The notes under the pieces: model-generated
What the model saw: the letters and a program-made list of their open reading frames with translations, nothing else
What the model was told of the DNA's origin: nothing
Databases searched by the model: none
Position numbers and translations under genes: made by a program
Shown: in pieces, positions 1 to 64,000 of the stretch
Position numbering within the stretch: the first letter of the stretch is position 1
Layout of the letters: every line of letters begins with the position of its first letter
IMG/VR virus record: IMGVR_UViG_3300047546_001881
Span: 1-64,000 of that record
Reading direction: 5' to 3' (one strand)
Origin: a virus
Length of the DNA stretch: 64,000 bases

Positions 1-2
1 CG

Positions 3-239
3 GTGTGGCTGGACGATGTGCCCTTGCTCCCCGACCTCACCGATCCCGCCACGCTGGGCTGCCTGCTCGCGCTGGTGCGGGAAAAATGGGGCGATTCTGA
101 AATGCACTTGGCTCTTGGTGCAAAAGGTTGGGTATGGTTAACGGGCGAGAGCCGCGTTTATGACGTTGTAATGCCAATAAGTGCAGGAGAAACCGAAGCC
201 GATGCTCTTGTTAATGCGCTGGAAGCAGAATGTCCTTGA
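3..239 (+). CDS. hypothetical phage protein (probably 5'-truncated by window edge)
   Basis: GC-rich ORF with PDLTDPATLGCLLALVRE...TEADALVNALE motifs typical of a small phage protein family. Confidence 0.55.
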   Translation: MWLDDVPLLPDLTDPATLGCLLALVREKWGDSEMHLALGAKGWVWLTGESRVYDVVMPISAGETEADALVNALEAECP

Positions 240-270
240 CAACCTAAACGAGAGCGGTTAAGATATAAAC

Positions 271-477
271 ATGCGATACCTTCGATACTCCGAACCCGAT
301 ATGGATGGAAAACAAAAGATTATTCGTGTTTCTGTTGAACAAGCCGTAAAGCAAGCAAAATATATTGCTGAACGTCTTAACTATATTTATGAAAGCGATG
401 AAGAAGCACTACAGGATTTTATTGCTGTAAATTGGGCATCTTATGAAGATGCTTATTGTGATGAAGAAAGTTCTTGA
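271..477 (+). CDS. hypothetical protein
   Basis: 68-aa ATG ORF, collinear with neighbours. Confidence 0.55.
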   Translation: MRYLRYSEPDMDGKQKIIRVSVEQAVKQAKYIAERLNYIYESDEEALQDFIAVNWASYEDAYCDEESS

Positions 478-591
478 CAGGAGACTTATCAATAGCGACT
501 ACTGGCGCGGAAATACCGAAGCCGAGGCCCTGGTCGCCGCCCTGGAGGCTACGCCGAACACAAGCGGCGAACATCGCCGCAAGGGGGAGAG

Positions 592-945
592 ATGAGTCGC
601 TCCGATATGACTTTCTTGAACAAAATCCTTCCGAGGGCACAAGCGCACGGGGAAGCCGTCGCAAACCATCATTTCGTGACGATGCTCAACCCCAAGTACA
701 GGGGCGATGGCTTCAAGTGGGAAGGGTTCGTTGAGTTCGCGGTTCGATGGGCCGAGGTGTCCTGTTGGCAATCGTTCACCGACGCCGAGTGGAAGCGGTG
801 GGAGAAGGAAATCAAGGCCGCTGTGGGCAAGTCTGCCAAGTATGCTGCTGAGCGCATCTTAGAAGAATCGGGGCTGCTTGAGTGGTGGCCCGACCCGACC
901 CGCACCGCTGCGAGGAGGAATGATGACCTACTCCATGAACACTAA
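592..945 (+). CDS. hypothetical protein
   Basis: 117-aa GC-rich ORF preceded by GGGGAG RBS. Confidence 0.6.
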   Translation: MSRSDMTFLNKILPRAQAHGEAVANHHFVTMLNPKYRGDGFKWEGFVEFAVRWAEVSCWQSFTDAEWKRWEKEIKAAVGKSAKYAAERILEESGLLEWWPDPTRTAARRNDDLLHEH

Positions 946-1130
946 CAACTTAAATAGATGTAATCATTGTGGAGAAGATCATTGAAGTCCGTCAAGACGG
1001 ACTTGTCCCGGAACACACCATAGTCCGAGGAGGAAAGACCTCCTGTAAGGGAGTTGGATTTCTTCCCATATATGATGAACAGGGTCTTCCAAGAGAACCC
1101 GAGACAGAGACCTGTCGCAAGGAGGAGTGA
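920..1130 (+). pseudogene. frameshifted small Zn-ribbon protein (or sequencing error)
   Basis: GAGGAGG RBS and ATG 920 give ...RCNHCGEDH* (stop 985); another frame continues EKIIEVRQDGLVPEH...SCKGVG to stop 1130, together forming CxxC..H..C. Confidence 0.4.
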
Positions 1131-1423
1131 TGAATAAACAAGTTTTCTCTTGCCTGATAACTCCAGATATGCTTGCTTCCCTAAAGCAAGCTAGTGAAGT
1201 AGGGAATGTACAGTTCCATTGTTTGCTCGGACCTAATGCAGATCCTTTTGCCGGTCAGAGCGAATTTCATGATCGGATTACATCAGCATTCAACGAAATA
1301 GCCGACTTCGAACAGGAAGTTCGTGCGCAAGTTTCTGCTATCTTTGCAAAGTACAAACTTGGAGATCATGGTTTTGGCGCTAGTATTAGCGTTTACTATA
1401 ATCGAGAAGAAGACAAAACTTAA
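1127..1423 (+). CDS. hypothetical protein
   Basis: 98-aa ORF with AGGAGG RBS. Confidence 0.55.
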   Translation: MMNKQVFSCLITPDMLASLKQASEVGNVQFHCLLGPNADPFAGQSEFHDRITSAFNEIADFEQEVRAQVSAIFAKYKLGDHGFGASISVYYNREEDKT

Positions 1424-1447
1424 TATTGCAACAAAGAGAACTGACAT

Positions 1448-1723
1448 ATGTCTTATATGAATCAAACTTTTCGCAAATTTGGAGATTATCCATTTAATGA
1501 AGAAGGAATCCTCACAGCCGAGGCGTCGTATCAGAACGGTTACGACACAGGACTCACCTGGAAAGAGTCCTACACTCCAGGCGGCCCCATGGTGTACGGC
1601 CCAGGAATGAAAAAGGACAAAGATTGGATCGCCTATTGTGCCGCGTTAATAGAAAACCACAATAAGTGGCACGATGGATTCCAAGATGGACGTGCCGCAG
1701 CAGTAAAGAAACTTGCACTGTAA
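1448..1723 (+). CDS. hypothetical protein
   Basis: 91-aa ATG ORF. Confidence 0.55.
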   Translation: MSYMNQTFRKFGDYPFNEEGILTAEASYQNGYDTGLTWKESYTPGGPMVYGPGMKKDKDWIAYCAALIENHNKWHDGFQDGRAAAVKKLAL

Positions 1724-1789
1724 ACAGAAGTACTAGCCGCTACTATCATAAAACTCAAAACAGCTACTAACATTATTACAAGAAGAAAA

Positions 1790-1966
1790 ATGGCTCGATT
1801 AAATAAATTACTTGGCAAGCTACCAAAAAAATTTCACTGGTCACTTCACAATTTAGTAGCACATCCTTTATCAGAAATTGTTTATTTAATAGGTTGCGAA
1901 AATCTCTCTAATACAATTCACGATGCAACAATTCCTGAGCATCTTCCAGGTACAGGAAGAGGGTAA
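1790..1966 (+). CDS. small hypothetical phage protein (58 aa, not in ORF track)
   Basis: Hand translation: MARLNKLLGKLPKKFHWSLHNLVAHPLSEIVYLIGCENLSNTIHDATIPEHLPGTGRG*; followed by a terminator-like hairpin. Confidence 0.6.
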   Translation: MARLNKLLGKLPKKFHWSLHNLVAHPLSEIVYLIGCENLSNTIHDATIPEHLPGTGRG

Positions 1967-2001
1967 GTAATCTTGTTTGTAAAATGAACAAGATTACTTT
2001 C
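1965..2001 (+). terminator. intrinsic terminator-like hairpin
   Basis: AAGTAATCTTGTTT / GAACAAGATTACTT inverted repeat right after a stop codon. Confidence 0.55.
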
Positions 2002-2035
2002 TTACCTACTAACAAATAATCTTAGGAGATATCAA

Positions 2036-2242
2036 ATGCGTAATCTTGAATATTATGGTAATGTTGTAACAAATGCATTTATAGTATTTGGTTTCGTACT
2101 AGCTCCAATAATTTTTATTATGTGGATGGCTTATCTCGCTGCTGGATCTTTGGGACTTGTTGCAGCATCTTTTTTGATGCTTGTTAGTTTTGTCATTGGT
2201 ATCTCTATGGAGAATGAACGTAGAGGTAAGCATGACAAATAG
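2036..2242 (+). CDS. small membrane protein
   Basis: AGGAG RBS, two hydrophobic segments. Confidence 0.6.
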   Translation: MRNLEYYGNVVTNAFIVFGFVLAPIIFIMWMAYLAAGSLGLVAASFLMLVSFVIGISMENERRGKHDK

Positions 2243-2477
2243 AAGAGTTACACGTTGTCTTACTTGGGGCGAAGAAAAAGCTACTGGTTTTCCATTACTT
2301 GATAATCAAGGAAAACGTATTGGATTCATTGATTTGAGAGAATGGGTAACTCTCTGTGGAGCCTCTGATAAAGATCCAAAAGAAGCTTGCGGAATAGATG
2401 TCACCAGACTTAGACCAAAAGGTATTTGTCCAAAATGTTGGTCCGTCTACAAACTTCAAATAATGAGCCTCACATGA
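2232..2477 (+). CDS. small Cys-rich (Zn-binding?) protein
   Basis: Likely start MTNRRVT at 2232 (GAGGT RBS); CG...CPKC motif; stop overlaps ATG 2474. Confidence 0.5.
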   Translation: MTNRRVTRCLTWGEEKATGFPLLDNQGKRIGFIDLREWVTLCGASDKDPKEACGIDVTRLRPKGICPKCWSVYKLQIMSLT

Positions 2478-2650
2478 CTAACAGAATAACTTTCCTCACT
2501 GACGAGACAAACCACCGCGTCTTCCGGGGTGGTAGCTGGAGCAACGTCCCGCAGCTCGCGCGGGTCGCCAACCGCAGCTACTTCACCCCCGACTTCCGCA
2601 ACTTCATCCTCGGCGTTCGGCTTGTGGAAGAAATCGAGGACACAAAATGA
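2474..2650 (+). CDS. CLec/FGE-sulfatase C-terminal (VR-like) mini-protein 1
   Basis: MTNRITFLTDETNHRVFRGGSWSNVPQLARVANRSYFTPDFRNFILGVRLVEEIEDTK. Confidence 0.8.
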   Translation: MTNRITFLTDETNHRVFRGGSWSNVPQLARVANRSYFTPDFRNFILGVRLVEEIEDTK

Positions 2651-2793
2651 CTAACAAAGAAATTTACTACTCTTACAGAGGTGGTGGCTGGTTCTTTGCA
2701 CCAGTGTTTGCGCAGATCGTAAGCCACAGCGTAAATTCTTCTAATGGTACTAGCTACTTCCTTGGCCTTCGACTCATTGAGATTGAGGAGTAA
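2647..2793 (+). CDS. VR-like mini-protein 2
   Basis: MTNKEIYYSYRGGGWFFAPVFAQIVSHSVNSSNGTSYFLGLRLIEIEE; ATGA overlap with unit 1. Confidence 0.75.
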   Translation: MTNKEIYYSYRGGGWFFAPVFAQIVSHSVNSSNGTSYFLGLRLIEIEE

Positions 2794-2795
2794 AA

Positions 2796-2939
2796 ATGAC
2801 TGATAAGAACACTGTCTATCTCAATCGGGGCAGTACTTGGTACATCACTACAATGTGTGCGCAGATCGCTATCCGCTTTTACGACACCCCTGACTTCCAC
2901 GATTACTATCTTGGCCTTCGACTTATTGAAATTGTTTAG
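2796..2939 (+). CDS. VR-like mini-protein 3
   Basis: MTDKNTVYLNRGSTWYITTMCAQIAIRFYDTPDFHDYYLGLRLIEIV; GAGGAG RBS. Confidence 0.75.
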   Translation: MTDKNTVYLNRGSTWYITTMCAQIAIRFYDTPDFHDYYLGLRLIEIV

Positions 2940-2947
2940 GAATAAGA

Positions 2948-3094
2948 ATGACTAAAGAAACAAACCACCGTGTCCTCCGAGGTGGCAGCTGGGGTCTTGG
3001 CGCGCAGTACACTCAGATTGTCGATCGTTATAGCAGCACCTCCAATTTTCGGTTCAGTCGCCTCGGGTTTCGACTTATTGAAGTTAAGGAGTAA
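2948..3094 (+). CDS. VR-like mini-protein 4
   Basis: MTKETNHRVLRGGSWGLGAQYTQIVDRYSSTSNFRFSRLGFRLIEVKE; AGGA RBS. Confidence 0.8.
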   Translation: MTKETNHRVLRGGSWGLGAQYTQIVDRYSSTSNFRFSRLGFRLIEVKE

Positions 3095-3096
3095 AG

Positions 3097-3264
3097 ATGA
3101 CTAACAGAACAAAACGCCGCCTCTGCCGGGACTGCGGTTGGCTCTTCCACCCGCAGTCCGCGCAGGTCGCCATCCGCTACTTCATCACCCCCGTCTACCG
3201 CGACTACCGCGACGACCTCCTCGGTGTTCGACTAGTTGAGGTTATTGAAGAAGTTAATGTCTAA
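3097..3264 (+). CDS. VR-like mini-protein 5
   Basis: MTNRTKRRLCRDCGWLFHPQSAQVAIRYFITPVYRDYRDDLLGVRLVEVIEEVNV; AAGGAG RBS. Confidence 0.75.
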   Translation: MTNRTKRRLCRDCGWLFHPQSAQVAIRYFITPVYRDYRDDLLGVRLVEVIEEVNV

Positions 3265-3400
3265 AAAGAAAATCTATCGTATTTACCGAGGCGGAAGCTG
3301 GAATATTGATTCGCAAATTGCGCAAGTTGTTCTTCGTGACTTCAGTACTATTCGTTACCACTACAGCAGTCTTGGAATTAGACTTGTAGAAGTTATATAA
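3257..3400 (+). CDS. VR-like mini-protein 6
   Basis: MSKKKIYRIYRGGSWNIDSQIAQVVLRDFSTIRYHYSSLGIRLVEVI. Confidence 0.75.
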   Translation: MSKKKIYRIYRGGSWNIDSQIAQVVLRDFSTIRYHYSSLGIRLVEVI

Positions 3401-3461
3401 AATCCTCCACTTGATTAGTTTAACTAATATTCATTAACTATAATTACTAAACAAGTTTAAC

Positions 3462-3776
3462 TTGTATGGAGAAAATATGAATGGATTGATTAAAACTACT
3501 GGAGCAGGTCAACCAGAACATACAAAGACTGTTAGAGAGATTGTAGAGTCACAATCTCTTAGTACTAAAATTAAAGAAGATATTCTAGCAAGACTAGATA
3601 CTGGCGAACACAAATATGGCCATAAACTAAAAATGAATTGGCCCAAAGCAAAACAAGAGCTATATCAAGAATTGCTAGATGCATATGTTTATGCTTTAAG
3701 TGCTGAACTGTTTGAGGTTGCTGAAAAGATTATTGACTTGATTAGTATCCTATTCTTAGGAGAGGAAAATGCTTGA
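3462..3776 (+). CDS. MazG-like all-alpha NTP pyrophosphatase family protein (putative)
   Basis: R...G..KYG...QELYQELLDAYVY pattern. Confidence 0.45.
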   Translation: MYGENMNGLIKTTGAGQPEHTKTVREIVESQSLSTKIKEDILARLDTGEHKYGHKLKMNWPKAKQELYQELLDAYVYALSAELFEVAEKIIDLISILFLGEENA

Positions 3777-3993
3777 AGAAATCTTACAATGTAAAGAGTA
3801 CGTAAACTGGATCATTGCCTATGTAGGCTTTCTCCTACTAGCTGTAGTTTCTGGTATGGGGTGGGCGTTATCTACTCCTATAGAAATCTTTGTTGCAGTA
3901 AATCTTGCATTCTTGTTCATTACATTTGGTATTCAATCTTATTGCTGGAAGCTTTCAAATAAAATATTTGCTTCTTGCAAAATTAATGATTGA
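3769..3993 (+). CDS. small membrane protein
   Basis: two hydrophobic helices, GGAGAGG RBS. Confidence 0.5.
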   Translation: MLEEILQCKEYVNWIIAYVGFLLLAVVSGMGWALSTPIEIFVAVNLAFLFITFGIQSYCWKLSNKIFASCKIND

Positions 3994-4090
3994 AAACCTA
4001 TCACCTAGCTTGTATGCATTAATAGGAACATTGATAGTATTTACTCCTGTAATTATATCAATAGTGATTTTGCTACTTGCTAGGTGATTT

Positions 4091-4561
4091 ATGAACTATA
4101 TATTTACAAGTTACAATGGCGGCTTTAAAGCCGCCGCTTCACTTTGTGAAGATGAAACTTTTCGTTCTAAAGTATTAAGTGCTTCTGTTTTGCTTTCTCC
4201 TTTAGAAACAAAAAAACATATAGCTCATGCAGTAACAATAGAGAATCGCCCTTCTATTGGTTTTACTTTTGAGTTTACTACTGCTCTTGCTTTGGCTGCT
4301 TATCTGAAATCAGCGTATACTTACGAGCCATCAGAAATAATCTCTATAGGCTGTTCTACTCGTAATCATCTTCGTCATAAAACAAAAGATGAGCCTTACG
4401 CTTTAATCTCTGTATTACATTTAAACAAAGGCAAAAACCTTTTCTACAATTTTAGAATGTTTGCTAACGAAAAACCAGAAGATACTTTGGCTAAACTAAT
4501 TGTTGATTTAGCTAATATGATTCAATATGGATCTTATCCAAAACAATTACAGGAAATATAA
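4091..4561 (+). CDS. hypothetical protein
   Basis: 156-aa ORF, AGGTG RBS. Confidence 0.55.
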   Translation: MNYIFTSYNGGFKAAASLCEDETFRSKVLSASVLLSPLETKKHIAHAVTIENRPSIGFTFEFTTALALAAYLKSAYTYEPSEIISIGCSTRNHLRHKTKDEPYALISVLHLNKGKNLFYNFRMFANEKPEDTLAKLIVDLANMIQYGSYPKQLQEI

Positions 4562-4636
4562 TGATTGCTCTTATTTCTGCAATTTTGGTAGTAACTATGG
4601 TTGGCATTGGAACAGCAGATCAGCTGAATTAAGCTT

Positions 4637-4677
4637 TACACAAAACTTAAATATTATTTAGGTTTTGTGTATTTTTT
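4637..4677 (+). terminator. intrinsic terminator
   Basis: TACACAAAACTTAAAT / ATTTAGGTTTTGTGTA followed by T-run. Confidence 0.55.
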
Positions 4678-4747
4678 CTTGTAAAAATAGAAAACGATTA
4701 TATCGTTGTTTTAGAATCTTTTAGCCACCTACTGGCAGGGTTAAAAG

Positions 4748-5017
4748 ATGAAGAATTACTTATTTACCGCATTTACTAAGAAACCAAGAAATCCTCTTTC
4801 TATCATTATTAAAGAACATGATACTAAAGATGTTCTTTATGTCACTTACTCTAATGGTCCACAAAACGGGGGTGGATCTTGGGGTGAAGATTTGAGACAA
4901 TTAAATGATAGAACTGTTAATATGATTAAAGAATCTTTCTCTGCTGAAGTTTTTGAAAAGTTCAAAAACACAGTACTAGAAAGAAATGCTTTCAGATTAA
5001 CTCAAACAGAAACTTGA
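4748..5017 (+). CDS. hypothetical protein
   Basis: 89-aa ORF. Confidence 0.5.
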   Translation: MKNYLFTAFTKKPRNPLSIIIKEHDTKDVLYVTYSNGPQNGGGSWGEDLRQLNDRTVNMIKESFSAEVFEKFKNTVLERNAFRLTQTET

Positions 5018-5030
5018 TTGGAGAATTGTT

Positions 5031-5528
5031 ATGATAAAAAGACTACTATTGGCTTTTGCTAATAAGATTATTGAATATGTTTATAAAGATAATAGAAAAG
5101 GAATAGTTGGTCTTTTGATTCTCAACTCTCCAAGCTCTGATGAGGTACTAGATACTTTAATTAAATTAACAGATGCTTTTATGGAAGATTCAATTAAAGT
5201 ATGGAACAAGTATCTTAAGAGCGAGAAGTTTCAAACTTCATTAATAGCTTATCTTATTGAGCGTCCTGATATTGAAAACTTAGCTGAATTCTTAGATGAA
5301 GAAGATGGCTTCATGGCTCTCTTCAACAAGAACTTGAGTTTGTTTTATTACAACATTAATCCTTTTCTATGTTGCCTTAATCCAGAAGATTACTTAGCTT
5401 TTAAAGATTATATGGACGTTCAACTTGACGAGTTTGATGAACTCGTCTTAGACAGCTACGCGGGTATGCTAAAAGTAATGAATGTAGAAGGGATTATAGA
5501 TACTGTTACTTCTTCACTAGATAACTAA
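5031..5528 (+). CDS. hypothetical protein
   Basis: 165-aa ORF, GGAG RBS. Confidence 0.55.
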   Translation: MIKRLLLAFANKIIEYVYKDNRKGIVGLLILNSPSSDEVLDTLIKLTDAFMEDSIKVWNKYLKSEKFQTSLIAYLIERPDIENLAEFLDEEDGFMALFNKNLSLFYYNINPFLCCLNPEDYLAFKDYMDVQLDEFDELVLDSYAGMLKVMNVEGIIDTVTSSLDN

Positions 5529-5597
5529 GGAGTTATATCATGTTAAAAAGAAGAATGCTTCGTCCAGTAGCTCGCTGTAAAGCAGGTTGTTAGCTAC

Positions 5598-5909
5598 GTG
5601 CTATTTCATTCATTAACTAGCTTAACACTTCTAAGCTTTGCCGTTTATGGTTTAGCTTGGACAATTACTAAATCTAGTTTGTTTTTTGATATCAGGGCCA
5701 AGGTTTTTGAGACCTTTGGCCCTGATTCAAAACTAACAAAACTAATCAACTGTATAGTCTGTACATCTTTCTGGGTTTCTTTCTTCATACTTTTTATTAA
5801 TGAAGATACATTCACTTTTAATTTATCATTTACAGACTATCTTACTTGGGCTTTTTATAGCGTTGCTTTTACTTGGATGGTAGGTTTATCTACTGGGGAT
5901 GCTTCTTAA
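5598..5909 (+). CDS. DUF1360-like membrane protein
   Basis: hydrophobic segments with LINCIVCTSFW (CxxC..W) motif. Confidence 0.55.
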   Translation: MLFHSLTSLTLLSFAVYGLAWTITKSSLFFDIRAKVFETFGPDSKLTKLINCIVCTSFWVSFFILFINEDTFTFNLSFTDYLTWAFYSVAFTWMVGLSTGDAS

Positions 5910-6132
5910 CTTCTTCTTTTAAGTCTTCAAGAGCATCTTCAAGTTTAATAAATATTACCTTATGTTCCATAAGCATTCCTTTTAAGTCTCTTTGATACTC
6001 AGTAAAAGCTTGAAGAGTTTTCTCTTCTCTTTCTTTGTTGTCTGACTTTTGTTGAATGTTCATCCAAAGAAGAGAAGCAGTCCACAATCCAAGTGGACCA
6101 TAACTAGCTAAATTTTCAAGAATAGATTCCAT
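5890..6132 (-). CDS. holin-like small membrane protein
   Basis: N-terminal TM (LASYGPLGLWTASLLW) plus charged coiled coil. Confidence 0.45.
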   Translation of the reverse strand: MESILENLASYGPLGLWTASLLWMNIQQKSDNKEREEKTLQAFTEYQRDLKGMLMEHKVIFIKLEDALEDLKEEVKKHPQ

Positions 6133-6150
6133 AATCTCACCGAGAGAAAA

Positions 6151-7149
6151 ATGTCTATTGAATATGCCGATATAGTTTTTGGCTTAGCCTGGGGCGACGA
6201 AGGCAAAGGCAAAGTAATATCTAAACTATCTAACAACTACGATATCGTAGCAAGGTGGGCTGGCGGTGCAAACGCCGGACATACCATTTACCTAAATGGT
6301 AAACGCTATAAGTCTCATATTATACCAAGTGGAGTCTTTACAGATAGTTTATCTTTTATTGGACCTGGATGCGTTGTAAATGAAAGCTCTTTCTTAGAAG
6401 AGATTTCGTATTTAAAAGAGAATGGATTTGACACTTCTCTTGTAAAGATATCTCCCAAAGCTTTCCTTGTACAAGAAGAGAACCTGATTCAAGATTCTCA
6501 AAACAATATTATTGGCACAACCAATAAAGGTATTGGCCCTACCTATACTGATAAAGTAGCAAGAAGAGGTAAGCGAGTCATTGATAGCGAAAAGCTATTC
6601 CCTTATATTGAAGATGTAACTCTTCGTGGAAGGATACTCTGTGAAGGCGCACAAGGCTTTTGGTTGGATCTTGATTGGGGTAACTATCCATACGTCACCT
6701 CAAGTACAACGCTGCCTTATGGGGCTTGCAGCCTTGGCATATCGCCCAAAAAGATAAGAGACATCATAGGCGTTGCTAAGCTTTATGATACTAGGGTTGG
6801 TCTTGATCCAGACTTCCCTGCTAGCTTAAACCAAGATCCGGAACTTTCTTTAATCCAAACTCTTGGAGAAGAGTTTGGAACTACCACTGGTAGAAAAAGA
6901 ACAGTAAACTGGTTAAACCTTGATAAGCTAATACAGGCAATCAATATATCAGGCGCTACAACTATTATCATTAACAAGTGCGATATTATTGAGAAAGCTA
7001 AGTTATTTAAGTTTTATTATTCAGGTCATCTTCAAGAGTATGACAATCTCTTCATGATGATTGATGCAATTAGAGATATACTTCTCTTTCGCTGTTTATC
7101 ACTGAAGAAAGAACTTATTTACTTCTCTTTCTCTAACTCTTCTATTTAG
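6151..7149 (+). CDS. purA: adenylosuccinate synthetase (short form)
   Basis: WGDEGKGK, GGANAGHT, GTTNKGIGP, EGAQG, YPYVTSS, EFGTTTGRKR, NKCD motifs. Confidence 0.95.
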   Translation: MSIEYADIVFGLAWGDEGKGKVISKLSNNYDIVARWAGGANAGHTIYLNGKRYKSHIIPSGVFTDSLSFIGPGCVVNESSFLEEISYLKENGFDTSLVKISPKAFLVQEENLIQDSQNNIIGTTNKGIGPTYTDKVARRGKRVIDSEKLFPYIEDVTLRGRILCEGAQGFWLDLDWGNYPYVTSSTTLPYGACSLGISPKKIRDIIGVAKLYDTRVGLDPDFPASLNQDPELSLIQTLGEEFGTTTGRKRTVNWLNLDKLIQAINISGATTIIINKCDIIEKAKLFKFYYSGHLQEYDNLFMMIDAIRDILLFRCLSLKKELIYFSFSNSSI

Positions 7150-7156
7150 TAGTTCA

Positions 7157-7185
7157 GTGGCTTTCGCCACGCTGTTTGGTGGTTG
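7157..7185. promoter_or_regulatory. recurrent hairpin motif (GC stem-TTTC-stem + TGTTTGG), copy 1
   Basis: GTGGC TTTC GCCAC GCTGTTTGGTGG; similar copies at 11863, 11918 and 20984. Confidence 0.6.
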
Positions 7186-7208
7186 TTATTACAACCACTG
7201 GACTAAAA

Positions 7209-8258
7209 ATGGAGCTTCTAGATATCAAAAAGATTTACTTGCAAGAGTCTTGTGAATCTCAAGAAAGAACACAGCAAATCTTACAAAGATTTCCTACTGC
7301 AGAAAAAATCTTAGTAAAGAATCATTGGAAAATTCCAGAGCTTCAAGACGAAAGTCTAATTGAAAGCTGGAATCTGGTAAAGAAAAATATTTTAGTAATA
7401 GGTAATATAAAAAGCTTTACTTCTACTTCTAATGGAAGAAGTACAGATTTTATAGCTCCTAGTCACTCAAATGGTTGCGCTCTATCTTGTGCTTATTGCT
7501 ATGTTGGAAGACGTAAAGGTGCTTCTAATCCAATTACAGTCTTCTCTAATATAGAAGATATAATCAAAGCAATAGATAAGCATGCTTCCGTTTTACCTGA
7601 TAAGACACCTAATCAATGTGATCCAGTTTATTGGACCTATGATATAGGCTGTAACAATGATGCTTCAGTAGATGATTTAGTTTCTGATAATGTAAAAGAT
7701 CTAATTGATTACTTTGCTGATTCAAAAAATATCAAAGCTTCATTTGCTACCAAGTTTGTAAATAACAAATTACTAAACTACAATCCTAAAAATAAAACTC
7801 GCATTAGATTCTCTCTAATGCCTGAAAACGTAAGAAAAGTAGTAGATGTAAGAACATCTACTACAACTCAAAAAATCAAAGCCATTAACGATTTTCATGA
7901 AGCAGGCTATGAAGTTCATTTAAACTTCTCTCCAGTTATTCTTACTGAAACTTGGGAAGAAGATTACGCTGAACTATTTGAGGAAATATTTGACAATGTT
8001 TCAGGTTCTGCCTATACGAATCTAAAACATGAAGTTATATTTCTAACTCATAACGAAGCTTTACATGATCTCAACTTAAAATGGCACCCAAAAGCAGAAG
8101 ACTTACTTTGGCGTCCTGATATACAAGAACCTAAGTTTAGTTTAAACGGCGCCAAAAACATTAGATATAGTAATGCTTACAGATACAGTTCTATTTATAT
8201 CTTTAAAACTCTTATAAATAGATACCTTCCTTTCACTCCAATCAGATATATATTTTAA
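7209..8258 (+). CDS. spore photoproduct lyase-family radical SAM protein
   Basis: CALSCAYC (CxxxCxxC), YDIGCNND, FATK, RIRFSLMP, GYEVHLNFSPVI motifs. Confidence 0.85.
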   Translation: MELLDIKKIYLQESCESQERTQQILQRFPTAEKILVKNHWKIPELQDESLIESWNLVKKNILVIGNIKSFTSTSNGRSTDFIAPSHSNGCALSCAYCYVGRRKGASNPITVFSNIEDIIKAIDKHASVLPDKTPNQCDPVYWTYDIGCNNDASVDDLVSDNVKDLIDYFADSKNIKASFATKFVNNKLLNYNPKNKTRIRFSLMPENVRKVVDVRTSTTTQKIKAINDFHEAGYEVHLNFSPVILTETWEEDYAELFEEIFDNVSGSAYTNLKHEVIFLTHNEALHDLNLKWHPKAEDLLWRPDIQEPKFSLNGAKNIRYSNAYRYSSIYIFKTLINRYLPFTPIRYIF

Positions 8259-8424
8259 TGTTCAATCACGCTGAAACCGAAATCCTCAATCAGTCTCTTA
8301 CCAACTACAAGAATATTTTGCTTGAGGAACAAGAATGCTTTGCTCCGAATGATGAAGAATATCATTCTATCGAAGCTGAACTTAATCTCCTAGCAACCAT
8401 TCAAGAAAAACTAAAGAAGCAAAA

Positions 8425-8631
8425 ATGACAAACGAACGCTTTATTGTTAGATCAATTTACGACAAGGCTACCGACACCACTTCATGGATTATTAAAGATA
8501 ATCATCGCTCTCCGGAGTACATTGCAGGAGTGGGTACTAGGTTTTCGAGTTTTGAAGAAGCTTCTTATGTAGCTTGGGCACTAAACACTAATCCTCAGTT
8601 TCAGAGACAAGTCTATACTACGACTTTCTAG
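8425..8631 (+). CDS. hypothetical protein
   Basis: 68-aa ORF in operon. Confidence 0.5.
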   Translation: MTNERFIVRSIYDKATDTTSWIIKDNHRSPEYIAGVGTRFSSFEEASYVAWALNTNPQFQRQVYTTTF

Positions 8632-8633
8632 GA

Positions 8634-8858
8634 GTGACCATGTACGTATCAGTTCAAGAGATTCAGAATCTCATTGAAAACCTTAAAGGTACTTATGGTG
8701 CAGACGCTACCATCAGTGTAGCTCGATTCATTTCTCTGCTAAATCTTCTTATTCAAGAAGAAGAAAAGCGCATGGATTTGATGGCAGAGGAATACTTTGC
8801 TAGACAGCATCAGCTTGAAGGTCGAGAAAGCCAGCTCCAGCTGAAGCTTTACGGCTGA
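8634..8858 (+). CDS. hypothetical protein
   Basis: 74-aa ORF followed by terminator. Confidence 0.5.
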   Translation: MTMYVSVQEIQNLIENLKGTYGADATISVARFISLLNLLIQEEEKRMDLMAEEYFARQHQLEGRESQLQLKLYG

Positions 8859-8868
8859 TACTGTACAT

Positions 8869-8922
8869 AGCGTCCAGTCTATTCTGTGGTTTATCCTCAG
8901 TTTAGACTGGACGTTCTTTTTT
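8869..8922 (+). terminator. intrinsic terminator
   Basis: AGCGTCCAGTCTA / TAGACTGGACGTT plus T-run. Confidence 0.6.
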
Positions 8923-9076
8923 ATGAAAGTAAATAAAATACCCCCTGTCTTATCTTTAACATCTAACAGAGATTTAATTAAGTATTGTAGTACTTGTAAG
9001 TACTACAATCGCACAACCATTCTTGTTAATGGTTTCTGTATTAGATGTTATCAACAATCTTTACCAAAGAAAAAAG

Positions 9077-9838
9077 ATGTACAATAAAACAATACATTTA
9101 TATGATGATCAAATCGGTAAAGTTGAATATGTAGAGCATATGGGCAGTGATTTAACTGCAGTTAATAGTGCAAGAGTGTCTTTTGGAGTTCACAAAACTG
9201 AACTTGATAATAAAGACAAGAAACTTATTCAGTATCTAATTGATCATAAGCATACATCTACTTTAGAACATAACATTGTTACTTTAAGATTCAAAGTACC
9301 ATTGTTTGTTCGATCCCAGCATCACCGACACCGTACCTGGTCATATAACGAAATTTCTCGTCGCTACACTGACAGTGGTATTGAGTTCTATGAACCAGTA
9401 GAGTTTAGAACTCAGCACAAGTCAAATCGACAAGCAAGCAATGCGCAAGAGTTAATTGATCCTCTAATCTTGCATGAAGATGACGGATTGTTCTTTGTCG
9501 GAGATGAAGCAGGAATGCCTGCCTCACAATTGGTAAGAGAGCACCACAAGAATACACTTGCTTTGTTCGAAGCACTGATAGCTGCTGGTGTGTGCAGGGA
9601 GCAAGCACGAGGTGTTCTACCTCAGAATCTCTACACAGAATACTATGGAACTGTTAACGCTAATAATCTATTTAAGTTTATTAGTTTGCGCCTTCACGAA
9701 GGCGCTCAGTGGGAAATAGTAAAAGTAGCTGAAGCTTGTCTTGAGATTGCATATGATCTTTGGCCTGAAATTACAAGTGCTTTTATAAAAGCTTCTCCTA
9801 ACAATCTTATGGAAGATTACTTCCTTAAAAAAGGTTAA
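9077..9838 (+). CDS. thyX: FAD-dependent thymidylate synthase
   Basis: SARVS, HTSTLEH, RHRTWSYNEISRRY, EQARGVLP, AQWEI motifs. Confidence 0.95.
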   Translation: MYNKTIHLYDDQIGKVEYVEHMGSDLTAVNSARVSFGVHKTELDNKDKKLIQYLIDHKHTSTLEHNIVTLRFKVPLFVRSQHHRHRTWSYNEISRRYTDSGIEFYEPVEFRTQHKSNRQASNAQELIDPLILHEDDGLFFVGDEAGMPASQLVREHHKNTLALFEALIAAGVCREQARGVLPQNLYTEYYGTVNANNLFKFISLRLHEGAQWEIVKVAEACLEIAYDLWPEITSAFIKASPNNLMEDYFLKKG

Positions 9839-9843
9839 ATCCA

Positions 9844-10224
9844 ATGGAAAGAGATTGGCGCTTATATAACAATATTGATGCTAATACTTTTCTTTTAGAA
9901 ATGTTAGAACTTGGCAAGCCTTTAGAAGTTTCGCTAGTAGGTGCATTTGATGAAGAAGGTAGAGGAAGCCGAAGAGACATCCCTTTACCTTTTCATAAAG
10001 ATGGCGACTATACTACCGAATATAAAGATAAAATTAAGTATGTTGGTCTTTATTGTTTACGTGAAGGAGGTGACGCTTCTTTACTAATAGAAGATTCCTA
10101 TTTAAATGTGTTGACTATTAAATTGAAAACTGGACAAGCGATAGTTTTTAATAATACTACTTGTAGACATGCAAGAGAAGGTACTGTTAGTGATAGAGTT
10201 CTTTTAAGAGTCTGGATAGGCTAA
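9844..10224 (+). CDS. minimal TauD-like Fe(II)/2OG oxygenase
   Basis: PFHKDG (HxD) ... VFNN..CRHAR ... RVLLRVW. Confidence 0.6.
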   Translation: MERDWRLYNNIDANTFLLEMLELGKPLEVSLVGAFDEEGRGSRRDIPLPFHKDGDYTTEYKDKIKYVGLYCLREGGDASLLIEDSYLNVLTIKLKTGQAIVFNNTTCRHAREGTVSDRVLLRVWIG

Positions 10225-10234
10225 AGGAAAAACA

Positions 10235-10810
10235 ATGCATCCCATTCTACAAAAAGTTCAGCAATTAGGTTTTAAGGTCTTTTCAGACGGAGACTACGAT
10301 TTAAATATTATTGGTGTTCGCAAAGCTAATGGTACTCCAAATGCTTTTGACGATACCCTTTACTGCATTTATAAAGTAAATGGTGTATGGCAAGTTAAGC
10401 AGTGGAGGATCACAACTGATCCTGGACTTTATTGGTTAAATAATCCAATGAACAGAATGGGTACAGCAGCAGTTGTAGCTGACAGACAATATAGAAGTCT
10501 TTGGCAGATTGGACTGCACAAGGGCTCTTATAAAGCCCTTGTGCAAGCTAACGACGTTTCAGTACACAGAGACACTAATAAAGATTCTAAAGTAGATTAT
10601 GATCCAACAAATATTCAAACTGGTCACTTTGGAATTAACTGTCATCGTGCTACTGAAAATAAAGGCGGCTCTATCAAAGTAGATAAGTGGTCTGCTGGCT
10701 GCCAAGTATTTGCTGATCCTGGTGACTTTGCAGAGTTCCTCTCTATATGTGACAAGCAAGTATCAGAAAGAGGTTGGACTAAGTTCACCTATACATTACT
10801 AAACGAGTAG
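10235..10810 (+). CDS. YkuD/L,D-transpeptidase-like peptidoglycan enzyme (possible endolysin)
   Basis: GINCHRA...WSAGCQV (H..S.GC) motif, TTDPG. Confidence 0.55.
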   Translation: MHPILQKVQQLGFKVFSDGDYDLNIIGVRKANGTPNAFDDTLYCIYKVNGVWQVKQWRITTDPGLYWLNNPMNRMGTAAVVADRQYRSLWQIGLHKGSYKALVQANDVSVHRDTNKDSKVDYDPTNIQTGHFGINCHRATENKGGSIKVDKWSAGCQVFADPGDFAEFLSICDKQVSERGWTKFTYTLLNE

Positions 10811-10814
10811 TATC

Positions 10815-11075
10815 ATGAATGTCTTAGGTAAGATACTAGTAACTTTATCTCAGTTAAACGCTTTATATGAGTTATTAGATTGGGATGAAGAACTTGCAAC
10901 AGCTCTTTTAGAGAGATGGCACTTAAATCAAAGTGCCATCTTATGTGTACCTGCTAGTTTAAGAGCCTCTTACATGGCCTCTTACTTACCTGAGAATAAT
11001 ATTGAACACATATATTCGTTAACAAATTGGTTGATAGAAAACGGAGCTAATGGTGGGAATTTTTTCCAGAATTAA
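10815..11075 (+). CDS. hypothetical protein
   Basis: 86-aa ORF. Confidence 0.45.
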   Translation: MNVLGKILVTLSQLNALYELLDWDEELATALLERWHLNQSAILCVPASLRASYMASYLPENNIEHIYSLTNWLIENGANGGNFFQN

Positions 11076-11484
11076 AAACAAATTTATACCTGAAGTAAAT
11101 TCTGTAACAGCTACATTTACTAGTTTACCAGGCTTTACTAAAGAGCATAGCGCATGGCTACTTACAGACGCTTCAGGTAATCATTGGCGTTTTAGAAACG
11201 GACAGCCTTCACCTCTAGGAAAATATAATCCTAAAGATAGAGGTACTCTTTATGTAGATTTATCCATTGAAGAAAATAAAAGATTTGCCGTTGTTCTAAT
11301 GAAAAAAACTATTGATGTAGTAACGCATCCAAACGAAGAAGATACTAAATATGTAATTGATGCTAAGTGTTCAATTACTGGAATTGAGATTAAGAATTCA
11401 GAAAAAAATCTGTTTGATACTTTGTTTGCAATAGTAGAAGCTAGGGGGTTTTTATTCTTGCCAGAATCTTCAAAGCCCTTTTAA
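11050..11484 (+). CDS. hypothetical protein
   Basis: 144-aa ORF, GGAG RBS. Confidence 0.5.
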   Translation: MVGIFSRIKNKFIPEVNSVTATFTSLPGFTKEHSAWLLTDASGNHWRFRNGQPSPLGKYNPKDRGTLYVDLSIEENKRFAVVLMKKTIDVVTHPNEEDTKYVIDAKCSITGIEIKNSEKNLFDTLFAIVEARGFLFLPESSKPF

Positions 11485-11815
11485 TATCTGAAGTGCTGAA
11501 TATCTCTCTTAGCTCTGCAATTAATTTATTCTTTGGATTCTTACTTCCATGGACCCCTTGAGGTCCCATATGACAGCTCTTACATAAAGTAATTCCGTTA
11601 TCTAAAAATAAAGTATACTCTGGAACATAAAATTTACTTACCATGTGATGAGCATGACTGTTCTTTTTACTTCCACAAGATAAGCAAGTGAATTCATCTC
11701 TTGTTCTTATCTTCTTAGACCAGTCTTTTAATAAAGACTGGTCAGCTCTTGGAGCAGTTCTCTTGTATTTAATTTTAGGTTTTGGCTTTCTATATAAGTT
11801 TCTTTTTAAAAGCAT
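11441..11815 (-). CDS. HNH endonuclease
   Basis: RDEFTCLSCG...AHH...DNGITLCKSCH. Confidence 0.85.
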   Translation of the reverse strand: MLLKRNLYRKPKPKIKYKRTAPRADQSLLKDWSKKIRTRDEFTCLSCGSKKNSHAHHMVSKFYVPEYTLFLDNGITLCKSCHMGPQGVHGSKNPKNKLIAELREIFSTSDIKRALKILARIKTP

Positions 11816-11862
11816 AAGAGCCTCTAAAATAAGTATACTTTAATTAACTTATAGAAAACAGT

Positions 11863-11950
11863 AGCGGCGTTTCCGCCGCTGTGTTTGGTGGATGCTGGCA
11901 AACTTAATTAGAAGTTTGCGGCGTTTCCGCCGCTGTGTTGTTTGGCCGTT
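11863..11950. promoter_or_regulatory. recurrent hairpin motif, copies 2 and 3 (direct repeat)
   Basis: GCGGCG TTTC CGCCGC TGTGTT twice, each followed by TTTGG, upstream of ssb. Confidence 0.65.
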
Positions 11951-11987
11951 TGGCTATTACCACAACATTAACTATTCAGGCAAAACT

Positions 11988-12362
11988 ATGAACAACTTTA
12001 TGGGTATTGGTAACATTGGTCAGGATCCCGAGCTGCGCACCACTCCTAGTGGTCGTGCAGTTACCAACTTTAATGTGGCGATTGATCGCCGCTTCTACGC
12101 TGGTGAGGGCAACGACCGTCGCCTTGTTCGTGAGACTGATTGGATCCCTGTAGTTGTCTGGGGACCGCTTGCAGAGAACTGCGTTAAGTATCTGCAAAAG
12201 GGTAGCAAGATTGGTTTCGAGGGCACGATTCGTCCTCGCAACTACACTGATACCAGTGGCACCCGTCATAGCACCTTTGAGATCGTCGCTAGCAAGGTGC
12301 ATTTCCTCGAGCGCATTCGCGGCAACCATGACGAAGTGGTTGACACCGAGACTTCCGCTTGA
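11988..12362 (+). CDS. ssb: single-stranded DNA-binding protein
   Basis: IGNIGQDPELRTTPSG, TDWIPVVVWG, YLQKGS OB-fold motifs. Confidence 0.93.
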   Translation: MNNFMGIGNIGQDPELRTTPSGRAVTNFNVAIDRRFYAGEGNDRRLVRETDWIPVVVWGPLAENCVKYLQKGSKIGFEGTIRPRNYTDTSGTRHSTFEIVASKVHFLERIRGNHDEVVDTETSA

Positions 12363-12365
12363 TTT

Positions 12366-12411
12366 AAAGAACGAGTTCTGTGCATTAGCACGGGACTCGT
12401 TCTTTTCTTTT
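12366..12411 (+). terminator. intrinsic terminator
   Basis: AAGAACGAGTTCTGTGC / GCACGGGACTCGTTCTT plus T-run. Confidence 0.65.
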
Positions 12412-12434
12412 ATCGAAGGAGTAACTTATGCCCG

Positions 12435-12914
12435 GTGTATTATAAAGATTTTATAAATCATCCCCACTTTTTTGATCCTTCTCCTCCAGGTAAGCAAACT
12501 CATTTTGCTGTCGGATACATAGGTAAACAAAAGCTTATCGGATATAATAAGAATAAAACTAATCCTAATTTTGTTTGGAAAGGAAGCAAAGACATTATAG
12601 TTTCTTCGATTCACGCAGAAATTGATGTGCTTGCTAAAATTCCTCTACACAAAAGAAAAGATTTAGTTTTGTATGTAACTAGATTGAAAAGAAAATCTAA
12701 TAATGGTTACACCATTCATGATAGTAGACCTTGCTGTCATTGCATTGATTTTCTTATCAAAAACCATGTTAAGCTTAAGAATATCTGGTATACAGATTCC
12801 AATGGCAAGTGGACTTGCCTCAAAGATACATATGGAGATGAAGATGAGATTCTTGCAAGAAAGCACTACTGCGTTAGTAAAAAAGCTGAGAGACACCAAT
12901 CTAGCAAAAGATGA
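12435..12914 (+). CDS. cytidine deaminase-superfamily protein
   Basis: IHAE ... LYVTR ... SRPCCHC Zn motif. Confidence 0.8.
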   Translation: MYYKDFINHPHFFDPSPPGKQTHFAVGYIGKQKLIGYNKNKTNPNFVWKGSKDIIVSSIHAEIDVLAKIPLHKRKDLVLYVTRLKRKSNNGYTIHDSRPCCHCIDFLIKNHVKLKNIWYTDSNGKWTCLKDTYGDEDEILARKHYCVSKKAERHQSSKR

Positions 12915-12994
12915 TCTGATTATAAAATATGAGAAACTCATTAGTGAGCTTCTCGTAGAACTTAAACAGATGAAACAAGAATTAGAAGATAGGA

Positions 12995-13264
12995 ATGCAA
13001 ATGATAGTCAATGAGTATCTATGCTATTTCCTATCTTTTATAGGGTTGGTACAAATTGTTTCTGTTACTAAGATTTTTCTTAACTTTGTTTATTTTAAAT
13101 TGAAGAAGATAGATCCTCCCCTGTCTTTGGAAGAAATGAATATACAGATGTTAAAAAGAGAAAACTCTCAGCTTCTAAATAAGATAGAGCATTTAGAAAA
13201 AGAAAATTCAGATATTACTAATTTAATATTACAAAGGATGTCTAATGCAAACCTACGAAGTTGA
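12995..13264 (+). CDS. membrane-anchored coiled-coil protein
   Basis: N-terminal TM plus heptads. Confidence 0.45.
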   Translation: MQMIVNEYLCYFLSFIGLVQIVSVTKIFLNFVYFKLKKIDPPLSLEEMNIQMLKRENSQLLNKIEHLEKENSDITNLILQRMSNANLRS

Positions 13265-13541
13265 AGTCGCTACTTACCATGCTTTTCTTATTAAAGCTGA
13301 AAACGAAGAGGCTGCTAAAGAAGAAGCTCTTTCAAGAGCAGATAACCAGCCTTCTATTTATGAGGCTGTAGTTTTAGACTGTGACCTTTATGAGACTGAT
13401 GTAGAAGAGCTGTTTGATTCTGGACTTGTTCCATACACTCCATACGTTAAACCACAACCAGTAACTACACCTGAGCCAGCTGGCTATTCTCCTTATATGA
13501 GACAGCAGACTCAGTCTGGTTATCGTTTTTACGCTGCATGA
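13245..13541 (+). CDS. hypothetical protein
   Basis: AENEEAAKE motif typical of small phage proteins; terminator follows. Confidence 0.55.
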   Translation: MQTYEVEVATYHAFLIKAENEEAAKEEALSRADNQPSIYEAVVLDCDLYETDVEELFDSGLVPYTPYVKPQPVTTPEPAGYSPYMRQQTQSGYRFYAA

Positions 13542-13552
13542 AGTAATGAGTG

Positions 13553-13591
13553 GCAAGGTCGTATAGTTTTTCTATGCGGCCTTGCTTTTTT
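13553..13591 (+). terminator. intrinsic terminator
   Basis: GCAAGGTCGTATAG / CTATGCGGCCTTGC plus T-run. Confidence 0.6.
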
Positions 13592-13658
13592 CTTTGCAAA
13601 AAAAGTAAAAGAAATATGACCTTATTACAAAAGGTAATAAGAAGAATAGAGTATTCTA

Positions 13659-15434
13659 ATGTCATCTCCCTCAATACCATTGATTATACTGAGCATTGAA
13701 TCTGGAATACCAATACCAGATACTCGCTTTTCTTTCGTTTTACCAAATGTAGATGCTAAGAAATTTAGTGTTCCTCGCACTACTATTAATGGTTCAAAGC
13801 AAAAGTATTTTGCTATAGCTATATCATTTGAAAATGAAGATAACTTATCTGTTATCCAAGATACAGAAAATAAGCTATTTTCAATAGAAGAGTATGGTGT
13901 TCTTTGCGTTTTAATAAGTAGCGAAGCTTCAGATTATTCTATTACATACAATTGTAAGGCTATTGAAACCTTTCAATTGAGTTCTTTTACTTTAAACAGC
14001 GAAGAGACTTACTCTGTTACTTACAGTAAGTTAAAAAATAAAGAAGTCTTCGGAGAAGAAGAACTTTATAACGACTTAATTACTCTTGTTACTCATATTA
14101 GAGATAAAGAAGATATCTTTTCGCAAGAGGCAGCCAATGCACTGGCTGCAACTAAAAATCTAACTACTATATGTAACGTTATTGTCCACGACTTAGATAT
14201 ACCTAAACAAACAAAGCTACTATATCTACATGCTCAATCTAATTTAGATCGAGTTACCATAGTAACTAAATGCTTGTTTGATATCTTAAGAGAACGAAAT
14301 AATATTTCAAATACTCTTCCTAAGAGAATGAATAGAAATATATTAGATTTCGTCACAAAAGACTCAGAAGACAATAACGAAGAAGATGATTCATCTACTA
14401 CTGATGATGAATCTCCTCCTACTTTAAGAGAAGTATCTTCTATCGCTGAAGAATTAATGCCTAAAGAATTTAAACAGGCATTAGCAGAATGTAGAAGTAG
14501 ACTTAAATCTTTGCCAAACCAAAGCATGGAATATCATGCTTTGAAAGAGTATCTTACTTGGTTAGAAAAAATTCCTTGGGGCAAAAAGTCTTACTCTACA
14601 CCTGATCTTAAAGCTTTAAAAGAGTATATGAACGAAAGTCATTTTGGATTAGATGACGTTAAACAAACAATTATGGAGCACATGGCTATTGAAAGTATCT
14701 GTGGTACTTCTAAAGGTCATGTACTCTGCTTTGTAGGACCTCCTGGAACTGGTAAGACTAGTATTGCTAACGCAATAGCTAAAGCTACCAATAGAAAAGC
14801 AATTAAGATTGCTTTAGGTGGTCTTGGAGATGAAGCAGAAATAAGAGGTCATCGCCGCACTTACGTTGCTTCTAGACCAGGCAGAGTAATTGCAGGAATT
14901 GTTTCCAAGGAAACAATGGATCCTATGTTTATCTTAGATGAAATAGATAAATTAGGTCACGGTAAATCTGATCCTTCAGCAGCTCTTCTAGAACTATTAG
15001 ATCCTGAACAAAACCATGAGTTCATAGACAGATACTTAGAAGTTCCAGTAGATCTTTCTAACGCTATGTTCGTCTGCACAGCAAACGATGAAGACAGTAT
15101 ACCTGCTGCTCTTAAAGACAGATTTGAAATCATCTACTTCAGAAACTATGAAGAAGATGAACGCAAAAAGATATTGAAAGATTACATAATACCAAATGCA
15201 ATATCTGACTACAATCTAGGTAATTTAAAAATATCTTTTGACGAGAGCTCGCTTTTGCTCGCTAGTTCCGTGGTTGGCTTAAGAGAAATAAAGACTACTG
15301 TTAAAAAGCTTTTAAGAAAAGCTGCTCTAGAAATACTTTCTGGAGCTGAATCAGTAGTAATTGATGAAAAAAGTATCAAAGACAATCTCAAAGTAAACAA
15401 AAATAAACACTTGCAAAGAAAAGTAGGTTTTTAA
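13659..15434 (+). CDS. Lon-type AAA+ ATPase lacking the C-terminal protease domain
   Basis: YLTWLEKIPW, HFGLDDVK, GPPGTGKT, AEIRGHRRTY, LDEIDK, ALLELLDPEQN; ends soon after the AAA lid. Confidence 0.9.
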   Translation: MSSPSIPLIILSIESGIPIPDTRFSFVLPNVDAKKFSVPRTTINGSKQKYFAIAISFENEDNLSVIQDTENKLFSIEEYGVLCVLISSEASDYSITYNCKAIETFQLSSFTLNSEETYSVTYSKLKNKEVFGEEELYNDLITLVTHIRDKEDIFSQEAANALAATKNLTTICNVIVHDLDIPKQTKLLYLHAQSNLDRVTIVTKCLFDILRERNNISNTLPKRMNRNILDFVTKDSEDNNEEDDSSTTDDESPPTLREVSSIAEELMPKEFKQALAECRSRLKSLPNQSMEYHALKEYLTWLEKIPWGKKSYSTPDLKALKEYMNESHFGLDDVKQTIMEHMAIESICGTSKGHVLCFVGPPGTGKTSIANAIAKATNRKAIKIALGGLGDEAEIRGHRRTYVASRPGRVIAGIVSKETMDPMFILDEIDKLGHGKSDPSAALLELLDPEQNHEFIDRYLEVPVDLSNAMFVCTANDEDSIPAALKDRFEIIYFRNYEEDERKKILKDYIIPNAISDYNLGNLKISFDESSLLLASSVVGLREIKTTVKKLLRKAALEILSGAESVVIDEKSIKDNLKVNKNKHLQRKVGF

Positions 15435-16255
15435 TGCACACTACAATTAGTCTTTCCTCTCTACCAGAAAGACTAGCAAAAAGCATTATCAGCATACATA
15501 ACAGCAATTCTTTTCTTAGTAAACTAGATCGTCTTAATCCAGTATATGCAGGTGGCTATCCAATGGCTCTTCTCCTTGCTCCAAGAAGCAAGGAGAATTC
15601 TATTACTAGTCACTACTCTGACTATGATTTATATTTCCAAAACCAAGATCAATGTAAAGATGCTATTGAGCTTATTAAAGCTGAATACACTGATCATGAA
15701 GAATTTGTAACTGAAAACGCTGTTACGATTGTTGGTAAGAAAGAAGAAAAGAAAATCACTTACCAAGTAGTAACAAAATTTAACTACAGTCCAGTAGATG
15801 TAGTTAATACTTTTGATTTTACAAATTGCGCAATAGCTTACACTCCTCATAATAATACTTTTACAACTCACGTAGATACAGTAAAAGATCATTGTGAAAA
15901 GAAGCTAAATATCCACAATCCTTGGATGCTAGATAAACTTCTAAATGATGAATTGACTGAAGACCAGATTAAAACTCTTGCTTCAGTTCAAATCGTAAGA
16001 TTTAAGAAGTACATGTATCGCTGGGATTACGAACTATCAGATTCTGCTTTTCAGAAACTAATAGAAGTATACAATAAGTTTCCGAGTATTATAGCAAAAA
16101 GAGGCTCTCCTTTAGTTATTGAAGAAGGCTCTTATAAAGGCTTTGTACACTTAGTAAAAACAAATCAAAACTTATGGCTTGGAATGCGTAGTTGCATAAC
16201 AAAACATAGGTTGTTTACAAAATTTGTAGATAAACACAAAGTATTTAGGAATTAA
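15434..16255 (+). CDS. nucleotidyltransferase (poly(A) polymerase/CCA head-like)
   Basis: YAGG ... SDYDLYF ... TENAVT ... FDFTNC pattern. Confidence 0.7.
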   Translation: MHTTISLSSLPERLAKSIISIHNSNSFLSKLDRLNPVYAGGYPMALLLAPRSKENSITSHYSDYDLYFQNQDQCKDAIELIKAEYTDHEEFVTENAVTIVGKKEEKKITYQVVTKFNYSPVDVVNTFDFTNCAIAYTPHNNTFTTHVDTVKDHCEKKLNIHNPWMLDKLLNDELTEDQIKTLASVQIVRFKKYMYRWDYELSDSAFQKLIEVYNKFPSIIAKRGSPLVIEEGSYKGFVHLVKTNQNLWLGMRSCITKHRLFTKFVDKHKVFRN

Positions 16256-16257
16256 AA

Positions 16258-16569
16258 ATGACTTACTCTTCTTACTTCTCTACTCCAGTAAATGATGTAG
16301 CCGCTGCAACAACTTCACAAGAGACTGCTCCTGCTACACAGTATGCTGGTTACGCTGAGTTTATGTCGAATCTAAATGATTCGAACTGGCTGTACTTCGT
16401 CTCTAGCGACGAAGAGATCTTTGCTCCAGTAACTCTTACTGCTTTCAAGCGTAGAGAAGATGCTAGAAACCTAAAGCGCCAACTAAGTGCCACTAATCCT
16501 AACGAGAATTTCTTTATTCAAAGATTCTCAGTTAGCATTTTCAACGATAATCTTAACGTAATTACCTGA
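16258..16569 (+). CDS. hypothetical protein
   Basis: 103-aa ORF, AGGA RBS, terminator follows. Confidence 0.55.
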   Translation: MTYSSYFSTPVNDVAAATTSQETAPATQYAGYAEFMSNLNDSNWLYFVSSDEEIFAPVTLTAFKRREDARNLKRQLSATNPNENFFIQRFSVSIFNDNLNVIT

Positions 16570-16575
16570 TTGCAT

Positions 16576-16617
16576 GCCTGGGTGGTATTTCACGATACCA
16601 CCCAGGCTTTGTTGTTT
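16576..16617 (+). terminator. intrinsic terminator
   Basis: GCCTGGGTGGTAT / ATACCACCCAGGC perfect 13-bp stem followed by T-rich tail. Confidence 0.7.
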
Positions 16618-16642
16618 AATTTATTTTCTTTAGTAGTTTCAC

Positions 16643-16864
16643 ATGAAATACAAATTAGTATGTTATGACTCTGACAATTGTGGTTTCGTTGAATATTTAG
16701 AAGATATTCCGGACGATTTTATTTGTGAAAATTGTGCAGGCATATCAGCTTTATACAATATTCACTCAACTCCAATTCACACTAGATCTAAACCAGATCT
16801 AGATAAAGAACTAACCAAACTATTAGAGAGAGTAAATAAATACAATGGAAATCAATCTCAATAG
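16643..16864 (+). CDS. small Zn-ribbon protein
   Basis: CYDSDNCG ... CENCAG. Confidence 0.55.
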   Translation: MKYKLVCYDSDNCGFVEYLEDIPDDFICENCAGISALYNIHSTPIHTRSKPDLDKELTKLLERVNKYNGNQSQ

Positions 16865-19670
16865 TCTTCCTCATGCTATCCCTGCATCTGTAGCTAGAAG
16901 TGTCATTGATGCCGCTTACGACAGACTATCTCTAAGACAAAGATGGAATTATAACGCAGTTCATACTTACAAAACTGTAGATCTTCTTTATATTTATGCA
17001 ACATATGCTCTAAGAGCACATAGATATTACTTTGATCCTGAAGTCACTCAACTTCCTTCTTATGCTCATCTTTGTGAATTTGTTCAAGATTTTGAACAAG
17101 CAACAGAGAGAGGAGAAGATGTTGAGTCAAAGCTTTACTTGACTGTTGCAGAGGCAATTAAATCTCTTCTAGAAGCTTCAGTTTCTGGCACCGAAGAGTT
17201 CAAGCAAAACGAAGTTACAAAATTTATATTGCAACTTTACAGTGGTCTCAGGTCTAACAACTTCGCTTTAAATTCTTCTTATCTTTCGTACCATCAAAGA
17301 GCTTCTCATTTCTCAAATGCACGCTATGAGTTTGACAAGAGATATGCTCACTACGTTCAAGACAACTGCAATTATTATTTGCTGCCTCGGCCTGATAGTA
17401 TTGATGAATATATTATAGCTCCAAAGAAGAACTTTTATTCTGTTGATTTGGGAGAAAACAGAACTGCTCTTTCTCACTTCTCTTCTGAAGTAATTAAGAA
17501 CTTTTCTACAATTATTGATTTCTCTCAAATTAAAATTAATCTGACTCCTTCAAATGGATTAAGTCAATATCCAATTCCTACAGGTAATGACTTCGTTCAT
17601 ATATCTTTTGGTACTTCACCATCTATTTCAACATTGCCTTATTCTGCAGGATCAATTGTAGGCGAGAACTTTCTTTCAGAAAACTGCTTTAATTCTTTTG
17701 CCAACAAAAATGATCTTGTTAATGTATATACGTTAGAGAGTCCCTTTAGAGGGACTCCTTCTCTAAACAAAACTACAGTTAAAAAGAAGCTTCTAAATTC
17801 TGTAATTTATATTATGCCAATTGTTACTAACATTGGTATTTTTAACTTTGTTACTGGACAAGAAGAGTCTGTACCTTTCATTAGAATAAAGATCAAAGCA
17901 GATGAAAAGAAGATAATTAAATATAAATCTTCTTTAAACTGGATGATTGATTTTATCTGTAAGATTACGAATCAAAAAGGTATGGAGTTCTATGCTCCCG
18001 AAGAATATGAGAAACTTCTAAAGAATAGATTTGGAACTGCTGGTAAGTATTATAAAACTCTTGTTGATTTCCTATCTAGTTTAAAGATTGGTTTAGCCGA
18101 ATACAAAGATAATAGCTTCAATACTATAATAGATGCATTGGCATCTGACTCATTCAAATATCATGAGATAGCTTCTTCTGCTGTTGATATTCCAAATTTG
18201 TCAGAAGCCATCAAGAATGAAAAGATGCTCGAGAGACTAACTGGTCAGTTGAATGAATTGAGCAATTCTTTCCTTTCAAAAAATAATGAAATAGATAAGC
18301 TCAATGCTTCTCTTTCATCTTTTGAAGATGAGATTGCTTATCATCTTCGAAGATTAGAAAATCTTAAGAATGACAAAGAAACTCTTATTTTGAAATCTCC
18401 AATACTCAAAAAAGAGCTTTCTGATATTGAAAAGAGTAGAAACGCTTTATCTGAAGTTATAGAACCCTTAAATGCAAAAGTTAAAGAGTTCAATACGCAG
18501 AAGCATGAAATGCTTCTTGCGTCTATAGATAGCGCCGATACGAAGTTCTTAGATAATCTATCTTCTAGTAACATGAAACTAAATAATGTTTACTATACGA
18601 TTCCAGCAATTCCATATTTCAAAGGAATGACTAGAGACTTCACAAAGTATTTTAAGCTTCCAATTGAAAAGCTACCTTCTGGTCTTATAGGTTGTAGCGG
18701 GTATAGAGAAGACTATATGATCTCTATACAAAGCTTACCTAAGATTGCGTATTGCGCTCAAAACAAGTTGCCTCTATCTATGGAAGATGTTCTGACTGAA
18801 GAAGGTATAGTAAAACTCAATCTCTTCCGTCCAGAAGAAATAAGTTTTGCTTTAACTCCTAGTTTGATAGCAGTAGACTTTTCTACTCTTAAGCCTTCTA
18901 TTATCAAGATTGACGGGACGCAAAAGTCCGTTGTTGGTGGACCTTATAACGTAATCTTATTTGCTGTTATTAACTTTGACTGGCACAGGCGTGTAACAAG
19001 TTCTACTAACTATATGTACATATCAGCTAAAGAAAGTAGTAGCGTTGTTGGAATAGATAAAGACTACAATGATACTACTTACCTAAAGATTAAAATTCAT
19101 CCTCATACTGGTGGCATTTATGCACCTAAGAGTGAAAACTTCTTTAGTTGTCTTAAAGGCAAATATGACTATTGTTGTCTAGGTGAAGGACTTCCTGGCA
19201 TCTACAAAGGCTTTGAATTAGCAAACGTAAGAATGGCTTTGTTCTCTGCTAAAGCTTGGATTGAATCAACTAATAGCGGAGATACTTGGGGTAGAACATA
19301 TACTATGTTCCCCGCTCTAAGTGAAGTTAATCTTAATGGAATCGAAGTAGAGGAAACGGAAGCTCCAGTAGAAACTAATGAAGTTTCTACTGAAGAAGAA
19401 ATTACTGATACTGAAATGCTAATGATCCTTCAAGGTGTAATTGATAATATCAATACTACACTTTCAACAACTCCAGTAGAACAGCCAGTTGTATTTATAG
19501 ATTTAACACAACCTGAATTGCAACAAACTGTAGAAAACATAGTTGAAGCAATTAACGAATCTCTTAGTCTGCCACCTATACCTCCAATAGTAGTAGCAGA
19601 ACCAACTCCTGTTGTTAGTAATACCGGTTATTCTACTTATTCCAGTGTAGTTAATTCTCTCATCGCATAA
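16845..19670 (+). CDS. large coiled-coil protein with C-terminal prokaryotic E2 (UBC)-like domain
   Basis: central heptad region; GPY.V ... IHPH ... CCLGEG ... WIESTNSGDTWG pattern; adjacent to JAB, ThiF and Ubl genes. Confidence 0.65.
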   Translation: MEINLNSLPHAIPASVARSVIDAAYDRLSLRQRWNYNAVHTYKTVDLLYIYATYALRAHRYYFDPEVTQLPSYAHLCEFVQDFEQATERGEDVESKLYLTVAEAIKSLLEASVSGTEEFKQNEVTKFILQLYSGLRSNNFALNSSYLSYHQRASHFSNARYEFDKRYAHYVQDNCNYYLLPRPDSIDEYIIAPKKNFYSVDLGENRTALSHFSSEVIKNFSTIIDFSQIKINLTPSNGLSQYPIPTGNDFVHISFGTSPSISTLPYSAGSIVGENFLSENCFNSFANKNDLVNVYTLESPFRGTPSLNKTTVKKKLLNSVIYIMPIVTNIGIFNFVTGQEESVPFIRIKIKADEKKIIKYKSSLNWMIDFICKITNQKGMEFYAPEEYEKLLKNRFGTAGKYYKTLVDFLSSLKIGLAEYKDNSFNTIIDALASDSFKYHEIASSAVDIPNLSEAIKNEKMLERLTGQLNELSNSFLSKNNEIDKLNASLSSFEDEIAYHLRRLENLKNDKETLILKSPILKKELSDIEKSRNALSEVIEPLNAKVKEFNTQKHEMLLASIDSADTKFLDNLSSSNMKLNNVYYTIPAIPYFKGMTRDFTKYFKLPIEKLPSGLIGCSGYREDYMISIQSLPKIAYCAQNKLPLSMEDVLTEEGIVKLNLFRPEEISFALTPSLIAVDFSTLKPSIIKIDGTQKSVVGGPYNVILFAVINFDWHRRVTSSTNYMYISAKESSSVVGIDKDYNDTTYLKIKIHPHTGGIYAPKSENFFSCLKGKYDYCCLGEGLPGIYKGFELANVRMALFSAKAWIESTNSGDTWGRTYTMFPALSEVNLNGIEVEETEAPVETNEVSTEEEITDTEMLMILQGVIDNINTTLSTTPVEQPVVFIDLTQPELQQTVENIVEAINESLSLPPIPPIVVAEPTPVVSNTGYSTYSSVVNSLIA

Positions 19671-19760
19671 TAATAAATGCTTGGAGGAGTAAAATCCTCC
19701 AAGCATTTGTCTCTAGCCTTAGTATTTGTATCTTCAAACATTTTACACTATAGGCTAAAA

Positions 19761-20972
19761 ATGAATCCCCTAGGTAGTTTTAAAATTCTAAACAACAATA
19801 TTAAGATTCAGATATCTCATAAAGATCTATTTGCAATTCAACATCTAGTTAGTATAGCTCCTCAAGAAGCTCAATGGTTCCATAGACTAGAGACAATTAA
19901 GACTAAAAGCGAAACTATTTTTCGCATTTACGATATCTACATTCCAGAACAGTATTGCTCAGTCACAGAAGTTGAGTCTACTAGTTCTATGATGATTAAC
20001 TTTTACAGAGAACTGATTTCAAATAACTCTGTAGAAGCTACAAATGCGATTCTATCTTCACTGAATGTATGGTGTCATAGTCACCATACCATGTCTCCAA
20101 GTCCAAGCGGGCAGGACAACAATCAGTTTCTACAGCTAATTAAGTATGCAGTAGACTCTAACAATGTTGTTCCTCAAATTATGCTAATCTTTAATAAGAG
20201 CAATCAGTATTACTCACGAATCTTTGATCCTCAAAATGGACTAGTATACGAAAATGTTCCTATATGTGTAGAGACTGAAGATCTGAGTTGGATTGATAAA
20301 GCTGCTGCTGCAAAGTTTAAGAAGCCAGCTCCAAAGAATATCTTTTCTCAAGATACTACTTCAGGAAAATTGAATTTCCCGCAAAATGCTTCTATTGAAA
20401 GAACATTCATTGGAATTGAAAAGCAAGTTCCTGATCTGTCTTTTAAAGAGACTTCTAGGTCTTCTAAAAAAAAAGATCACAGCAAGCAAATTACAAGCCC
20501 TTCAGCGTTAACGTCTAAAGCAATTAATAAGCTATTTCTAGACTATTGGAAAGTCCATTCTTCAGATGAAGAAAACATCGCTATTCTAATGAAGAAAATC
20601 TTCTCTACAAATTCTTCTTGCCAGAAAGAAGCTGGTGAACTTGAAGATATTATTATTAAGAGAGTTGGCAGTGATAATAAATATTGCGCTCTTCTTAACT
20701 TGATTCAAGTTCAAGATGACGATGAAGATTTGAGAGAATGGGAGAAGTTTCAGTTTGATTACGATCAAGCCGAAGTTCTTATGAATTCAGAAAGATTCTA
20801 TGAAATTCTTACCGCTGGTTGTATCGACGACATCCTCCTTACTCATACAATCTTTCTAGTCAATTGCTTGTATGGCTCTATGTATACAACAGAAGAAGAA
20901 AGAGAAAAGCTAATTGATTGGTGGCTCACAGAAACTGGAACTTGTAACTATAAGTTCGGTGAGCATTTCTAA
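19761..20972 (+). CDS. JAB/MPN+ metalloisopeptidase (deubiquitinase-like)
   Basis: PQEAQW (catalytic E), PEQ, WCHSHHTMSPSPSGQD (HxH..S..D). Confidence 0.85.
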   Translation: MNPLGSFKILNNNIKIQISHKDLFAIQHLVSIAPQEAQWFHRLETIKTKSETIFRIYDIYIPEQYCSVTEVESTSSMMINFYRELISNNSVEATNAILSSLNVWCHSHHTMSPSPSGQDNNQFLQLIKYAVDSNNVVPQIMLIFNKSNQYYSRIFDPQNGLVYENVPICVETEDLSWIDKAAAAKFKKPAPKNIFSQDTTSGKLNFPQNASIERTFIGIEKQVPDLSFKETSRSSKKKDHSKQITSPSALTSKAINKLFLDYWKVHSSDEENIAILMKKIFSTNSSCQKEAGELEDIIIKRVGSDNKYCALLNLIQVQDDDEDLREWEKFQFDYDQAEVLMNSERFYEILTAGCIDDILLTHTIFLVNCLYGSMYTTEEEREKLIDWWLTETGTCNYKFGEHF

Positions 20973-20983
20973 TCTTTAACCAT

Positions 20984-21013
20984 AGCGCCTTTCGGCGCTT
21001 TGGTTGTTTGGTT
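20984..21013. promoter_or_regulatory. recurrent hairpin motif, copy 4
   Basis: AGCGCC TTTC GGCGCT TTGGTTGTTTGG upstream of the ThiF gene. Confidence 0.6.
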
Positions 21014-21040
21014 CTTTGTTAGTAAACAATAGAGGTCAAC

Positions 21041-21730
21041 ATGACTGAAGTATCTTTCTTGAGGCATGCAGGATTCTTCAGTCCTGAAGATGCTGAAACT
21101 CTAAATATTATTGGTGTTGGTGCCACAGGCTCAAACATCGGTTTGATTGCTGCAAAAATGGGGTTCCACTCATTCAAAGTCTGGGATGCAGACATAGTTG
21201 AGAACCATAATTTGCCAAATCAAATTTACGATGTTGAGCATGTTGGGATGCGAAAAGTTGATGCATTTAAAGCAGTGCTTCAACGATTCAATCCCAATAT
21301 TAAAGTAGAAACTCACCCATACTTCTTTGAAGCATCTCATAAATCTCTACTAGATGATGGTCCTCTTGTATTGACTGTAGATACAATGAGTGCTCGTAAA
21401 GACATTCATTCTGCATTCCATATGAATTATCTAGTAAACAAAGTTTATGAGACCCGACTTGGCTTTGATTATGGCGAGCTAAACATCATTGATAATATGA
21501 ATATCGTCCAATCAAGCAAGTGGGTAGACTGCTTAAGAAGTGACAGTGAGCTTCCAGAAGGCCCCTGTAATCTTCGAATTTGTACTACGCTAGTAGGTCT
21601 TGTAGCTTCTTATACCGTTCATACAATCTGCGCTTTTCTTTCTACAAAGCGCTCCCAAGTTGATTGTTCAGGCATAAAACCAAAAACAATTTTCAACTTT
21701 GGTCCTCAAATTTACACTCATTCACTATAG
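21041..21730 (+). CDS. ThiF/E1-like adenylating enzyme
   Basis: IIGVGATGS, DADIVENHNLPNQ, KVDA, TVDTMSAR; candidate catalytic Cys in EGPCN. Confidence 0.9.
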   Translation: MTEVSFLRHAGFFSPEDAETLNIIGVGATGSNIGLIAAKMGFHSFKVWDADIVENHNLPNQIYDVEHVGMRKVDAFKAVLQRFNPNIKVETHPYFFEASHKSLLDDGPLVLTVDTMSARKDIHSAFHMNYLVNKVYETRLGFDYGELNIIDNMNIVQSSKWVDCLRSDSELPEGPCNLRICTTLVGLVASYTVHTICAFLSTKRSQVDCSGIKPKTIFNFGPQIYTHSL

Positions 21731-21740
21731 GAAAACTATC

Positions 21741-21956
21741 ATGCGTGATATCGTACTCGTTCGCGTTCCAGGTCCAGGCGCTTCAACCGTTCAGGTTACC
21801 GACACTATGACTGTTGCTGAGTTCGCAGCTCGCGAAGCTCTTAACGGTCGTAACATTGTTCTCGACGGTACTGGTCTTGAGCCACAGGCTTGGTCCAGCA
21901 CCACTCTTGCTGGTGTTCGCGAACTATTCGCAACTGGCAGCGTTAAGGGTAACTGA
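21741..21956 (+). CDS. ubiquitin-like (beta-grasp) protein
   Basis: 71 aa; TMTVAE, IVLDG, LAG..ELF pattern; C-terminal VKGN; directly downstream of ThiF. Confidence 0.75.
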   Translation: MRDIVLVRVPGPGASTVQVTDTMTVAEFAAREALNGRNIVLDGTGLEPQAWSSTTLAGVRELFATGSVKGN

Positions 21957-21983
21957 ACCCTTTAGCTCTTTTACATTGCTAAC

Positions 21984-22024
21984 AATGCTCGTCCTACTTA
22001 CCAAAGTAGGGCGAGCATTTTTTT
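21984..22024 (+). terminator. intrinsic terminator closing the Ubl cluster
   Basis: AATGCTCGTCCTACTT / AAGTAGGGCGAGCATT plus T-run. Confidence 0.7.
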
Positions 22025-22045
22025 CCTTTCAACAAAAGTTTATAC

Positions 22046-22432
22046 ATGGTTGTACAAGTTATTGGTCTTCCATGTTCTGGAAAAACAACTGCAATAAAAA
22101 CGTTTCTTGAAATGAATCCTAGTATCAAACATATAGATATTAGAGATTACAAGAACGAAAACGAATTTAAAAAAGCTGTTACCAGTTTCGTGGATAAAAA
22201 AGTTGAAATTGTAGCCGAGAGTGCTTCTGGCTTCTATATAGAGAAAACAAAAGTTATCAAATTAGAAATCCCTAAGATGGAACTCTATAGTAGATCCTTA
22301 GTTAGAGATAAAACATTTGATGCAGACTACCTTTCTTTATTAGAAACTGTTATGCTTAGAACAAAATATACAGTGAGTACTAAAGATGGGCTCATAGCTC
22401 TATTATCTAAAATGTTTGAGGCAAAACAATGA
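22046..22432 (+). CDS. small P-loop kinase
   Basis: GLPCSGKTT Walker A. Confidence 0.65.
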   Translation: MVVQVIGLPCSGKTTAIKTFLEMNPSIKHIDIRDYKNENEFKKAVTSFVDKKVEIVAESASGFYIEKTKVIKLEIPKMELYSRSLVRDKTFDADYLSLLETVMLRTKYTVSTKDGLIALLSKMFEAKQ

Positions 22433-23307
22433 GAACTTTAAGAATCTTTGATTTAACTGAAGATGATATAGTCGCAAGTGCTTCTGAACACCCAACGTAC
22501 TTTCCATCAGTACCAGACGATTTAGCAATAAATTCGTTTCTTATAGTAAGTGATTCAGATAAATCAAAAAAGATTTTGTGTAAAGTTGTCAGGCCAAAAA
22601 CTATTATAAAGATAGTAACATCTCCAAATACTAACTACTTTGGTATTGCATCCAAAGATGCAAACCAAGCAGCGTTTCTAAACTGTCTTGCAGATCCAAA
22701 AGTAAAAGTATCCGTATGTATAGGTGAAGCAGGAACAGGTAAAACTACTCTTGCTTTAGCTTATGCATTGCAGATGCTTTCAGAAAAGAAGATGAATGTA
22801 TGCTTGTCTAAGCCTACTACTTTAGTAGGAAGCAATAATACATTTGGTCCTATACCCGGAGATGTTAACGAAAAGTATGCTCCACATACTCAGTCTTATG
22901 AAATTATTCTTAAGAAGTTAACTGGTGCAAGAAAGTCTTATTTAGAAATGTTAAAAAGCAATGAGTTAATAAAGTTCGAACCCATTGAATATGTTCGCGG
23001 CAACACTTATGAGAATACAGTATTCATCTTAGATGAAGCTCAAAACTTATCTTGGCACGAACTTAAAACTGTCGTATCTAGAATAGCAGAAGACAGTAAG
23101 ATGATTGTTCTTGGAGATCCAGCTCAGATAGATACTGGAGAAACTTTTACTTCTACAGGTTTATTTAAGATGTTAAACTCCAAAGCATTTGGTAACTCTG
23201 AAATAACTTCTGCTATTGAACTTAATCGTCAATACAGAGGACCCTTACCTACTCTTATTTCAGAGATAGATAAAGAGATAGTAAAATGCACAAACAAGAA
23301 GCAGTAG
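22429..23307 (+). CDS. phoH: PhoH-family ATPase
   Basis: GEAGTGKT, PGDVNEK, YVRGNT, LDEAQN, GDPAQID. Confidence 0.9.
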   Translation: MRTLRIFDLTEDDIVASASEHPTYFPSVPDDLAINSFLIVSDSDKSKKILCKVVRPKTIIKIVTSPNTNYFGIASKDANQAAFLNCLADPKVKVSVCIGEAGTGKTTLALAYALQMLSEKKMNVCLSKPTTLVGSNNTFGPIPGDVNEKYAPHTQSYEIILKKLTGARKSYLEMLKSNELIKFEPIEYVRGNTYENTVFILDEAQNLSWHELKTVVSRIAEDSKMIVLGDPAQIDTGETFTSTGLFKMLNSKAFGNSEITSAIELNRQYRGPLPTLISEIDKEIVKCTNKKQ

Positions 23308-23534
23308 ATGAAGTATTAAAACTACTTTCATCTTTTAGTATTAAAGATAAAGTAGAAGTCTTAGCAAATGTATTTATAGTTCTAGGTGTTCCTGGTATTA
23401 AGACAACTGATGAAATAACTAGATCTAACATTATAGATATAGTTTTGCGCGATATAGAGAAAAATGGACAGACTCTTACTAATGCATTAGTGAGACAAGG
23501 TCTATTGATACTTACTTGGTTAAAAGAGGATTAA
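23286..23534 (+). CDS. hypothetical protein
   Basis: 82-aa ORF. Confidence 0.45.
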   Translation: MHKQEAVDEVLKLLSSFSIKDKVEVLANVFIVLGVPGIKTTDEITRSNIIDIVLRDIEKNGQTLTNALVRQGLLILTWLKED

Positions 23535-23537
23535 AAT

Positions 23538-24014
23538 ATGAGAAAGTTTCCTGGTACTTACCCTGTTTATAAAAAGAATGGTGCAGCTCAATTCACAGTA
23601 ATTCCTCCTAAAGTAGATGCTGGTGGTCGAATTACTAAGAACGGAGCCATTCTTCTAGAAGTTGCCTCTGCTGTTGGAGATAAAGCTTACGACTGGAAAG
23701 CAAAGATTAGCTTTGCTATTGGTGTAAATGATATTGCGCTTTGGTTCAATGATCCAAATGCTCAAGTTAAACTAATTCACAAGACTCCTGAGTCTTCACT
23801 AATGAAGACTTTAGAAGTCATTCCTGGAGAAGGTCAGTACTCTGGTACTTATCAGTTAAAGCTTACTGAAAAAGATTCTTCCAACAATGCATTCCGTAGT
23901 ATCTTTGTCCCCGTTACCAACGGAGAATATACAATACTACTGCGCTTGTTCATGCATGCAATGCCATTGCTAATCGGCTGGGATAATGAATCCCAGCTTG
24001 ATCACAGTGCATAA
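23538..24014 (+). CDS. Whirly/PC4-like nucleic-acid-binding protein (putative)
   Basis: YKK.GA ... GAILLEVA ... YDWKAKISFAI..D ... LIH ... VPVT.GE pattern resembling Whirly. Confidence 0.55.
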   Translation: MRKFPGTYPVYKKNGAAQFTVIPPKVDAGGRITKNGAILLEVASAVGDKAYDWKAKISFAIGVNDIALWFNDPNAQVKLIHKTPESSLMKTLEVIPGEGQYSGTYQLKLTEKDSSNNAFRSIFVPVTNGEYTILLRLFMHAMPLLIGWDNESQLDHSA

Positions 24015-24313
24015 TGGAAACAGGAGACAAGTTCTCTTGGCAAGTTAAGACTAACCAAGAAGAACTGCACTTAAGCTCGAGCACACTGTTAGATCTACTA
24101 TTCTCTAAAGTAAATAAAGTAGAAAGAGAAGACTTTGCAGTCTTGATAGAAGAGTTTTGTAACTTTCTAAACGCTTCTAAAAGACTTACGTCAATGAATA
24201 TTATGCAAGTAGCTACACTAGCATTTAGTGTGGGTTACTTCTATAGATTGTTTCTAGAAAAGAATAAAGTCGAATTTGGAAATAGCAAAGTACTAAATAA
24301 GGAAGAAAAATGA
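24014..24313 (+). CDS. hypothetical protein
   Basis: 99-aa ORF, translationally coupled. Confidence 0.5.
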   Translation: METGDKFSWQVKTNQEELHLSSSTLLDLLFSKVNKVEREDFAVLIEEFCNFLNASKRLTSMNIMQVATLAFSVGYFYRLFLEKNKVEFGNSKVLNKEEK

Positions 24314-24469
24314 ATTTTCTAGTAAGTTTATTCGCTAGTAGATTTGTCAAAATGATTGCTCAAGAAATCGTAAAAGCTATGGTCGTGGTAGCTGCTAGAG
24401 TTACTTTTCTAGCACTTAATGATCATAGATACAATCAGAAAAAAATAGAGAACAAATATAGGATTAAAG

Positions 24470-24874
24470 ATGTTCAACTACTCGGTCAAAATTAAGGAAA
24501 TTCCTAACCCTAAAGGCAAAATTGTTGCTTTTGCATCTCTCGTAATTGAAGATGTATTTGAAGTTGATGGTTTCAAGATTATCAACGGTGCTAAAGGTTA
24601 CTTTGTCTCTCATCCCCAGCATAAGGGTAAAGACAAAGATGGAAATGATACTTACTTTGATGATGTTCGCTTTAGCGGCGATACTGCAGATGCTATAAAA
24701 GAAGAAATTCATCGCGCAATTATCCAGCAGTACAACCGCTCTGGAGGCAACCAGATGCAAAGCAGAGCTCAGACAGCTCAGAGTGCGAACAAGGCAATTC
24801 AGCCTACTCAGAACTCAAGACAACAGCCCACACAGGCTCCATCAGCCCAGCAGGGTAGACAGCCTCTCTGGTAA
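24470..24874 (+). CDS. spoVG: SpoVG-family protein with Gln-rich tail
   Basis: VAFASLVIEDVFEVDGFKIINGAKGYFVSHP ... YFD. Confidence 0.8.
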   Translation: MFNYSVKIKEIPNPKGKIVAFASLVIEDVFEVDGFKIINGAKGYFVSHPQHKGKDKDGNDTYFDDVRFSGDTADAIKEEIHRAIIQQYNRSGGNQMQSRAQTAQSANKAIQPTQNSRQQPTQAPSAQQGRQPLW

Positions 24875-24888
24875 TTTAACTTACCACT

Positions 24889-24920
24889 GGTCCCCTCCTT
24901 GTAATGAGGAGGGGACCTTT
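24889..24920 (+). terminator. intrinsic terminator
   Basis: GGTCCCCTCCTT / GAGGAGGGGACC. Confidence 0.6.
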
Positions 24921-24942
24921 GCGTCTTACAATAGGTTACTTA

Positions 24943-25512
24943 ATGGAAACTGATAACCAGACTGAAGAAGAAGTAAATAATATTACCGATGTAATAACTT
25001 CGGATGATATCAGTAAAGCTATTGTAGAAGGTGCAGAAATCTACTCTCAGATTACTGAAACTTTTATTAAAGAGTTTGTATTTTATGACAAGACTCTTTA
25101 TGAATGGGCAACAGATCTAATGGTAGAGATACCTAACAAAAACAATCTAGATGGTAATTCATTTAGAGGATGCTTAATAGAGCTTGCAAATAATATTCAG
25201 ATTGCAAGTAATTATTATAGCGTTGCTTCTTCAATGGCAGATGGTATTGCTGGCGGCAACTCCATCAAAAAATCAGATGTAATGTCTGCAATAGTTAACA
25301 ATTATTCTAAGAGAGGGGCAAGGAGACCCGCTGGAGCAGTCATTGAAAAAATGGCTGAGTCTTATATGTCTTCTACTGTTTCAGCAAGTGTTGCTGCTAA
25401 AATTGTAAAGAACTTTTGGCGGCAAAGACTTGATACTTTGATTGATATTAGAAAAGTACTAGAACAAGTAGGCATGTCTCTTAATGTAGAAACGAAATGG
25501 ACAAACCAGTAG
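24943..25512 (+). CDS. hypothetical helical protein
   Basis: long ORF; start chosen downstream of the terminator. Confidence 0.55.
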   Translation: METDNQTEEEVNNITDVITSDDISKAIVEGAEIYSQITETFIKEFVFYDKTLYEWATDLMVEIPNKNNLDGNSFRGCLIELANNIQIASNYYSVASSMADGIAGGNSIKKSDVMSAIVNNYSKRGARRPAGAVIEKMAESYMSSTVSASVAAKIVKNFWRQRLDTLIDIRKVLEQVGMSLNVETKWTNQ

Positions 25513-25769
25513 AGGTCAAAATGTCTAAAATTAGAAAAGATTGTATATATCAAATCTCTACTTTGCATATACCAAAGTCATTTTGGGACTTTGGTAAGTA
25601 TATCTTTATGAAGTACTTGACCGGTTACTACGTTTATGTAGATGCCCCATCTTCTAAAGATCCAGAATGGCTTAAGCCAATTATGGAAGATGCTTACAAT
25701 GCTAACTGCACCTTCATTGATTTTAGTGAAGATGCTCCTCTTCTTAATAAATACGAGGTATATGAATAA
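25497..25769 (+). CDS. hypothetical protein
   Basis: STLHI ... motif, coupled ORF. Confidence 0.5.
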   Translation: MDKPVEVKMSKIRKDCIYQISTLHIPKSFWDFGKYIFMKYLTGYYVYVDAPSSKDPEWLKPIMEDAYNANCTFIDFSEDAPLLNKYEVYE

Positions 25770-26074
25770 TGCTTAACCAAGCATCTGTCGCAGTTAGAGT
25801 TTTGGAAGATGGTGAAACCTGGACAACTGGCGACGTAAAAGTTGCCTTCTTAACTCAAGAGCAGTTTAAGTTTCTCTGTGAAGATTCTTCTATTTCAGAT
25901 GTGGTTAGTTCATTTAATGTTCCAATGACTAATTTAGAACTTGCTTTTGCTAACTTAATTGCAGAGATTCTTTCTAATCCAGAAAACAGTTCTCTTGCTA
26001 GATCTTTATCTATTTCAGAAGAAGAAATAGACGATCTATACGACAAAGCAATGTTTCTAGTTCGGAAATATTAA
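25769..26074 (+). CDS. hypothetical protein
   Basis: 101-aa coupled ORF. Confidence 0.5.
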   Translation: MLNQASVAVRVLEDGETWTTGDVKVAFLTQEQFKFLCEDSSISDVVSSFNVPMTNLELAFANLIAEILSNPENSSLARSLSISEEEIDDLYDKAMFLVRKY

Positions 26075-26539
26075 GTGAATCAAAAGCATTTAGAAGTACG
26101 AATTAATCAACTAGTATCTTTAGCTAAAGCTTCTACTTGTCCTAGAGGCAAAGTCGCTGCAATGCTAATAGATCCTACAAGGAATACTATTATAGCAGAT
26201 GGTTATAATGGCCCTCCTAGAGGGCCAGATCCTCTGTGTGGCGGTCTTGTTTGTGATAGAAATATCCAGCAAGTCTCCTCTGGCACCAAAATAGAAGTTG
26301 GCTGTCACCATGCAGAGATGAATGTTATTTGTAATGCCGCTGCTAACGGTACCTCAACTAGAGGTACCGTTATGCTGACAAACGTTGTTCCATGTTTGAT
26401 GTGCGCCAAGCTAATACATCATTCAGGAATAGTTAAAGTTATTACTATAGCTAATAGTTACCCTGGAGGAAATGCAGGAATTGTTTACTTAAATAAAGTA
26501 AATATACCTGTTGAACAAATATCTTTGGAGAAAACATGA
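26075..26539 (+). CDS. dCMP deaminase
   Basis: STCPRGKV, GYNG, HAEMN, PCLMC. Confidence 0.9.
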   Translation: MNQKHLEVRINQLVSLAKASTCPRGKVAAMLIDPTRNTIIADGYNGPPRGPDPLCGGLVCDRNIQQVSSGTKIEVGCHHAEMNVICNAAANGTSTRGTVMLTNVVPCLMCAKLIHHSGIVKVITIANSYPGGNAGIVYLNKVNIPVEQISLEKT

Positions 26540-26784
26540 TTGATGGCTTAGTTCTTGGCAGCATCACATGGTTAAGTTATGTATTCAGCTTTATGCACTT
26601 TCCATTAATACTAAAGCGTTTCTTACTTAAGAACTTTTTCTTGACTGATATTCTATCTGTTACTTTTACTTATATGCTTTTGAGTTCAGTCTCACAAAGT
26701 TTAGGCTCCGTAATTGGATCTATCTTCTGTGGACTGCTAGTTGATATCTCCTTGATGATTAAAAACGCATGGGATAAATCATGA
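26536..26784 (+). CDS. small membrane protein
   Basis: three hydrophobic segments. Confidence 0.5.
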   Translation: MIDGLVLGSITWLSYVFSFMHFPLILKRFLLKNFFLTDILSVTFTYMLLSSVSQSLGSVIGSIFCGLLVDISLMIKNAWDKS

Positions 26785-27035
26785 ACTCTTATAATAAAAT
26801 GTTCTTTCAACTTTTTAGAAGAGAGATTGAAGATAATATCAAAAACATTACAGATGAAGAACTAGCAGCAATTCTTATTGCTCTAGAAGATCCTGAATCA
26901 GAAGTATGTTCAAGAGATATTATGTCTATGCTTATTGGTGTTCCAACTGATGATCTAAGTCAGGTAGTTAAGGAAATATATGAAGAGTCGCAGGTTGACT
27001 GGCAGCTTCCGAAGATCGCACCTTCAGAAGAATAA
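26781..27035 (+). CDS. hypothetical protein
   Basis: 84-aa acidic ORF. Confidence 0.5.
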   Translation: MNSYNKMFFQLFRREIEDNIKNITDEELAAILIALEDPESEVCSRDIMSMLIGVPTDDLSQVVKEIYEESQVDWQLPKIAPSEE

Positions 27036-27229
27036 GTTACATTATTTTTTATAAATGTTGACTTATCTTAAAAAAGGTATTATAAGTTTACTTACATATT
27101 TTATAGTTTTTGCAGGAATAGTATGGACCTTAGTGTCCATACTATTCTTTTTACTGCCGGTTGTAACTGTATATATTCTATGTAAGCTTATTGATCCAAA
27201 GTATAAAATCATTGCAAATGAAGGATAAT

Positions 27230-29308
27230 ATGTTTTTAAATACAATTTCTACTGAAAAGAAAATTAGAACTTTCTCTCTTAGTAATAACTTTCTTGATAG
27301 TTATGTTGATACTCAACCAAAGTGGGGACCTGTCGGATACTTCACTTATAAAAGAACTTATGCAAGAGCATTAGAAAATGGTGACACAGAAGAGTTCTGG
27401 CAAACCTGTAAGAGAGTTGTAGAAGGCGTTTATAACGTTCAGAAACAACACTGCAAATCAATCTCACTCCCATGGGATGATCGTAAAGCCCAGCTCTCTG
27501 CACAAGAAATGTTTAAGAGAATGTGGGAATTTAAGTTTCTTCCTCCAGGAAGAGGCTTATGGAGTATGGGTACTTCTATCATTGCAGAAAAAGGTGGCGC
27601 TGCATTAAATAATTGCGGCTTCGTAACTACTGCAAACATTGATATAGACTTTGCAGATCCATTTTGTTTCCTAATGGATATGTCAATGCTTGGTGTTGGA
27701 GTTGGTTCTGACACAAAAGGTGCAGGCAAAGTAAACATTATTCCACCTAAAGTTGGTGGCACTTTTGTTGTAGAAGATTCAAGAGAAGGTTGGTGCGCTC
27801 TTCTTAGAGTAGTACTTGATGCACATATAGGTAAGGGTATTCTTCCTAGAATAATTGATTATTCTAAGGTCAGACCTCTTGGCGCTATCATTAAAGGTTT
27901 TGGCGGTATAGCCTCTGGACCTGGTCCTCTTGTTAAGATGATTGATTCTATCTGCAAAGTATTAGAAGTTCAGGCGCCTACTCCTATTACTTCTTCTATG
28001 ATTGTTGATATTCACAATCTAGTAGGAGCTTGTGTAGTTGCCGGCGGTGTACGCCGTACTGCAGAGATTATGTTTGGTGACTGGAAAGACGAAAACTTCA
28101 GGAATCTAAAAGATCCAACTGATCTTAACAACTGGTCATCTGAACTTTATTCTTTAACTTCTTCAGAAGATACTTTTGAAGGCAAGGAAGAAAGAATAGA
28201 AGAGCTAAAACACTTAATTGAAAACCATCCTTTACGTACTCATAGATGGGCAAGTAATAACTCCATCTTTGGTCAAATAGGTATGGACTACACAAAGGTT
28301 GCAGAATCTTTAGCTAAAAATGGTGAGCCAGGTATTATCTGGCTAGCTGCTATGAAAGATTATTCAAGAATGAATGATCCTAAAGATGAGAAAGATTACA
28401 GAGCTGCAGGTTGTAATCCATGCGCTGAGCAAACACTTGAAGATAGAGAACTTTGCTGTCTAGTAGAAACATTCCCTGCTAATCACTCAAGTGCAGAAGA
28501 TTATTTAACTACTCTTAAGTATGCATATCTTTATGCTAAGACAGTTACTTTAATACCTACTCACGATGAACGTACAAACAGAACCATGATGAGAAATCGT
28601 AGAATCGGTTGCTCTCAAACTGGTATTCAGCAAGCAATAATTAAGTTTGGTAGAAGAACATTCTTAAATGATTTCTGTGATGCAGGTTACAAAAGAATTC
28701 AGAATCTAGATCTCTCTTATTCAGAATGGTTAGCTGTACCAAGAAGCATTAAGACTACTTCTGTTAAACCAAGTGGAACAGTAAGTCTTCTTTGTGGAGC
28801 TTCAGCAGGTATTCATCATCCACATAGTGAATATTATATTCGTAACATTACAGTTCAAGAAACAAGTCCACTTGTTCAGGCCTGTATTGATGCAGGATAC
28901 CAAGTAGAGAAGTATGTTTATGCTGGCAATACTATGGTTGTATCTTTTCCAGTAAAAGAAGAAAACTTCTCTGCTTCCAAAAAAGATGTAAGTATCTGGC
29001 AACAGTTTAAAGACGCTGCAGATCTTCAAGCTTATTGGGCAGACAACCAAGTATCAGTTACTGTAACATTTAAAAAAGAGGAAGAGAGTCAGATTAAACT
29101 ATGTCTTGAATCTTTCGAGGACAAGCTTAAGTCTATCTCTCTACTACCTCTAGTAGAGCACGGTTACGTACAAGCTCCTTACATTGAAATAACTAAAGAG
29201 CAATACGAAGCTATGATTCAGAATATTAAACCTTTAATACTCAACTTCAACACACATGAAAAAGATGACAACTATTGTGATGGTGGAGCCTGCGAGATTA
29301 AATTATGA
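27230..29308 (+). CDS. nrdJ: class II (B12-dependent) monomeric ribonucleotide reductase
   Basis: KRTYAR, PPGRGLW, LNNC, CNPCAE, TSVKPSGT, C-terminal CDGGAC. Confidence 0.93.
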   Translation: MFLNTISTEKKIRTFSLSNNFLDSYVDTQPKWGPVGYFTYKRTYARALENGDTEEFWQTCKRVVEGVYNVQKQHCKSISLPWDDRKAQLSAQEMFKRMWEFKFLPPGRGLWSMGTSIIAEKGGAALNNCGFVTTANIDIDFADPFCFLMDMSMLGVGVGSDTKGAGKVNIIPPKVGGTFVVEDSREGWCALLRVVLDAHIGKGILPRIIDYSKVRPLGAIIKGFGGIASGPGPLVKMIDSICKVLEVQAPTPITSSMIVDIHNLVGACVVAGGVRRTAEIMFGDWKDENFRNLKDPTDLNNWSSELYSLTSSEDTFEGKEERIEELKHLIENHPLRTHRWASNNSIFGQIGMDYTKVAESLAKNGEPGIIWLAAMKDYSRMNDPKDEKDYRAAGCNPCAEQTLEDRELCCLVETFPANHSSAEDYLTTLKYAYLYAKTVTLIPTHDERTNRTMMRNRRIGCSQTGIQQAIIKFGRRTFLNDFCDAGYKRIQNLDLSYSEWLAVPRSIKTTSVKPSGTVSLLCGASAGIHHPHSEYYIRNITVQETSPLVQACIDAGYQVEKYVYAGNTMVVSFPVKEENFSASKKDVSIWQQFKDAADLQAYWADNQVSVTVTFKKEEESQIKLCLESFEDKLKSISLLPLVEHGYVQAPYIEITKEQYEAMIQNIKPLILNFNTHEKDDNYCDGGACEIKL

Positions 29309-29754
29309 TTCTTAAGTATTCAGAAATTATACCTGTCAAAACTCCTATAAGAGCCAATCCATCAGATGCTGGACTGGATATCTTTTGTGCAGAAGATATA
29401 GATGAAATTCTTATTTCTAGAAACTCAAACAAAGTATTAAGAACTGGTCTGAAGTTTGAGATACCACACGGCTATATGCTTATGGTATGTAACAGGAGTA
29501 GTGTTGCTAGCAAATATAACTTAGTTGTTGGCGCACACATTGTAGACTCTGGCTACAATGGCGAACTTTTTATTGATCTTCATAACATTGGTGACGCTGA
29601 TCAAGTAATTACTCGCGGTCAAAAGATTGCTCAAGTAGTACTTGTACCAATTGTTCCTTTTATACCAATGCTTGTTCCAGAAGATAACCTATACAATGTT
29701 CCATTAACTATTTCTAATAGAAAAGATGGAGCAATGGGTAGCACTGGAATATGA
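29305..29754 (+). CDS. dut: trimeric dUTPase
   Basis: DAGLD, NRSS, VDSGYNGE, IAQ, RKDGAMGSTG. Confidence 0.93.
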   Translation: MILKYSEIIPVKTPIRANPSDAGLDIFCAEDIDEILISRNSNKVLRTGLKFEIPHGYMLMVCNRSSVASKYNLVVGAHIVDSGYNGELFIDLHNIGDADQVITRGQKIAQVVLVPIVPFIPMLVPEDNLYNVPLTISNRKDGAMGSTGI

Positions 29755-30356
29755 ACATAGAACTAGACTTTGGTTCTAACGAGCTTGATTTAAGAAGGCT
29801 AATGAGAGCAATTCTTGATCAAGCTATTGATGATTATGTAAAACTACAGCATCCTGCTTCAAGAAAAAAGAAGTATATGCAAGAAGCTTTTGAATCTTCA
29901 GTAAATATGTTCTTTGATGAAACATATACATTCATGTATCTTTGTGACGATGATGACGATCCTATGGATTTTTCAGAATTCATTCACAAACTAATGGATG
30001 ATGATAGAGTAGAAGCTCGTAAAATACGTAATCATGTAGTAACTCTTGCAAAAACATTTTGGGATAATAAGCTAGTGAATACTATTTCTATACCAAGTAC
30101 AGTTCAATATGAAGGTAATGTCTATCAAGTTAGACATACAGAAACTGCAAGAGAGTTTGGCGTAGACTTTGATAACAAGACTTTGTCAATCAATAAAAGT
30201 TTACGCACAACAGAGAATCAAGAAAACTTTCTTTTACTTTGCTTAAAGATAGTTTGTTTTCACGAAGATATTAAAATACCTTTAGCATCTTTAAACAAGC
30301 TTAGTGGTTCTATCTTTAAATTACTAAAGATGAACTCATGCTTTATAGGTGCTTAA
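29751..30356 (+). CDS. hypothetical protein
   Basis: 201-aa ORF. Confidence 0.55.
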   Translation: MNIELDFGSNELDLRRLMRAILDQAIDDYVKLQHPASRKKKYMQEAFESSVNMFFDETYTFMYLCDDDDDPMDFSEFIHKLMDDDRVEARKIRNHVVTLAKTFWDNKLVNTISIPSTVQYEGNVYQVRHTETAREFGVDFDNKTLSINKSLRTTENQENFLLLCLKIVCFHEDIKIPLASLNKLSGSIFKLLKMNSCFIGA

Positions 30357-31392
30357 CATGTCTACATTGGGAGCCGACATTCCTACTTACTATTCTATCA
30401 ATAGTGAGACAGTTGTTGATTCTGGTTGGACTGTAAAAGAGTTTTTAGTTCCACAAGAAGGAATCATTAAAAGAGTTAGAGCAGGCGTTGAACAAGGCGC
30501 GGCTACTTTTGATTTAGCTTTTGCTACTTCAAATGTATTCAGCACAAAGAATATCTTTCTTATGTACTCTAATATAGATACAGAAGTGATGTTCTTAGAT
30601 TCAAAAGAGAACTTGTATTACAAAGTTCCACTACCAACTGAAACGCCTACAGATCCTGATCAAAACTTTGTTTATACTTCTACTGGTAAAGCCATTTATT
30701 TAAAGTACTTTTCTAAGTTGAAAGAATTTTATAAAGTATATTCTTCTTTTACATCTCAAGATCATCAAGAAGCAGTCTCAATTATTAATCAAATAATTTC
30801 TTTAAAAAGAGCACAAGCTTCTCTATCAAAAATAAATGGAAAAATATCAGAGTATAATGAATACAAGGAAGAAGCTGTATCTTTAGAAAAGATAGCAGAG
30901 CAACATCAGACTGCTGCCTCTCGCGGCACAACTGTACAAGAAAATAATTTTTCTAATAAAACTCTGCTTCCAATCTATATATGGCTAAACGTTAAAAGTG
31001 GAAATAAAAAGATTTGGTATCAACTTGACATAGAAAATGTAAACAATGATAATGTATGCTCAGTAGAGGGAAGTAGTTCGAAGTATCGAACTGTTCCGGA
31101 AAATCCAATCTGTTGTGCTTCATCCAATGGTGAAGTTGTTCATGAAATATCTCTTGGAACTCTAGCAAGAATAGATCTGACACCTAGACTTGATGGCACC
31201 ACTACCACCTTTACTTTGCAAGAAAAGATTTATGGCGATGTAGTTATGTTGTCCTTGAATGGACAGTTACTCGGCATGAATATGGACTTTACTTTTGATA
31301 AAGAAACTAACTCTGTGTCTCTAATAGAGGCACCAGAGACTACCGATGTAGTGATCCTACATTATATTAATCAACCAATCTATAACTTGTAA
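30349..31392 (+). CDS. putative virion protein with C-terminal beta domain
   Basis: C-terminal DGTTTTFTL...LNGQLL...DF...DVV motif, shared with the next genes. Confidence 0.5.
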   Translation: MLNMSTLGADIPTYYSINSETVVDSGWTVKEFLVPQEGIIKRVRAGVEQGAATFDLAFATSNVFSTKNIFLMYSNIDTEVMFLDSKENLYYKVPLPTETPTDPDQNFVYTSTGKAIYLKYFSKLKEFYKVYSSFTSQDHQEAVSIINQIISLKRAQASLSKINGKISEYNEYKEEAVSLEKIAEQHQTAASRGTTVQENNFSNKTLLPIYIWLNVKSGNKKIWYQLDIENVNNDNVCSVEGSSSKYRTVPENPICCASSNGEVVHEISLGTLARIDLTPRLDGTTTTFTLQEKIYGDVVMLSLNGQLLGMNMDFTFDKETNSVSLIEAPETTDVVILHYINQPIYNL

Positions 31393-31404
31393 CAGGATAA
31401 TACC

Positions 31405-32421
31405 ATGGCACTCGTAAAACAACTCAAACTAAAGCAGCTCGATATCGTATCATACGTTGAGGGCGAAGTTGCCGAAGAAGCAGCTCGCGCTCTTGCCGCT
31501 GAAGGCGTTCTTGCTGCAGACCTAGCTGCAGAGGCAGCCACTCGTGCTGCCGATGACGCTACTCTACAAGGCAACATCGACGCAGAAGAGGCCCGTGCTC
31601 TTGCTGCAGAAGGTGTCCTCGCTGCAGATCTAGCAGCCGAGACAGCTGCTCGTATTGCAGATGTAGACGCTGAGGAAGCTCGTGCAATTGGCGAAGAGGG
31701 TCGTATTGAGACCAAGTTTGACGGTGAAGTTGCAGATCTCGAGGCTGCTGTTGCAGCCGAGACTTCTGCTCGCGAATCCGCAGACGACAACCTCCAGAGC
31801 CAAATTGACAACATTCTCAGCAACGTCGATCCAGCTGCTCTCGATTCTCTAACCGAGATCGTAGCTGCTTTCCAGGCTGCTGACGGTGATCTACAAACTT
31901 CAATCACTACTCTTTCTAGCGATGCTGCTGCTGATCGCGCTGCAATCCGTTCCGAGTTTGCCGCTGCCGATGCAACCCTACAGGGTAACATTGATGCAGA
32001 GGAAGCTCGTGCAATGGCTGCAGAGGGCGTTCTACAGGACAACATCGACGCTGAGCAGGCTGCTCGTGAAGCAGCAGTTACCGCTGAAGCTGCTACTCGT
32101 CTAAGCCAAGACACTCTAGTTAAAGGCTTTGCCGATGGCATCAAAGTTAAGAGCTTCCAGCTTGCTGGTAACTCCGGTAGCTTTACTGTTAACGGCGCCG
32201 ACAAAGAGTGGACTCCTAATCTAACCAACAAACAGCTAAAGAGTGCTGTAAGCATGTACCTCAACGGCCAGAAGCTTGTTGCAACTGGCGGCGGTATCAC
32301 TGGCGACTTCTCTGCAGATCCAAGCACTGGCAAAGTTGTCTTTGCTTCAAGCATGGTTGATGCAGCTGACGTTGTTGTATTCGAGTACCTCGAGTCAGCA
32401 ACCGCCCCAACCCTCAGCTAG
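31405..32421 (+). CDS. coiled-coil fibre/whisker-like virion protein
   Basis: repeated AEEARALAAE / ATLQGNID units; PAALDSLTEIVAA motif of phage fibres; biased codon usage; terminator follows. Confidence 0.75.
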   Translation: MALVKQLKLKQLDIVSYVEGEVAEEAARALAAEGVLAADLAAEAATRAADDATLQGNIDAEEARALAAEGVLAADLAAETAARIADVDAEEARAIGEEGRIETKFDGEVADLEAAVAAETSARESADDNLQSQIDNILSNVDPAALDSLTEIVAAFQAADGDLQTSITTLSSDAAADRAAIRSEFAAADATLQGNIDAEEARAMAAEGVLQDNIDAEQAAREAAVTAEAATRLSQDTLVKGFADGIKVKSFQLAGNSGSFTVNGADKEWTPNLTNKQLKSAVSMYLNGQKLVATGGGITGDFSADPSTGKVVFASSMVDAADVVVFEYLESATAPTLS

Positions 32422-32454
32422 TAATAGCTTAAGTAATTAAGTAATTAATTACTG

Positions 32455-32490
32455 GGGGCTACCCTCAAAAGGGGTAGCCCCTTTCTATTT
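32455..32490 (+). terminator. intrinsic terminator
   Basis: GGGGCTACCCT / GGGGTAGCCCC plus T-rich tail. Confidence 0.7.
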
Positions 32491-32511
32491 ATAGAAGTTA
32501 CAGAGGATACT

Positions 32512-32805
32512 ATGTTAAAAAAGATATTAGTAAACCTTTCTACAAGAACACTACCCAGTGCATGGGAGAAGTCTCTTAGAGACTCAAGTCCATTTCCTAC
32601 TGGAGAGTTCTTGCTTCTTGCTCAGAAGACTAAAGCAAAGAATTACGAAAAAGAATTAAAGACTGATAAAGCTTCTTTCACTAAGGCACTTTATGTATTA
32701 TTCGTAAATATAAATACTGCTCTTAGAGATAATGATAAGGACTTGCTTAAGACAAGTTTAGTTGAACTAAATAAACTTACTTTATTATGGATATCATTGT
32801 TATGA
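32512..32805 (+). CDS. hypothetical protein
   Basis: 97-aa ORF, GAGGA RBS. Confidence 0.5.
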   Translation: MLKKILVNLSTRTLPSAWEKSLRDSSPFPTGEFLLLAQKTKAKNYEKELKTDKASFTKALYVLFVNINTALRDNDKDLLKTSLVELNKLTLLWISLL

Positions 32806-33398
32806 AATTTAATCTTGAAACTGCCAAGACTAAAATATCTAACAACTTATTTAACCTTATGTCTAAACAAACTTCAGATCTAGTTTCTAAAAAGCTAACT
32901 CTGTATGTCAAAAGTACAGAGGCAGTAGAAATGGTTCAAACTTTGGTTAATCGTTATGACGAAGCAATTGAAACCATAACTAAATTAATGAAGATGAATA
33001 AGAACTCTCAAGATCATCTTAAGAGTCAAGTGGATATTTCTCTAGAAAGAATAACTAACCTTTCTAATCTTTTGAAAGATTTCCAAAAAGAAACTAAAGA
33101 TATTTTGACTCAGTTAAATAAGAAGACTCCACCCAACGTATGGAAAACAGAAGTTCTTTCCGTTAGCACTTCTTTTTCTAGATACAGGGTTGACGGTAAG
33201 TTCTTTGCGTTTACAATTAAAGATGAGTTAACCCCAGCATCTGTAAATGAATGCGTCAAAGTTCATCTTGATGGCATTCTACTAATGCATGGTAGTGACT
33301 ACTCTATTGAGCCTTCGGAGACTTCAGTTACTTTTCAGTTTGCTGAAGACTTACGCAAAGACTCAATTGTTGTCTTAGAATTACTTAAAGATATTTAA
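32787..33398 (+). CDS. coiled-coil protein with C-terminal fibre-like beta domain
   Basis: VHLDGILL..GSDY motif like the two upstream genes. Confidence 0.5.
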   Translation: MDIIVMKFNLETAKTKISNNLFNLMSKQTSDLVSKKLTLYVKSTEAVEMVQTLVNRYDEAIETITKLMKMNKNSQDHLKSQVDISLERITNLSNLLKDFQKETKDILTQLNKKTPPNVWKTEVLSVSTSFSRYRVDGKFFAFTIKDELTPASVNECVKVHLDGILLMHGSDYSIEPSETSVTFQFAEDLRKDSIVVLELLKDI

Positions 33399-33825
33399 GC
33401 GCTTTCTTAAAAGCATCTTGAGGCAACGTTTCTATTAGTTCACTAGAGTTATATTCTTTATCTGCTCTGTGAATTATTAGCCTGGAACCTACCTGCTTTA
33501 CAGCAGGTAGTTCCGGGAGCGTTTCCTCGCTGTAGTCCGGCCCCTTTATATAAATCTTTGGTCTTAATCTTAAGATTAATTTACTTGGGTCATCTTCTAA
33601 AAAGACAACTACGTTGTCTATATATTTACAAGAGTTCAAGACATAGCTTCTATCTACAAGCTGAACTGCTTTATCTCCGTACTTTTTAATTAAGTACGGA
33701 TCTGCATTTATGCCTACCGTTACTTTTCCATACCTAGCAGCAAACTCAAATAATCTTACATGCCCAGCGTGCATGATATTAAAAGTTCCAGTAACTAATA
33801 CTTCAGTTTCTTTAAGAGGTGACAT
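33385..33825 (-). CDS. cytidylyl/adenylyltransferase (HldE domain II/TagD family)
   Basis: GTFNIMHAGH (HxGH), VGINAD, KGPDY, NSSELI. Confidence 0.85.
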   Translation of the reverse strand: MSPLKETEVLVTGTFNIMHAGHVRLFEFAARYGKVTVGINADPYLIKKYGDKAVQLVDRSYVLNSCKYIDNVVVFLEDDPSKLILRLRPKIYIKGPDYSEETLPELPAVKQVGSRLIIHRADKEYNSSELIETLPQDAFKKALKYL

Positions 33826-34397
33826 TGCTATTATTTTTATCCTTGATGGTATTCTTAGAAACCATGTTTATTATACACATGATTTCACAACATAAAGCTT
33901 CATATCAAGACATTAAAACAAAAACTGAAAAAGAATGCAGTCTTTATGCTGCAAGTCTTGAAACAGAATATAAGCTTAAGCTTGATGAAGAGCTTAATAG
34001 ATATAGACAAGAAATAGCTGAACGTGAAGAAAAATACAAAGAACTTTTCTATAAGAACGAAGTAGCTAAGATTAGAAGCGATACTCTAAAGAAGAGTGAA
34101 AAGATTTCTAGAGGCTTTACTGTAGAAAACTTTGCGCCATTCTTACAAGAGAAATACAACCCTACTGATTTCAGACATATTGGCGATCCAGTAGATTATT
34201 TAATAATTGATGGATTAACAGATGTAAATCAAGGGGTAAGTAATGAGATTAGAGGAATAGTCTTATTAGATATAAAGACAGGTTCCTCTAAAATGAATAA
34301 AGTACAAAGAAGAATAAGAGACGCAGTTGCTGAAGGCAAAGTGTCTTTTGAAATATTTAATCCAGATATAGATGAACCAGAAGACAATCAATCTTAA
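33819..34397 (+). CDS. membrane-anchored Holliday junction resolvase-like endonuclease
   Basis: N-terminal TM; ENFAPF, FRHIGDPVDY, DIKTG, QRRIRDAV. Confidence 0.75.
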   Translation: MTLLLFLSLMVFLETMFIIHMISQHKASYQDIKTKTEKECSLYAASLETEYKLKLDEELNRYRQEIAEREEKYKELFYKNEVAKIRSDTLKKSEKISRGFTVENFAPFLQEKYNPTDFRHIGDPVDYLIIDGLTDVNQGVSNEIRGIVLLDIKTGSSKMNKVQRRIRDAVAEGKVSFEIFNPDIDEPEDNQS

Positions 34398-34412
34398 AAG
34401 TAGGAATTAAAC

Positions 34413-35477
34413 ATGGCTAAAAACATTACTGGTATTGCAGAGATTGATGTAATTGCTAGAGCTCTTGCAAAGAAGTTTGGAAGAGATTCAATTATGTCTA
34501 TGGGTCCTCAAATTGTTGCCTGTGACACTGTTACCACAGGTAGTACTTCTTTAGATTGTACAATTGGTGTAAATGGTTTCCCGACAGATCGCATCATAGA
34601 AATCTTCGGTCCAGAAAGTGCAGGTAAGACTTCTCTTGCTCTGCAATTTATGAGACAGTATCTACAGAACAAAGGTTATCAAAGGCCGCCCGTATTCATT
34701 GACTTAGAAAGAACCACAAGTCTTGATTTGATTAAGTCTATGGGTATTGATGCAAGCAAAGTAATCTTCTGTTACCCTGATACTGCAGAAGAAGCTTTGC
34801 AGATTGCGGTTGATCTTGGTAAAAGCGGAGCCGTTGGTCTTGTTGTCTTTGACTCTGTAGATGCAGCTCAAACAGAGAAAGAGACTAATCGTTCAATGAA
34901 CGAAATGGGTGTTGGCGACTTACCTAGAATAATGAGTAAGTCACTACGCACACTTTCTAAGGTGTGCGTAGATAGTAAGGTTTGTTACATTTTTATCAAT
35001 CAGATACGTATGAAGATTGGCGTCATGTATGGAAATCCAGAGACAACTAGCGGCGGTAATGCTTTGCCCTACTATGCGTCTTTGAGACTTAGAGTAACCT
35101 CTAAGCCCTCTGCAACAGCACCTAATATCTTAGATATGAAAGTAAAAGTTATTAAGAATAAGCTAGCTCCTAGAACTTCTGATTCTGCTGAGTTTGAATT
35201 CATTGCGGGTCAAGGTATAGATCCCTATGGAGACTTAATTTCTTTTGCTAAAGCTCTTGGAATTATTAGATTTGCAGGTTCAGCAGTTAAGCTAGCTATA
35301 CCAGGACAAGATGAAACTACTATGTGCACAGGAGGAAAAGTTGGAGCACAAGAAGCTATTAGATCAGATGAACAGTTGTATAAGCGTATTTCAGAAGCAT
35401 GCAGAGCAAAATCCACTATACAAGGTGGATCTCCAGATGCTGACGAGCCTGAAGAACAGAATACAGCTGACGAATAA
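34413..35477 (+). CDS. recA: recombinase RecA
   Basis: TGSTSLD, EIFGPESAGKT, DSV, INQIRMKIGVMYGNPETTSGGNAL. Confidence 0.95.
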   Translation: MAKNITGIAEIDVIARALAKKFGRDSIMSMGPQIVACDTVTTGSTSLDCTIGVNGFPTDRIIEIFGPESAGKTSLALQFMRQYLQNKGYQRPPVFIDLERTTSLDLIKSMGIDASKVIFCYPDTAEEALQIAVDLGKSGAVGLVVFDSVDAAQTEKETNRSMNEMGVGDLPRIMSKSLRTLSKVCVDSKVCYIFINQIRMKIGVMYGNPETTSGGNALPYYASLRLRVTSKPSATAPNILDMKVKVIKNKLAPRTSDSAEFEFIAGQGIDPYGDLISFAKALGIIRFAGSAVKLAIPGQDETTMCTGGKVGAQEAIRSDEQLYKRISEACRAKSTIQGGSPDADEPEEQNTADE

Positions 35478-35798
35478 AGCTACATTCGAGAATATAGATG
35501 AAGCTTTAAGTATTTTAAATAAGTTTGATAAGCTTCTAGCCTCTAGTAACCAAGAGGAGCTAGAAACAATGTCTTCTATTCAAGATACTTGCCCAGTAAC
35601 AGAACAAAAGTTATTTGAGGTATTGGAATCCGGCAGTCACAACTACTTAATAACTCATGGTCTTTGTGACATATGCAACAAGTATTACGCTAAAAGCGAA
35701 TTGTGTTTAGCAGAGGGTATTGACTTTCCTTCTTGGCCGCTTAGATTTATCAACACTACTTGTAAAATCTGTTTCGATAAACAATAAATAGGAAGTTA

Positions 35799-37067
35799 AT
35801 GACAACGAACCCCTTTGTCCATTTACATCTCCATACTGAATACTCACTCTTAGATGGTATAAATAGAATAAATTACTTGCCTAAATATATTAAAAGTATT
35901 GGTCAAGAAGCAGTTGCCATGACAGATCATGGCAACGTTTCTGGTAGCTACTCTTTCTACAAGCAATGCAAGAAAGATGGCGTCAAACCAATCATAGGAA
36001 TGGAATCTTACTATACTGTACAAGATAGATCTGTTAAAGAAGTAGATGACTTAGGTGAGTCTTATTATCATCTTGTTTTGATTGCTCTTAATAACACTGG
36101 TCTTAAAAATCTATTTAAGCTTTCTTCTTTAGCTTACACTGAAGGTATGTATAGAAAGCCAAGAATAGATGATGCTCTGCTTGGCGACTTATCTGAAGGT
36201 CTCTGTGCGACTTCCTCTTGCCTAGGAAGTCGCGCTTCACAACTTATCCTAAATGGTAAAGCGTCAGAAGCTGAGAAGCTAATTCATCATCATGCAGCTT
36301 TATTTAATAAGAAGTTCTTAATTGAACTGCAGCTACATGAGATGGAAGATCAAAAGAAAGTTAATCAAGTACTATTAGATATAGCTAACAGAAATAACTA
36401 TCCAATCATTCTAACGAATGATTGTCACTACACTCATCCAGTAGATAAAGCTTTACATGAGATTGCTTTGTGTATGCAAACCAAAAGTACTCTTTCTGAT
36501 GAAAAGAGATTTACATTTGGAGATATAGACGTACACGTAGCAAGCCATGACTGGATGTGGCAAAGAGCTCAAGAAGCAGGAATACCTTACGATGCAATAA
36601 GTAACACTGCTGCTTTAGCAAATATGGTTAATAGTAAAGATTATTTCTCTGATAGAAAGAATAGATATCCTCAATTCAAAGACCTATATGAAGGCATGAA
36701 TAGTTCTGAACATTTAGAAATATTAGCTAAACAAAAGCTATATGAAAGGTTTGGTACTATGCCTCCCAAAGAGTACAGAGAAAGACTAGATTATGAGTTA
36801 AAAGTAATTAAGAAGATAGGCTTCTCTGATTATATGCTGATTGTTTGGGAATTTCTAAAAGGTGCAAGAGACTCTGGTGTAGAAGTTGGTCCAGGAAGAG
36901 GTAGTAGTGGCGGAAGCTTAGTAGCTTACGCCTTAGAAATAACTAACTTTGATCCAATTAAATACGGACTAGTGTTTGAGAGATTCCTGAATATCGGAAG
37001 AGCTGCTCAACCACTAATCTTTAATGATGAAATGTATGCTCAAGTAGAAGCTAATCTTAAAGACTAA
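35799..37067 (+). CDS. dnaE: DNA polymerase III alpha, N-terminal part (PHP + palm start)
   Basis: HLHLHTEYSLLDG, TDHG, TNDCHY, GPGRGS, FERFLN then stop. Confidence 0.92.
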   Translation: MTTNPFVHLHLHTEYSLLDGINRINYLPKYIKSIGQEAVAMTDHGNVSGSYSFYKQCKKDGVKPIIGMESYYTVQDRSVKEVDDLGESYYHLVLIALNNTGLKNLFKLSSLAYTEGMYRKPRIDDALLGDLSEGLCATSSCLGSRASQLILNGKASEAEKLIHHHAALFNKKFLIELQLHEMEDQKKVNQVLLDIANRNNYPIILTNDCHYTHPVDKALHEIALCMQTKSTLSDEKRFTFGDIDVHVASHDWMWQRAQEAGIPYDAISNTAALANMVNSKDYFSDRKNRYPQFKDLYEGMNSSEHLEILAKQKLYERFGTMPPKEYRERLDYELKVIKKIGFSDYMLIVWEFLKGARDSGVEVGPGRGSSGGSLVAYALEITNFDPIKYGLVFERFLNIGRAAQPLIFNDEMYAQVEANLKD

Positions 37068-38053
37068 GGTATTGGTTTAAAACCCAATACTAGATAAAAG
37101 CCTGAACCATTCATTCCTACGTTATTAGATGCAAGTGTTATCTTCCAGGTATTATTTGTAAGATACTGCTTGGAAGATAATACTGCACTAAGAGGAATAT
37201 TGGTAACGGTGTTAGCAGTTAAACTGTTCATATCAAAAGCTACAGGTAAGCTACTTACTCCAGCAGCTACATTTTGAATATCTAGCTGTAAGCTACCAAC
37301 AGTATTTACTACATCACAGTATATACCTGCAGAGACAAGTTCTGTTTTGAAAGGATACCAACCTATATATTCTATTGTAATTCCTGGTGCTTCTGGTAAT
37401 TCTATTCTTTCAACATTAACTGTCCAATTTTTAGTATCAGCCATTGTTGATACTAAAGTATCTAATGACTCTACAGATGGTAAATTAGATGCATTGCCTA
37501 TAAAGATGTTACCTTTATTAAGATTAGGTACATCATTAGTACGACCGGCGCCACCAATTTTGATAGAACCATTACTTGCATGAACCCTTTGTACTTTAGC
37601 TAAGTTTTGTACAAGAGAAGATTCACCAGCTGGCTTACTTGTCTGTAAGCCAGATGCACCTACATATAAACTATTATTTAAAGCCCATCCAGGAGTACTT
37701 GTATCAATATTATGTAGTGTTCCAAAAGTAACTACTTCTACATTGCTACCTAAACTAGCAGAGTTTCCGGCTACACCAAATGCAGGCATCTTAGCTGCGT
37801 TAGTACAATCAGCCTTACTTACAACAGGTTTACTTCCACTTACACCTGAAATGTAAACTGGATCTCCAAGTACAAGTGCTTCACCTGCATTAGCATTAAA
37901 GACAATTCTTTGTGCTTCTTCAGAAGCAATTACTGTACCGAAACTAAAGTTACCTGCTCCATCTGTAAGCAGAACTTCATCTGCAGCACCATCTGTTATT
38001 CCTAAATCAGTTAAAGTTCTAGGTATAAACTTACCATTCTCAATAATACTCAT
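37064..38053 (-). CDS. putative virion fibre/decoration protein inserted between the dnaE halves
   Basis: VLLTDGAGNFSF, AGEALVLGDPVYISG, LYVGASG, RTNDVPNL motifs of phage fibre/cement-like proteins; ATG at 38053 with AAGGTG RBS. Confidence 0.65.
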   Translation of the reverse strand: MSIIENGKFIPRTLTDLGITDGAADEVLLTDGAGNFSFGTVIASEEAQRIVFNANAGEALVLGDPVYISGVSGSKPVVSKADCTNAAKMPAFGVAGNSASLGSNVEVVTFGTLHNIDTSTPGWALNNSLYVGASGLQTSKPAGESSLVQNLAKVQRVHASNGSIKIGGAGRTNDVPNLNKGNIFIGNASNLPSVESLDTLVSTMADTKNWTVNVERIELPEAPGITIEYIGWYPFKTELVSAGIYCDVVNTVGSLQLDIQNVAAGVSSLPVAFDMNSLTANTVTNIPLSAVLSSKQYLTNNTWKITLASNNVGMNGSGFYLVLGFKPIP

Positions 38054-38074
38054 AACAACACCTTGGAATTTAAT

Positions 38075-40489
38075 ATGGAAGATATTAAAGCTTTCTATAT
38101 ACCTGAAAGATACAAACAAGTAGATGTAGACTTTCTTGAATTTGAAGAAGATATGATATCTTCTAAAGATAAAAGCATTATACTATCATTACTTAACAAG
38201 AGTTCAACTGGATTATCTAAAATGGATAATCCATATAATAGTATAATTTTATATCTTACTGGTCTTACAGATCAGTTCAATTTTGTTCAAGGAAGATCTG
38301 ATACTATCGGAGGCAGCCCTCCAGATGTTGATATAGATTTCGATGCATTAGAAAGAGAGAAAGCAATAGAGTGGGTCGTGCAAAAATGGGGACGAACTCA
38401 AGTTGCTAACATTATCACTCATGGTACTTTTAAGCCTAAGTCTTTAGTTAAGTCCTACTACAGAGTAACTGAAGGCTCTTCAAAAGATATGGGGGATCTT
38501 CTTAAAATGATCCCCCCAGCTAAGTTTGGTAAAGAATCTACAATTGAAGAGATTGTAACCAAAGAGCCAGAGTTTAAAAACTTCGAACCTTTTTATTCTT
38601 CTGCTACTAAGCTAGAAGATATGATTTCGAACTTTGGTATACATGCAGCAGGTATTGTCATCTCCGACTTCCCCATTTACGATGTAGTTCCTGTATGGAA
38701 GAATAGTAAAGCTGATTTCATCACTCAGTTTGACAAGAAGGAAGTAGAAGATTTAGGTCTTATTAAGTTTGACTTCTTATCTATTGATACCTTGTCGATT
38801 ATCAAAGAGTGCATAAGACTTATAAAAGAGAAAAGAAACCTTACAATTAATCCATGGCAGCTACCTGATGGAGATCCCAAAGCATATGCCGCTATGAATA
38901 GCGGCTACTTGACTGGATTGTTTCAAGTAGAAACTTCAGGTAAAGCAAAAGATCTAATACAGAGAATCAAGCCTCAAAGCATTCCTCATATTAGTGATAT
39001 CAGTGCACTGAATAGACCTGGACCAGCTCAAGCTGGTCTTGATGAACAATACATTACTAATAAGAACAATAACTGTCCACCTGAAGAACTTCCGAAAGTT
39101 GTTGCTGACTTACTTAAAGATACTTATTGGACTCTTGTTTATCAAGAACAAGTTATGGAGATCTTTTCTAAGTTAGCTGGCTTTACAATGAAAGAGTCAG
39201 ATGATATTCGAAGAGCAATGGGCAAGAAAGACAAAGATGTTCTATCTGCTTATGAAGAACAATTCATTCAAGGCTCTATTAAATTATCTGGACTAAAACA
39301 AGATTATGCTAAAACTCTTTGGGAAGAACTACTAGGTTTCGCAGACTATTGTTTTAATAAGAGTCATAGCGTAGCTTACTCAATAATCACTTATGCAACA
39401 GCATATTTGAAAGCGAACTATTCTACTGAATTCTTTTGTGCGCTAATGACTGTTAGATCCCAATCTTTACAACCTAAAGATTGGGCTTGCAAAGCTCCAG
39501 AATACATTAATGAAGCAAAGTACTTTGACGTAGAAATAAATCCACCATCAGTTAATGGCTCTGACTTAGAGTTTTCAATGAAAGATGGAGAGATTTATTT
39601 TGGTCTTAATGCAATTAGAGATGTAGGTGGTACTGCCGCCAAATCTATTGTAAAGACAAGAGGCCGGACTCCTTATAAAGATATCTTCGATTTCTTATTT
39701 AGAGTTAACGGAAACAAAGTAACAATTAAAACTTTTGTTAGCTTAATTAAATCTGGCGCTTTTGACAAAATGGGTTACATTAGAAGTGAACTCGTACTAA
39801 AGTCTCAATTACTTTATGATTACGTTAGAGATATACAAGAATATAATCTTAGATTAACTGAAATAAAAGAACGAGATGCTTATAACGAACAAGCAAATGC
39901 ATTGATTGAAAAAAGAGATAATCTAAGAAAAGAAGTAAAAGCAATAGAAAAGGAAATCAAGAAGTCTGGTACTACAGTTGCTTTGTCTGCAAGGTTTGAA
40001 GAAGCATCTTCTCAATTGACAGAAATAGAAGAGATGCAAATTAAAAGACTTCCAGCTCTTAAGATAAAAGAAGAACCAGTTAAACCAGAACTAGTTAGAA
40101 CTAAAAGTGTTCCTTTAGATTTGTCACAAATAATGGAGCAAGCTCATTATATTGGCTGTTATATTGGATCACATCCAGCAGCTATGATAGGCTCCGGTTA
40201 TGACAAGATAGAAGATTGTTATATTGGTCAAAGGCCAAGTCTTTGCGGTATTGTAAATAGCATTAAAGTAATCTCTACCAAGTCAGGACAGAAGATGGCC
40301 TTCTTGGAAATAGACGATTCTACTGCAACTGCTGAACTTACAATATTTGCAAGTCTCTGGACTAAACTATCTGCCTTGAATATTGTTCCTGGATGTTTGA
40401 TTTCTGATATTGAGTGCAAGGTGGAAAACGAAGACCCAATAAAACTTGTAGCTTTCAATTTAAAATTAGTTAGGAGCCCTAATGAGTAA
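38075..40489 (+). CDS. dnaE: DNA polymerase III alpha, C-terminal part (catalytic palm, fingers, OB)
   Basis: PDVDIDF, HAAG, GLIKFDFL, LVYQEQ, RRAMGKK, YCFNKSH, OB fold with GQKMAF. Confidence 0.92.
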   Translation: MEDIKAFYIPERYKQVDVDFLEFEEDMISSKDKSIILSLLNKSSTGLSKMDNPYNSIILYLTGLTDQFNFVQGRSDTIGGSPPDVDIDFDALEREKAIEWVVQKWGRTQVANIITHGTFKPKSLVKSYYRVTEGSSKDMGDLLKMIPPAKFGKESTIEEIVTKEPEFKNFEPFYSSATKLEDMISNFGIHAAGIVISDFPIYDVVPVWKNSKADFITQFDKKEVEDLGLIKFDFLSIDTLSIIKECIRLIKEKRNLTINPWQLPDGDPKAYAAMNSGYLTGLFQVETSGKAKDLIQRIKPQSIPHISDISALNRPGPAQAGLDEQYITNKNNNCPPEELPKVVADLLKDTYWTLVYQEQVMEIFSKLAGFTMKESDDIRRAMGKKDKDVLSAYEEQFIQGSIKLSGLKQDYAKTLWEELLGFADYCFNKSHSVAYSIITYATAYLKANYSTEFFCALMTVRSQSLQPKDWACKAPEYINEAKYFDVEINPPSVNGSDLEFSMKDGEIYFGLNAIRDVGGTAAKSIVKTRGRTPYKDIFDFLFRVNGNKVTIKTFVSLIKSGAFDKMGYIRSELVLKSQLLYDYVRDIQEYNLRLTEIKERDAYNEQANALIEKRDNLRKEVKAIEKEIKKSGTTVALSARFEEASSQLTEIEEMQIKRLPALKIKEEPVKPELVRTKSVPLDLSQIMEQAHYIGCYIGSHPAAMIGSGYDKIEDCYIGQRPSLCGIVNSIKVISTKSGQKMAFLEIDDSTATAELTIFASLWTKLSALNIVPGCLISDIECKVENEDPIKLVAFNLKLVRSPNE

Positions 40490-41558
40490 ATGGTCCCCAG
40501 AAGAAGAACATTTATTACGTCTTCTTATTAAAACAAATGACTATGATGAAATAGCAGAAGAGTTTGACAGAAGACATGCAAGGAGCCTACCAGGTCATCT
40601 AGTCAAAAGATCTACAGAAGCTATAAGAAAGAAATGTAATCGAGATTCAATTACATCAGTAACTGAATATGCTGATCCATATGCATCAAGATGGGAGCAA
40701 ATAAAGTTAATGCAGAAAGAGTATCTTATGGACTCTGAAGCTTTAACTACTGGTATCGTAGAGAATCCAAGCAGAAAGATACTTTGCTTAAGTGATATTC
40801 ACTTTCCATTTGCTTTAACAGATGAAATAGATAAAGCCATTAAGTTACATAAAGATGCAGATATCGTTGTTTTGAATGGAGACATTCTTGACGGTTATAT
40901 CTTCTCTACTTATTCGAAAGCTAAACGAATTGCAGCTCTTAAAGAGTACATGGCAGCCTTTGAGTTAGTTAAAAGACTCTCAGAGTCTTTTAATCTTGTT
41001 ATCATCGTAAGAGGTAACCATGACGATAGACCTGCTAGAACTTTAGCTAAGAAAGAGTTTGAGACAGAAGCCACTCAAGTACTTCGTCCAGACTTACTTG
41101 CCAGAATAGCTAATGGAGAAGCTTTAGATGAATCAGGAGATCTAATAGCAAAGTTAAATTTTGATAACGTTGTTTATCAAAAGTATGACTCTTGGTATGT
41201 GAGGGTAGGTAAAACTATCTTTGCTCATCCAGATGCTTACTATGGCGGTTGGCCCGGCCAAACCGCCGTTAAGCTTTGTGATTACTTCTCTAAGAGAATG
41301 GGTAGTGATGCTTTTGATTCAATAGTAGTAGGCCATACACATCGCTCTTATAAGGGTGTTGTTATGAACAAACTTCTAATAGAACAAGGAGCAATGGCTT
41401 CTCGTATGCCTTATCAGCATAGAGCAGACTTACAGTTTCCTCATGCAATGAATGGCTATGCAGTGATATATCAAGATGAAGAAGGTAATACAGACTTCAA
41501 CAAGAGTGTAGCTGTATTTCTTGGCAGTCAACTTCCACCTAAAAAGGCAATACTATGA
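40482..41558 (+). CDS. calcineurin-like metallophosphoesterase with N-terminal HTH/Myb-like segment
   Basis: SDIH, NGD, GNHD, GHTH; N-terminal KWSPEEE. Confidence 0.85.
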   Translation: MSKWSPEEEHLLRLLIKTNDYDEIAEEFDRRHARSLPGHLVKRSTEAIRKKCNRDSITSVTEYADPYASRWEQIKLMQKEYLMDSEALTTGIVENPSRKILCLSDIHFPFALTDEIDKAIKLHKDADIVVLNGDILDGYIFSTYSKAKRIAALKEYMAAFELVKRLSESFNLVIIVRGNHDDRPARTLAKKEFETEATQVLRPDLLARIANGEALDESGDLIAKLNFDNVVYQKYDSWYVRVGKTIFAHPDAYYGGWPGQTAVKLCDYFSKRMGSDAFDSIVVGHTHRSYKGVVMNKLLIEQGAMASRMPYQHRADLQFPHAMNGYAVIYQDEEGNTDFNKSVAVFLGSQLPPKKAIL

Positions 41559-41842
41559 CTACTAAACTAAATGATAAAGAACTAATCGAGACTCTTCGAA
41601 ACATATCAATGAAAGCTGACTTTGCTAATAGTCAAATTCTACATCTTGGCTTAATTGTAGAATACTATGCAGAAGTATTGACTGCTGCTGGAATAGACTT
41701 ACAGTTAGATAAGTATGAAGAGTGGGCTAAGAATAGATACGAAGAGATTAAACAGTTTAGTAAAACTGAATTAGGTACAGAGCTAGCCCAAGAGTTTAAA
41801 GAGCAGCTCTCTAAAATATCTGAAATTGATTTAATGGAGTAA
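41555..41842 (+). CDS. hypothetical protein
   Basis: 95-aa coupled ORF. Confidence 0.5.
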   Translation: MTTKLNDKELIETLRNISMKADFANSQILHLGLIVEYYAEVLTAAGIDLQLDKYEEWAKNRYEEIKQFSKTELGTELAQEFKEQLSKISEIDLME

Positions 41843-41845
41843 ATT

Positions 41846-42871
41846 TTGGCTTGGTCTTTTATCACTCATGTCACCGAACACTTAGCTAAACCTAAACTTG
41901 GAGAACAAAAGGAACCAACGCAGTGGCCTTCAGAAGCCACTGCAATAATTAAAAATGAGCACGGTGAAGAAGAAGTAGTTGGCAAATGTAGAAGACAAGC
42001 ATTCTTCAGATTGGTATTAGACTGGTACAATTACGATAATGAAAAGTATGGTTTCTATGCACCTTTGGTAGAAACCATACATAGGTTCTCTACTCCTACT
42101 GACCCGTATCTAAGATGGATATGGAAAGCAGGCGAGCTTTACGAAGAGATGCAGATTGATCTTGCTAAAAGGTCAGGAGTTTATATTGCAGATCAAGTAG
42201 CAATATACATTCCAAGTCATAGTGTCTCTGGAAAGATTGACCTTGTGACGGTCAATCCTTTCACTTCTAAGCTCAAGGCAGTTGAGTTCAAGTCAGTATA
42301 TGGCTTCAATGCTAACGCAGTTCTAGGCACTCCAGGAGACCGCAAAAACGGCTCTTTGGGCACACCTAAAGAAAGCCATTTGATGCAGATTGGTATTTAC
42401 GATTATTGGTATGCTTCCAAAGATGATAGATTCGAAGCTTCATCTTTAGTGTATGGTGCAAGAGATACTGGTCGTTACGCAGAATACGAGATTACAACTC
42501 CACTATGTGAAGATGGTTTACACCATATTGCTTATAGTGGAATCTCTCCTACTACGACTTCTACTACAATTACAGACATTACAATAGAAAATGTATTAGA
42601 AAACTATAAGTATGTCTCTGATTGTTTAAATGGTGGAATCGTTCCAAAGAGAGACTTTGAAGCTAACTACTCTGACGAGAAAATAGAAGCTCTCTATCAA
42701 AGAGGAGAGCTTGGCAAAATGGATGCTGCTCAACACGAGAAGAGAAAAGCTCAACTCGAAGAAGGCAAAACCAGAGTTGTTAAAAGAGTAGAAAAGGGAG
42801 ACTGGCAATGTCGCTTCTGCAACTTTAAGGATATTTGTTACGACTCAGAATTAAATCCAAAGGAGATCTAA
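41846..42871 (+). CDS. Cas4-like PD-(D/E)XK exonuclease
   Basis: CRR, GKID, EFKS, Q..Y, C-terminal CRFCNFKDIC. Confidence 0.8.
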   Translation: MAWSFITHVTEHLAKPKLGEQKEPTQWPSEATAIIKNEHGEEEVVGKCRRQAFFRLVLDWYNYDNEKYGFYAPLVETIHRFSTPTDPYLRWIWKAGELYEEMQIDLAKRSGVYIADQVAIYIPSHSVSGKIDLVTVNPFTSKLKAVEFKSVYGFNANAVLGTPGDRKNGSLGTPKESHLMQIGIYDYWYASKDDRFEASSLVYGARDTGRYAEYEITTPLCEDGLHHIAYSGISPTTTSTTITDITIENVLENYKYVSDCLNGGIVPKRDFEANYSDEKIEALYQRGELGKMDAAQHEKRKAQLEEGKTRVVKRVEKGDWQCRFCNFKDICYDSELNPKEI

Positions 42872-43097
42872 TGCCTGACAGCTACTTCTTTGTAAAAGTC
42901 TGGATTAATAAGAATCTTAATGTATTAGGCCCTTACATTCGTATTAAAGATGCAGCAGATATATTGGTTGATCATATAGAAACATTAGTAGTTTCTAAAT
43001 CAAATCATAGAAGCATAACTTACAAAGCAGAAATTCACGAAAGTATCTTAACTGATTCTGGTTGGGAAACAATTAATGTTCCAATCATGGAGAACGA

Positions 43098-44162
43098 ATG
43101 TTATTTGAAAACCAAAAGACCTTAACAATTAGGTCTAAGAATGATCAGCTGTTTTCAGATTATTTAACCACTAACGACGTAACTTTATATCCTGGTACTG
43201 GGGTACTAAATTCACGTTCAAAAGCAATTGTAGATCCATTTATATTCTCTGCTCCTATGGATACTGTTACTGGTTTAGCCTTAACAAAAGAAATGGTAAG
43301 ATTAAATCAGTTTCCAGTAGTTTGTAGATTTACTCAAAGCTGGGAAGATACTTTTGCTTGGTGGATAGGAAATGGTTGTCCATCAAATGTTTGGTTTGCT
43401 ATAGGCTTAAATGATTCTAAGCATTTAGATATTTTAGAAAAGAATGCTAGCTTAATTAATAAGATAAATCTCTGTGTAGATGTTGCTCATGGAGATAGCT
43501 TATATGTTTATGACTACATCAAGAAGCTAAGATCCCTTAGCTATGTTGATGGAATCATGTCAGGTAGCATATGCACTCCACAAGGAGCTCTTGCTAGCTT
43601 GTATAGCGGCTGCACTCATCTTCGTATTGGTGTAGGACCTGGAGCTGCTTGTACTACAAGACTAATGACAGGGTTTGGATTGCCAAATCTAACTGCAGTG
43701 TATTCAATTAATAGTGCACTTGAAGAAGTAGGTATGAGACAAGATGCTATCCTGATAGCTGATGGTGGTATTAAAAATCCTGGAGATGCAGTTAAATACA
43801 TTGCCGCTGGTGCTAATGCGGTTATGTTGGGTAATGAATTCAGCACAACTCATGAGTCTGATGGCTGGGAGCTTGATCCTAAGTTTGATAAGTTATTTAA
43901 AAACTATAGAGGTCAAGCTTCTGCCAGCTTTCAGAAAAGTATTCTTGGTAAGACATCTTCTTGCCCCGAAGGGGCAACAGGACCTCTAATTAAACCTACA
44001 TGTTCAGTTGAAGATGTAGTCTGTAAATACATTGGAGGCATGCAGTCTGCAATTAGTTATGCTGGATATACTTCTATGAGAGAGATGAATCCTTACAATG
44101 TTATCTTTAAAAGAATTACTGCATCAGGCTGGATTGAAGGAACGCCTCACGGAACTAAGTAA
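43098..44162 (+). CDS. IMP dehydrogenase / GMP reductase family
   Basis: SAPMDTV, DVAHG, GVGPGAACTTR, ADGGI, VMLG, YRGQAS; no CBS domains. Confidence 0.9.
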   Translation: MLFENQKTLTIRSKNDQLFSDYLTTNDVTLYPGTGVLNSRSKAIVDPFIFSAPMDTVTGLALTKEMVRLNQFPVVCRFTQSWEDTFAWWIGNGCPSNVWFAIGLNDSKHLDILEKNASLINKINLCVDVAHGDSLYVYDYIKKLRSLSYVDGIMSGSICTPQGALASLYSGCTHLRIGVGPGAACTTRLMTGFGLPNLTAVYSINSALEEVGMRQDAILIADGGIKNPGDAVKYIAAGANAVMLGNEFSTTHESDGWELDPKFDKLFKNYRGQASASFQKSILGKTSSCPEGATGPLIKPTCSVEDVVCKYIGGMQSAISYAGYTSMREMNPYNVIFKRITASGWIEGTPHGTK

Positions 44163-44961
44163 AGATAAAATCTTTTGTTTGGGTGACCCAATCATTGATT
44201 GTTACTCTGTAAAAGATAGCAGTGATATCAAGATATTTCCCGGAGGTGCTTTAAATGTTTTTGCAAACATTACAAGTATCTCTGGGAATGCTTATTATCT
44301 AGATCCTGTTTTAGATTTACTTGTAAACAGTTCTGAACTAGAACTGTTCTTTACTAATTTAGTTTCTGGAAGAACTGATTATGGTAAGTATTCAAAATCT
44401 TTGTTTCTACCAAGCAACACTTTAATTAAAATAAATTCAAAGTATAACAATTACCTTCCAGTAGATACTTATTTACTGGAAGATTTAAAAATAAAAACTC
44501 TAGTTCTTTCAGATTATTGTCGTGGTTCACTTTTAAGTTGTAGTAATTCGTTAACAGCAGATGTTGTTATTGTAGATAGTAAAAAGAGAAGTTTAGACTT
44601 AGATATAATAGGTTCTGGTATTAAGATATGGCACGCTACAGGTAAAGAATATACTGATTTCTGGGCTAAGAACTTTCATTATGTTTTTCATACTAATGGT
44701 TCAGAACCAGTTAAGATAATAAATGTTAAAGATAAAACAGTAATATTTACTCTTCCTGTTCCACAAACAAAAATAATTTCTACTTGTGGTGCAGGAGACA
44801 CTTTTGTAGCAGCAATTAGTGCTTACATTCATAAGCACTTTAATTCTAGTGAAGACAATTTCGAGTCTCTACTAAGAGAAGCAGGACTCTTTGCAATAGA
44901 GTGCTGCCAAGATGTTATATCACAGCCGTATACATCTATAACTAAACATACATTAGGGTAA
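44098..44961 (+). CDS. PfkB-family sugar kinase (HldE domain I-like)
   Basis: LGD.IID, PGGALNV, LSDY..G, VDSK, GAGDTF. Confidence 0.8.
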   Translation: MLSLKELLHQAGLKERLTELSKDKIFCLGDPIIDCYSVKDSSDIKIFPGGALNVFANITSISGNAYYLDPVLDLLVNSSELELFFTNLVSGRTDYGKYSKSLFLPSNTLIKINSKYNNYLPVDTYLLEDLKIKTLVLSDYCRGSLLSCSNSLTADVVIVDSKKRSLDLDIIGSGIKIWHATGKEYTDFWAKNFHYVFHTNGSEPVKIINVKDKTVIFTLPVPQTKIISTCGAGDTFVAAISAYIHKHFNSSEDNFESLLREAGLFAIECCQDVISQPYTSITKHTLG

Positions 44962-44963
44962 AA

Positions 44964-47453
44964 ATGTACATTACTAATCTAGAAGAAACAATCTCTGTTT
45001 TACGCTCCAAACTCAGAGATTATCTTGTTATAAAGAAAGGTGTCCGTTCTAATGCAAAGAAGATGCAATGCTTTGTTCATCACGATAGTGATCCAAGTAT
45101 GCACTTCAATCCTAAAACTAATGAAGAGACAATCAAGTGCTTTTCCTGTGGATGGCACGGAGATATCTTTGCAGCAGCTGCAGTCATTGAAGGGCTTCCT
45201 TCTAATGGTGGTGACTGGCTACAAGTTACTGTACCTTCATTATGTGAAACGCTTGGAATTAGCGTTTCACTTGGAGAACCTTCTCCTGCTGATAGAGAGA
45301 AGATTAAATTAAAAAGACTCTTGCAAGATACTAAAGATATTCTCTCTGTTGAATCCCAGACCAATCCTTATGTTTCTCAAAGAAATTGGCAGCAAGATTT
45401 ACTCCCTGCCTATTCTATAGATGAAGATGTACTAATTTCTAAATTAGTACAGAAAGGTTGGACTGCAGAAGAGGTAACTCTTTCTGGAGCAATTAAAACA
45501 AGATATATTTCTTTGTTCTCAGAACAAGCAATTACTTTTATTATCAATGACCCGTATGGTCATCCAATAGGTTTTGTTTCTAGACCAATAAATCCTAATG
45601 GTAAAGCAAAATATATTAACTCTCCAGAGTCTTCTCTTTATACTAAAGGAGAAACTTTACTTGGTCTTGATACAGCAATTAAAGCTGGTGAAGCCAAGAC
45701 AAATGGTTTGTATATTGTAGAAGGTCCAGGAGACCTAGCTCAGCTTTACAGAACAGGTGTAAAAAATGCTGCTGCTGTTTGCGGCACAGCATTAACAGAA
45801 AAGCATATTGTTATTCTTAAATCTCTTGGTATAAGAAAAATATTCTTGTGCTTGGACTGGGATAATCCAGGTATCTTAGCAACGCAAAGAATACTTGAAA
45901 CAGTCATAGGTGCTACTAGTGGTGTATCTGTAAGTGTTGTTGGTAAGCCAGATAACTCTACAGCAACTGATCCAGATGAGTTCTTAAAGAATGTAGAAGA
46001 TAAAAATGATAGACCTTTCTTAGAGCTAGAAAGAAAAACTGCTTTTGAATGGCAGCTATCTCAGACATCAGAAAATGATTCGCCAGATGTTATCTGTCAA
46101 CGAATGATTCCAAGTATTGCTGCCGAAGAAGCAGCAATACGCAGAGAAATTCTTATCAATGCTTTGCAAGAGCATACAGGTATTAGTCGGCAAGCAATCT
46201 TAACTGATGTTAATGCACTAAGAGATGATTCATTTAATAAGCGTAAAGAGCAACTAACTTCAGCTGCAGAGCTGTATCTACAGTCAGTCAGAGAAGATCC
46301 AGAAAATATCCAAGCTCACGTATCTGCTCACGAAGCTAAGATTCATAATATCGAGAAAGAGTTTAGAAAGCATAGCGTAGGTATCAACTACCAGCTTTCT
46401 AGATATGAAGCTACACAAGAAAGACGCATGATCTCAGATCATGACGTTAACATGAGTACCTTCAACATGAATCATCATAGAGACTTTGCAGAAGCAATGA
46501 GCGGAGGTATGCCCTGGACAACTGGTTGCTTGATGTATGTTGGCGGTAGAGCTAACTCAGGCAAGACAGCAACTGTTCTTTCTATGGGTTGCGATGTAGC
46601 TTTGTCTGATGAAAATGCAATTGTAATTATTCATGCAACAGATGACAGTTATGAGCAAATTGAGCCAAGACTAAAGACCAATATCTTTGGAATGATTTCT
46701 CAAAGAAACGAGAAGCTTACTATTGGTATGGTTGTTCAGCCTCACTCTCAGTTACCTCAAAACTCTGAAGTATATCAGTCAATGTATGACGAAGCTGACA
46801 CTCTAATGAAAGAGTTAATAACTAGCGAACGACTAGTTATTATTGATTCAGAAGATGGCAATACTTTATCTGTTCTTGAGAAGAATGTCAGATACTACAG
46901 ACAAAGATATCCAGGCAAGAAGCTACTCCTTATTTGTGACAACACTCACAACTATATGGATTATATTAATATGGATCAGTCAACACGAATGACTTTTATT
47001 AGTAATCAGCAAAAGCTGATTACTGTAAAGTATCAGTGTTGTATGATTGCTACTGCAGAATACAGAAAGAATATGCCAATGGATCAGAGCAAAATGCGTC
47101 TACCTGTAGACGATGATCTTGCTGATGCAAGAGCATTGATGTACAGACCAAACGTTATCTTTCATGTATACAACGACATACATGATAGAAAAGAATTTGC
47201 TGAAATCTTCTGGAGAGATCAAGCAGGTAGAATAATGCCAAGACTTATGCTACATTTTACTAAGAACAAGATATCTGGCTTTAAAGATAAGCTTATTCTT
47301 GATCTAGATCCTCAGACTGTTTCTTTGACTCCAAAGAAATCTTTTGATGCTCTAAGAGAAGCAGAGTCATATATTGACATGAAAGAATCTGGTACTGCTA
47401 AGATACAAGGACACAATATTGTGTACTTAGAGGCTAATGAATATGAAGAATGA
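44964..47453 (+). CDS. primase-helicase fusion (CHC2 Zn finger, TOPRIM, DnaB-like)
   Basis: CFVH..CFSC, KYINSPES, VEGPGD, DWD, DPDE, GRANSGKT, KNK. Confidence 0.88.
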   Translation: MYITNLEETISVLRSKLRDYLVIKKGVRSNAKKMQCFVHHDSDPSMHFNPKTNEETIKCFSCGWHGDIFAAAAVIEGLPSNGGDWLQVTVPSLCETLGISVSLGEPSPADREKIKLKRLLQDTKDILSVESQTNPYVSQRNWQQDLLPAYSIDEDVLISKLVQKGWTAEEVTLSGAIKTRYISLFSEQAITFIINDPYGHPIGFVSRPINPNGKAKYINSPESSLYTKGETLLGLDTAIKAGEAKTNGLYIVEGPGDLAQLYRTGVKNAAAVCGTALTEKHIVILKSLGIRKIFLCLDWDNPGILATQRILETVIGATSGVSVSVVGKPDNSTATDPDEFLKNVEDKNDRPFLELERKTAFEWQLSQTSENDSPDVICQRMIPSIAAEEAAIRREILINALQEHTGISRQAILTDVNALRDDSFNKRKEQLTSAAELYLQSVREDPENIQAHVSAHEAKIHNIEKEFRKHSVGINYQLSRYEATQERRMISDHDVNMSTFNMNHHRDFAEAMSGGMPWTTGCLMYVGGRANSGKTATVLSMGCDVALSDENAIVIIHATDDSYEQIEPRLKTNIFGMISQRNEKLTIGMVVQPHSQLPQNSEVYQSMYDEADTLMKELITSERLVIIDSEDGNTLSVLEKNVRYYRQRYPGKKLLLICDNTHNYMDYINMDQSTRMTFISNQQKLITVKYQCCMIATAEYRKNMPMDQSKMRLPVDDDLADARALMYRPNVIFHVYNDIHDRKEFAEIFWRDQAGRIMPRLMLHFTKNKISGFKDKLILDLDPQTVSLTPKKSFDALREAESYIDMKESGTAKIQGHNIVYLEANEYEE

Positions 47454-47859
47454 TATAGATAAACCAGAGATATTAAATGGTATTTGTATTGGTCCAGAAC
47501 AGCTCTTAGCAGGAGAGGTTGAACCAGTAATCGTTGATAAAACTTGGGGAAGGGAACTCATCTATGCAAATGATGAAAGATATTGCGCTAAGGTTTTACA
47601 TATCGAACCAGGACAAGGTACTTCTCTTCACTTCCATATTAACAAGCATGAGACCATGCTTGTTATCAACGGATCTCTTCTTATTGAATACATACATGAC
47701 AAGAAACTTGTAACTAAAGTAGTAGAGCCAACAGAAGCTTTTGTCATTCCTCCTGGTTTACCTCATAAGCTCTCTTCTAATAGTAAAGATACTCCAGTTA
47801 CATTTGTAGAAGCATCAACCATTTCTCGCGATAGCGATTCAATTAGGATAAGCAAATGA
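47437..47859 (+). CDS. cupin (mannose-6-phosphate isomerase type II-like)
   Basis: VDKTWGRE, SLHFH..KHET, IPPG.PH, EAST. Confidence 0.8.
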   Translation: MNMKNDIDKPEILNGICIGPEQLLAGEVEPVIVDKTWGRELIYANDERYCAKVLHIEPGQGTSLHFHINKHETMLVINGSLLIEYIHDKKLVTKVVEPTEAFVIPPGLPHKLSSNSKDTPVTFVEASTISRDSDSIRISK

Positions 47860-48245
47860 AAGATAGTGACCTTGGTATTTACTGTGTTAATCATAAGAAG
47901 TTCTATTATTTAGAAAGTGGTGAAGTACCTTTTCCAAATCCAATAGCTAAGTTACGTAGTACTCTTCAGCAAAGAAACTTAATTGATTTTACACCTGAAA
48001 GCTACATGGATACATCAAACTATTTAGTTAAAACTATTCGTGAAGCAAGAGCTAATAACTGGGAAATGGAACGGATCTTTGCAAGCACTTATATTAAGCA
48101 ACTGTTTGCCGAAAGAGAAGCAGCTGCTACTGCTACTACAAGTACATCTGCAGAAAGCAGTTGGGGTAAAAAGCCTGTAGCTCCAGCTACAGAGACTGTT
48201 GCAACAGATAAGAAGCAAAGTAAAAAGGCAGCTTCAGCTAGCTGA
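47856..48245 (+). CDS. hypothetical protein
   Basis: 129-aa ORF with low-complexity tail. Confidence 0.5.
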   Translation: MKDSDLGIYCVNHKKFYYLESGEVPFPNPIAKLRSTLQQRNLIDFTPESYMDTSNYLVKTIREARANNWEMERIFASTYIKQLFAEREAAATATTSTSAESSWGKKPVAPATETVATDKKQSKKAASAS

Positions 48246-48253
48246 AACAGAAT

Positions 48254-49093
48254 ATGAAAAAGTTTAAAGATATAGTCTTTGCTATTAATCTTACTATTAT
48301 ATTAATTACTTTTTCTTTTGTTGCTGGAATCTTCTTTCAAAAGAGGATAGGAGGTCAAAGCGGAACTACTTTAAATACTGAACCCCAAAAGGTTCAGTAT
48401 CAAGAGTACGACTACGATGATCTCCTATCCTCAATGGAAGATGAGAACTATAGACTCCAAGAGCTAATAGACTTGTATGAATCTACTCCTGAAAAGATTA
48501 AATACATAACTAAAACTGAAACTATTATTAAAGGCGGCGAAACTGTAATTGTTCGCATTCCTGAAAACAAGATAGAATCTTATACTTTTCAGTTTGAAAA
48601 CGGTATGCCAGTAGCTCTCTTTACTGCAACAGATAAAGAGTACTTATATAAAGTATACGATTTAAGTTTAACTACAGATATTCTATTAGCTGAGAAAGAT
48701 GCTGTAGTTATAGTAACTGGTGTTTCTTCTTCTGATCCTAATAAAGCTTACCAGCTACCTACTAAAGTTACATTGAAGAAAGCTGTAGAAAAGAAAAAGA
48801 TCATAGATCCAAATCTTTATTTGGGTTTTACTTTTGATTTAAATAAAAACTTAGATTCTCAAGTTTATGCATCAATTGGTCTACCTTTTATACATCCAAC
48901 ATCAAGTTTAGATTTAGCTACTCCAAGAGTCTCGTTTAATCGAGACTCTACTAAAATTGGTTTAGATATAGCTTCCTGGAACCTTGCAGAAGAACTACCC
49001 GTACTTAATGATATATGGGTTGGTCCTGGTGTCAGCAAGAATTTAACTGATAGTACCACTACTATAGATTTAACATTAGGAAGTAGATTTTGA
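48254..49093 (+). CDS. membrane-anchored protein with beta-rich C terminus (spanin-like?)
   Basis: N-terminal TM, coiled coil, amphipathic strands ending in F. Confidence 0.4.
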   Translation: MKKFKDIVFAINLTIILITFSFVAGIFFQKRIGGQSGTTLNTEPQKVQYQEYDYDDLLSSMEDENYRLQELIDLYESTPEKIKYITKTETIIKGGETVIVRIPENKIESYTFQFENGMPVALFTATDKEYLYKVYDLSLTTDILLAEKDAVVIVTGVSSSDPNKAYQLPTKVTLKKAVEKKKIIDPNLYLGFTFDLNKNLDSQVYASIGLPFIHPTSSLDLATPRVSFNRDSTKIGLDIASWNLAEELPVLNDIWVGPGVSKNLTDSTTTIDLTLGSRF

Positions 49094-49836
49094 TTCCAGC
49101 AAATGCAGGCAGCTGTTTAACTGAAGGTCAGCTTAGAGCTTATTTCAAATGTTCTAAGCTGTATTCTTACGGCGAAGAACTAAAGTATGAAGATGGTACA
49201 GCAATATTAAAGTCTGCAATAGAATACTTAATTACTAGATCTTTAAAAAAGGAAATATATGATCCATTTAAAGATTTAGAATATGCAGTCATGAAATCTA
49301 CAACTACTATTGCACAGAATAAAGGATTACTAGAAGGCCAAATAGATAGATTACTTCATTCCACAATCTTACATCTTAATGCCTTCTTTAAACTTTTTTC
49401 TTTTTCTACTTATCATCCTGTAATTGGTCCGCTAACTCTTAGACTAAAAGTAAGCAAGACTCCTATTACTTTAGAAGTCTCTGGTTTGTTTAGAAGCAAG
49501 AAGAATTCAACTATACATGCAGTATGTTTTACCCCATATGCATTAGAGCATGCAGCTCTAAATGATCCAGTTAATCTCTTGAAGATGAAAGTTCTTGAAC
49601 CTTACGTAGAGAAGCATACTCAAACTCAAAGAGCTAAAGTTAAACTTCACATCATTGGTGTTACAGAGAAAGGAACTTTTAATTACTTTACTATCGACAA
49701 TAACAGTGTAAATGATTCCTACTATAAACAAATAACTATAATGGTTAAGTGTTTAGAAGCAGGTAACTTCTACCCTGTACTACCATGCCCATGGGCATGT
49801 AAGCATAAAGCTGTTTGTTCTGGAGGAGTTAAATGA
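49090..49836 (+). CDS. degenerate Cas4/PD-(D/E)XK-like protein
   Basis: N-terminal C and C-terminal CPWACKHKAVC; catalytic motifs not evident. Confidence 0.45.
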   Translation: MIPANAGSCLTEGQLRAYFKCSKLYSYGEELKYEDGTAILKSAIEYLITRSLKKEIYDPFKDLEYAVMKSTTTIAQNKGLLEGQIDRLLHSTILHLNAFFKLFSFSTYHPVIGPLTLRLKVSKTPITLEVSGLFRSKKNSTIHAVCFTPYALEHAALNDPVNLLKMKVLEPYVEKHTQTQRAKVKLHIIGVTEKGTFNYFTIDNNSVNDSYYKQITIMVKCLEAGNFYPVLPCPWACKHKAVCSGGVK

Positions 49837-50135
49837 CAAATGCTTTTGGTACCCATTTCATTGTAATTAATGATGCACAACAAGTACTTAATCCAAAGAT
49901 ATTTTCTGGTGGCCCTTGGCTACACTTAGTATCTTTTGTTAGAGGTTTTAAAGAGTACATCTGCTTTAAACATGTACCAACTGATCAAGTATACATAGAG
50001 TCTGTAGATCCCACTTCTCCTACTTTGTTTCAGAAGATTGAATCTAATTCAGAGTTTGAAGACGCTCAAGACTTTCTAAGACAGAAAGGTTATTTAGACT
50101 TTTCTGTTAATAAGGAATTTAACGTTGCAAGGTAA
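49833..50135 (+). CDS. hypothetical protein
   Basis: 100-aa ORF, GGAGG RBS. Confidence 0.5.
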   Translation: MTNAFGTHFIVINDAQQVLNPKIFSGGPWLHLVSFVRGFKEYICFKHVPTDQVYIESVDPTSPTLFQKIESNSEFEDAQDFLRQKGYLDFSVNKEFNVAR

Positions 50136-50544
50136 AAAATGGAAGAATCAATTTAATACAATTGAGTCTGCATCTGTTTTGCACAATCATGTTAGATCTA
50201 TACTTGCTAATGATTCATTCTTTAAAAGAATGAATTGCTTTCAAGAAGTACCTGTTTCAGATTTAGTTCCAAGCTACTCTTCTAATGCACATAGAGTAGA
50301 TTGGTACATTCAACAATTAATGGCAATAATAGAAGTTCACGGTAAGCAACATTACGACTTACAGAACTTTGGAAACAAACCATACATTGAAGCACTAAAA
50401 GACTTCAATAATGGTAAGTATAGAGACAATATGAAAAAGACTGCTTTAATTGAAGCAGGCTTTATCTATGTAGAAGTTCCATACAACTTAGTTAAGAAGC
50501 TAACTGGTCCTTCTCTGAAAGAATTAATACTTAGCTTAAGGTGA
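50125..50544 (+). CDS. Vsr/DUF559-like endonuclease
   Basis: QE ... VDWY ... IEVHGKQH ... RDNMKK. Confidence 0.75.
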   Translation: MQGKKWKNQFNTIESASVLHNHVRSILANDSFFKRMNCFQEVPVSDLVPSYSSNAHRVDWYIQQLMAIIEVHGKQHYDLQNFGNKPYIEALKDFNNGKYRDNMKKTALIEAGFIYVEVPYNLVKKLTGPSLKELILSLR

Positions 50545-50547
50545 TAA

Positions 50548-50937
50548 ATGGCAAGTAGAGGAAGAGGCGCTAGAGCTAAAGGCGCAAACTTTGAAAGAAG
50601 TTTAGCTAAAATAATAACCGAATCTACATCTATAGAAGCTAGAAGAGGATTAGCTCAAACCAGAGGAGGTGGCGCTGAAGTATCTGACGTAGAAATGCCA
50701 AAGATACACATAGAAGCTAAAAGACAAAAGCGCTGCAATATTAGAGCTGCACTTGAACAAGCAATCAATGATTGCCAAGTAAATGGAAAGATTCCAGTAG
50801 CTGTTACTAAAGACGATAGAAAAGACGCATTAGTAACAATGCGTCTTGATGACTGGCTTCCTATGCTTGATGCATATCTGGAACAAGATGTACAAGAAGC
50901 TACCAACAAATCAGAAACCACTGATAGCGAGTCCTGA
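50548..50937 (+). CDS. Holliday junction resolvase (Hjc-like PD-(D/E)XK)
   Basis: KGANFER, SD, HIEAKR, EQA. Confidence 0.8.
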   Translation: MASRGRGARAKGANFERSLAKIITESTSIEARRGLAQTRGGGAEVSDVEMPKIHIEAKRQKRCNIRAALEQAINDCQVNGKIPVAVTKDDRKDALVTMRLDDWLPMLDAYLEQDVQEATNKSETTDSES

Positions 50938-51565
50938 TGCAGATGAATTTGCTGCAGAATGGAAAGCTAAATGTGTTAATAAAAAGTCTGATTTAACTAG
51001 ATTATATGAACTCATCCTTCCCACGTTTAAAGCGTGGGAAGAGATGTTAGTTTCTGGCACCTATTCTAAGGATATTAATATCTTTACGATGGTTAGGTTA
51101 TTGTCTTCAGATCCACATATTTCAGACATGAAGATTAAAGCTTGGATTAAAGAAACAAAGATTAAGTCATCTATAGTAGATGAACTTACAATGTTATTCA
51201 TGACTACTATGAGAAGATATAGATTTGTTTCTCAAACAAATTCTTCTAATATGGTTGAGTATATTGTAATCAGAGATATAAAATTTGCTTTAAAGGACTT
51301 GATCAATAGTTCTTGGGCAAGAGTAAAGCATCGAAAATCTTTCGGCTATTACTTAAAAGGAGAATACGAAGACTCTTATTATCAGGAGTTGCCCGATTAC
51401 TTCCTTTTATATATACTTAGAAAAGATCGTTGGCTTAACTATTTGTCTACCTTAATCCTTGAAGGATATACTACTTACGAAAGATCAGACATAGTTCAAA
51501 TTAAAAGACAGAACTTATTTGCAGAGGAAAAGAAATTATGGCTCTTACTAAAAGACAAGCTATAG
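50888..51565 (+). CDS. possible divergent sigma-factor-like / HTH protein
   Basis: C-terminal EGYTTYERSDIVQIKRQNL resembles a region-4 HTH. Confidence 0.3.
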   Translation: MYKKLPTNQKPLIASPDADEFAAEWKAKCVNKKSDLTRLYELILPTFKAWEEMLVSGTYSKDINIFTMVRLLSSDPHISDMKIKAWIKETKIKSSIVDELTMLFMTTMRRYRFVSQTNSSNMVEYIVIRDIKFALKDLINSSWARVKHRKSFGYYLKGEYEDSYYQELPDYFLLYILRKDRWLNYLSTLILEGYTTYERSDIVQIKRQNLFAEEKKLWLLLKDKL

Positions 51566-52035
51566 AGTTTGAAAGTTCACCTAACATGGTTAGTAACCAG
51601 CAAGCTCTTGTTAAAAGAATTATTAACAGCGAACCAAGAACTACTATAAAGAGAGTAATACCTGGTGGCGCAACTATTACTGAGGACATCTCAGAGAAAG
51701 CACTTGCACCTACTATCTATACTTGGCTTAGACATTGTGCTCACTTTACTGAAGCTACAATTTCTTTTGCTAAAGATCCCTCAACTATTCATTGTTCAAA
51801 AGCTAAAGTTGTAGACTTTCAGACTACATCTAAGTATACAGAGTGGGAGCAAAGAGGTAAGCGCTGGCTTTCTGAACGAGTAGCAGATATCATTACTCGT
51901 AAGGGAGTTGTCTCTGTAGAGATTAAGAAAGATGGCATCTATCTAAATGTAGATAAGACCAACTCTTTCAATGCAGCTCACGAAGACTGGGAACCATATG
52001 TAGAGTTCTCTCCTTTCAAACCACCACAGTTTTAG
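51538..52035 (+). CDS. hypothetical protein
   Basis: 165-aa ORF. Confidence 0.55.
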   Translation: MALTKRQAIEFESSPNMVSNQQALVKRIINSEPRTTIKRVIPGGATITEDISEKALAPTIYTWLRHCAHFTEATISFAKDPSTIHCSKAKVVDFQTTSKYTEWEQRGKRWLSERVADIITRKGVVSVEIKKDGIYLNVDKTNSFNAAHEDWEPYVEFSPFKPPQF

Positions 52036-52043
52036 GAATCAAT

Positions 52044-52322
52044 ATGCAGTCAAAGTCTTTTCTTAATCTAGAAAAACAGATTAGAGCCGAAGTTAAAGAA
52101 CTAAAAGAGAAGCTAAATTCTTTGTCATCAGCCGCTGCTGAGGCAGCAGCTGAAGTAGCAGAAAAGGTAGTTGTTCCAGATCTAACAAAAGAGCTAGAAG
52201 CAGCTACACTTGCTAACGAAGAGCTAAAGAAAGAGAACACTTCACTAAAGAAGAAAGTCGCTACTCTTGAAAAGAAAGTAGAATCTCTAACTGCTGAAGT
52301 TAAAGAACTAAAAGCTTCTTGA
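52044..52322 (+). CDS. coiled-coil protein
   Basis: heptad repeats, AGGA RBS. Confidence 0.55.
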   Translation: MQSKSFLNLEKQIRAEVKELKEKLNSLSSAAAEAAAEVAEKVVVPDLTKELEAATLANEELKKENTSLKKKVATLEKKVESLTAEVKELKAS

Positions 52323-52341
52323 TAAACAAGTAGCACAAATT

Positions 52342-52375
52342 AAGAAACCAGTCGTAATGACTGGTTTCTTTTTTT
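52342..52375. terminator. terminator between convergent genes
   Basis: AAGAAACCAGTC / GACTGGTTTCTT plus T-run. Confidence 0.7.
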
Positions 52376-52385
52376 ATGAACTCAT

Positions 52386-52610
52386 TTATGTTAGTGGCTC
52401 TTCTTCTATTGCAGTTACTCTTTCTTCTAAAGCATCTAGTTTAACCATTACTTCTTGCTGTTTAGTTTGACTAATAACTAGTAGCTCGTGTACCTGACTT
52501 ACACTTGCTAATCTTGATATAGCAACGATTGCATCGTTAAGAGTATTTTCTAGAGCAGTAATACGAGATAAAAGATTATTGTATTTACTTTCTGTTAAGG
52601 TAAAAGACAT
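52386..52610 (-). CDS. small coiled-coil protein
   Basis: heptads. Confidence 0.5.
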   Translation of the reverse strand: MSFTLTESKYNNLLSRITALENTLNDAIVAISRLASVSQVHELLVISQTKQQEVMVKLDALEERVTAIEEEPLT

Positions 52611-52969
52611 TAAGACTCCAGTAGCTTTTTAAGTACTTCTATTGAAATAGCAACAGCGCCACCACCAACTCCACCATAAGCTAACTTCTCTGCAAATGTA
52701 ACTTGAAGTGTAGTCATATCTGATTCAAGTTTAGTTACTTTAGTTTCTATCTTACCTATATCACTCTTGACTTGATCTAATGACTGATTAGTTAGTGCTT
52801 GCTTAGATTTAGTTTCACTATAGTGACTAATCATATCATCTATCTTTTTAGATAGATTATCCAAGCTATTATCTATTTTGTTTTCAATAGTAGTAAGTCG
52901 ATATGTTAGTAAGTTAACTTCAATCTTGAAGTCTGAAATATCTTGCTGAGATTCGTTTGAATTAGACAT
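52610..52969 (-). CDS. coiled-coil protein with C-terminal TM (holin/XhlA-like)
   Basis: heptads then YGGVGGGAVAISI. Confidence 0.45.
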   Translation of the reverse strand: MSNSNESQQDISDFKIEVNLLTYRLTTIENKIDNSLDNLSKKIDDMISHYSETKSKQALTNQSLDQVKSDIGKIETKVTKLESDMTTLQVTFAEKLAYGGVGGGAVAISIEVLKKLLES

Positions 52970-53378
52970 CGTCTATCTCTTCCAGAGTGCTAAGAGTTGA
53001 ATCTATCTTGGCAAACTTTACATCAAACTCTTCTTTTATTTTATTGCTTTCATTAATAAAGTAAAAAAGATGTTCGATATTAGATACATGAAAAGCTTTA
53101 TCATCTACAAAGAGATCTGCATTTGGTTTACCAAAATAGATTTCGTCGTAAACAAAGCCCCATTCATCTAATTGTTCAAGAGTTAATTTGCCAATATTTT
53201 TAACGCAAACCCCTTGGTTAGAAGAGGCAGTAGCCATTCCTCTGGCAGTCTGAATTATAATAGTATGGTTCTCTTCTTTCAACTTTAACAGAAGCTCTTT
53301 AATACCTGGGAACGGACTTGCAGTTTCGTAAGGCTTACCAGTACACAAAGTATTATCTAAATCAAAACAAATTCTCAC
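52962..53378 (-). CDS. HAD-family phosphatase (capsule biosynthesis phosphatase-like)
   Basis: FDLDNTL, QTARG, FGKP, FVDDK; GTG start with AAGGAG RBS. Confidence 0.85.
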   Translation of the reverse strand: MRICFDLDNTLCTGKPYETASPFPGIKELLLKLKEENHTIIIQTARGMATASSNQGVCVKNIGKLTLEQLDEWGFVYDEIYFGKPNADLFVDDKAFHVSNIEHLFYFINESNKIKEEFDVKFAKIDSTLSTLEEIDDV

Positions 53379-53468
53379 AGCAGCTCCTTTGCTAGTAAAT
53401 AGCTTAGCTATTGCTATAAGAATTATTCTAAACAATAACTACCTTAATATAATAGGTGTAAAAGAATT

Positions 53469-53789
53469 ATGAAACAATCTGTCATAGATATAAAGCTTCT
53501 AAATTTAGAAGATAAGTTAGAAAACTTTGCAACAAGAATTAGTAATAATAATTACATTACTGAAATTGATTCTTCTCATTACAAAGCTTTAGAAATACTA
53601 TTTGATGAATACGGTCCTGAAGGTAGAACCTTTGCAGATGCTTTTGAAGGTTCAGATCTTTATTACACTTTATTAGACTTATATCAAAGCTTAAAACTTA
53701 ATCGTAGTTCACGTTTAGTAAAAGACTTACATTTGATTCAAAAAGATTATAACGAAATACTTGAAGACCTATTAGATGGTAAAGAATAA
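53469..53789 (+). CDS. hypothetical protein
   Basis: 106-aa ORF. Confidence 0.5.
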   Translation: MKQSVIDIKLLNLEDKLENFATRISNNNYITEIDSSHYKALEILFDEYGPEGRTFADAFEGSDLYYTLLDLYQSLKLNRSSRLVKDLHLIQKDYNEILEDLLDGKE

Positions 53790-53790
53790 G

Positions 53791-54783
53791 ATGAAGTCTA
53801 ATTATATTACAGTCATTACTGGTGTTACTGGACAAGATGGAAGTTACTTAGCAGAGTTACTACTAAAGTTTGGTTATACAGTAGTTGGTATTACAAGGCG
53901 TAAGAGCGTTAATTCTGGACTTGAAAATCTAACTAATGTAATAAATGATCCAAGATTTACATTGATTGAAGGAGACATTCTAGATCCAAGCTTCATTGTT
54001 AATGTTGTAACCAAGTACAAGCCTGCTGATTGGTATAATCTTGCGGCCCAATCAAACGTTGGTCATTCTTTTAAAGAACCTTCTTTAACTTTTGAAGTTA
54101 ATGCTAATGCAGTTCTAATACAACTAGAAGCTATTAGAATGTTTAGTCCAAGTACACGTTACTACCAAGCATCAACCAGTGAGCTTTGGGGAGGCCTCCA
54201 GTGTCCTAAAACTGGTTATAACGAGTCAATGGGCTTTCATCCTAGATCGCCTTACGGTGTATCTAAACTAGCTTCATATTGGACTGTAGTTAATTATAGA
54301 GAAGCTTATGGACTCTTTGCTTGTAACGGAATACTACATAACCATTCCTCTCCACGAAGAGGAATAGATTTTGCTACTAGAAAAATAACTCATGGAGTAG
54401 CAAAGGTAAAGCTGGGACTAGCAGATCATGTAGCTATGGGTGATCTATCAGCTTTTAGAGATGAGGGGCACTCAAAAGATTATGTAGAAGCTATGTGGCT
54501 AATGTTAACTGCAGAGCAACCTGCAGACTACGTCATTTCTACTGGCAGAGGAGCTTCTATATTTCAAATGTTTGACTTTGTTTGCAATTTAGCAGGTCTA
54601 AGATTTGAAGACGTTTACAGAGTTGACCAGCGTTTTATGAGGCCTTCCGAAGTTCCTTATTTGCTGGGAGATTCTACTCTAGCCAAAAGAGAACTTAAAT
54701 GGAGGCCAACTTATTCTTGGGAAACTTTATTAGAAGAAATGTATCTTAACGATCTTAAACTATTAACTTCTAATAATCTCTAA
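53791..54783 (+). CDS. gmd: GDP-mannose 4,6-dehydratase
   Basis: ITGVTGQDGSYLAE, YNLAAQS, QASTSE, PRSPYGVSK, NH.SPRR. Confidence 0.93.
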   Translation: MKSNYITVITGVTGQDGSYLAELLLKFGYTVVGITRRKSVNSGLENLTNVINDPRFTLIEGDILDPSFIVNVVTKYKPADWYNLAAQSNVGHSFKEPSLTFEVNANAVLIQLEAIRMFSPSTRYYQASTSELWGGLQCPKTGYNESMGFHPRSPYGVSKLASYWTVVNYREAYGLFACNGILHNHSSPRRGIDFATRKITHGVAKVKLGLADHVAMGDLSAFRDEGHSKDYVEAMWLMLTAEQPADYVISTGRGASIFQMFDFVCNLAGLRFEDVYRVDQRFMRPSEVPYLLGDSTLAKRELKWRPTYSWETLLEEMYLNDLKLLTSNNL

Positions 54784-56835
54784 TAATCTTCTTGCTGTGT
54801 GGGTATAAGTCTCATTAGCTCTTATCCAATCCGCACAAGCAATCCCTCTCTCTTGTAATAGAACTCTATCTTCTGCAGCTTCTAATATCCTGTCTTTCAA
54901 AGACAGGATATCTGGCTCTGCCCAAGAACCAAAATCATTAGATTCATTGTTGTAAGCTTTGAGTACTGGAATGGTTGAATAATAACTGGCTTCTTTTAAC
55001 TCATACTTAACTGAGTAGTTGAAGTCTAAGTTCATTATTGATTGTAAGCCTGCAAAATTTGCTGCAATAACAGGCATACCGGTACTCATTGCTTCTCTTT
55101 GTGGAAGTCCATAGCCTTCACCTTTAGTTGGACTTAGTAAGCAATCGCAGGAATGCACGAGATCAACCAGCATAGCTGTATTGTACTTCCAAGATATAAT
55201 TTCAATATTCTTTAGATAGCGGTATTCTACTGGAATATCACCATCTGTTAGTTTTAAAACTAACTCTATATTTGGATTCTCTTTGCTTGCTAAAGAAAAA
55301 GCTTCTAAAGCAGCTCTGTAATTCTTTCTTTCATACTCCCAATGGGAGTTAGCAAAAAGTAAGAATCTGACAGCTTTATTAGTTTTTCTTTTCTTGTATA
55401 TCCATATCTTTTCATTTACACCTAATGAACATATCTCTATAGGTACTGCAGTTCCTTGGTTTTGAAAAGCAATTTTATTTTGTTCGCAAGGTACTATAAG
55501 TCTATCAAAAAGATTAATAGTTGGAATCCAAGTGCTTGGTGGCTTGGTAGTTTCCCACATAGTGAAACAGCTTTTAGTAAGAGATGAATTAAATTCTTCT
55601 TTCCAGGAAGGTAGAGAGTAGTAGATTAAATGCTTCCCTTTATCTTTTGAAATTAACTTTTCAGATTCATTACCAATGAAATCTCTCCAATCACTTGCTT
55701 GTTCTTCAGCATTCCAAGATACAGAAGTAAGGCGCCCAAGGTGAACTGCTATTTGTTCAGCAGAACTTCCATAGCCATCAACAGGAGAAAGCACTGAAGA
55801 AAAAATTATTTCTTTTCTAAAGTTGTTAGCTTTGGTCCACGCTTTATCAAATACTTTCTTTGCTGGTATATCAGACATACATTTGAAATTAATATTGCAC
55901 TGTTTATACCAGCAACCTAAACATCCTAAGTTAACAGCAGTTACTGCTTCGTGACTAGGGTAATGATTGATTCTTGCTTGGGGAGGAATAGAGCCAAATA
56001 AAGCTATAGTAGGTATTTGGAGTGCACCTGCCAAATGCATTGGTCCAGTATCTGGAGTAACAAAGCTATGGCATCTCTCGATAAGAGATGCCATCTTTCT
56101 AACAGTAGTATTGCTGCAGTCTATTACAAAATCTAAAGACTTTAAATCTGAGTATTCATTTTGAAAATCAAATAAAAGAATCTTAGCAACTGCAGATTTT
56201 TCTTTTACCAGTTCTACAAACTTAAGAACTTCTTCTCGAGCCCAAGATCTTTTGTGTTCGTTAGAGCTTGGACATAAACCTATTAGGATCTTTCCAAAAG
56301 TATTTCTATCTTTTAGATAGTTAATTGCCCATTCCCTTTCATCTGATTCTACTTTATAGAAAGGTAAAGGATTATTTAGCTCTTTAATTCCTAAAGCATT
56401 AGCAAATATATCAATTCTATTCTTTGGTTTGAATTGAGTATTCTCATAAGCAATACAAACAGAAGATATATCTACAACTTTGCTGTATTTGTTTCTATCA
56501 ACATATCTAGCATCTATTAGGTTATCTATAAAAGGTGCATTCTTTAGCATCTCTTTATAAGAGCAATCCCAGGTACTGTGCATATCTACGGCTACAGTAA
56601 TCTTTAAATCTGGATACTTTTCTTTTAAAGCTCGAATACCGGGAGTGATCATTAGCACATCACCTATACCTCCAACTGATCTTATTATGCATATGTGACC
56701 AGAAGAAGGTACTGATGTGCTTTTCAAGACAAAAGATTGATTACTAATAACATTTGCGCCCCGAGTCTCTGCTACAACTACTTGGGGTTTTAGCAAGTTA
56801 TTGTTTTTATCTTTTGTATATCTTCTAAATGTCAT
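54763..56835 (-). CDS. fused GT9 (heptosyltransferase-like) + GT4 glycosyltransferase
   Basis: GGIGDVL, DTGPMHLAGAL, then SPTKGEGYGLPQREAMSTGMPVI. Confidence 0.88.
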   Translation of the reverse strand: MTFRRYTKDKNNNLLKPQVVVAETRGANVISNQSFVLKSTSVPSSGHICIIRSVGGIGDVLMITPGIRALKEKYPDLKITVAVDMHSTWDCSYKEMLKNAPFIDNLIDARYVDRNKYSKVVDISSVCIAYENTQFKPKNRIDIFANALGIKELNNPLPFYKVESDEREWAINYLKDRNTFGKILIGLCPSSNEHKRSWAREEVLKFVELVKEKSAVAKILLFDFQNEYSDLKSLDFVIDCSNTTVRKMASLIERCHSFVTPDTGPMHLAGALQIPTIALFGSIPPQARINHYPSHEAVTAVNLGCLGCWYKQCNINFKCMSDIPAKKVFDKAWTKANNFRKEIIFSSVLSPVDGYGSSAEQIAVHLGRLTSVSWNAEEQASDWRDFIGNESEKLISKDKGKHLIYYSLPSWKEEFNSSLTKSCFTMWETTKPPSTWIPTINLFDRLIVPCEQNKIAFQNQGTAVPIEICSLGVNEKIWIYKKRKTNKAVRFLLFANSHWEYERKNYRAALEAFSLASKENPNIELVLKLTDGDIPVEYRYLKNIEIISWKYNTAMLVDLVHSCDCLLSPTKGEGYGLPQREAMSTGMPVIAANFAGLQSIMNLDFNYSVKYELKEASYYSTIPVLKAYNNESNDFGSWAEPDILSLKDRILEAAEDRVLLQERGIACADWIRANETYTHTARRLLEIIRS

Positions 56836-58739
56836 TCTAAGAAGTCTACTCTTAAACCTAACATAAAGACTTTTACTGCAGTTCCACCATTAAAATATCC
56901 AACACCATGAATGGGAGATATTCTTAGTGTAAGAAAACCATTCATATCAGGCATTGCTGTTATGTTTAATGTGCCGAATTCTAAAACACAAACTCTATAA
57001 TCTAAAGCTGAATGACTAGAAGTTGCAGTAGTATATCCTGAAGGATCTGAACTAGAGTTAAAGTTTAATTGTGTAAGCTGAAGACCATCTGTAAAGGGTG
57101 CAATTGTTCCTGCAGCCCCAGAAGGATCTTGGTGACTTGTTAAACTGAAACTGAAAGTGTTGCTTGGGTTAGCTGCCCAAGCACCTGGACTAATTTCTCT
57201 ATCTGTAAAGAAGTATCCAGTTACTTTTATCTTTGTTGGGTATTCCCAACCCACACTTGTTTTAACTCTTGGAATACCTATAGTTGCATAGGTTAATTGA
57301 TCTGATTCAGACATACCAGTTTTAAAAGTAAACTGAACAGCATTGTGTGCATACCACAGGTCGGTTGCAAGTCCAGGCCCTATGCCTGGTTTTAATTCTC
57401 TTGTTGTTCTTAGTACTGTGTTGTTATTATGAAGACTACTTGTATATTCTTGATTTGGAATGGAGTTATCAATAGGAGTTAAAAGAGGTGTACCTGCAGG
57501 CTCTTCATCAACAGAGAGATCAGTATTAGTAACTGGCATCTGTTGAGCAGATCTTTGATCAAAGTCATTTGGTCTTAACCAAATAGAAAATACTGGTTTT
57601 GCTTCGTCAACAGCAGAAGGTATCCATGTAGATGTTGCGCTATCAAAGCGCAACACATCTTGATCACTAGGTGCAGAAGCATCCACATCTACTAAATCGT
57701 CTAGTTCTAATCCATAGACAGATATCTCTAAATCTTTTACACCTGCAGTAAACTTAATATTATCCCCTGCAAAAAGATTTAATGTATCGTTTGGAGTAGT
57801 CATCTCTATAAAAGTAGAGCCGATCAACATTCCGCTAGTAGAACTTAAACTATATTCTTTAGTTGAGTGCAAGTCTCTGTCTATTTGTTTTATTGCTTCT
57901 ACTAAGCTATCTCCATTAGAGATTAAGTTGTTACCTGGTCCTGGTCCTGTAGGAGTTGCTGAAGAGTAATTCGGACTGTCATCTAAACAGTTTGCTTGTC
58001 CAACAAAGTTGTGAATGTTTGTTAAAGCGTCGCTAAGTAAGTAGCCTTCTCCACAATACTCAATTGCACTTGCTGGGATTAAAGCATCGTAAATAAAGTC
58101 AGATACTCTAATCTCTAAAGAAAGATCTGGATATGTATCTGTGAAACAAGACTCGAGTCCAAAAGCTGGACCACCTACAACTAACTGAGACATGATCTCG
58201 TATACATGCCTTGCCATTGAATACTGAAGATTAGCCTTACCGTCGCAATCATAGGTATAACATTCGGCTAAAGTGTCTTTCTTTAATTGACCCATATTTA
58301 GATCAATGCACTGAATCAATGATCTTAACTCTGTATCATCATATTCTTCGCTAGTAGACTTATCTTCTTTAAGAGCTTCTAGTTGAGAAGCTAAACACAT
58401 AATAGTTCCAGTAATAGAATGCGGCTGCCCTCTTGTGTAATCCCACAAGCACTCCATTCCGTTCTCTGTAGCCCAAGGCTCAGTAGTAACAGTCCAGCCA
58501 GAGATACCACCTTTCTCTGAATCCAGAACATCATATTCGTGTTCTGGACTTGAACGAAGGGTTCTGATTGCAGGATAAATGATGTTGTTCCAGTTATGAA
58601 CATTAACTGCTGCATCAATCTTTGCAGCTCTAACAAAAGCTTTCATTTGATCTTTGTTAGTAACGTCATTCACTAATCCTGTACTTTGAAATATCTTGGT
58701 TAGTGTATTCTTAAAGAATTCGCTGCGAATTAAAGCCAT
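56832..58739 (-). CDS. putative tail fibre/virion protein
   Basis: LDDLVDVD..PSDQDVLRFD...W fibre repeat motif. Confidence 0.55.
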   Translation of the reverse strand: MALIRSEFFKNTLTKIFQSTGLVNDVTNKDQMKAFVRAAKIDAAVNVHNWNNIIYPAIRTLRSSPEHEYDVLDSEKGGISGWTVTTEPWATENGMECLWDYTRGQPHSITGTIMCLASQLEALKEDKSTSEEYDDTELRSLIQCIDLNMGQLKKDTLAECYTYDCDGKANLQYSMARHVYEIMSQLVVGGPAFGLESCFTDTYPDLSLEIRVSDFIYDALIPASAIEYCGEGYLLSDALTNIHNFVGQANCLDDSPNYSSATPTGPGPGNNLISNGDSLVEAIKQIDRDLHSTKEYSLSSTSGMLIGSTFIEMTTPNDTLNLFAGDNIKFTAGVKDLEISVYGLELDDLVDVDASAPSDQDVLRFDSATSTWIPSAVDEAKPVFSIWLRPNDFDQRSAQQMPVTNTDLSVDEEPAGTPLLTPIDNSIPNQEYTSSLHNNNTVLRTTRELKPGIGPGLATDLWYAHNAVQFTFKTGMSESDQLTYATIGIPRVKTSVGWEYPTKIKVTGYFFTDREISPGAWAANPSNTFSFSLTSHQDPSGAAGTIAPFTDGLQLTQLNFNSSSDPSGYTTATSSHSALDYRVCVLEFGTLNITAMPDMNGFLTLRISPIHGVGYFNGGTAVKVFMLGLRVDFLE

Positions 58740-60739
58740 CAGATTACCCTTACTTGAAAACTATTGATGTGAGGAGAGATATTTAAATCGTTTGATTTGA
58801 TTATTGCTTTTACCCAAAGTTTATTTGAAGATCCATTCTTAAGCATAAAGTTTACTTTTACTTGTTCATTAAAAGATGAACTATCTGAAGGATCTATTTT
58901 AACTTTAAAATAAAGACTTCCGTTATACTCTTCTATTGTATAAACACTCAAATCATTATTAAGTTCTCCCGAGTTAAAAAGCTCTGGAGTTACATAGTTC
59001 ATTAAAATACCAAAGTTTCTCCCCAATGCATTATAAACTTTGTTCCCTGAAAAATCACTACTGTATTTGTATCCTTCTATAATCAATTTATGATTGTAAG
59101 GATATATTGGGTCTGAGTTTTTCAGTAACTCAACTGTCTTTAAGTTTTCATCTACTGCATACCAGTTCATATGAGATGTTTTGAACTTATGATAGCCTTG
59201 AGGCAGCGAGACAACTCCAGAGACAATCTTTCCATTTATCTCGGCTCCTCTTGGGCCGAGATCCACTCTCTTACCTTCTACTGAATCTATATAAATTACT
59301 GTACTGTATTGTTGATTTCTATCATCATAAACCCATCCACTTTCAGTTCCATACAAGCGTTTACCTTGTGGTAAGTTTCTTTCAACTACAGTATTTTGTA
59401 ATATAAATTTATCTGCCCACTCAGCTTCAATCTTTAAGTTACACAAAGCCTCTTCAGAGTATTCTAAATTAACTCTTTCAGGTGCAGTAGTAACTAATGC
59501 ATATGGATGAGATAGTGGCTCGATATAAGAATAGCTTTCCTCTGGATTAGAGTTATTAAACTTAACAGTACTAAAGCTAGTTGAATTATAAGATGCTGGA
59601 ATCCAGTTGATTCCATCATTACTTAAAAAGAACGAAACACTAGTTTTATCTGGGACTATGCAGCAAGTACCATCTTTCATAGTTGCTTGTGTAAAGTTTA
59701 CTGGGTTGTTTAGTTCATCATAAAGACTATAGGGGCCTGCAACTAATACAGATTCTGAGTTGCGACTAAATCTTCCTTTAGTGAATTCAAGTGAATCTAA
59801 ACTAAAAATATATTTGCTATTACCAATAGATGGTGTCTCGTCAGCAGCATATTTTGTTAAGTAAATTTTAACTTTCTTGATGTCTTCTTGGGCTATAGTA
59901 ATAGTGTTAAGTCCAGTAACAAAGTAAGATTCATTTCCTACCATAGAGTAGGTGCTGCCATCTTTTGAAACTAGAACTAAATACTTCATTCTTGAGTTTG
60001 CATTTACTGCATTGCCAGCTAACTTAATTTCAGATAGAAATTCTGGCTTGTCAAAGTCTGCTTCTATAATACAAGACACTTCTCCAGTCTTGTATTTAGT
60101 GTAAACGTAATACTCCCATACAACTCCATCTTTCTTTTTAAGAGCGTTAATGGAAGAGACAGCAGATGCACTTACAAAGCCTTTCTTGCTATTTGCTGTA
60201 AAAGACAAATTAACAAAATCTAAATCTGCTACTTCGCAGTTATCTCTTCCAAGAGTTACGTAACCAGGCTCAATAGAAACTGTAGATTGCTGTTGATCAA
60301 TAAATTCAGAAGTAACAAAGTCTTCTTGTACACCATACAAGAAGATATCTGCTTTGCTATTTAGCAAGATTAGATTGTCTAATCTTCTTTCAATGCTTTG
60401 GATCAGTCGATTACATCTATGAGTCGTTACACTAAAGCCAGTAAAAGTATCAAACATCTTTTCAGCAAGAGCATCTATTCTTTCAGAAATAGCAACTGAA
60501 TCTTCGACCATTGCCTTTCTGTTTAAGTTCTCATCTTTAGCTGATGAAACACTTAGAAAGTTTGGATGCTTAACATCAATAGTTGAGAATCCAACCAAGT
60601 CTAAGTTTGGATATTTCTTTTTATACTCTATTTCTTTTTCTCTTAAAGTAGCTGGACTAGGAGTTCTTTTAAACTCCTTAATATAGTCCTCTACAATTCT
60701 TTTTTTAAGAAGAGTATTGTATTCTTGTCGAGTAGACAT
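58739..60739 (-). CDS. putative large virion structural protein
   Basis: 666-aa beta-rich ORF in a coupled minus-strand cluster. Confidence 0.5.
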   Translation of the reverse strand: MSTRQEYNTLLKKRIVEDYIKEFKRTPSPATLREKEIEYKKKYPNLDLVGFSTIDVKHPNFLSVSSAKDENLNRKAMVEDSVAISERIDALAEKMFDTFTGFSVTTHRCNRLIQSIERRLDNLILLNSKADIFLYGVQEDFVTSEFIDQQQSTVSIEPGYVTLGRDNCEVADLDFVNLSFTANSKKGFVSASAVSSINALKKKDGVVWEYYVYTKYKTGEVSCIIEADFDKPEFLSEIKLAGNAVNANSRMKYLVLVSKDGSTYSMVGNESYFVTGLNTITIAQEDIKKVKIYLTKYAADETPSIGNSKYIFSLDSLEFTKGRFSRNSESVLVAGPYSLYDELNNPVNFTQATMKDGTCCIVPDKTSVSFFLSNDGINWIPASYNSTSFSTVKFNNSNPEESYSYIEPLSHPYALVTTAPERVNLEYSEEALCNLKIEAEWADKFILQNTVVERNLPQGKRLYGTESGWVYDDRNQQYSTVIYIDSVEGKRVDLGPRGAEINGKIVSGVVSLPQGYHKFKTSHMNWYAVDENLKTVELLKNSDPIYPYNHKLIIEGYKYSSDFSGNKVYNALGRNFGILMNYVTPELFNSGELNNDLSVYTIEEYNGSLYFKVKIDPSDSSSFNEQVKVNFMLKNGSSNKLWVKAIIKSNDLNISPHINSFQVRVI

Positions 60740-63700
60740 TATTGAAACCTGAAAGAGATATTGTAGAAGATAGGCGAGAAGTAGTTCTTTAACTCTTTAA
60801 TAGGCGTGTAGTTGTCCCTAGTAAAGTAATAGACTTTAATTCTTTTGTTAATCGGAAAAGTACTTTGTTGTTCTGTTCTTATTGATACTGAATTACTTTC
60901 AGGATCATAGGTCCAAGAATCCATCTTCTTGACTATATCATATTCTGCTTTATAGTTTGCCACTTTGTATTTAACTATAGGATTTGAAGACATTCTGATG
61001 TCTTCTGCGCAGAACAGAACGCCATTTACATAATCAACAGAATAAAGTCCTCTTGATATAAAGCTTGGATCTTTATAAGAGTAGTTATACTTTATTCTTC
61101 CAGGCAGAGTTCCTCTGCTACCTGATAAAGCGACTCTAACTTCTACTTTACCTTCAGCACTAACAGTATAGTCGCCTACGCTAGTAAGGCTGGAATCTAA
61201 AGTTTTGAAGACTTCTGTGTCTTCAAAAACTACACCAAGAGCGGCGTAATAGTTAACTCCTGCTGCAAGATTGAAAGTAACAATACCACTGGTATCGGAA
61301 ACGATTTCTATCGTTTCCTCTTTATCCATGTTTTTCAATCCAAGAAACTCTACTTTGCCATCTTCGTATGCAACTTCTCTTGGATAGATCTCTGGATTCT
61401 CTTCAAAAATATCAGCAGACAAACGTAAACTATTAACTACAATATAGTTGTCTGGTAAATCTAATATCTTTTTAGATGCAGCAATATCAAACAGCTTTTG
61501 TTTAGAAAGCACTGCACCAGTTCTAATATCAATACCAACAAAGTCTGAAACCTTTTCTTGGTTAGGAGAGTATTCTCTATCTTTTGTAATGACAGAATCA
61601 GAAGAAATAATTATTCCTTTGACTTTTTTGTTTTCTCCCCAAATCTCATAATTAGTGTCTTCTAGAACTTTAATATTTGAATGAGAGTAAACAAGTTTGA
61701 CTGGAGAGATTTCCCCAACACTTGCTTCAGATATAGTCTTACTTAGATAAACCCTTCCATTTGTTTCATCTACGTAATAAAGAATCTCTTTAGGAGAAGT
61801 TCCAGAATCATCTTTTACATCCACGTATATTGATGTTCTAGTAAAGATGATATCATTCTCAGATTGAAAAGATACTGAACTTGCTACAATGTTTGTGTTA
61901 TTTAAATTTAAGATTTTGGTTAATAGAGGAACTTTTATAGAAGTGGTACTTAGGCTAGCTGGTAAGTAACTAATTCTTATTCTATCTTTATCAGGATCGA
62001 AGAGATCGCTAAAGGCAGCATAGTATCCGTCACTTCTTTCTTCTAATAGAAGTCTTTGGCTTGGAAATTTCCAGGTAACTGGGGCCAACTGCCTTCTATG
62101 CTGCACTGCTATTCTCTTCCAATCACTGTCCATTGCCCATATATTATCAGTAGTTCCAGTGCCGTTCTGAATATCTTCAAATGAAACCGCTGATCCAGTA
62201 CTATCTACTTGTGCTAGTAATTCTTTGTTGTTAACTAGCAAAGACATATCTTCTGGCAAAAGACTATATCCTTTACCATCAAGCTCAATAGGCAAGTTAA
62301 TAGTAAAGCCCTCTCCAGGCTCTAGTCTTGGCGTTGTAGCTATTTGGATAGCTTCTCTTGGGTCATCGGTCCTTCTACAGATACGAGGCTGGTATACGCC
62401 AATATTTCCGTTGTAGGGTCGTTCAGGTAAAGGAACTTTATTTGGAGATTGATTCAATGAAATCAACTGAGAGATGACACTTACATTGACACTTATATCT
62501 TCATTGGTAAATGAAGATATATTAGTAAATGCGTCATCATTACGTTTAGTATAAAGTCTCCAGAAAACGTTAGTCTTATCTCCGTCTAGTTTTATAGTTT
62601 TGGCCGAACGATTCTCGTCAAAGCCAAAAACATCCAGATCCCAATCTTCTCCACCATTGCCTGAGAAGTCTAACGTTGCTTTAAAAAGATTTGGATTCTT
62701 TGGAAAAACACTAGATGTAGACTCTGCTACATAAAGTCCATCTGGTATTTCTAAAGCATTAGAAGAGATTCCGCCTTCATTGGCGAATCTCAATCTTTGA
62801 AACTCTATGTGTTTAATTCCTATAGAGTAGCGTTTCCTTGTTACCAATCTATTATCAGTTGTAGGTATGTTAAGTAGGTGAGAGTTTTCTTGCTTGCAAA
62901 CAATCTTTACTGAATTACAAGATACTGGCAAAAAGGTAAGCTGCCAAAAGATATCATTACCAACTGACTTAACAATAAAGTTTTCATATTTAACTTTGGG
63001 TCCAACTTGTTCTTTAACAGAAATTGTCTTGTTACCAGGTACATAGAAAAGGATATCTTCTATTTCAAAACTTAAAGACTCAGGTATTACAGCGGGTCTT
63101 ATTTGTATTCTATTTAAGATTTCTGTTGAAGAGAAATCGCAACAAATAGAAACTTTCATAGGCCCAGAATCTAGTCTTTCGTATTCAAAATAGCTATTGG
63201 GCTCTTCATCAAACATTGAAGCTGGATTTACATTCTCTACGGTGACAGCAGCATCAGAGTTTCCAGGCGTACCATTTCCATTACTTAAATAAACTGAGCT
63301 TGGCTTGATCTGCTCTGTAGAGACGATACCTAGAGTTGCTATACCTTCAGAGGTATCAATGTTGAGTAATGTTCCGCCAGTATCTGAATCAGACAAGAAA
63401 TCAAAGTTTAGAAATTTCTCTGCAAGTACCCACTTAGCTTTCTCTCTATCCCAAAGATCTAAAGCTGCTTTCTTCTGTCTGACTCTTTTCAAAGAACCAG
63501 TTATTTCTATTAGCTCTTTTACTTTAGTGTTGTAACCATCAATATAAGTTTGAGCAAGCTTTTCTAGCTTGCTCATATTGAGATCAGTCTTATACTTTAA
63601 GTTTGATTTCTCTTCACTAAAGTTATCTTTATCACAGTTAGAGTTAACAGATACTTCTGGTACCGTTAACTTGTTCTGAATGATCTTGTTAAAGATCTCC

Positions 63701-63837
63701 AGGACTCTTGCTTCTAGCAAGAGTCTATCTTCTATTGTTCTAGCAGAGCTAACTGAAGAGATTGTGCTTTCAAGTAGAGTAACAATCCCATCAATTTCTA
63801 AAGAGTGACTTCTCTTAGCAATATTATTTAAAGGCAC
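60739..63837 (-). CDS. putative large virion structural (baseplate/tail) protein
   Basis: 1032 aa; repeated Y.VD...G motifs; AGGAG RBS. Confidence 0.55.
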   Translation of the reverse strand: MPLNNIAKRSHSLEIDGIVTLLESTISSVSSARTIEDRLLLEARVLEIFNKIIQNKLTVPEVSVNSNCDKDNFSEEKSNLKYKTDLNMSKLEKLAQTYIDGYNTKVKELIEITGSLKRVRQKKAALDLWDREKAKWVLAEKFLNFDFLSDSDTGGTLLNIDTSEGIATLGIVSTEQIKPSSVYLSNGNGTPGNSDAAVTVENVNPASMFDEEPNSYFEYERLDSGPMKVSICCDFSSTEILNRIQIRPAVIPESLSFEIEDILFYVPGNKTISVKEQVGPKVKYENFIVKSVGNDIFWQLTFLPVSCNSVKIVCKQENSHLLNIPTTDNRLVTRKRYSIGIKHIEFQRLRFANEGGISSNALEIPDGLYVAESTSSVFPKNPNLFKATLDFSGNGGEDWDLDVFGFDENRSAKTIKLDGDKTNVFWRLYTKRNDDAFTNISSFTNEDISVNVSVISQLISLNQSPNKVPLPERPYNGNIGVYQPRICRRTDDPREAIQIATTPRLEPGEGFTINLPIELDGKGYSLLPEDMSLLVNNKELLAQVDSTGSAVSFEDIQNGTGTTDNIWAMDSDWKRIAVQHRRQLAPVTWKFPSQRLLLEERSDGYYAAFSDLFDPDKDRIRISYLPASLSTTSIKVPLLTKILNLNNTNIVASSVSFQSENDIIFTRTSIYVDVKDDSGTSPKEILYYVDETNGRVYLSKTISEASVGEISPVKLVYSHSNIKVLEDTNYEIWGENKKVKGIIISSDSVITKDREYSPNQEKVSDFVGIDIRTGAVLSKQKLFDIAASKKILDLPDNYIVVNSLRLSADIFEENPEIYPREVAYEDGKVEFLGLKNMDKEETIEIVSDTSGIVTFNLAAGVNYYAALGVVFEDTEVFKTLDSSLTSVGDYTVSAEGKVEVRVALSGSRGTLPGRIKYNYSYKDPSFISRGLYSVDYVNGVLFCAEDIRMSSNPIVKYKVANYKAEYDIVKKMDSWTYDPESNSVSIRTEQQSTFPINKRIKVYYFTRDNYTPIKELKNYFSPIFYNISFRFQ

Positions 63838-63854
63838 AGTTAACTCTCCTAGAT

Positions 63855-63998
63855 TTAGTTACTGTTAGAGCCGGCAGCTATTCTTCTTTTAACAGAAGCT
63901 TTCATAACTTTACCACTAGGAGTATTTTCTATATTCCTGTTTTGGATTGCAAGAGAGTACTCTCTAATAACATTGGTTAAGTAAACATTATTAGAACT
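63855..63998 (-). CDS. 3' end of a gene extending beyond the window
   Basis: open frame ...VIREYSLAIQ...GSNSN* from the window edge. Confidence 0.5.
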   Translation of the reverse strand, partial: SSNNVYLTNVIREYSLAIQNRNIENTPSGKVMKASVKRRIAAGSNSN

Positions 63999-64000
63999 TG

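Follow-up and report, generated by a model that had tools for sequence, protein, structure and literature searches.

An array of six predicted lectin-tip mini-genes in a freshwater phage, two of which vary in the manner of diversity-generating retroelement targets

Six co-oriented open reading frames (ORFs) of 47-58 aa, here named U1-U6, occupy positions 2474-3400 on the + strand of a freshwater phage (IMGVR_UViG_3300047546_001881), and two of them, U1 and U5, vary in natural populations as targets of a diversity-generating retroelement (DGR) do. We consider it probable that the array is part of a split, lectin-like binder and forms its library of tips, of which two are live and four are archived. 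The window, that is, the whole 64,000-nt stretch that was analysed, is part of a 75.7-kb contig.

The first-pass annotation of this DNA had described six head-to-tail ORFs of 47-58 aa, and their coordinates and start spacing (173/149/152/149/160 nt) were reproduced exactly. The overlapping or abutting stops and starts that it described were confirmed: the U1/U2 junction is an ATGA overlap, U5 and U6 overlap by 8 nt, and the remaining junctions (U2/U3, U3/U4 and U4/U5) have gaps of 2-8 nt. Shine-Dalgarno-like sequences (GAGGA, GAGGAG, TAGGA and AAGGAG) lie 6-9 nt 5' of the starts of U2-U5, and 5' of U1 there is an ORF of 81 aa (2232-2477) with a stop that overlaps the U1 ATG. This ORF had no Pfam match, and its by-eye likeness to a degenerate seventh unit was rejected after hhalign against the unit profile returned a probability of 0.3%. 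The features are listed below.

2232..2477, + strand: upstream ORF of 81 aa, not a unit, translationally coupled to U1 (its TGA overlaps the U1 ATG)
2474..2650, + strand: U1, 58 aa, live variable repeat (VR), hypervariable tract ~2522-2598, core GC 0.67 (PF03781 match and between-run differences)
2647..2793, + strand: U2, 48 aa, static VR, core GC 0.49 (alignment A1)
2796..2939, + strand: U3, 47 aa, static, core GC 0.51 (alignment A1)
2948..3094, + strand: U4, 48 aa, static, core GC 0.56 (PF03781 match, E 4.7e-3)
3097..3264, + strand: U5, 55 aa, live VR, hypervariable tract ~3114-3220, core GC 0.66 (between-run differences)
3257..3400, + strand: U6, 47 aa, static, core GC 0.43, the most AT-drifted unit (PF03781 match, E 0.06)

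The phage has ~35% GC around the array, in which U1 and U5 stand out as islands of 65-67% GC. The neighbourhood consists of small non-structural genes and lies near nucleotide-metabolism genes. A consensus scan of 2182-4033 found no promoter and no terminator, and no conserved hairpin was seen by eye 3' of the VRs.

Judged from the protein sequences, each unit is the C-terminal VR segment of an FGE-type C-type-lectin (CLec) fold and is predicted to contact a ligand. This identity, proposed in the first pass, was upheld by a Pfam profile search, in which U1, U4 and U6 matched positions 210-254 of the 255 in PF03781 (Pfam FGE-sulfatase). The U1 match (E 2e-5, 24.7 bits) lies above the cut-off of 23.3; those of U4 and U6 had E values of 4.7e-3 and 0.06. 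The three matches place the VR in the C-terminal, ligand-binding CLec/FGE segment, as in DGR targets. No single polypeptide of the array holds the complete PF03781 domain (~255 positions), the units covering only ~210-254, and a unit of 47-58 aa amounts to about one fifth of the domain. Seven columns of alignment A1 (R, W, L, G, R, L and E) are invariant in U1-U6, with fold-determining residues constant and loop positions differing among the units. A profile built from 28 units matched U1-U6 (E 2e-27 to 6e-19) and no other place on the 75.7-kb contig, a result that is partly circular in that the profile contains U1-U6 themselves.

Hypervariation confined to the VR with conserved flanks was observed in U1 and U5 only. 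The phage is present in the metagenome runs X1-X6. A single 3154-nt contig of run X3 covers 2000-3900, and 28 of the 32 differences listed between it and the window fall inside U1 (17) or U5 (11), which together account for 345 of 1901 nt (binomial P 3e-17); assembled contigs rather than reads were compared, so these are between-sample differences and not within-population diversity. Codon positions 1-2 hold 26 of the 28. Among the differences listed for X5, 13 lie in U5, with indels at 3197-3211, and a second U5 variant contig was present in X6; the unit also has a 9-nt insertion/deletion polymorphism. The X5 and X6 contigs break within the U1 VR, and X4 is identical to the window sequence. 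A high-depth partial X5 contig at 2960-3023 with three 1-nt gaps was set aside as probably another organism's RGGSW segment. The protein variants P0010, P0014, P0019, P0004, P0016 and P0017, the last three of which belong to U5, differ only at scattered positions, with residues that NNC can encode. In U1, NNC makes up 22 of the 33 core codons. The changes bear the signature of a DGR because nearly all of them affect codon positions 1-2 of NNC codons in a GC-rich tract, the other bases being fixed.

U1 and U5 match the same 42-nt VR skeleton, CCGCNGNNCGCGCNGGTCGCCNNCCGCNNCNNCNNCNCCCCC, where N marks the positions expected as A in the template repeat (TR). Nine VR copies on other contigs have the U1/U5 skeleton, including its 3' CTCGGCGTTCGGCT (exact in six of the nine), a part that the search pattern did not require. 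Between the relatives L006 and L013, 20 differences were counted over 1031 nt; 19 of them lie inside a single VR of 67 nt and affect codon positions 1-2 only. Setting the variable columns to A yielded an inferred template peptide with an AAC layout like that of the real TR beside the RT in L038. The L038 locus is a canonical DGR cassette with the TR adjoining the RT.

The 75.7-kb contig contains no RVT_1 and no Avd (PF05635), no TR, no extra copy of the VR skeleton and no larger FGE-sulfatase match (E up to 1), and a VR-less scaffold of the kind found in relatives (see below) was absent from it by protein and profile search. The earlier remark that no scaffold, TR or RT lies nearby thus extends to the whole contig, about half of the genome, and the DGR machinery and the partner are consequently assumed for this phage. 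In phages, the RT of a DGR usually lies within 50 kb of its target. As the contig is ~50% complete and the array lies 2.4 kb from its 5' end, up to 50 kb of upstream sequence falls outside the RT search.

It is conceivable, though in our estimate rather unlikely, that the RT acting on U1 and U5 is not phage-encoded and that a host or co-resident DGR (RT, Avd and a GC-rich TR) supplies the cDNA, the four other tips being a fixed archive. The GC-rich islands in an AT-rich phage, the occurrence of the skeleton on contigs of 64-69% GC and the lack of an RT in 75.7 kb are consistent with a foreign DGR. On those GC-rich contigs (L005 and L009), the same skeleton is found in conventional full-length targets of 236 aa, for which only relatives of 28-39% identity were retrieved from GTDB genomes, IMG/VR and GenBank phages. 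The cognate TR was not found in IMG/VR, JGI metagenome contigs or GTDB species genomes; the 42-nt skeleton had no match in IMG/VR or GTDB species genomes, and a fully specified guess at the 3' part of the TR had none in IMG/VR.

Of the six units, all taken for DGR variable repeats in the first pass, only U1 and U5 behave as live ones, whereas U2, U3, U4 and U6 are static between samples and compositionally ameliorated. U2 showed two differences, both in a single one of the four runs, U3 showed one difference in one run, and U4 and U6 showed none in the phage's own contigs from the four runs; the static units are nearly identical in runs from four studies. The core GC of the units forms a gradient (0.67, 0.66, 0.56, 0.51, 0.49 and 0.43) along which NNC codons are replaced by NNT, with 11 NNC and 12 NNT codons in U2 and 8 and 16, respectively, in U6. 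In their composition, U2, U3, U4 and U6 look like frozen VRs drifting towards the AT-rich composition of the phage. They may also never have been DGR targets: the contig L014, 85% complete, has scaffold and units and no RT, so the system has no need of a DGR.

Compositional drift of the static units would also be expected if the units were non-functional duplicates of the 3' part of a DGR target gene, with two still receiving cDNA as landing pads and the other four decaying neutrally. The small part of the Pfam domain that each unit represents (about one fifth) and a contig lacking scaffold, RT and TR fit such a by-product as well. However, it appears quite improbable in view of six open frames that begin with ATG, have Shine-Dalgarno-like sites and are coupled stop to start, the invariance of fold residues while loops differ, and the near identity of the static units in the runs of four studies. 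The recurrence of similarly built arrays on phage contigs with 35-61% GC also speaks against it, as do in-frame fusions between unit and scaffold.

The interpretation as a split binder with a tip library draws on such relatives. L006, L007, L008, L011 and L013 each encode an in-frame fusion in which a unit precedes a segment matching PF03781 positions 59-121, with a coiled coil behind it. The first 52 aa of the fused protein match positions 211-254, and with these placed before 59-121 the fold is circularly permuted. The fused unit is the last of the array in L006, L008 and L013 and precedes a di-unit gene in L007 and L011. Seventeen related proteins consist of the scaffold only and start exactly at the internal Met, and one related protein carries a unit at the C-terminus of the scaffold. 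In the IMG/VR contigs L014 and L015, a di-unit gene overlaps a scaffold-only gene and another unit follows; in L014 the scaffold lies at 9989-10534 and a unit at 10824-10970. Completion of a truncated CLec scaffold in trans, one of three roles suggested in the first pass, gains support from these VR-less scaffolds and from the complex model described below, while the phage's own scaffold was not seen. Searches of IMG/VR with U1, U5, P0032 and the fused protein returned no relative. GenBank phages yielded no DNA match to 1800-4600, no scaffold and two weak protein matches, to U4 only, and the protein atlas held generic FGE-sulfatase clusters only.

The fusion of one unit in frame to a scaffold in relatives could also point to a recombination library or deletion switch, in which a unit is moved into the scaffold-fused position and one tip is expressed, as in shufflons or pilS cassettes. 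Unit ends and leaders are conserved enough for recombination, and the metagenome protein P0013, a chimera of the U1 head and the U5 tail, would fit a loss of U2-U4 through recombination between the two GC-rich VRs. Yet P0013 is possibly a short-read assembly chimera, and the array order was identical across the four metagenome runs compared. With a start and a ribosome-binding site of its own, no unit is a silent cassette; there are scaffold-only genes with unit genes standing separately behind them, nothing is fused 3' of U6, and no recombinase or inverted repeat was seen flanking the array. We therefore regard a recombination library as decidedly unlikely, and for the related suggestion of donor cassettes nothing was found in favour beyond the single chimeric protein.

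A structural model was obtained for a complex of L014 scaffold residues 1-125 with an L014 unit. This co-folding of a unit with a truncated CLec scaffold, a check proposed in the first pass, gave a score of 0.91, against 0.00 for the best of three controls. Of 80 solved complexes, 58 came up to this mark, as did 2 of 110 mismatched pairs, a calibration that is only approximate here because the author's own alignments were used. The runs agreed in at least 97% of contacts, with a partner pLDDT of at least 75 and 181 contacts. In the model, the LGIRLV strand of the unit pairs with the YRLIT strand of the scaffold and with its N-terminal strand, and the unit is thus predicted for this pair to dock as the scaffold's missing last strands. 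The score may stem from the model's memory of solved intact FGE folds. For a fused relative, the best solved match was TvpA (2y3c; Z 6.4, rmsd 4.5, 112 aligned residues), with a unit pLDDT of only 53-82 in the fused single-chain model, and Foldseek against the PDB returned only weak FGE-family matches (best E 0.19). AlphaFold2 gave a mean pLDDT of 44.8 and a pTM of 0.21 for a tandem di-unit protein; folding of units alone is unsupported by this prediction, and a shallow alignment could also explain the low scores.

Very improbable is action of the peptides without a phage scaffold, either as self-folding or oligomerising units or by inserting into or competing with host FGE/CLec proteins as inhibitors or decoys (the last a first-pass suggestion that found no support), since, despite the lack of a scaffold on the contig, the commonness of scaffold-less tandem di-unit proteins in metagenomes and a C-terminal helix on some units, a dedicated VR-less scaffold accompanies the units, as a linked or a fused gene, in several independent lineages and the complex model, with its 181 contacts, puts the unit in place as the fold's missing part.

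In the split binder that we favour, the six tip peptides would be translated separately from one operon. The tracts of U1 and U5 would be overwritten repeatedly by cDNA of an AAC-rich template repeat; neither this template nor its RT is on the available half-genome. Their composition suggests that U2, U3, U4 and U6 were once VRs and have stopped receiving cDNA; they would have drifted towards AT while keeping their reading frames and fold-determining residues, and would now represent archived specificities. As suggested by the relatives and the complex model, each peptide would complete a CLec scaffold that lacks the VR and carries a coiled coil at its C-terminus, by supplying the last strands and the binding loop, so that one scaffold could present many alternative binding surfaces. 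Obvious candidate ligands are molecules on the host surface and host defence proteins.

Several known systems resemble parts of this arrangement. In the DGR of Bordetella phage BPP-1 (mtd-avd-TR-brt), a CLec tip is rewritten at template adenines. The array shares with it a phage-borne CLec binder, the logic of an AAC-rich template and a VR that is GC-rich at its 3' end. The only target in BPP-1 is mtd, next to the TR and RT; it encodes an entire tail-fibre protein and belongs to the structural module, whereas the array has several mini-targets in a non-structural region, with the cassette not in view and most units no longer diversified. In the R64 shufflon (PilV) and the invertible G/C segments of Mu and P1, a tip is joined to a body by site-specific DNA rearrangement. 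A constant body with one of several side-by-side alternative C-terminal tips is common to these systems and the array; unlike them, the tips here each have a start codon and would reach the body as separate polypeptides or as permuted fusions, and no recombinase was seen. TvpA (PDB 2Y3C), the variable protein of the Treponema denticola DGR, belongs to the same FGE-type CLec subclass, in which the VR is the C-terminal RGGSW...GFR segment. In TvpA the VR ends one complete protein, whereas here the segment is a gene of its own in six copies, relatives of the array encode the remainder of the fold in a separate or permuted gene, and no RT or TR is present on the array contig.

In Treponema denticola, one DGR serves seven non-adjacent targets, with one template and several distant VRs (PMC5758913). 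Wu et al. reported DGR targets down to 44 aa, including a short remote target that consists of an FGE-sulfatase domain only (PMC5758913), and targets of <300 nt were initially excluded by Roux et al. (PMC8144416). Mini-genes of 141-174 nt would easily be missed with such a 300-nt filter, and DGR activity in environmental phages is possibly undercounted. Arrays, a VR-less scaffold encoded separately and the permuted form were not found described in surveys that include small DGR targets, and no publication describing an array of tip mini-genes was found in the literature.

DGR targets are usually viewed as whole proteins with variation in the final ~40 residues; in this phage the variable tip forms a separate gene and has been multiplied into an array. 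If the parts assemble, many specificities would be available per scaffold, and proven tips could be kept while new ones arise. If a foreign DGR is at work, an AT-rich phage would refresh two tips through a foreign hypermutator and keep four earlier ones. The split and permuted CLec fold would also offer a compact natural template for two-piece binder libraries. Should the parts assemble, the phage would have a repertoire plus an archive, closer to immune receptors than to a single tail-fibre switch.

The first-pass annotation described six head-to-tail mini-genes, here called U1 to U6, each carrying the C-terminal tip of an FGE-sulfatase fold. The start spacing that it gave (173/149/152/149/160 nt) is matched exactly by the coordinates of the open reading frames:

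2474-2650, + strand, ORF, U1
2647-2793, + strand, ORF, U2
2796-2939, + strand, ORF, U3
2948-3094, + strand, ORF, U4
3097-3264, + strand, ORF, U5
3257-3400, + strand, ORF, U6

Their products are 47-58 aa each. U1 and U2 share an ATGA overlap, U5 and U6 overlap by 8 nt, and the remaining junctions are gaps of 2-8 nt; Shine-Dalgarno-like GAGGA, GAGGAG, TAGGA and AAGGAG are found ahead of U2-U5. An 81-aa ORF upstream (2232-2477), whose stop overlaps the U1 start, was considered as a further unit and judged not to be one. Alignment of the six proteins showed seven invariant columns, namely R and W of the RGGSW motif and L, G, R, L and E of LGxRLxE. The proposed relation to the FGE-sulfatase C terminus was borne out by Pfam, in which U1, U4 and U6 matched positions 210-254 of 255 (U1 with an E value of 2e-5, above the gathering score). 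A profile built from 28 units, among them the six of the window, matched the contig only at the places of U1-U6. Because the ORFs, spacing, invariant columns, and Pfam and profile matches agree, the six-unit array is real, far beyond chance.

Thirteen studies of aquatic samples, including freshwater and rivers, contributed the 20 public runs in which the region 2200-3700 was present. Variation over 2000-3900 was compared using Logan contigs of four runs (X3-X6) from four studies; the differences are thus those between samples in assembled contigs, not diversity inside one population. Run X4 showed no difference from the window, whereas a single 3154-nt contig of X3 covered the whole interval with 32 substitutions. 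Of these, 17 were located in U1 (2522-2598) and 11 in U5 (3131-3220), with only four elsewhere (2346, 2704, 2711 and 2836), so that 28 of 32 fell within 345 of 1901 nt (binomial P 3e-17), and 26 of the 28 were at codon positions 1 or 2. The X5 contigs stopped inside the variable repeat (VR) of U1, where a loose end continued as a different VR, and contained 21 differences plus a 9-nt deletion, mostly in U5. In X6 the U1 VR was left uncovered by contigs, and a second U5 variant was present. The other units showed two differences in U2, one in U3, and none in U4 and U6. Metagenome proteins from other assemblies included variants of U1 (P0010, P0014 and P0019) and U5 (P0004, P0016 and P0017), with constant leader, tail and skeleton and scattered changes at NNC-encoded residues. 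The cores of U1 and U5 have a GC content of 66-67%, and the rest of the region 24-45%. U1 and U5 are very probably variable repeats of the diversity-generating retroelement (DGR) type. The initial assignment of all six units as DGR variable repeats therefore holds for the hypervariable U1 and U5, but U2, U3, U4 and U6 were static between samples.

A 42-nt skeleton, in which N stood for each A or variable position of U1 and U5, matched nine metagenome contigs; the match on one of them, L010, was rejected as a chance match. Contigs L006 and L013 differed at 20 of 1031 nt, 19 of which were within one 67-nt VR and all 19 at codon positions 1-2, and L008 carried a third version of this VR between the same flanks. 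At the VR 3' end, CTCGGCGTTCGGCT was exact in six of nine copies, outside the pattern-imposed part, and CGGGG(C/T)GG(C/T)NGCTGG at the 5' end was common to most of the nine copies. Setting all variable columns to A gave an inferred template encoding a 33-residue peptide. The real template repeat (TR) on contig L038 encodes 36 residues, with Asn codons placed as in the inferred template. L038:829-4313, a canonical viral DGR cassette found by chance, was used only to exemplify a genuine TR; its order is a target of 519 aa whose C-terminus holds the VR, the TR (~2560-2690), an accessory ORF, and the RT (3144-4313). The cognate TR of U1/U5 was not found in IMG/VR, JGI metagenome contigs or GTDB species genomes.

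Conventional FGE-sulfatase proteins of ~236 aa with the U1/U5 VR skeleton were encoded in tandem on two contigs of 64-69% GC (L005:649-1509; L009:3-476 and 562-1281). Their family has ~730 members in metagenomes, which often stand in tandem, with as many as five on one contig. It gives no host, since searches of GTDB genomes, IMG/VR and GenBank phages yielded no relative of >39% identity. A host-encoded DGR would be a matter of RT location, separate from the rival explanations.

The four static units resemble VRs that have become frozen. Core GC descends from U1 (0.67) and U5 (0.66) through U4 (0.56), U3 (0.51) and U2 (0.49) to U6 (0.43); NNC codons drop from 22-25 in the live units to 8-14 in the static ones while NNT codons increase, and the 3' CTCGGCGTTCGGCT is increasingly mutated across the static units. 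In the simplest history, an active unit would have duplicated, one copy would have stopped accepting cDNA, and this copy would then have drifted AT-ward to phage composition with frame and structural residues retained. Since static units are present and no RT was found in L014, a relative judged 85% complete, those of the window may never have been DGR targets.

In relatives, the units are accompanied by a scaffold, that is, a VR-less FGE/C-type-lectin (CLec) body with a C-terminal coiled coil. The last array unit in L006, L008 and L013 is fused in frame to ~190 more residues, and in L007 and L011 the order is fused gene, then di-unit gene. In the fused protein, the first 52 aa match Pfam positions 211-254 and the next part positions 59-121, an order that makes the unit-scaffold fold circularly permuted; a Pro/Ala-rich linker and then a 45-residue helix follow. 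A protein search identified 11 fused forms and 17 scaffold-only forms, the latter starting exactly at the internal Met (MK.KM.DQVTN...). A third arrangement was seen once, in P0096 (292 aa), which joins a Cys-rich N-terminus, scaffold, coiled coil and C-terminal unit in one protein. L014 (105 kb) and L015 (48 kb), IMG/VR contigs from different samples and both of 61% GC, contain a two-unit fused gene overlapping a scaffold-only gene, with a third unit next. Repeated fusion and fission together with adjacency is a classical sign, by which unit and scaffold are taken as parts of one protein.

Other arrangements of small genes were also observed. The metagenome contig L012 (3.65 kb, 60% GC) is, over nearly its whole length (1-3330), a chain of unit mini-genes (at least 10) with RLVRRC ends and overlapping stops and starts, ranging from VR-like to strongly degenerate. 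Some stand-alone units (P0048, P0053, P0055, P0063 and P0029) carry a C-terminal amphipathic helix (e.g. ...LVRRLSALERLAE...), which might pair with the scaffold coiled coil. The phage contig L011 holds, besides its unit-scaffold genes, ~10 tandem small ORFs of 70-90 aa on the minus strand (3100-5600), with an N-terminal NWKLY(I/V)D.PE..AL..C.GSMD followed by Gly/Asp/Tyr/Trp-rich repeats.

The AlphaFold2 model of the fused protein had a mean pLDDT of 70 (scaffold 87-93, unit 53-82). Its best solved match was the DGR variable protein TvpA (2y3c; Z 6.4, rmsd 4.5, 112 residues), and further FGE-fold matches had Z 5.2-5.6, all below Z 8, the level where matches become safe. A complex was modelled from scaffold residues 1-125 and a 49-aa unit of L014, a pair that is naturally split, and scored 0.91 against 0.00 for the best control. 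In a calibration that is only rough because the author's own alignments were used, 58 of 80 solved complexes attained this mark, as did 2 of 110 mismatched pairs. Three runs had at least 97% of contacts in common, with partner pLDDT of at least 75 and 181 contacts, and the LGIRLV strand of the unit lay against the YRLIT strand and the N-terminal strand of the scaffold. The predicted complex supports binding of unit to scaffold in L014. Co-folding, as the first-pass annotation had suggested, passed its controls, but the two parts of a divided fold can also score well when the model remembers solved FGE structures that are intact.

The window covers the opening 64 kb of a linear IMG/VR record of 75.7 kb, with a completeness put at ~50%, and encodes a phage replication and nucleotide-metabolism module with DNA polymerase, primase-helicase and ribonucleotide reductase. 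The 75.7-kb contig contained no RT domain (RVT_1), accessory protein Avd, additional FGE-sulfatase domain part beyond the units, scaffold homologue, or third VR-skeleton copy with three mismatches tolerated; among GenBank phages none was similar. The array is only 2.4 kb from the contig 5' end, and therefore all sequence further upstream is unseen. GC-rich patches (0.55-0.67) at 1-240, 480-950 and 1500-1650, in a region otherwise of 0.27-0.45, overlap ORFs 3-239 (78 aa) and 592-945 (117 aa), and the contig begins within one of them; they look like mosaic pieces from GC-rich relatives.

A rival explanation is a cassette or deletion switch, in which units are swapped or deleted into place. The fusion of the last unit to the scaffold in relatives would fit such a switch, as would P0013 (62 aa), which joins the U1 leader and first VR half to the U5 second VR half and tail (window 2474-3264); yet every unit begins at a start of its own, and genes for the scaffold alone occur. 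P0013 itself reflects either a natural deletion of U2-U4, by recombination between the GC-rich VRs of U1 and U5, or the chimeric assembly of short reads. Stand-alone peptides or decoys are another rival, consistent with the commonness of di-unit proteins, but autonomous folding of a unit is without support. Several points weigh against neutral, non-functional relics: the ORFs are intact and coupled, structural residues do not vary, and the units are conserved in runs of four studies and recur in phages of 35-61% GC.

DGR mutagenesis and FGE-type CLec variable proteins are already known. Targets as small as 44 aa were reported by Wu et al. (PMC5758913), and those <300 nt were at first set aside by Roux et al. 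(PMC8144416). In the open-access literature searched, a VR segment as its own gene, arrays mixing live and frozen VR copies, and a separate or circularly permuted scaffold were not described.

In the trans-completion model, the six peptides would be translated from one operon, and each would dock on a scaffold that lacks the VR, so that a lectin-like binding domain is completed, with the coiled coil oligomerising or anchoring the complex. U1 and U5 would be continually rewritten by a DGR located elsewhere, most likely in the unseen upstream part of the phage genome, and the remaining four units would be archived tips; in phages, the distance from target to RT is usually no more than 50 kb (PMC5758913). 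The original interpretation as a library of binding-surface variants is upheld in part, in the identity of the VR segment and the split scaffold of relatives, but only U1 and U5 behave as live repeats. Taken as a whole, with trans-completion of a scaffold in the source phage included, the model appears moderately probable. Because the array lies among small early or auxiliary genes, not in the tail module, an intracellular target, for example a defence protein, is as plausible as a receptor.

Follow-up and report, generated by a model that had tools for sequence, protein, structure and literature searches.

Diversity-generating retroelements (DGRs) are, to our knowledge, the only means by which prokaryotes carry out templated, targeted hypermutation. 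The targets are described as full ligand-binding domains that carry the variable repeat (VR) at the tip. A template repeat (TR) and a reverse transcriptase (RT) have been identified for the 372 DGRs catalogued to date, and a fixed 3′ boundary together with a variable 5′ boundary is typical of DGR behaviour (PMC5758913). Target genes that are small (44 aa), arranged in tandem, equipped with an N-terminal VR or not adjacent to the cassette have each been recorded separately, examples being a Treponema DGR with seven remote targets and a Stenotrophomonas sp. DGR with eight in tandem, and non-adjacent targets of phage-associated DGRs lie within ∼50 kb (PMC5758913). The avd-TR-brt components are functional in trans (PMC5758913). 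A hairpin or cruciform 3′ of the VR is a feature of phage DGRs, where the IMH plus the hairpin are sufficient for gene targeting (PMC3240598).

The locus described here lies near one end of a linear IMG/VR virus record (IMGVR_UViG_3300047546_001881; 75,716 nt, 36% GC, estimated completeness ∼50%), the first 64 kb of which (positions 1 to 64,000) constitute the window that was analysed. Positions 2474-3400 are occupied by six mini-genes on the plus strand, arranged head to tail and encoding proteins of 58, 48, 47, 48, 55 and 47 aa, respectively; the preliminary description had located the array correctly and placed its limits at 2510-3240, although its true extent is slightly wider. Two members of the array, units 1 and 5, are quite likely to be live VRs of a DGR, and each appears to be a separately translated gene for the terminal module of a larger domain known from other DGR targets.

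The six genes form a translationally coupled operon. All start with ATG, which in units 1 (2474-2650) and 2 (2647-2793) overlaps the preceding stop codon as ATGA, the stop in the case of unit 1 being that of an upstream ORF. Unit 3 (2796-2939) and unit 5 (3097-3264) are preceded by the Shine-Dalgarno sequences GAGGAG and AAGGAG, respectively, situated inside the sequence for the acidic tail of the preceding unit. Unit 4 occupies 2948-3094, and the first 8 nt of unit 6 (3257-3400) lie within unit 5. The motif R..W ... LG.RL.E is kept in all six units despite being encoded by differing codons, which argues for translation and purifying selection.

In comparisons with Pfam, the units match only positions 208-254 of the 255-position FGE-sulfatase profile (PF03781). 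Three of the six give matches at E <= 1, the best-documented being unit 1, which spans profile positions 210-254 and scores 24.7 bits against a curated cut-off of 23.3. On profile similarity, each mini-gene corresponds to the final ∼45 residues of an FGE-sulfatase/C-type-lectin domain, the part that carries the VR in FGE-type C-type-lectin DGR targets (PMC5758913). Searches of the record with Pfam, tblastn and phmmer detected no N-terminal part of the domain, nor did a word-based search of longer proteins return a longer close form of unit 1.

The genes near the array are small ORFs for which Pfam and PHROGs gave no function. Beyond these lie a PurA/PurZ-like gene, a spore-photoproduct-lyase-like gene and genes for ribonucleotide reductase, a split DNA polymerase and a primase-helicase, neighbours of replication and nucleotide type that place the array in a replication and auxiliary region rather than among tail genes. 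A homologous array on another contig (L023) adjoins genes for dUTPase and the ribonucleotide reductase small subunit.

The evidence for templated rewriting begins with the cores of units 1 and 5, tracts of ∼100 nt with a GC content of 68-69% and a GC3 of 0.94 in a phage of 36% GC. The VR of unit 1 occupies 2516-2613 (68% GC), with variable sites seen at 2522-2598, and that of unit 5 occupies 3139-3224, the tract most recently rewritten in the lineage of the window. When the 25 codons of unit 1 from W22 to L46 (TGG...CTC) are aligned with those of unit 5, 14 differ, at codon positions 1 and 2 only and never at position 3; all of the variable codons end in C (NNC), and the 11 non-varying codons are the same at all three positions. 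The codon strings quoted for these two units in the preliminary description are present exactly as given. In the flank directly 3′ of the core (GVRLVE...), by contrast, position 3 differs in 11 of 12 codons (e.g., GGC/GGT, CGG/CGA, CTT/CTA and GTG/GTT in units 1 and 5), and the difference in third-position changes between core and flank is highly significant (Fisher p = 1.4e-8). Changes confined to positions 1 and 2 in the cores, combined with a synonymously saturated flank, indicate that both cores were recently overwritten from one template, and units 1 and 5 are therefore old paralogues with recently overwritten cores.

The fingerprint of adenine mutagenesis that had been claimed for the whole array is found in units 1 and 5, as substitution at positions 1 and 2 of NNC codons, but does not extend to units 2, 3, 4 and 6. 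These differ from unit 1 at every codon position, their nucleotide identity to it over the scaffold (the positions between the variable codons) being 58-75%, and have a GC3 of 0.36-0.61 against 0.94 in units 1 and 5. They look like older, AT-drifted copies of differing age: unit 2 (GC3 0.48) and unit 3 (GC3 0.61) are old, unit 4, with 75% scaffold identity to unit 1, is of intermediate age, and unit 6 (GC3 0.36) is the most AT-drifted. Given that they retain the motif residues R..W...LG.RL.E, the four are probably still translated.

A wider set of alleles was obtained by comparing a 27-nt DNA pattern derived from the scaffold with metagenome contigs, which yielded 38 loci, ∼14 of them genuine FGE-type VRs. 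Among 16 distinct alleles of the scaffold, 30 of the 33 variable positions are codon positions 1 or 2, and at 18 of the variable positions A is the most frequent base. In the same 16 alleles, adenine is ∼19-fold enriched at the variable sites (36.6% of bases, compared with 1.9% at the conserved ones), and this contrast between A-rich variable sites and an A-poor remainder is what unmutated template adenines within an A-free scaffold would leave. Further variable adenine sites were seen at codon 17, in the AGC codon of GGSW, in both CAG codons and in an ACC codon; variation at codon 17 and at the GGSW AGC and CAG adenines indicates that the template reaches further 5′ than first reconstructed. 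One of the loci (L010, at 2168) proved to be a genuine TR, belonging to a different but related DGR of 68% GC, with AAC at the homologous codons. The AAC-rich TR proposed in the preliminary description is plausible in this light, though too short at its 5′ end. An IMH-like CTCGGCGTTCGGCT tract, which is conserved across the scaffold family, begins at the CTC GG boundary. At nucleotide level the scaffold is found in contigs of 36-71% GC, with 83-96% identity at the 54 positions outside the search pattern.

Point mutation under diversifying selection, together with gene conversion between paralogues, might in principle produce variable tracts with no retroelement involved, as these are tandem paralogues that recombine and positive selection is frequent on binding surfaces. 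Such processes seem extremely improbable as the source of a pattern in which 25 core codons show no third-position change next to a saturated flank, the variable codons are all NNC, all four bases occur at variable sites with A in the plurality, and the hypervariable tracts share sharp, common boundaries, particularly as selection would not have frozen the synonymous sites of the interspersed codons.

Variation between populations points the same way. The stretch 2200-3700 was found in 20 public runs from 13 studies, mostly of freshwater and riverine metagenomes, and 18 of the 21 runs listed contained half or more of the words sampled from the 1.5-kb query. For four runs, assembled contigs (rather than reads) were aligned to positions 1500-4500. 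One contig from run X3, covering 1500-4300, carries 33 substitutions, 28 of which lie within the two cores that make up 8% of its length (binomial p = 2e-26); 17 are in the VR of unit 1. The core changes, such as TTC to CGC, AGC to CTC, AAC to TTC and GTC to GAC, affect positions 1 and 2 of the same NNC codons that distinguish unit 1 from unit 5. Units 2, 3, 4 and 6 have three substitutions altogether in this contig (two, one, none and none, respectively), and outside the cores it differs from the window at 5 of ∼2580 positions (∼99.8% identity), compared with more than 10% of core positions. A contig from run X5, covering 2933-3804, has all 21 of its 21 substitutions in the unit 5 core, where they obey the same NNC rule, in addition to a 9-nt deletion that takes out a polymorphic tandem duplication in the unit 5 VR (3195-3217), which is also absent from the database allele P0164. 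Protein databases contain alleles of both units that differ in the core and agree in the flanks (P0002, P0003 and P0004 for unit 1; P0164, P0165 and P0166 for unit 5). A count of non-NNC residues at the variable columns is confounded by the tail of P0004, which is chimeric, and by the CAG codons, and carries no weight here. In all, at least four alleles of unit 1 and at least five of unit 5 occur on near-identical backbones.

As the cores diverge by more than 10% on backbones that are ∼99.8% identical, rewriting took place within this phage lineage. The earlier proposal that mutagenic retrohoming might have preceded capture of the units is contradicted by this turnover of alleles on nearly invariant flanks. 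Run X4, which comes from another study and another year (2018), is identical to the window (a 2025 sample) in both cores, so that alleles can persist and rewriting is not constant. This persistence is one of the observations that could be read to mean that the cores are relics of a lost DGR and the present alleles old polymorphisms shuffled by recombination: the record yielded neither TR nor RT, recombination between units 1 and 5 does occur, as shown by a unit 1/unit 5 chimera (P0004/P0163) on five contigs, and units 2, 3, 4 and 6 show that such units become fossils. Old polymorphisms are nevertheless hard to reconcile with the X3 comparison, with the number of alleles on near-identical backbones and with cores whose GC3 of 0.94 betrays no AT-drift, and we consider the loss of the DGR an improbable explanation.

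The preferred reading, two VRs that are still being rewritten, is also consistent with the limits of the rewritten tract. Its 3′ end is the same everywhere, immediately after CTC GG in both units 1 and 5, and its 5′ boundary slides: unit 5 has been rewritten from ∼3114 in the X5 allele and only from the TGG at 3139 in the window. In X5, the longer rewritten tract brings back AAC CAC as well as the canonical codons GGC GGC AGC of RGGSW. No significant stem was detected in a search for hairpins 3′ of the VRs (DNA folds of 85 nt, z = -0.62 for unit 1 and +0.97 for unit 5).

A donor was sought both within and beyond the record. No part of the 75,716 nt, estimated at ∼50% of the genome, matched the RVT_1 profile (PF00078) at E <= 1, and no TR-like copy outside the array was found in the record by blastn-short of all units, nor by an IUPAC pattern allowing three mismatches. 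In a masked scan for the scaffold on both strands of the record, the highest-scoring non-array site agreed at 41 of the 85 positions (mean of the background, 17). Units 1 and 5 themselves are ruled out as the TR, since both vary between samples, which bears out the earlier view that no unit of the array is the TR; unit 1, moreover, keeps only three AAC codons. A GC-rich patch at 1500-1700 was also rejected as a TR, having no similarity.

Across IMG/VR, neither the 27-nt scaffold pattern nor a TR-specific pattern had a match, and searches with unit 1, the invariant 35-nt junction and the permuted protein described below (as a single sequence and as an alignment) gave no relatives. A scaffold scan of GTDB species genomes returned only chance matches in GC-rich genomes. 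The DNA-pattern scan of metagenomes detected many VRs of this scaffold and no TR for it, a protein-guided metagenome scan produced no confirmed locus, and in the metagenome run that probably supplied the record, where one Logan contig of 88.7 kb covers the start of the window, no TR-like contig aligned to the cores at >=80% likeness, a weak result given the uncertain sensitivity of the aligner. The 80 loci around PurA/PurZ-like homologues contained no mini-gene. The TR proposed in the preliminary description was thus not encountered in the record, IMG/VR, the metagenome scan or the GTDB genomes, nor an RT in the record, and since neither was found, we infer DGR action, as we do RT-mediated transfer, the sequence of the TR and the location of the donor.

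As the record covers only about half of the genome, a cassette in cis that is not adjacent to its targets is the simpler reading, and the RT, accessory gene and TR most likely reside in the unsampled half of the same ∼150-kb phage genome, in a non-adjacent target arrangement. The alternative that the units are rewritten in trans, by the DGR of a host or co-infecting phage possessing the same template and IMH-like end, draws on the lack of a TR or RT in the 75.7 kb and of a TR-like contig in the run checked, on the foreign composition of the cores (68-69% versus 36% GC), on the recurrence of the scaffold at 83-96% identity in unrelated contigs of 54-71% GC, and on experiments in which DGR parts worked in trans (PMC5758913). 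We consider it rather unlikely, given the incompleteness of the record, the location of known phage-associated DGR targets within ∼50 kb on the same element (PMC5758913) and the fact that no GTDB bacterial species genome contains this scaffold.

Under the preferred reading of units 1 and 5 as live VRs, a donor TR of ∼100-125 nt, GC-rich and containing ∼15 AAC codons plus a few single adenines, would be transcribed and then reverse transcribed unfaithfully at its adenines. The resulting cDNA would take the place of the VR between a 3′ end that is fixed, after ...CTC GG at the start of the IMH-like CTCGGCGTTCGGCT tract, and a 5′ end that would differ between events. Its targets would be separately translated mini-genes, each limited to the VR-bearing C-terminal module of an FGE-type C-type-lectin fold, and units 2, 3, 4 and 6 would be older copies that are no longer rewritten and have drifted toward the AT-richness of the phage. 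The locus is of DGR type in its mutational fingerprint, its hypervariability between populations, its two boundaries and the homology of its module, and membership of the class is supported by five tested features, with the defining TR and RT not found in the 75.7-kb record.

The mini-genes belong to a large and apparently undescribed family of proteins composed of one to nine modules. When 1.84 billion representative proteins were searched with a profile built from 17 units, there were 6,942 matches at E <= 1e-3, and ∼90 of the best 150 of these are proteins of units alone, as judged from their lengths and under a summed-score ranking that favours multi-unit proteins. Unit-only proteins measure 47-67 aa with one unit, 85-115 aa with two and 143-188 aa with three to four, and range up to nine units; the units within multi-unit proteins are linked by acidic linkers and give repeated Pfam FGE matches to positions ∼200-254 only. 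Contig L028 carries tandem units ending in ...RLVRRC (eight in one listing, roughly twenty by a reading of the ORF list), with a GGAGGTG Shine-Dalgarno sequence inside the tail in at least the first junction. In the literature searched, neither operons of genes confined to the VR module nor a unit-only protein family is described.

Fused forms of the module also occur. Two groups of phage-like contigs (L015/L023/L038 and L019/L027) encode an in-frame fusion of one unit to the N-terminus of a C-terminally truncated FGE scaffold corresponding to Pfam positions 59-121, and the N-terminal VR of these proteins is hypervariable between contigs. The unit-first proteins are circular permutations of the domain. 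In P0041 three units precede a truncated FGE scaffold, and P0011 consists of a full domain followed by approximately nine units. The structure predictions were poor: with AlphaFold2, a two-unit protein (55 sequences) reached a pLDDT of 53.5 and was not folded with confidence, and the permuted protein (four sequences) reached a pLDDT of 46, both too poor for a fold search, and the ESM Atlas contained only small clusters of FGE type, its unit model being disordered (pLDDT 0.27). Poor predicted folding in isolation, with both predictions of low quality, would fit a module that needs a partner.

These Rosetta-stone architectures (the fusions on the two contig groups, P0041, P0011 and the unit-only proteins of two to nine units) lead us to suggest, tentatively and as a somewhat doubtful proposal, that the mini-proteins might be interchangeable tips that supply the C-terminal VR module in trans to a truncated FGE/CLec scaffold. 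Were this correct, one scaffold and an operon of diversified and archived tips would make up a combinatorial set of binders, produced from an early or auxiliary region and directed, for example, against host defence or surface components. A second layer might be a donor DGR that works across genomes, given the presence of the scaffold in contigs of 36-71% GC.

Whatever the function of the module, the rewritten unit is here a free-standing gene of ∼50 codons, one of six in an operon of a widespread freshwater phage. This raises the question of how a module for which AlphaFold2 and the ESM Atlas give no confident fold on its own could act as a binder, and whether phages store past variants as 'archives' beside live ones. 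Searches anchored on the RT miss targets of this kind, and the present case indicates that VRs alone suffice to recognise and date the footprint of a DGR.

Among described systems, the closest are the CLec1/FGE-sulfatase targets (category 'b'; Wu et al., 2018, PMC5758913), whose prototype is TvpA of Treponema denticola. The array shares with these targets the VR motif RV.RGGSW ... R ... LG[FV]RL, the position of the VR at the extreme C-terminus of the FGE-sulfatase match, the diversification of AAC-type codons and the combination of a fixed 3′ with a variable 5′ boundary. It differs in that only the last ∼45 residues are present, the N-terminal scaffold of 200 residues being absent from the record, and in that these are encoded by six tandem genes with their own start codons and no TR or RT nearby. 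DGRs with remote or tandem targets (PMC5758913) likewise have several targets per template, situated away from the RT, and in some cases a tandem array; their targets, however, are full domains, whereas here only two of the six units are live and the donor is at least as far away as the ends of the 75.7-kb record.

The DGR of Bordetella phage BPP-1 is likewise phage-borne and directs adenine-specific rewriting of the tip of a CLec fold, with cDNA integration fixed at the 3′ end. Its target Mtd is a tail-fibre protein encoded in a structural module with the TR and RT adjacent, in contrast to the present array, which lies among small, early-type genes beside those for nucleotide metabolism and has no detectable 3′ hairpin. 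Outside the DGRs, tandem partial copies that recombine with one another underlie silent-cassette antigenic variation, as in Neisseria pilS and Borrelia vlsE. The array resembles these systems in its tandem copies of a variable part and in the recombination evident from the P0004 chimera, but the start codons, Shine-Dalgarno sequences and conserved motifs of its units suggest that they are expressed, unlike silent cassettes, and new diversity would arise here by templated mutagenesis and not from shuffling alone.

The nucleotide scaffold of the DGR-type variable repeat (VR), present in the window at positions 2516-2621 and in metagenome contig loci L003-L038, is conserved at 83-96% identity, synonymous sites included. 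The contigs that share it range from 36 to 71% GC, and the rest of their protein sequence is unrelated. On sequence comparison, this likeness suggests either a strong nucleotide-level constraint on the DGR template or its horizontal spread. The 71% GC contig L007 (positions 1-2066) carries full-length FGE-type target paralogues arranged in tandem, with the ending ...LGVRLLRTAP; every one has its own VR, built on the nucleotide scaffold that the 36% GC phage has in its units 1 and 5.

The same type of module is found at the other end of circularly permuted FGE/CLec proteins, in which a VR module is followed by the N-terminal part of FGE, lacking its own C-terminus, and then by a coiled-coil tail. 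Such proteins are encoded at L023:6062-6784, L015:1217-1948, L019:542-1225 and, on the minus strand, L027:944-1627. When the N-terminal VRs of L015, L023 and L038 are compared, differences occur at NNC codons only. A further metagenome contig, Ga0172372_10057717 (L028:1-3650), appears to consist almost entirely of mini-units that follow one another in tandem and share the ending ...RLVRRC; there are at least eight of them in one listing and roughly twenty by manual reading of the list of ORFs. At the first junction of this array the stop codon of one unit and the start codon of the next overlap (ATGA), and a GGAGGTG Shine-Dalgarno motif lies within the tail codons; the GC-rich scaffold is limited to the first two units.

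Within the phage array, the unit 5 VR contains a 9-nt tandem duplication (window 3195-3217; CTACCGCGA, 2.6 copies) that is missing from public metagenome run X5 and from the database protein allele P0164, and run X3 has an extra 3-nt insertion close to it; the length of this VR is therefore polymorphic. Five contigs, up to 16.3 kb in length, carry a recombinant haplotype (window 2474-3264) in which units 2-4 are deleted and the 5′ portion of unit 1 continues directly into the 3′ portion of unit 5; it corresponds to the chimeric protein alleles P0004/P0163.

Elsewhere in the window, the phrog_405 DNA polymerase is divided between two plus-strand ORFs (35799-37064, profile positions 40-443; 38063-40486, profile positions 441-1049), between which the minus strand carries an ORF of 351 codons (37064-38119) that may represent an inserted mobile gene. 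Downstream of the array are a plus-strand radical-SAM gene resembling spore photoproduct lyase (7176-8255; PF20903, E = 4.7e-34) and an adenylosuccinate-synthetase-like (PurA/PurZ-like) gene (6151-7146, plus strand; phrog_1211, E = 2.7e-70), which has 433 relatives in IMG/VR at up to 59% identity. The annotation of phrog_1211 refers to phages with a 2-aminoadenine genome (Z-genome) and their PurZ-type enzyme, and a Z-genome in a DGR-targeted phage, if true, would be of interest.

What the first reader, a model, noticed from the sequence alone, without database searches (positions are those of the whole stretch)
16643..22024. Phage-encoded ubiquitin-like conjugation cluster: E2-like, JAB, E1 (ThiF), Ubl
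Seen: between two terminators lie a Zn-ribbon gene, a 941-aa protein with an HPH...CCLGEG...N..DTWG segment, a JAB metallopeptidase (E...HSH..SPSGQD), a ThiF adenylase and a 71-aa beta-grasp-like protein. Established: E1+E2+JAB+Ubl gene sets define prokaryotic ubiquitin-like conjugation systems, including antiphage Bil-type systems. ThiF/ThiS sulfur-relay operons lack an E2 and sit beside thiamine or molybdopterin genes, none of which are present here. Inference: the virus carries its own protein-tagging machinery, possibly to modify host proteins, counter host Ubl defence or interfere with competing phages.
Basis: partly seen in the sequence, partly recalled or inferred. Interest (0 to 1): 0.86.

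Follow-up and report, generated by a model that had tools for sequence, protein, structure and literature searches.

The report
Phage ubiquitin-like tagging gene cluster
An uncultured freshwater phage carries a tight gene set for a small ubiquitin-like protein, the enzyme that activates it, a trimming protease and a giant protein with a possible carrier-enzyme domain; such kits have been studied only as bacterial defences, and what this one tags is unknown.

Summary
Between two strong terminator-like hairpins (16576-16607 and 21984-22019) lie a Zn-ribbon gene, a 941-aa gene, a JAB gene, a ThiF-type E1 gene and a 71-aa gene.

- **E1:** solid (Pfam ThiF, E 1.2e-18).
- **JAB:** the E...HxHx7SxxD residues are invariant, and 13 of 15 orthologues hit Pfam Prok-JAB.
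- **Small protein:** a beta-grasp. The AF2 model has pLDDT 91, and nearly all of the top 50 Foldseek hits are ubiquitin or ubiquitin-like/ThiS folds.

New here:
- The order big, JAB, E1, Ubl is kept in all 23 distinct related contigs with enough DNA.
- Relatives encode the tag as 2-4 head-to-tail copies, some fused to a 95-aa domain. Every unit in these carries VKG-N (288 of 288).
- River metatranscriptome assemblies hold the cluster.

Most likely this is a phage Ubl processing, activation and conjugation module.

This scan had already reported the same gene family on other phage genomes. I found no paper describing it.

The parts
16576..16607 (+). Terminator-like hairpin upstream of the cluster (14-bp stem, then a T run)
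16643..16864 (+). 73-aa Zn-ribbon protein (C-x5-C ... C-x2-C). Its end overlaps the start of the next gene by 20 nt. BLASTP detected a homologue just upstream of the big gene in about half of the related loci.
16845..19670 (+). 941-aa 'big' protein. It has a variable N-terminal part, a coiled coil around aa 450-580, a conserved C-terminal domain and an acidic, Pro-rich tail.
18861..19334 (+). Conserved HPH-Cys domain (aa 673-830), the candidate E2-like domain. Invariant residues: GGP 698-700, H752-P753-H754, C778-L-G780, W805, D813-x-W815-G816, F822.
19675..19708 (.). 14-bp inverted repeat in the spacer between the big gene and the JAB gene. Its loop varies between river samples.
19761..20972 (+). 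JAB/MPN+ metallopeptidase. The first ~190 aa are conserved, with invariant E36, H106-S-H108, S116 and D119 (403-aa numbering). The C-terminal half is variable. The ORF could also start at 19677.
20984..20999 (+). Short GC hairpin with a TTTC loop, followed by TTGGTTGTTTGG, in the JAB-E1 spacer
21041..21730 (+). Minimal 229-aa ThiF-family E1 adenylating enzyme. It has GxGxxG, Asp and Lys motifs, an invariant NLPNQ in place of NLxRQ, and one invariant Cys (EGPCN). It has no CxxC pairs, no UFD and no rhodanese domain.
21741..21956 (+). 71-aa ubiquitin-like beta-grasp protein ending ATGSVKGN. It has a single Lys (K69) and GC 0.53 against 0.30-0.39 in neighbouring genes.
21984..22019 (+). Terminator-like hairpin after the Ubl gene (16-bp stem, then a T run). 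RNA-library contigs from three runs stop at 21947-21979.

Best explanation
This is a phage-encoded module that processes, activates and probably conjugates a ubiquitin-like protein.

Proposed mechanism:
1. The 71-aa beta-grasp protein is made with its Gly masked (…VKG-N). In relatives it is made as 2-4 head-to-tail units or fused to another domain.
2. The JAB metalloprotease cuts at the VKG|N junction and releases units with a free C-terminal Gly.
3. The minimal ThiF-type E1 adenylates that Gly. It may also hold the tag on its single invariant Cys.
4. The tag then passes to the invariant Cys778 of a highly derived, UBC-like domain in the 941-aa protein.
5. The long variable N-terminal part of that protein would choose the target, so it would act as an E2/E3 hybrid. 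The tag would end up on Lys residues of unknown phage or host proteins during the replication phase.

Shown here: the domain identities of E1, JAB and Ubl, the strict gene linkage, the tandem precursor genes in relatives, and the presence of the cluster in RNA libraries.

Inferred: the cleavage site, both thioesters, conjugation itself, and any target.
For: - **E1:** Pfam ThiF at E 1.2e-18. PADLOC Cap2-type E1-E2 models match down to 3.8e-13. The nearest solved relatives are ThiF-type proteins, PaaA and UBA5.
- **JAB:** catalytic E, HxH, S and D are invariant in 15 orthologues. Thirteen of 15 hit Prok-JAB, best E 3.1e-6.
- **Ubl:** AF2 pLDDT 91 with beta-beta-alpha-beta-beta-beta order. Nearly all of the Foldseek top 50 are ubiquitin, ISG15 or ThiS at probability 0.99-1.00, and TM over the list is 0.51-0.69.
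- **Linkage:** the order big, JAB, E1, Ubl holds in all 23 distinct loci that reach far enough. No locus shows another neighbour.
- **Precursors:** of 120 longer relatives, 81 have 2 units, 29 have 3 and 10 have 4. Thirty-one carry a C-terminal tail of 60 aa or more. VKG is followed by N at 288 of 288 junctions, and the residues after N vary. This calls for a processing protease and fits stoichiometric use of the tag.
- **Candidate E2:** H752, P753, H754, C778 and D813 are invariant. The model places a beta-meander, then HPH, then Cys at a helix start, then helices. The best PDB neighbours in two searches are almost all E2, UEV or RWD folds. Bacterial Prok-E2_A also carries HPH upstream of its Cys.
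- **No alternative E2 or sulfur partner:** no canonical E2, rhodanese or PP-loop enzyme was found in the complete 161-kb relative.
- **RNA libraries:** four river metatranscriptome assemblies hold the cluster at 99% identity or more, with very uneven depth along it.
Against: - Foldseek against the PDB gives nothing at E 0.001 or better.
- There is no Pfam, PADLOC, NCBIfam or PDB sequence hit for the domain.
- hhalign against Prok-E2_A and Prok-E2_B gives below 1%, while the control pair gives 71%.
- HPH and Cys are 24 residues apart, against about 8-10 in known E2s.
- I could not inspect model coordinates, so I do not know whether C778 overlays the E2 Cys.
- The E1 lacks the usual Arg of NLxRQ.
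- The Asn after Gly is invariant even at internal junctions. A mere cap would not need that.
- JAB + E1 + capped Ubl trios also serve sulfur transfer (CysO/Mec+, QbsCDE; from my own knowledge).
- Contigs from an RNA library do not prove transcription.
Confidence: 0.5

Rival explanations
1. Conjugation happens without an E2. As with archaeal SAMP/UbaA or Thermus TtuB/TtuC, the E1 alone activates the Ubl and hands it to targets. The 941-aa protein would then be the main substrate, an adaptor or scaffold, or a different Cys- or metal-dependent enzyme (for example a Ubl-specific peptidase or transferase, or a His/His/Cys/Asp metal site).
For: - No canonical E2 occurs anywhere in the complete relative.
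- The invariant H, H, C and D could form a metal site.
- The Cys sits at a helix start, as in thiol peptidases.
- Ubl + JAB + a thiol peptidase (NlpC/P60) is a known phage pairing in lambda-type tail genes (PMC1779556).
Against: - No peptidase, LRAT or NlpC/P60 fold appears among the 50 best structural neighbours, whereas E2-type folds dominate.
- The strict four-gene linkage and the H...C order fit an E2.
Confidence: 0.2
2. It is a sulfur-carrier relay. After JAB trimming, the Ubl is adenylated and converted to a thiocarboxylate. That thiocarboxylate donates sulfur for a phage-specific nucleotide, tRNA or cofactor modification, and the HPH-Cys domain acts in sulfur transfer.
For: - The Ubl sequence pattern is ThiS/SAMP2-like. 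Weak Pfam and PDB hits go to SAMP2, and JGI names relatives 'sulfur carrier protein ThiS'.
- The best NCBIfam hit for the E1 is ThiF PRK08644 at 1.5e-19.
- Capped carriers trimmed by JAB are known (QbsE/QbsD, CysO/Mec+; from my own knowledge).
- The cluster sits among nucleotide-metabolism genes, including a PurZ-like gene.
Against: - The E1 scores far below every ThiF or MoeB equivalog cut-off (70.5 against 159 bits).
- The E1 has no CxxC pairs and no rhodanese domain.
- No rhodanese or PP-loop sulfur-insertion enzyme was found in a complete relative.
- The tail is KG(N), not GG.
- Tag genes multiplied up to four units and fused to other domains suggest a consumed modifier rather than a recycled carrier.
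Confidence: 0.15
3. Asn, not Gly, is the working C-terminus. JAB would cut after VKGN, and the E1 would act on a C-terminal Asn as MccB does on the microcin C precursor. That would give a succinimide or nucleotidylated end rather than a classic Gly thioester.
For: - Asn follows VKG at 288 of 288 junctions, including internal ones where no cap is needed. What follows Asn is variable.
- Most single-unit genes stop exactly at Asn.
- Repeat units align Met1-to-Asn71 in register.
- The E1 has an unusual NLPNQ motif.
Against: - The most divergent orthologue ends VKGA (L041).
- The E1 lacks MccB's N-terminal peptide-clamp domain; it is only 229 aa and consists of the ThiF domain alone.
- Known JAB enzymes of Ubl systems cut after Gly (from my own knowledge).
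- An invariant P1' residue would explain the Asn equally well.
Confidence: 0.07

Closest known systems
Bil (BilABCD) bacterial anti-phage ubiquitin-like conjugation operons (PMC10557695)
   Same: Both have four parts: a beta-grasp tag, a ThiF-type E1, a JAB protease and, possibly here, a Cys-bearing E2. The tag's C-terminus is masked and would need trimming.
   Different: This cluster is encoded by lytic-type phages among replication genes, not by bacteria as a defence. The E2 candidate is a domain inside a 650-1150-aa protein with no detectable sequence link to known E2 families. The tag ends KG-N. Relatives have tandem tag genes. Membership in the Bil protein families could not be tested, because no Bil models are in the libraries.
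Predicted bacterial E1/E2/JAB/Ubl operons of Iyer, Burroughs and Aravind 2006 (PMC1779556), including PRTRC cassettes of plasmids and ICEs
   Same: The same combination of domains occurs on mobile elements. Some members have two or three tandem Ubl domains and an accessory Zn-finger protein.
   Different: The E1 scores 23.8 bits against the PRTRC ThiF cut-off of 144.75. The JAB, Ubl and big proteins hit no PRTRC model. That paper reports only a Ubl + JAB pair in phage tail genes, not an E1-containing set.
Type II CBASS Cap2 (E2-E1 fusion) with Cap3 (JAB)
   Same: The E1 matches Cap2-type PADLOC models down to 3.8e-13. A JAB partner is present.
   Different: There is no cGAS-like enzyme. E1 and the E2 candidate are separate proteins. 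Only the E1 part of Cap2 is matched, and hhalign against Prok-E2_B (Cap2-type E2) is negative.
Eukaryotic polyubiquitin and ubiquitin-fusion genes (UBI4, UBB/UBC, UBA52 type)
   Same: Relatives encode 2-4 head-to-tail tag units, a short cap after the last unit, or a fusion of tag units to an unrelated 95-aa domain.
   Different: The window's own phage has a single unit with a one-residue cap. Every unit keeps an Asn after the Gly. Cleavage has not been shown. The processing enzyme would be a JAB metalloprotease rather than a Cys DUB.
ThiS/ThiF, MoaD/MoeB, QbsE/QbsC/QbsD and CysO/MoeZ/Mec+ sulfur-carrier systems
   Same: They share a beta-grasp carrier, a ThiF-type adenylating enzyme and, in some, a JAB that trims a capped C-terminus.
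   Different: No GG end, no Zn-binding CxxC pairs and no rhodanese. Neither of the two sulfur-partner families searched (rhodanese, PP-loop) was found in a complete relative, and scores lie below every equivalog cut-off.
crAss001 gp78-gp77-gp76 and Flavobacterium phage Fpv3 gp54-gp53-gp52
   Same: The layout is the same in a replication-gene region: a protein with HSH...C, then a JAB (HSHx7SGTD), then a ThiF-type E1 that shares the loss of the NLxRQ Arg and the single Cys. My E1 profile matches at 1e-23 to 1e-25.
   Different: No free Ubl gene is evident there. The upstream proteins show no significant match to the HPH-Cys domain. The records annotate the E1 as a 'thiamine biosynthesis protein'.

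Membership tests
ThiF/E1-like adenylating enzymes (Pfam PF00899) | Score above the Pfam gathering cut-off over the Rossmann-type adenylation domain | tested here: met
   67.6 bits against a cut-off of 28.1, E 1.2e-18, residues 23-204. Found again in the genome search.
ThiF/E1-like adenylating enzymes (Pfam PF00899) | Nucleotide-binding GxGxxG, N-terminal Arg, NLxRQ Arg, and catalytic Asp after strand 5 | tested here: inconclusive
   GVGATGS, FLRH, RKV and VDTMSARK are conserved, but NLxRQ is invariably NLPNQ, so the Arg is replaced. Activity cannot be judged from sequence.
JAB/MPN+ metallopeptidases (Pfam Prok-JAB PF14464) | Catalytic E ... HxHx7SxxD motif | tested here: met
   E36, H106, H108, S116 and D119 are invariant in 15 orthologues.
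JAB/MPN+ metallopeptidases (Pfam Prok-JAB PF14464) | Score above the Pfam gathering cut-off | tested here: not met
   The window's protein scores 19-20.5 bits against a cut-off of 25. Thirteen of 15 orthologues match at E of 1 or less, best 3.1e-6. Three PADLOC JAB models match at 3e-3 to 6e-3. A profile search of PDB sequences found no JAB.
Ubiquitin-like beta-grasp modifiers and carriers | Beta-grasp fold | tested here: met
   AF2 pLDDT 91.1. Nearly all of the Foldseek top 50 are ubiquitin, ISG15, ThiS or other ubiquitin-like folds at probability 0.99-1.00, with TM 0.51-0.69 over the list; E is only about 2e-3.
Ubiquitin-like beta-grasp modifiers and carriers | Flexible C-terminal tail ending in Gly (usually Gly-Gly) that the E1 can adenylate | tested here: inconclusive
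   The tail is disordered in the model and ends VKG-N. Gly70 is invariant but masked by Asn71. Processing has not been shown.
E2 / UBC-fold conjugating enzymes (UQ_con, Prok-E2_A to E) | UBC fold: four-strand meander followed by helices | tested here: inconclusive
E2 / UBC-fold conjugating enzymes (UQ_con, Prok-E2_A to E) | Sequence-profile match to an E2 family | tested here: not met
   No Pfam hit at E of 10 or less in 14 members. hhalign gives 0.3% against Prok-E2_A and 0.2% against Prok-E2_B, with the A-versus-B control at 71%. Genome searches with PF14457, PF14461 and PF00179 found nothing in five related phage records; the PF00179 search rang in no control genome, so that one is uninformative.
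E2 / UBC-fold conjugating enzymes (UQ_con, Prok-E2_A to E) | Conserved His (HPN/HPH) a few residues upstream of an invariant catalytic Cys | tested here: inconclusive
   HPH and Cys778 are invariant and in the right order. Prok-E2_A examples also have HPH. The spacing is 24 residues instead of about 8-10.
E2 / UBC-fold conjugating enzymes (UQ_con, Prok-E2_A to E) | Forms a thioester with the Ubl | not testable with these tools
   Needs biochemistry.
PRTRC cassette (NCBIfam TIGR03734-03742) | Components reach the equivalog cut-offs | tested here: not met
   The E1 scores 23.8 bits against 144.75 for TIGR03736. The other four proteins hit no PRTRC model at E of 0.1 or less.
ThiS/ThiF or MoaD/MoeB sulfur relay | E1 reaches a ThiF or MoeB equivalog cut-off and has two CxxC Zn motifs | tested here: not met
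   The best hit is PRK08644 at 70.5 bits against a cut-off of 159. Only one Cys is conserved.
ThiS/ThiF or MoaD/MoeB sulfur relay | Sulfur-transfer or sulfur-insertion partners in the same genome | tested here: not met
   No Rhodanese (PF00581) or PP-loop (PF01171) match in five related phage records, including a complete 161-kb genome. ThiG, MoaE and cysteine desulfurase were not searched, and host enzymes could substitute.
Bil (BilABCD) systems | Bacterial operon that protects against phage by tagging virion proteins | tested here: not met
   The cluster lies on phage contigs with phage replication genes. Its function cannot be tested here. No Bil sequence models were available.

The most novel reading that the evidence does not exclude
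Lytic aquatic phages run their own complete ubiquitin-like conjugation pathway. The carrier step would be done by a structurally new class of E2 (HPH-x24-Cys) built into a ~900-aa combined E2/E3 scaffold. The tag would be supplied from polyubiquitin-style and fusion-type precursor genes cut by a JAB protease. That would make it a viral counterpart of the eukaryotic ubiquitin gene layout, used to tag host or phage proteins during replication.
Probability: 0.4. Interest if true: 0.85.

Novelty: new variant of a known kind. Interest (0 to 1): 0.74.

Why it matters
Ubiquitin-like conjugation in the prokaryotic world has been characterised as a bacterial defence against phages (Bil, type II CBASS, Bub).

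A whole clade of about 150-kb aquatic phages keeps its own tag, E1, JAB and a candidate carrier enzyme, with polyubiquitin-like tag genes. This suggests that viruses of bacteria also use protein tagging on their own account.

If the HPH-Cys domain is confirmed, it would be a new E2 class, or a new kind of Ubl-handling enzyme, that current databases cannot see.

The homologous E1 + JAB pair in cultured crAss-like and Flavobacterium phages is annotated as 'thiamine biosynthesis'. Those phages give a laboratory handle on the question.

Tried and rejected
- **megablast and tblastn of the cluster, the big protein and JAB against 50,697 phage records:** no match. No cultured close relative was found.
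- **Single-protein locus search with the big protein:** nothing. The wide alignment A1 was too diverse for a locus search.
- **Profile of the big family against PDB sequences:** only coiled-coil hits.
- **Foldseek against the PDB for the HPH-Cys domain:** nothing at E 0.001 or better. Atg3 and Atg10 appear only at probability below 0.1.
- **ESM Atlas, twice:** no usable feature hit, and its own model of the protein is poor.
- **BFVD:** only uncharacterised phage proteins.
- **JAB profile against PDB sequences:** no JAB hit.
- **Ubl profile against PDB and Pfam:** only sub-threshold SAMP2, UBX-like and lambda tail protein I hits.
- **hhalign of the domain against Prok-E2_A and Prok-E2_B alignments built from 17 bacterial loci:** negative.
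- **Pfam on the 95-aa tail domain, and on the N-terminal parts of nine long family members:** nothing.
- **crAss001 gp78 and Fpv3 gp54 against the domain profile:** not significant.
- **Literature searches for phage-encoded E1/JAB/Ubl sets, jumbo phages, crAss + ThiF, and PDB code 9EGB:** no relevant paper.
- **Model coordinates:** not available in the script box, so I could not check whether C778 overlays the E2 Cys or whether H752, H754, C778 and D813 cluster together.
- **RNA-library contigs:** they cannot rank genes or prove transcription.


Full report
**What is there.** The window is 64 kb of a 75.7-kb IMG/VR virus record, estimated to be about 50% complete. Around the finding it carries phage replication and nucleotide genes. 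These include ribonucleotide reductase, a split family-A-like DNA polymerase, a primase-helicase, PhoH and a PurZ-like gene.

- Zn-ribbon protein, 16643-16864
- 941-aa protein, 16845-19670
- JAB, 19677 or, more likely, 19761-20972
- E1, 21041-21730
- 71-aa protein, 21741-21956

Strong terminator-like hairpins flank the set at 16576-16607 and 21984-22019. The region holds 14 such sites against 5.0 +/- 2.0 in shuffles. Smaller hairpins lie in the big-JAB and JAB-E1 spacers.

**E1.** The 229-aa protein is a ThiF-family adenylating enzyme (Pfam E 1.2e-18, 67.6 bits against a 28.1 cut-off).
- It scores below every ThiF, MoeB or PRTRC equivalog cut-off.
- It matches the E1 half of CBASS Cap2 models in PADLOC, down to 3.8e-13.
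- Its nearest solved relatives are two ThiF-type proteins (9egb, 9egc), PaaA and UBA5.
- Across eight orthologues the GxGxxG, N-terminal Arg, Lys and Asp motifs are kept.
- The Arg of NLxRQ is always Asn (NLPNQ).
- Only one Cys is invariant (EGPCN), so there are no Zn-binding CxxC pairs. There is no rhodanese or UFD domain.

**JAB.** The window's protein is below the Pfam cut-off (19-20.5 bits against 25). The catalytic E...HxHx7SxxD residues are nevertheless invariant in 15 orthologues. Thirteen of those 15 hit Prok-JAB, with a best E of 3.1e-6. Three PADLOC JAB models also match weakly. Only the first ~190 residues are conserved.

**Ubl.** No family model matches the 71-aa protein. An AF2 model built from 15 homologous units has pLDDT 91, beta-beta-alpha-beta-beta-beta order and a floppy tail. 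Nearly all of the top 50 Foldseek PDB matches are ubiquitin, ISG15, ThiS or archaeal Ubl, at probability 0.99-1.00. TM over the list is 0.51-0.69, and E is only about 2e-3. The protein has one Lys (K69) and ends ATGSVKGN.

**The 941-aa protein.** An exhaustive HMMER search found 188 cluster representatives, and nearly all of the 150 listed are 600-1150 aa long. They share essentially one region, aa 673-830. Conservation there is striking: F679, P684, GGP 698-700, H752-P753-H754, C778-L-G780, W805, D813-x-W815-G816 and F822.

AF2 on aa 653-860 with 112 sequences gives pLDDT 86. The model shows a beta-meander, then HPH, a small hairpin and helix, then Cys778 at a helix start, then three helices.

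Evidence on the E2 question:
- Foldseek against the PDB finds nothing.
- VIA-align against 48,161 chains, and against Foldseek's top 1000, puts E2 enzymes first (UbcH7, Ube2S, Ube2N, UBC12, Rad6, Pex4). Atg3, Atg10, UEV, RWD and a BubCD chain appear further down.
- I built Prok-E2_A and Prok-E2_B alignments from bacterial genomes. hhalign links those two families at 71% probability, but links the phage domain to either at below 1%.
- Prok-E2_A members do carry an HPH about 10 residues before their Cys. Here the gap is 24 residues.
- No canonical E2 family matched in five related phage records, one of them a complete 161-kb genome. The UQ_con search rang in no control genome, so that one is uninformative.

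The E2 reading is therefore plausible but unproven. I put it at about one in two.

**Linkage.** Locus searches gave 9 viral, 2 MAG and 28 metagenome loci. In all 23 distinct loci with enough downstream DNA, the order is big, JAB, E1, Ubl. Truncated loci show the same order as far as they reach. The wider block is also kept across the clade: Lon-like ATPase, p273, Zn-ribbon (detected in about half of the loci), the four genes, a P-loop protein, and PhoH. Only the tight four- or five-gene core can be argued to be functional rather than inherited order.

**Tag precursors.** Relatives carry extra tag genes of several kinds:
- Two or three units head to tail (L009, L010, L040).
- Tandem units fused to a ~95-aa domain (L008, L016, L031).
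- Single units with short basic tails.

In L009 and L010 the 95-aa domain is a separate gene beside the tag genes.

A search for longer proteins returned 120 listed clusters: 81 with two units, 29 with three and 10 with four. Thirty-one have a tail of 60 aa or more. VKG is followed by Asn at 288 of 288 junctions, and what comes after Asn varies. One divergent orthologue ends VKGA.

This layout requires a processing protease, and the adjacent JAB is the obvious candidate. It also suggests that the tag is consumed rather than recycled. The invariant Asn at internal junctions is unexplained. It may be the protease's P1' residue or, less likely, the true C-terminus, which would point to MccB-like chemistry.

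**Sulfur-carrier rival.** No rhodanese or PP-loop enzyme was found in five related records, one of them complete. The tail is not GG, and the E1 lacks CxxC pairs. Host enzymes could still serve, and JAB-trimmed sulfur carriers exist, so I keep this rival at about 0.15.

**Occurrence and expression.** Near-identical DNA is held by runs from 13 studies of fresh, river, other aquatic and marine water. Six river metatranscriptome runs are among them. In four of those assemblies, contigs match at 99% or better and depth is very uneven. Depth is near zero over the Lon-like gene, 4-7 over the big gene and JAB, and 10-41 for the contig spanning E1 + Ubl. In three runs that contig stops at 21947-21979, just before the terminator. 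This is a weak hint of transcription, not proof.

**Relation to known systems.** The closest functional models are the bacterial Bil operons and the E1/E2/JAB/Ubl operons predicted by Iyer et al. 2006. That paper reports only a Ubl + JAB pair in phage tail genes.

Cultured crAss001 (gp78-gp77-gp76) and Flavobacterium phage Fpv3 (gp54-gp53-gp52) have an analogous trio. It consists of an HSH...C protein, a JAB, and an E1 that my profile matches at 1e-23 to 1e-25. The records annotate that E1 as a thiamine biosynthesis protein.

I found no paper describing a phage E1/JAB/Ubl set.

**Earlier work in this scan.** Earlier follow-ups had already reported this same family on other phage genomes, and other phage clades with canonical E2s and poly-Ubl genes. 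My results agree with them and were reached independently before I read them.

**Verdict.** I class it as a new variant of a known kind.

Noticed in passing
L008:12364-12648, L016:12463-12753, L010:10817-11110, L009:11450-11746: A ~95-aa domain (ESFINVAYGD...GWAAC, no Pfam hit) is fused behind 2-4 tag units in some relatives. In others it is a separate gene right beside the tag genes, much like a ubiquitin-fusion cargo. It is absent from the window's phage.
   Followed up: partly
L013 (crAss001 gp78-gp75) and L065 (Fpv3 gp54-gp51): Cultured crAss-like and Fipvunavirus phages have a trio in their replication region: an HSH...C protein, a JAB (HSHx7SGTD) and a ThiF-type E1. The E1 is homologous to the one here but is annotated 'thiamine biosynthesis protein'. 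No free Ubl gene is evident.
   Followed up: partly
window 13659-15434: A Lon-like AAA+ ATPase with a weak Lon N-domain hit and no protease domain. It is conserved two to three genes upstream of the cluster in nearly all related loci. A functional tie to the tagging genes is possible but cannot be separated from inherited gene order.
   Followed up: partly
window 6151-7149: This ORF matches phrog_1211 (E 2.7e-70), the PurZ-type adenylosuccinate-synthetase-like family of 2-aminoadenine (Z-base) phages.
   Followed up: no
window 35799-37067, 37064-38119 (- strand), 38063-40489: The DNA polymerase is split into two ORFs that match the N- and C-terminal parts of one PHROG (phrog_405). A 351-aa ORF on the opposite strand lies between them.
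   Followed up: no
window 20871-21979: In four river metatranscriptome assemblies, the contig covering E1 + Ubl has several times the depth of its neighbours. In three of the four runs it ends just before the terminator at 21984-22019.
   Followed up: partly
window 19689-19694: Three river RNA-library assemblies share four base differences inside the loop of the big-JAB intergenic hairpin, while the stem is kept.
   Followed up: no
window 21741-21956: The Ubl gene has GC 0.53 (GC3 0.40), against 0.30-0.39 (GC3 0.20-0.30) in the neighbouring genes.
   Followed up: partly
L015 and L016: Two contigs carrying the cluster are binned into bacterial MAGs (a Gammaproteobacteria bacterium and a Bacteriovoracaceae bacterium, 158 kb). 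They have the same phage gene order, so they are probably phage contigs mis-binned rather than host loci.
   Followed up: no
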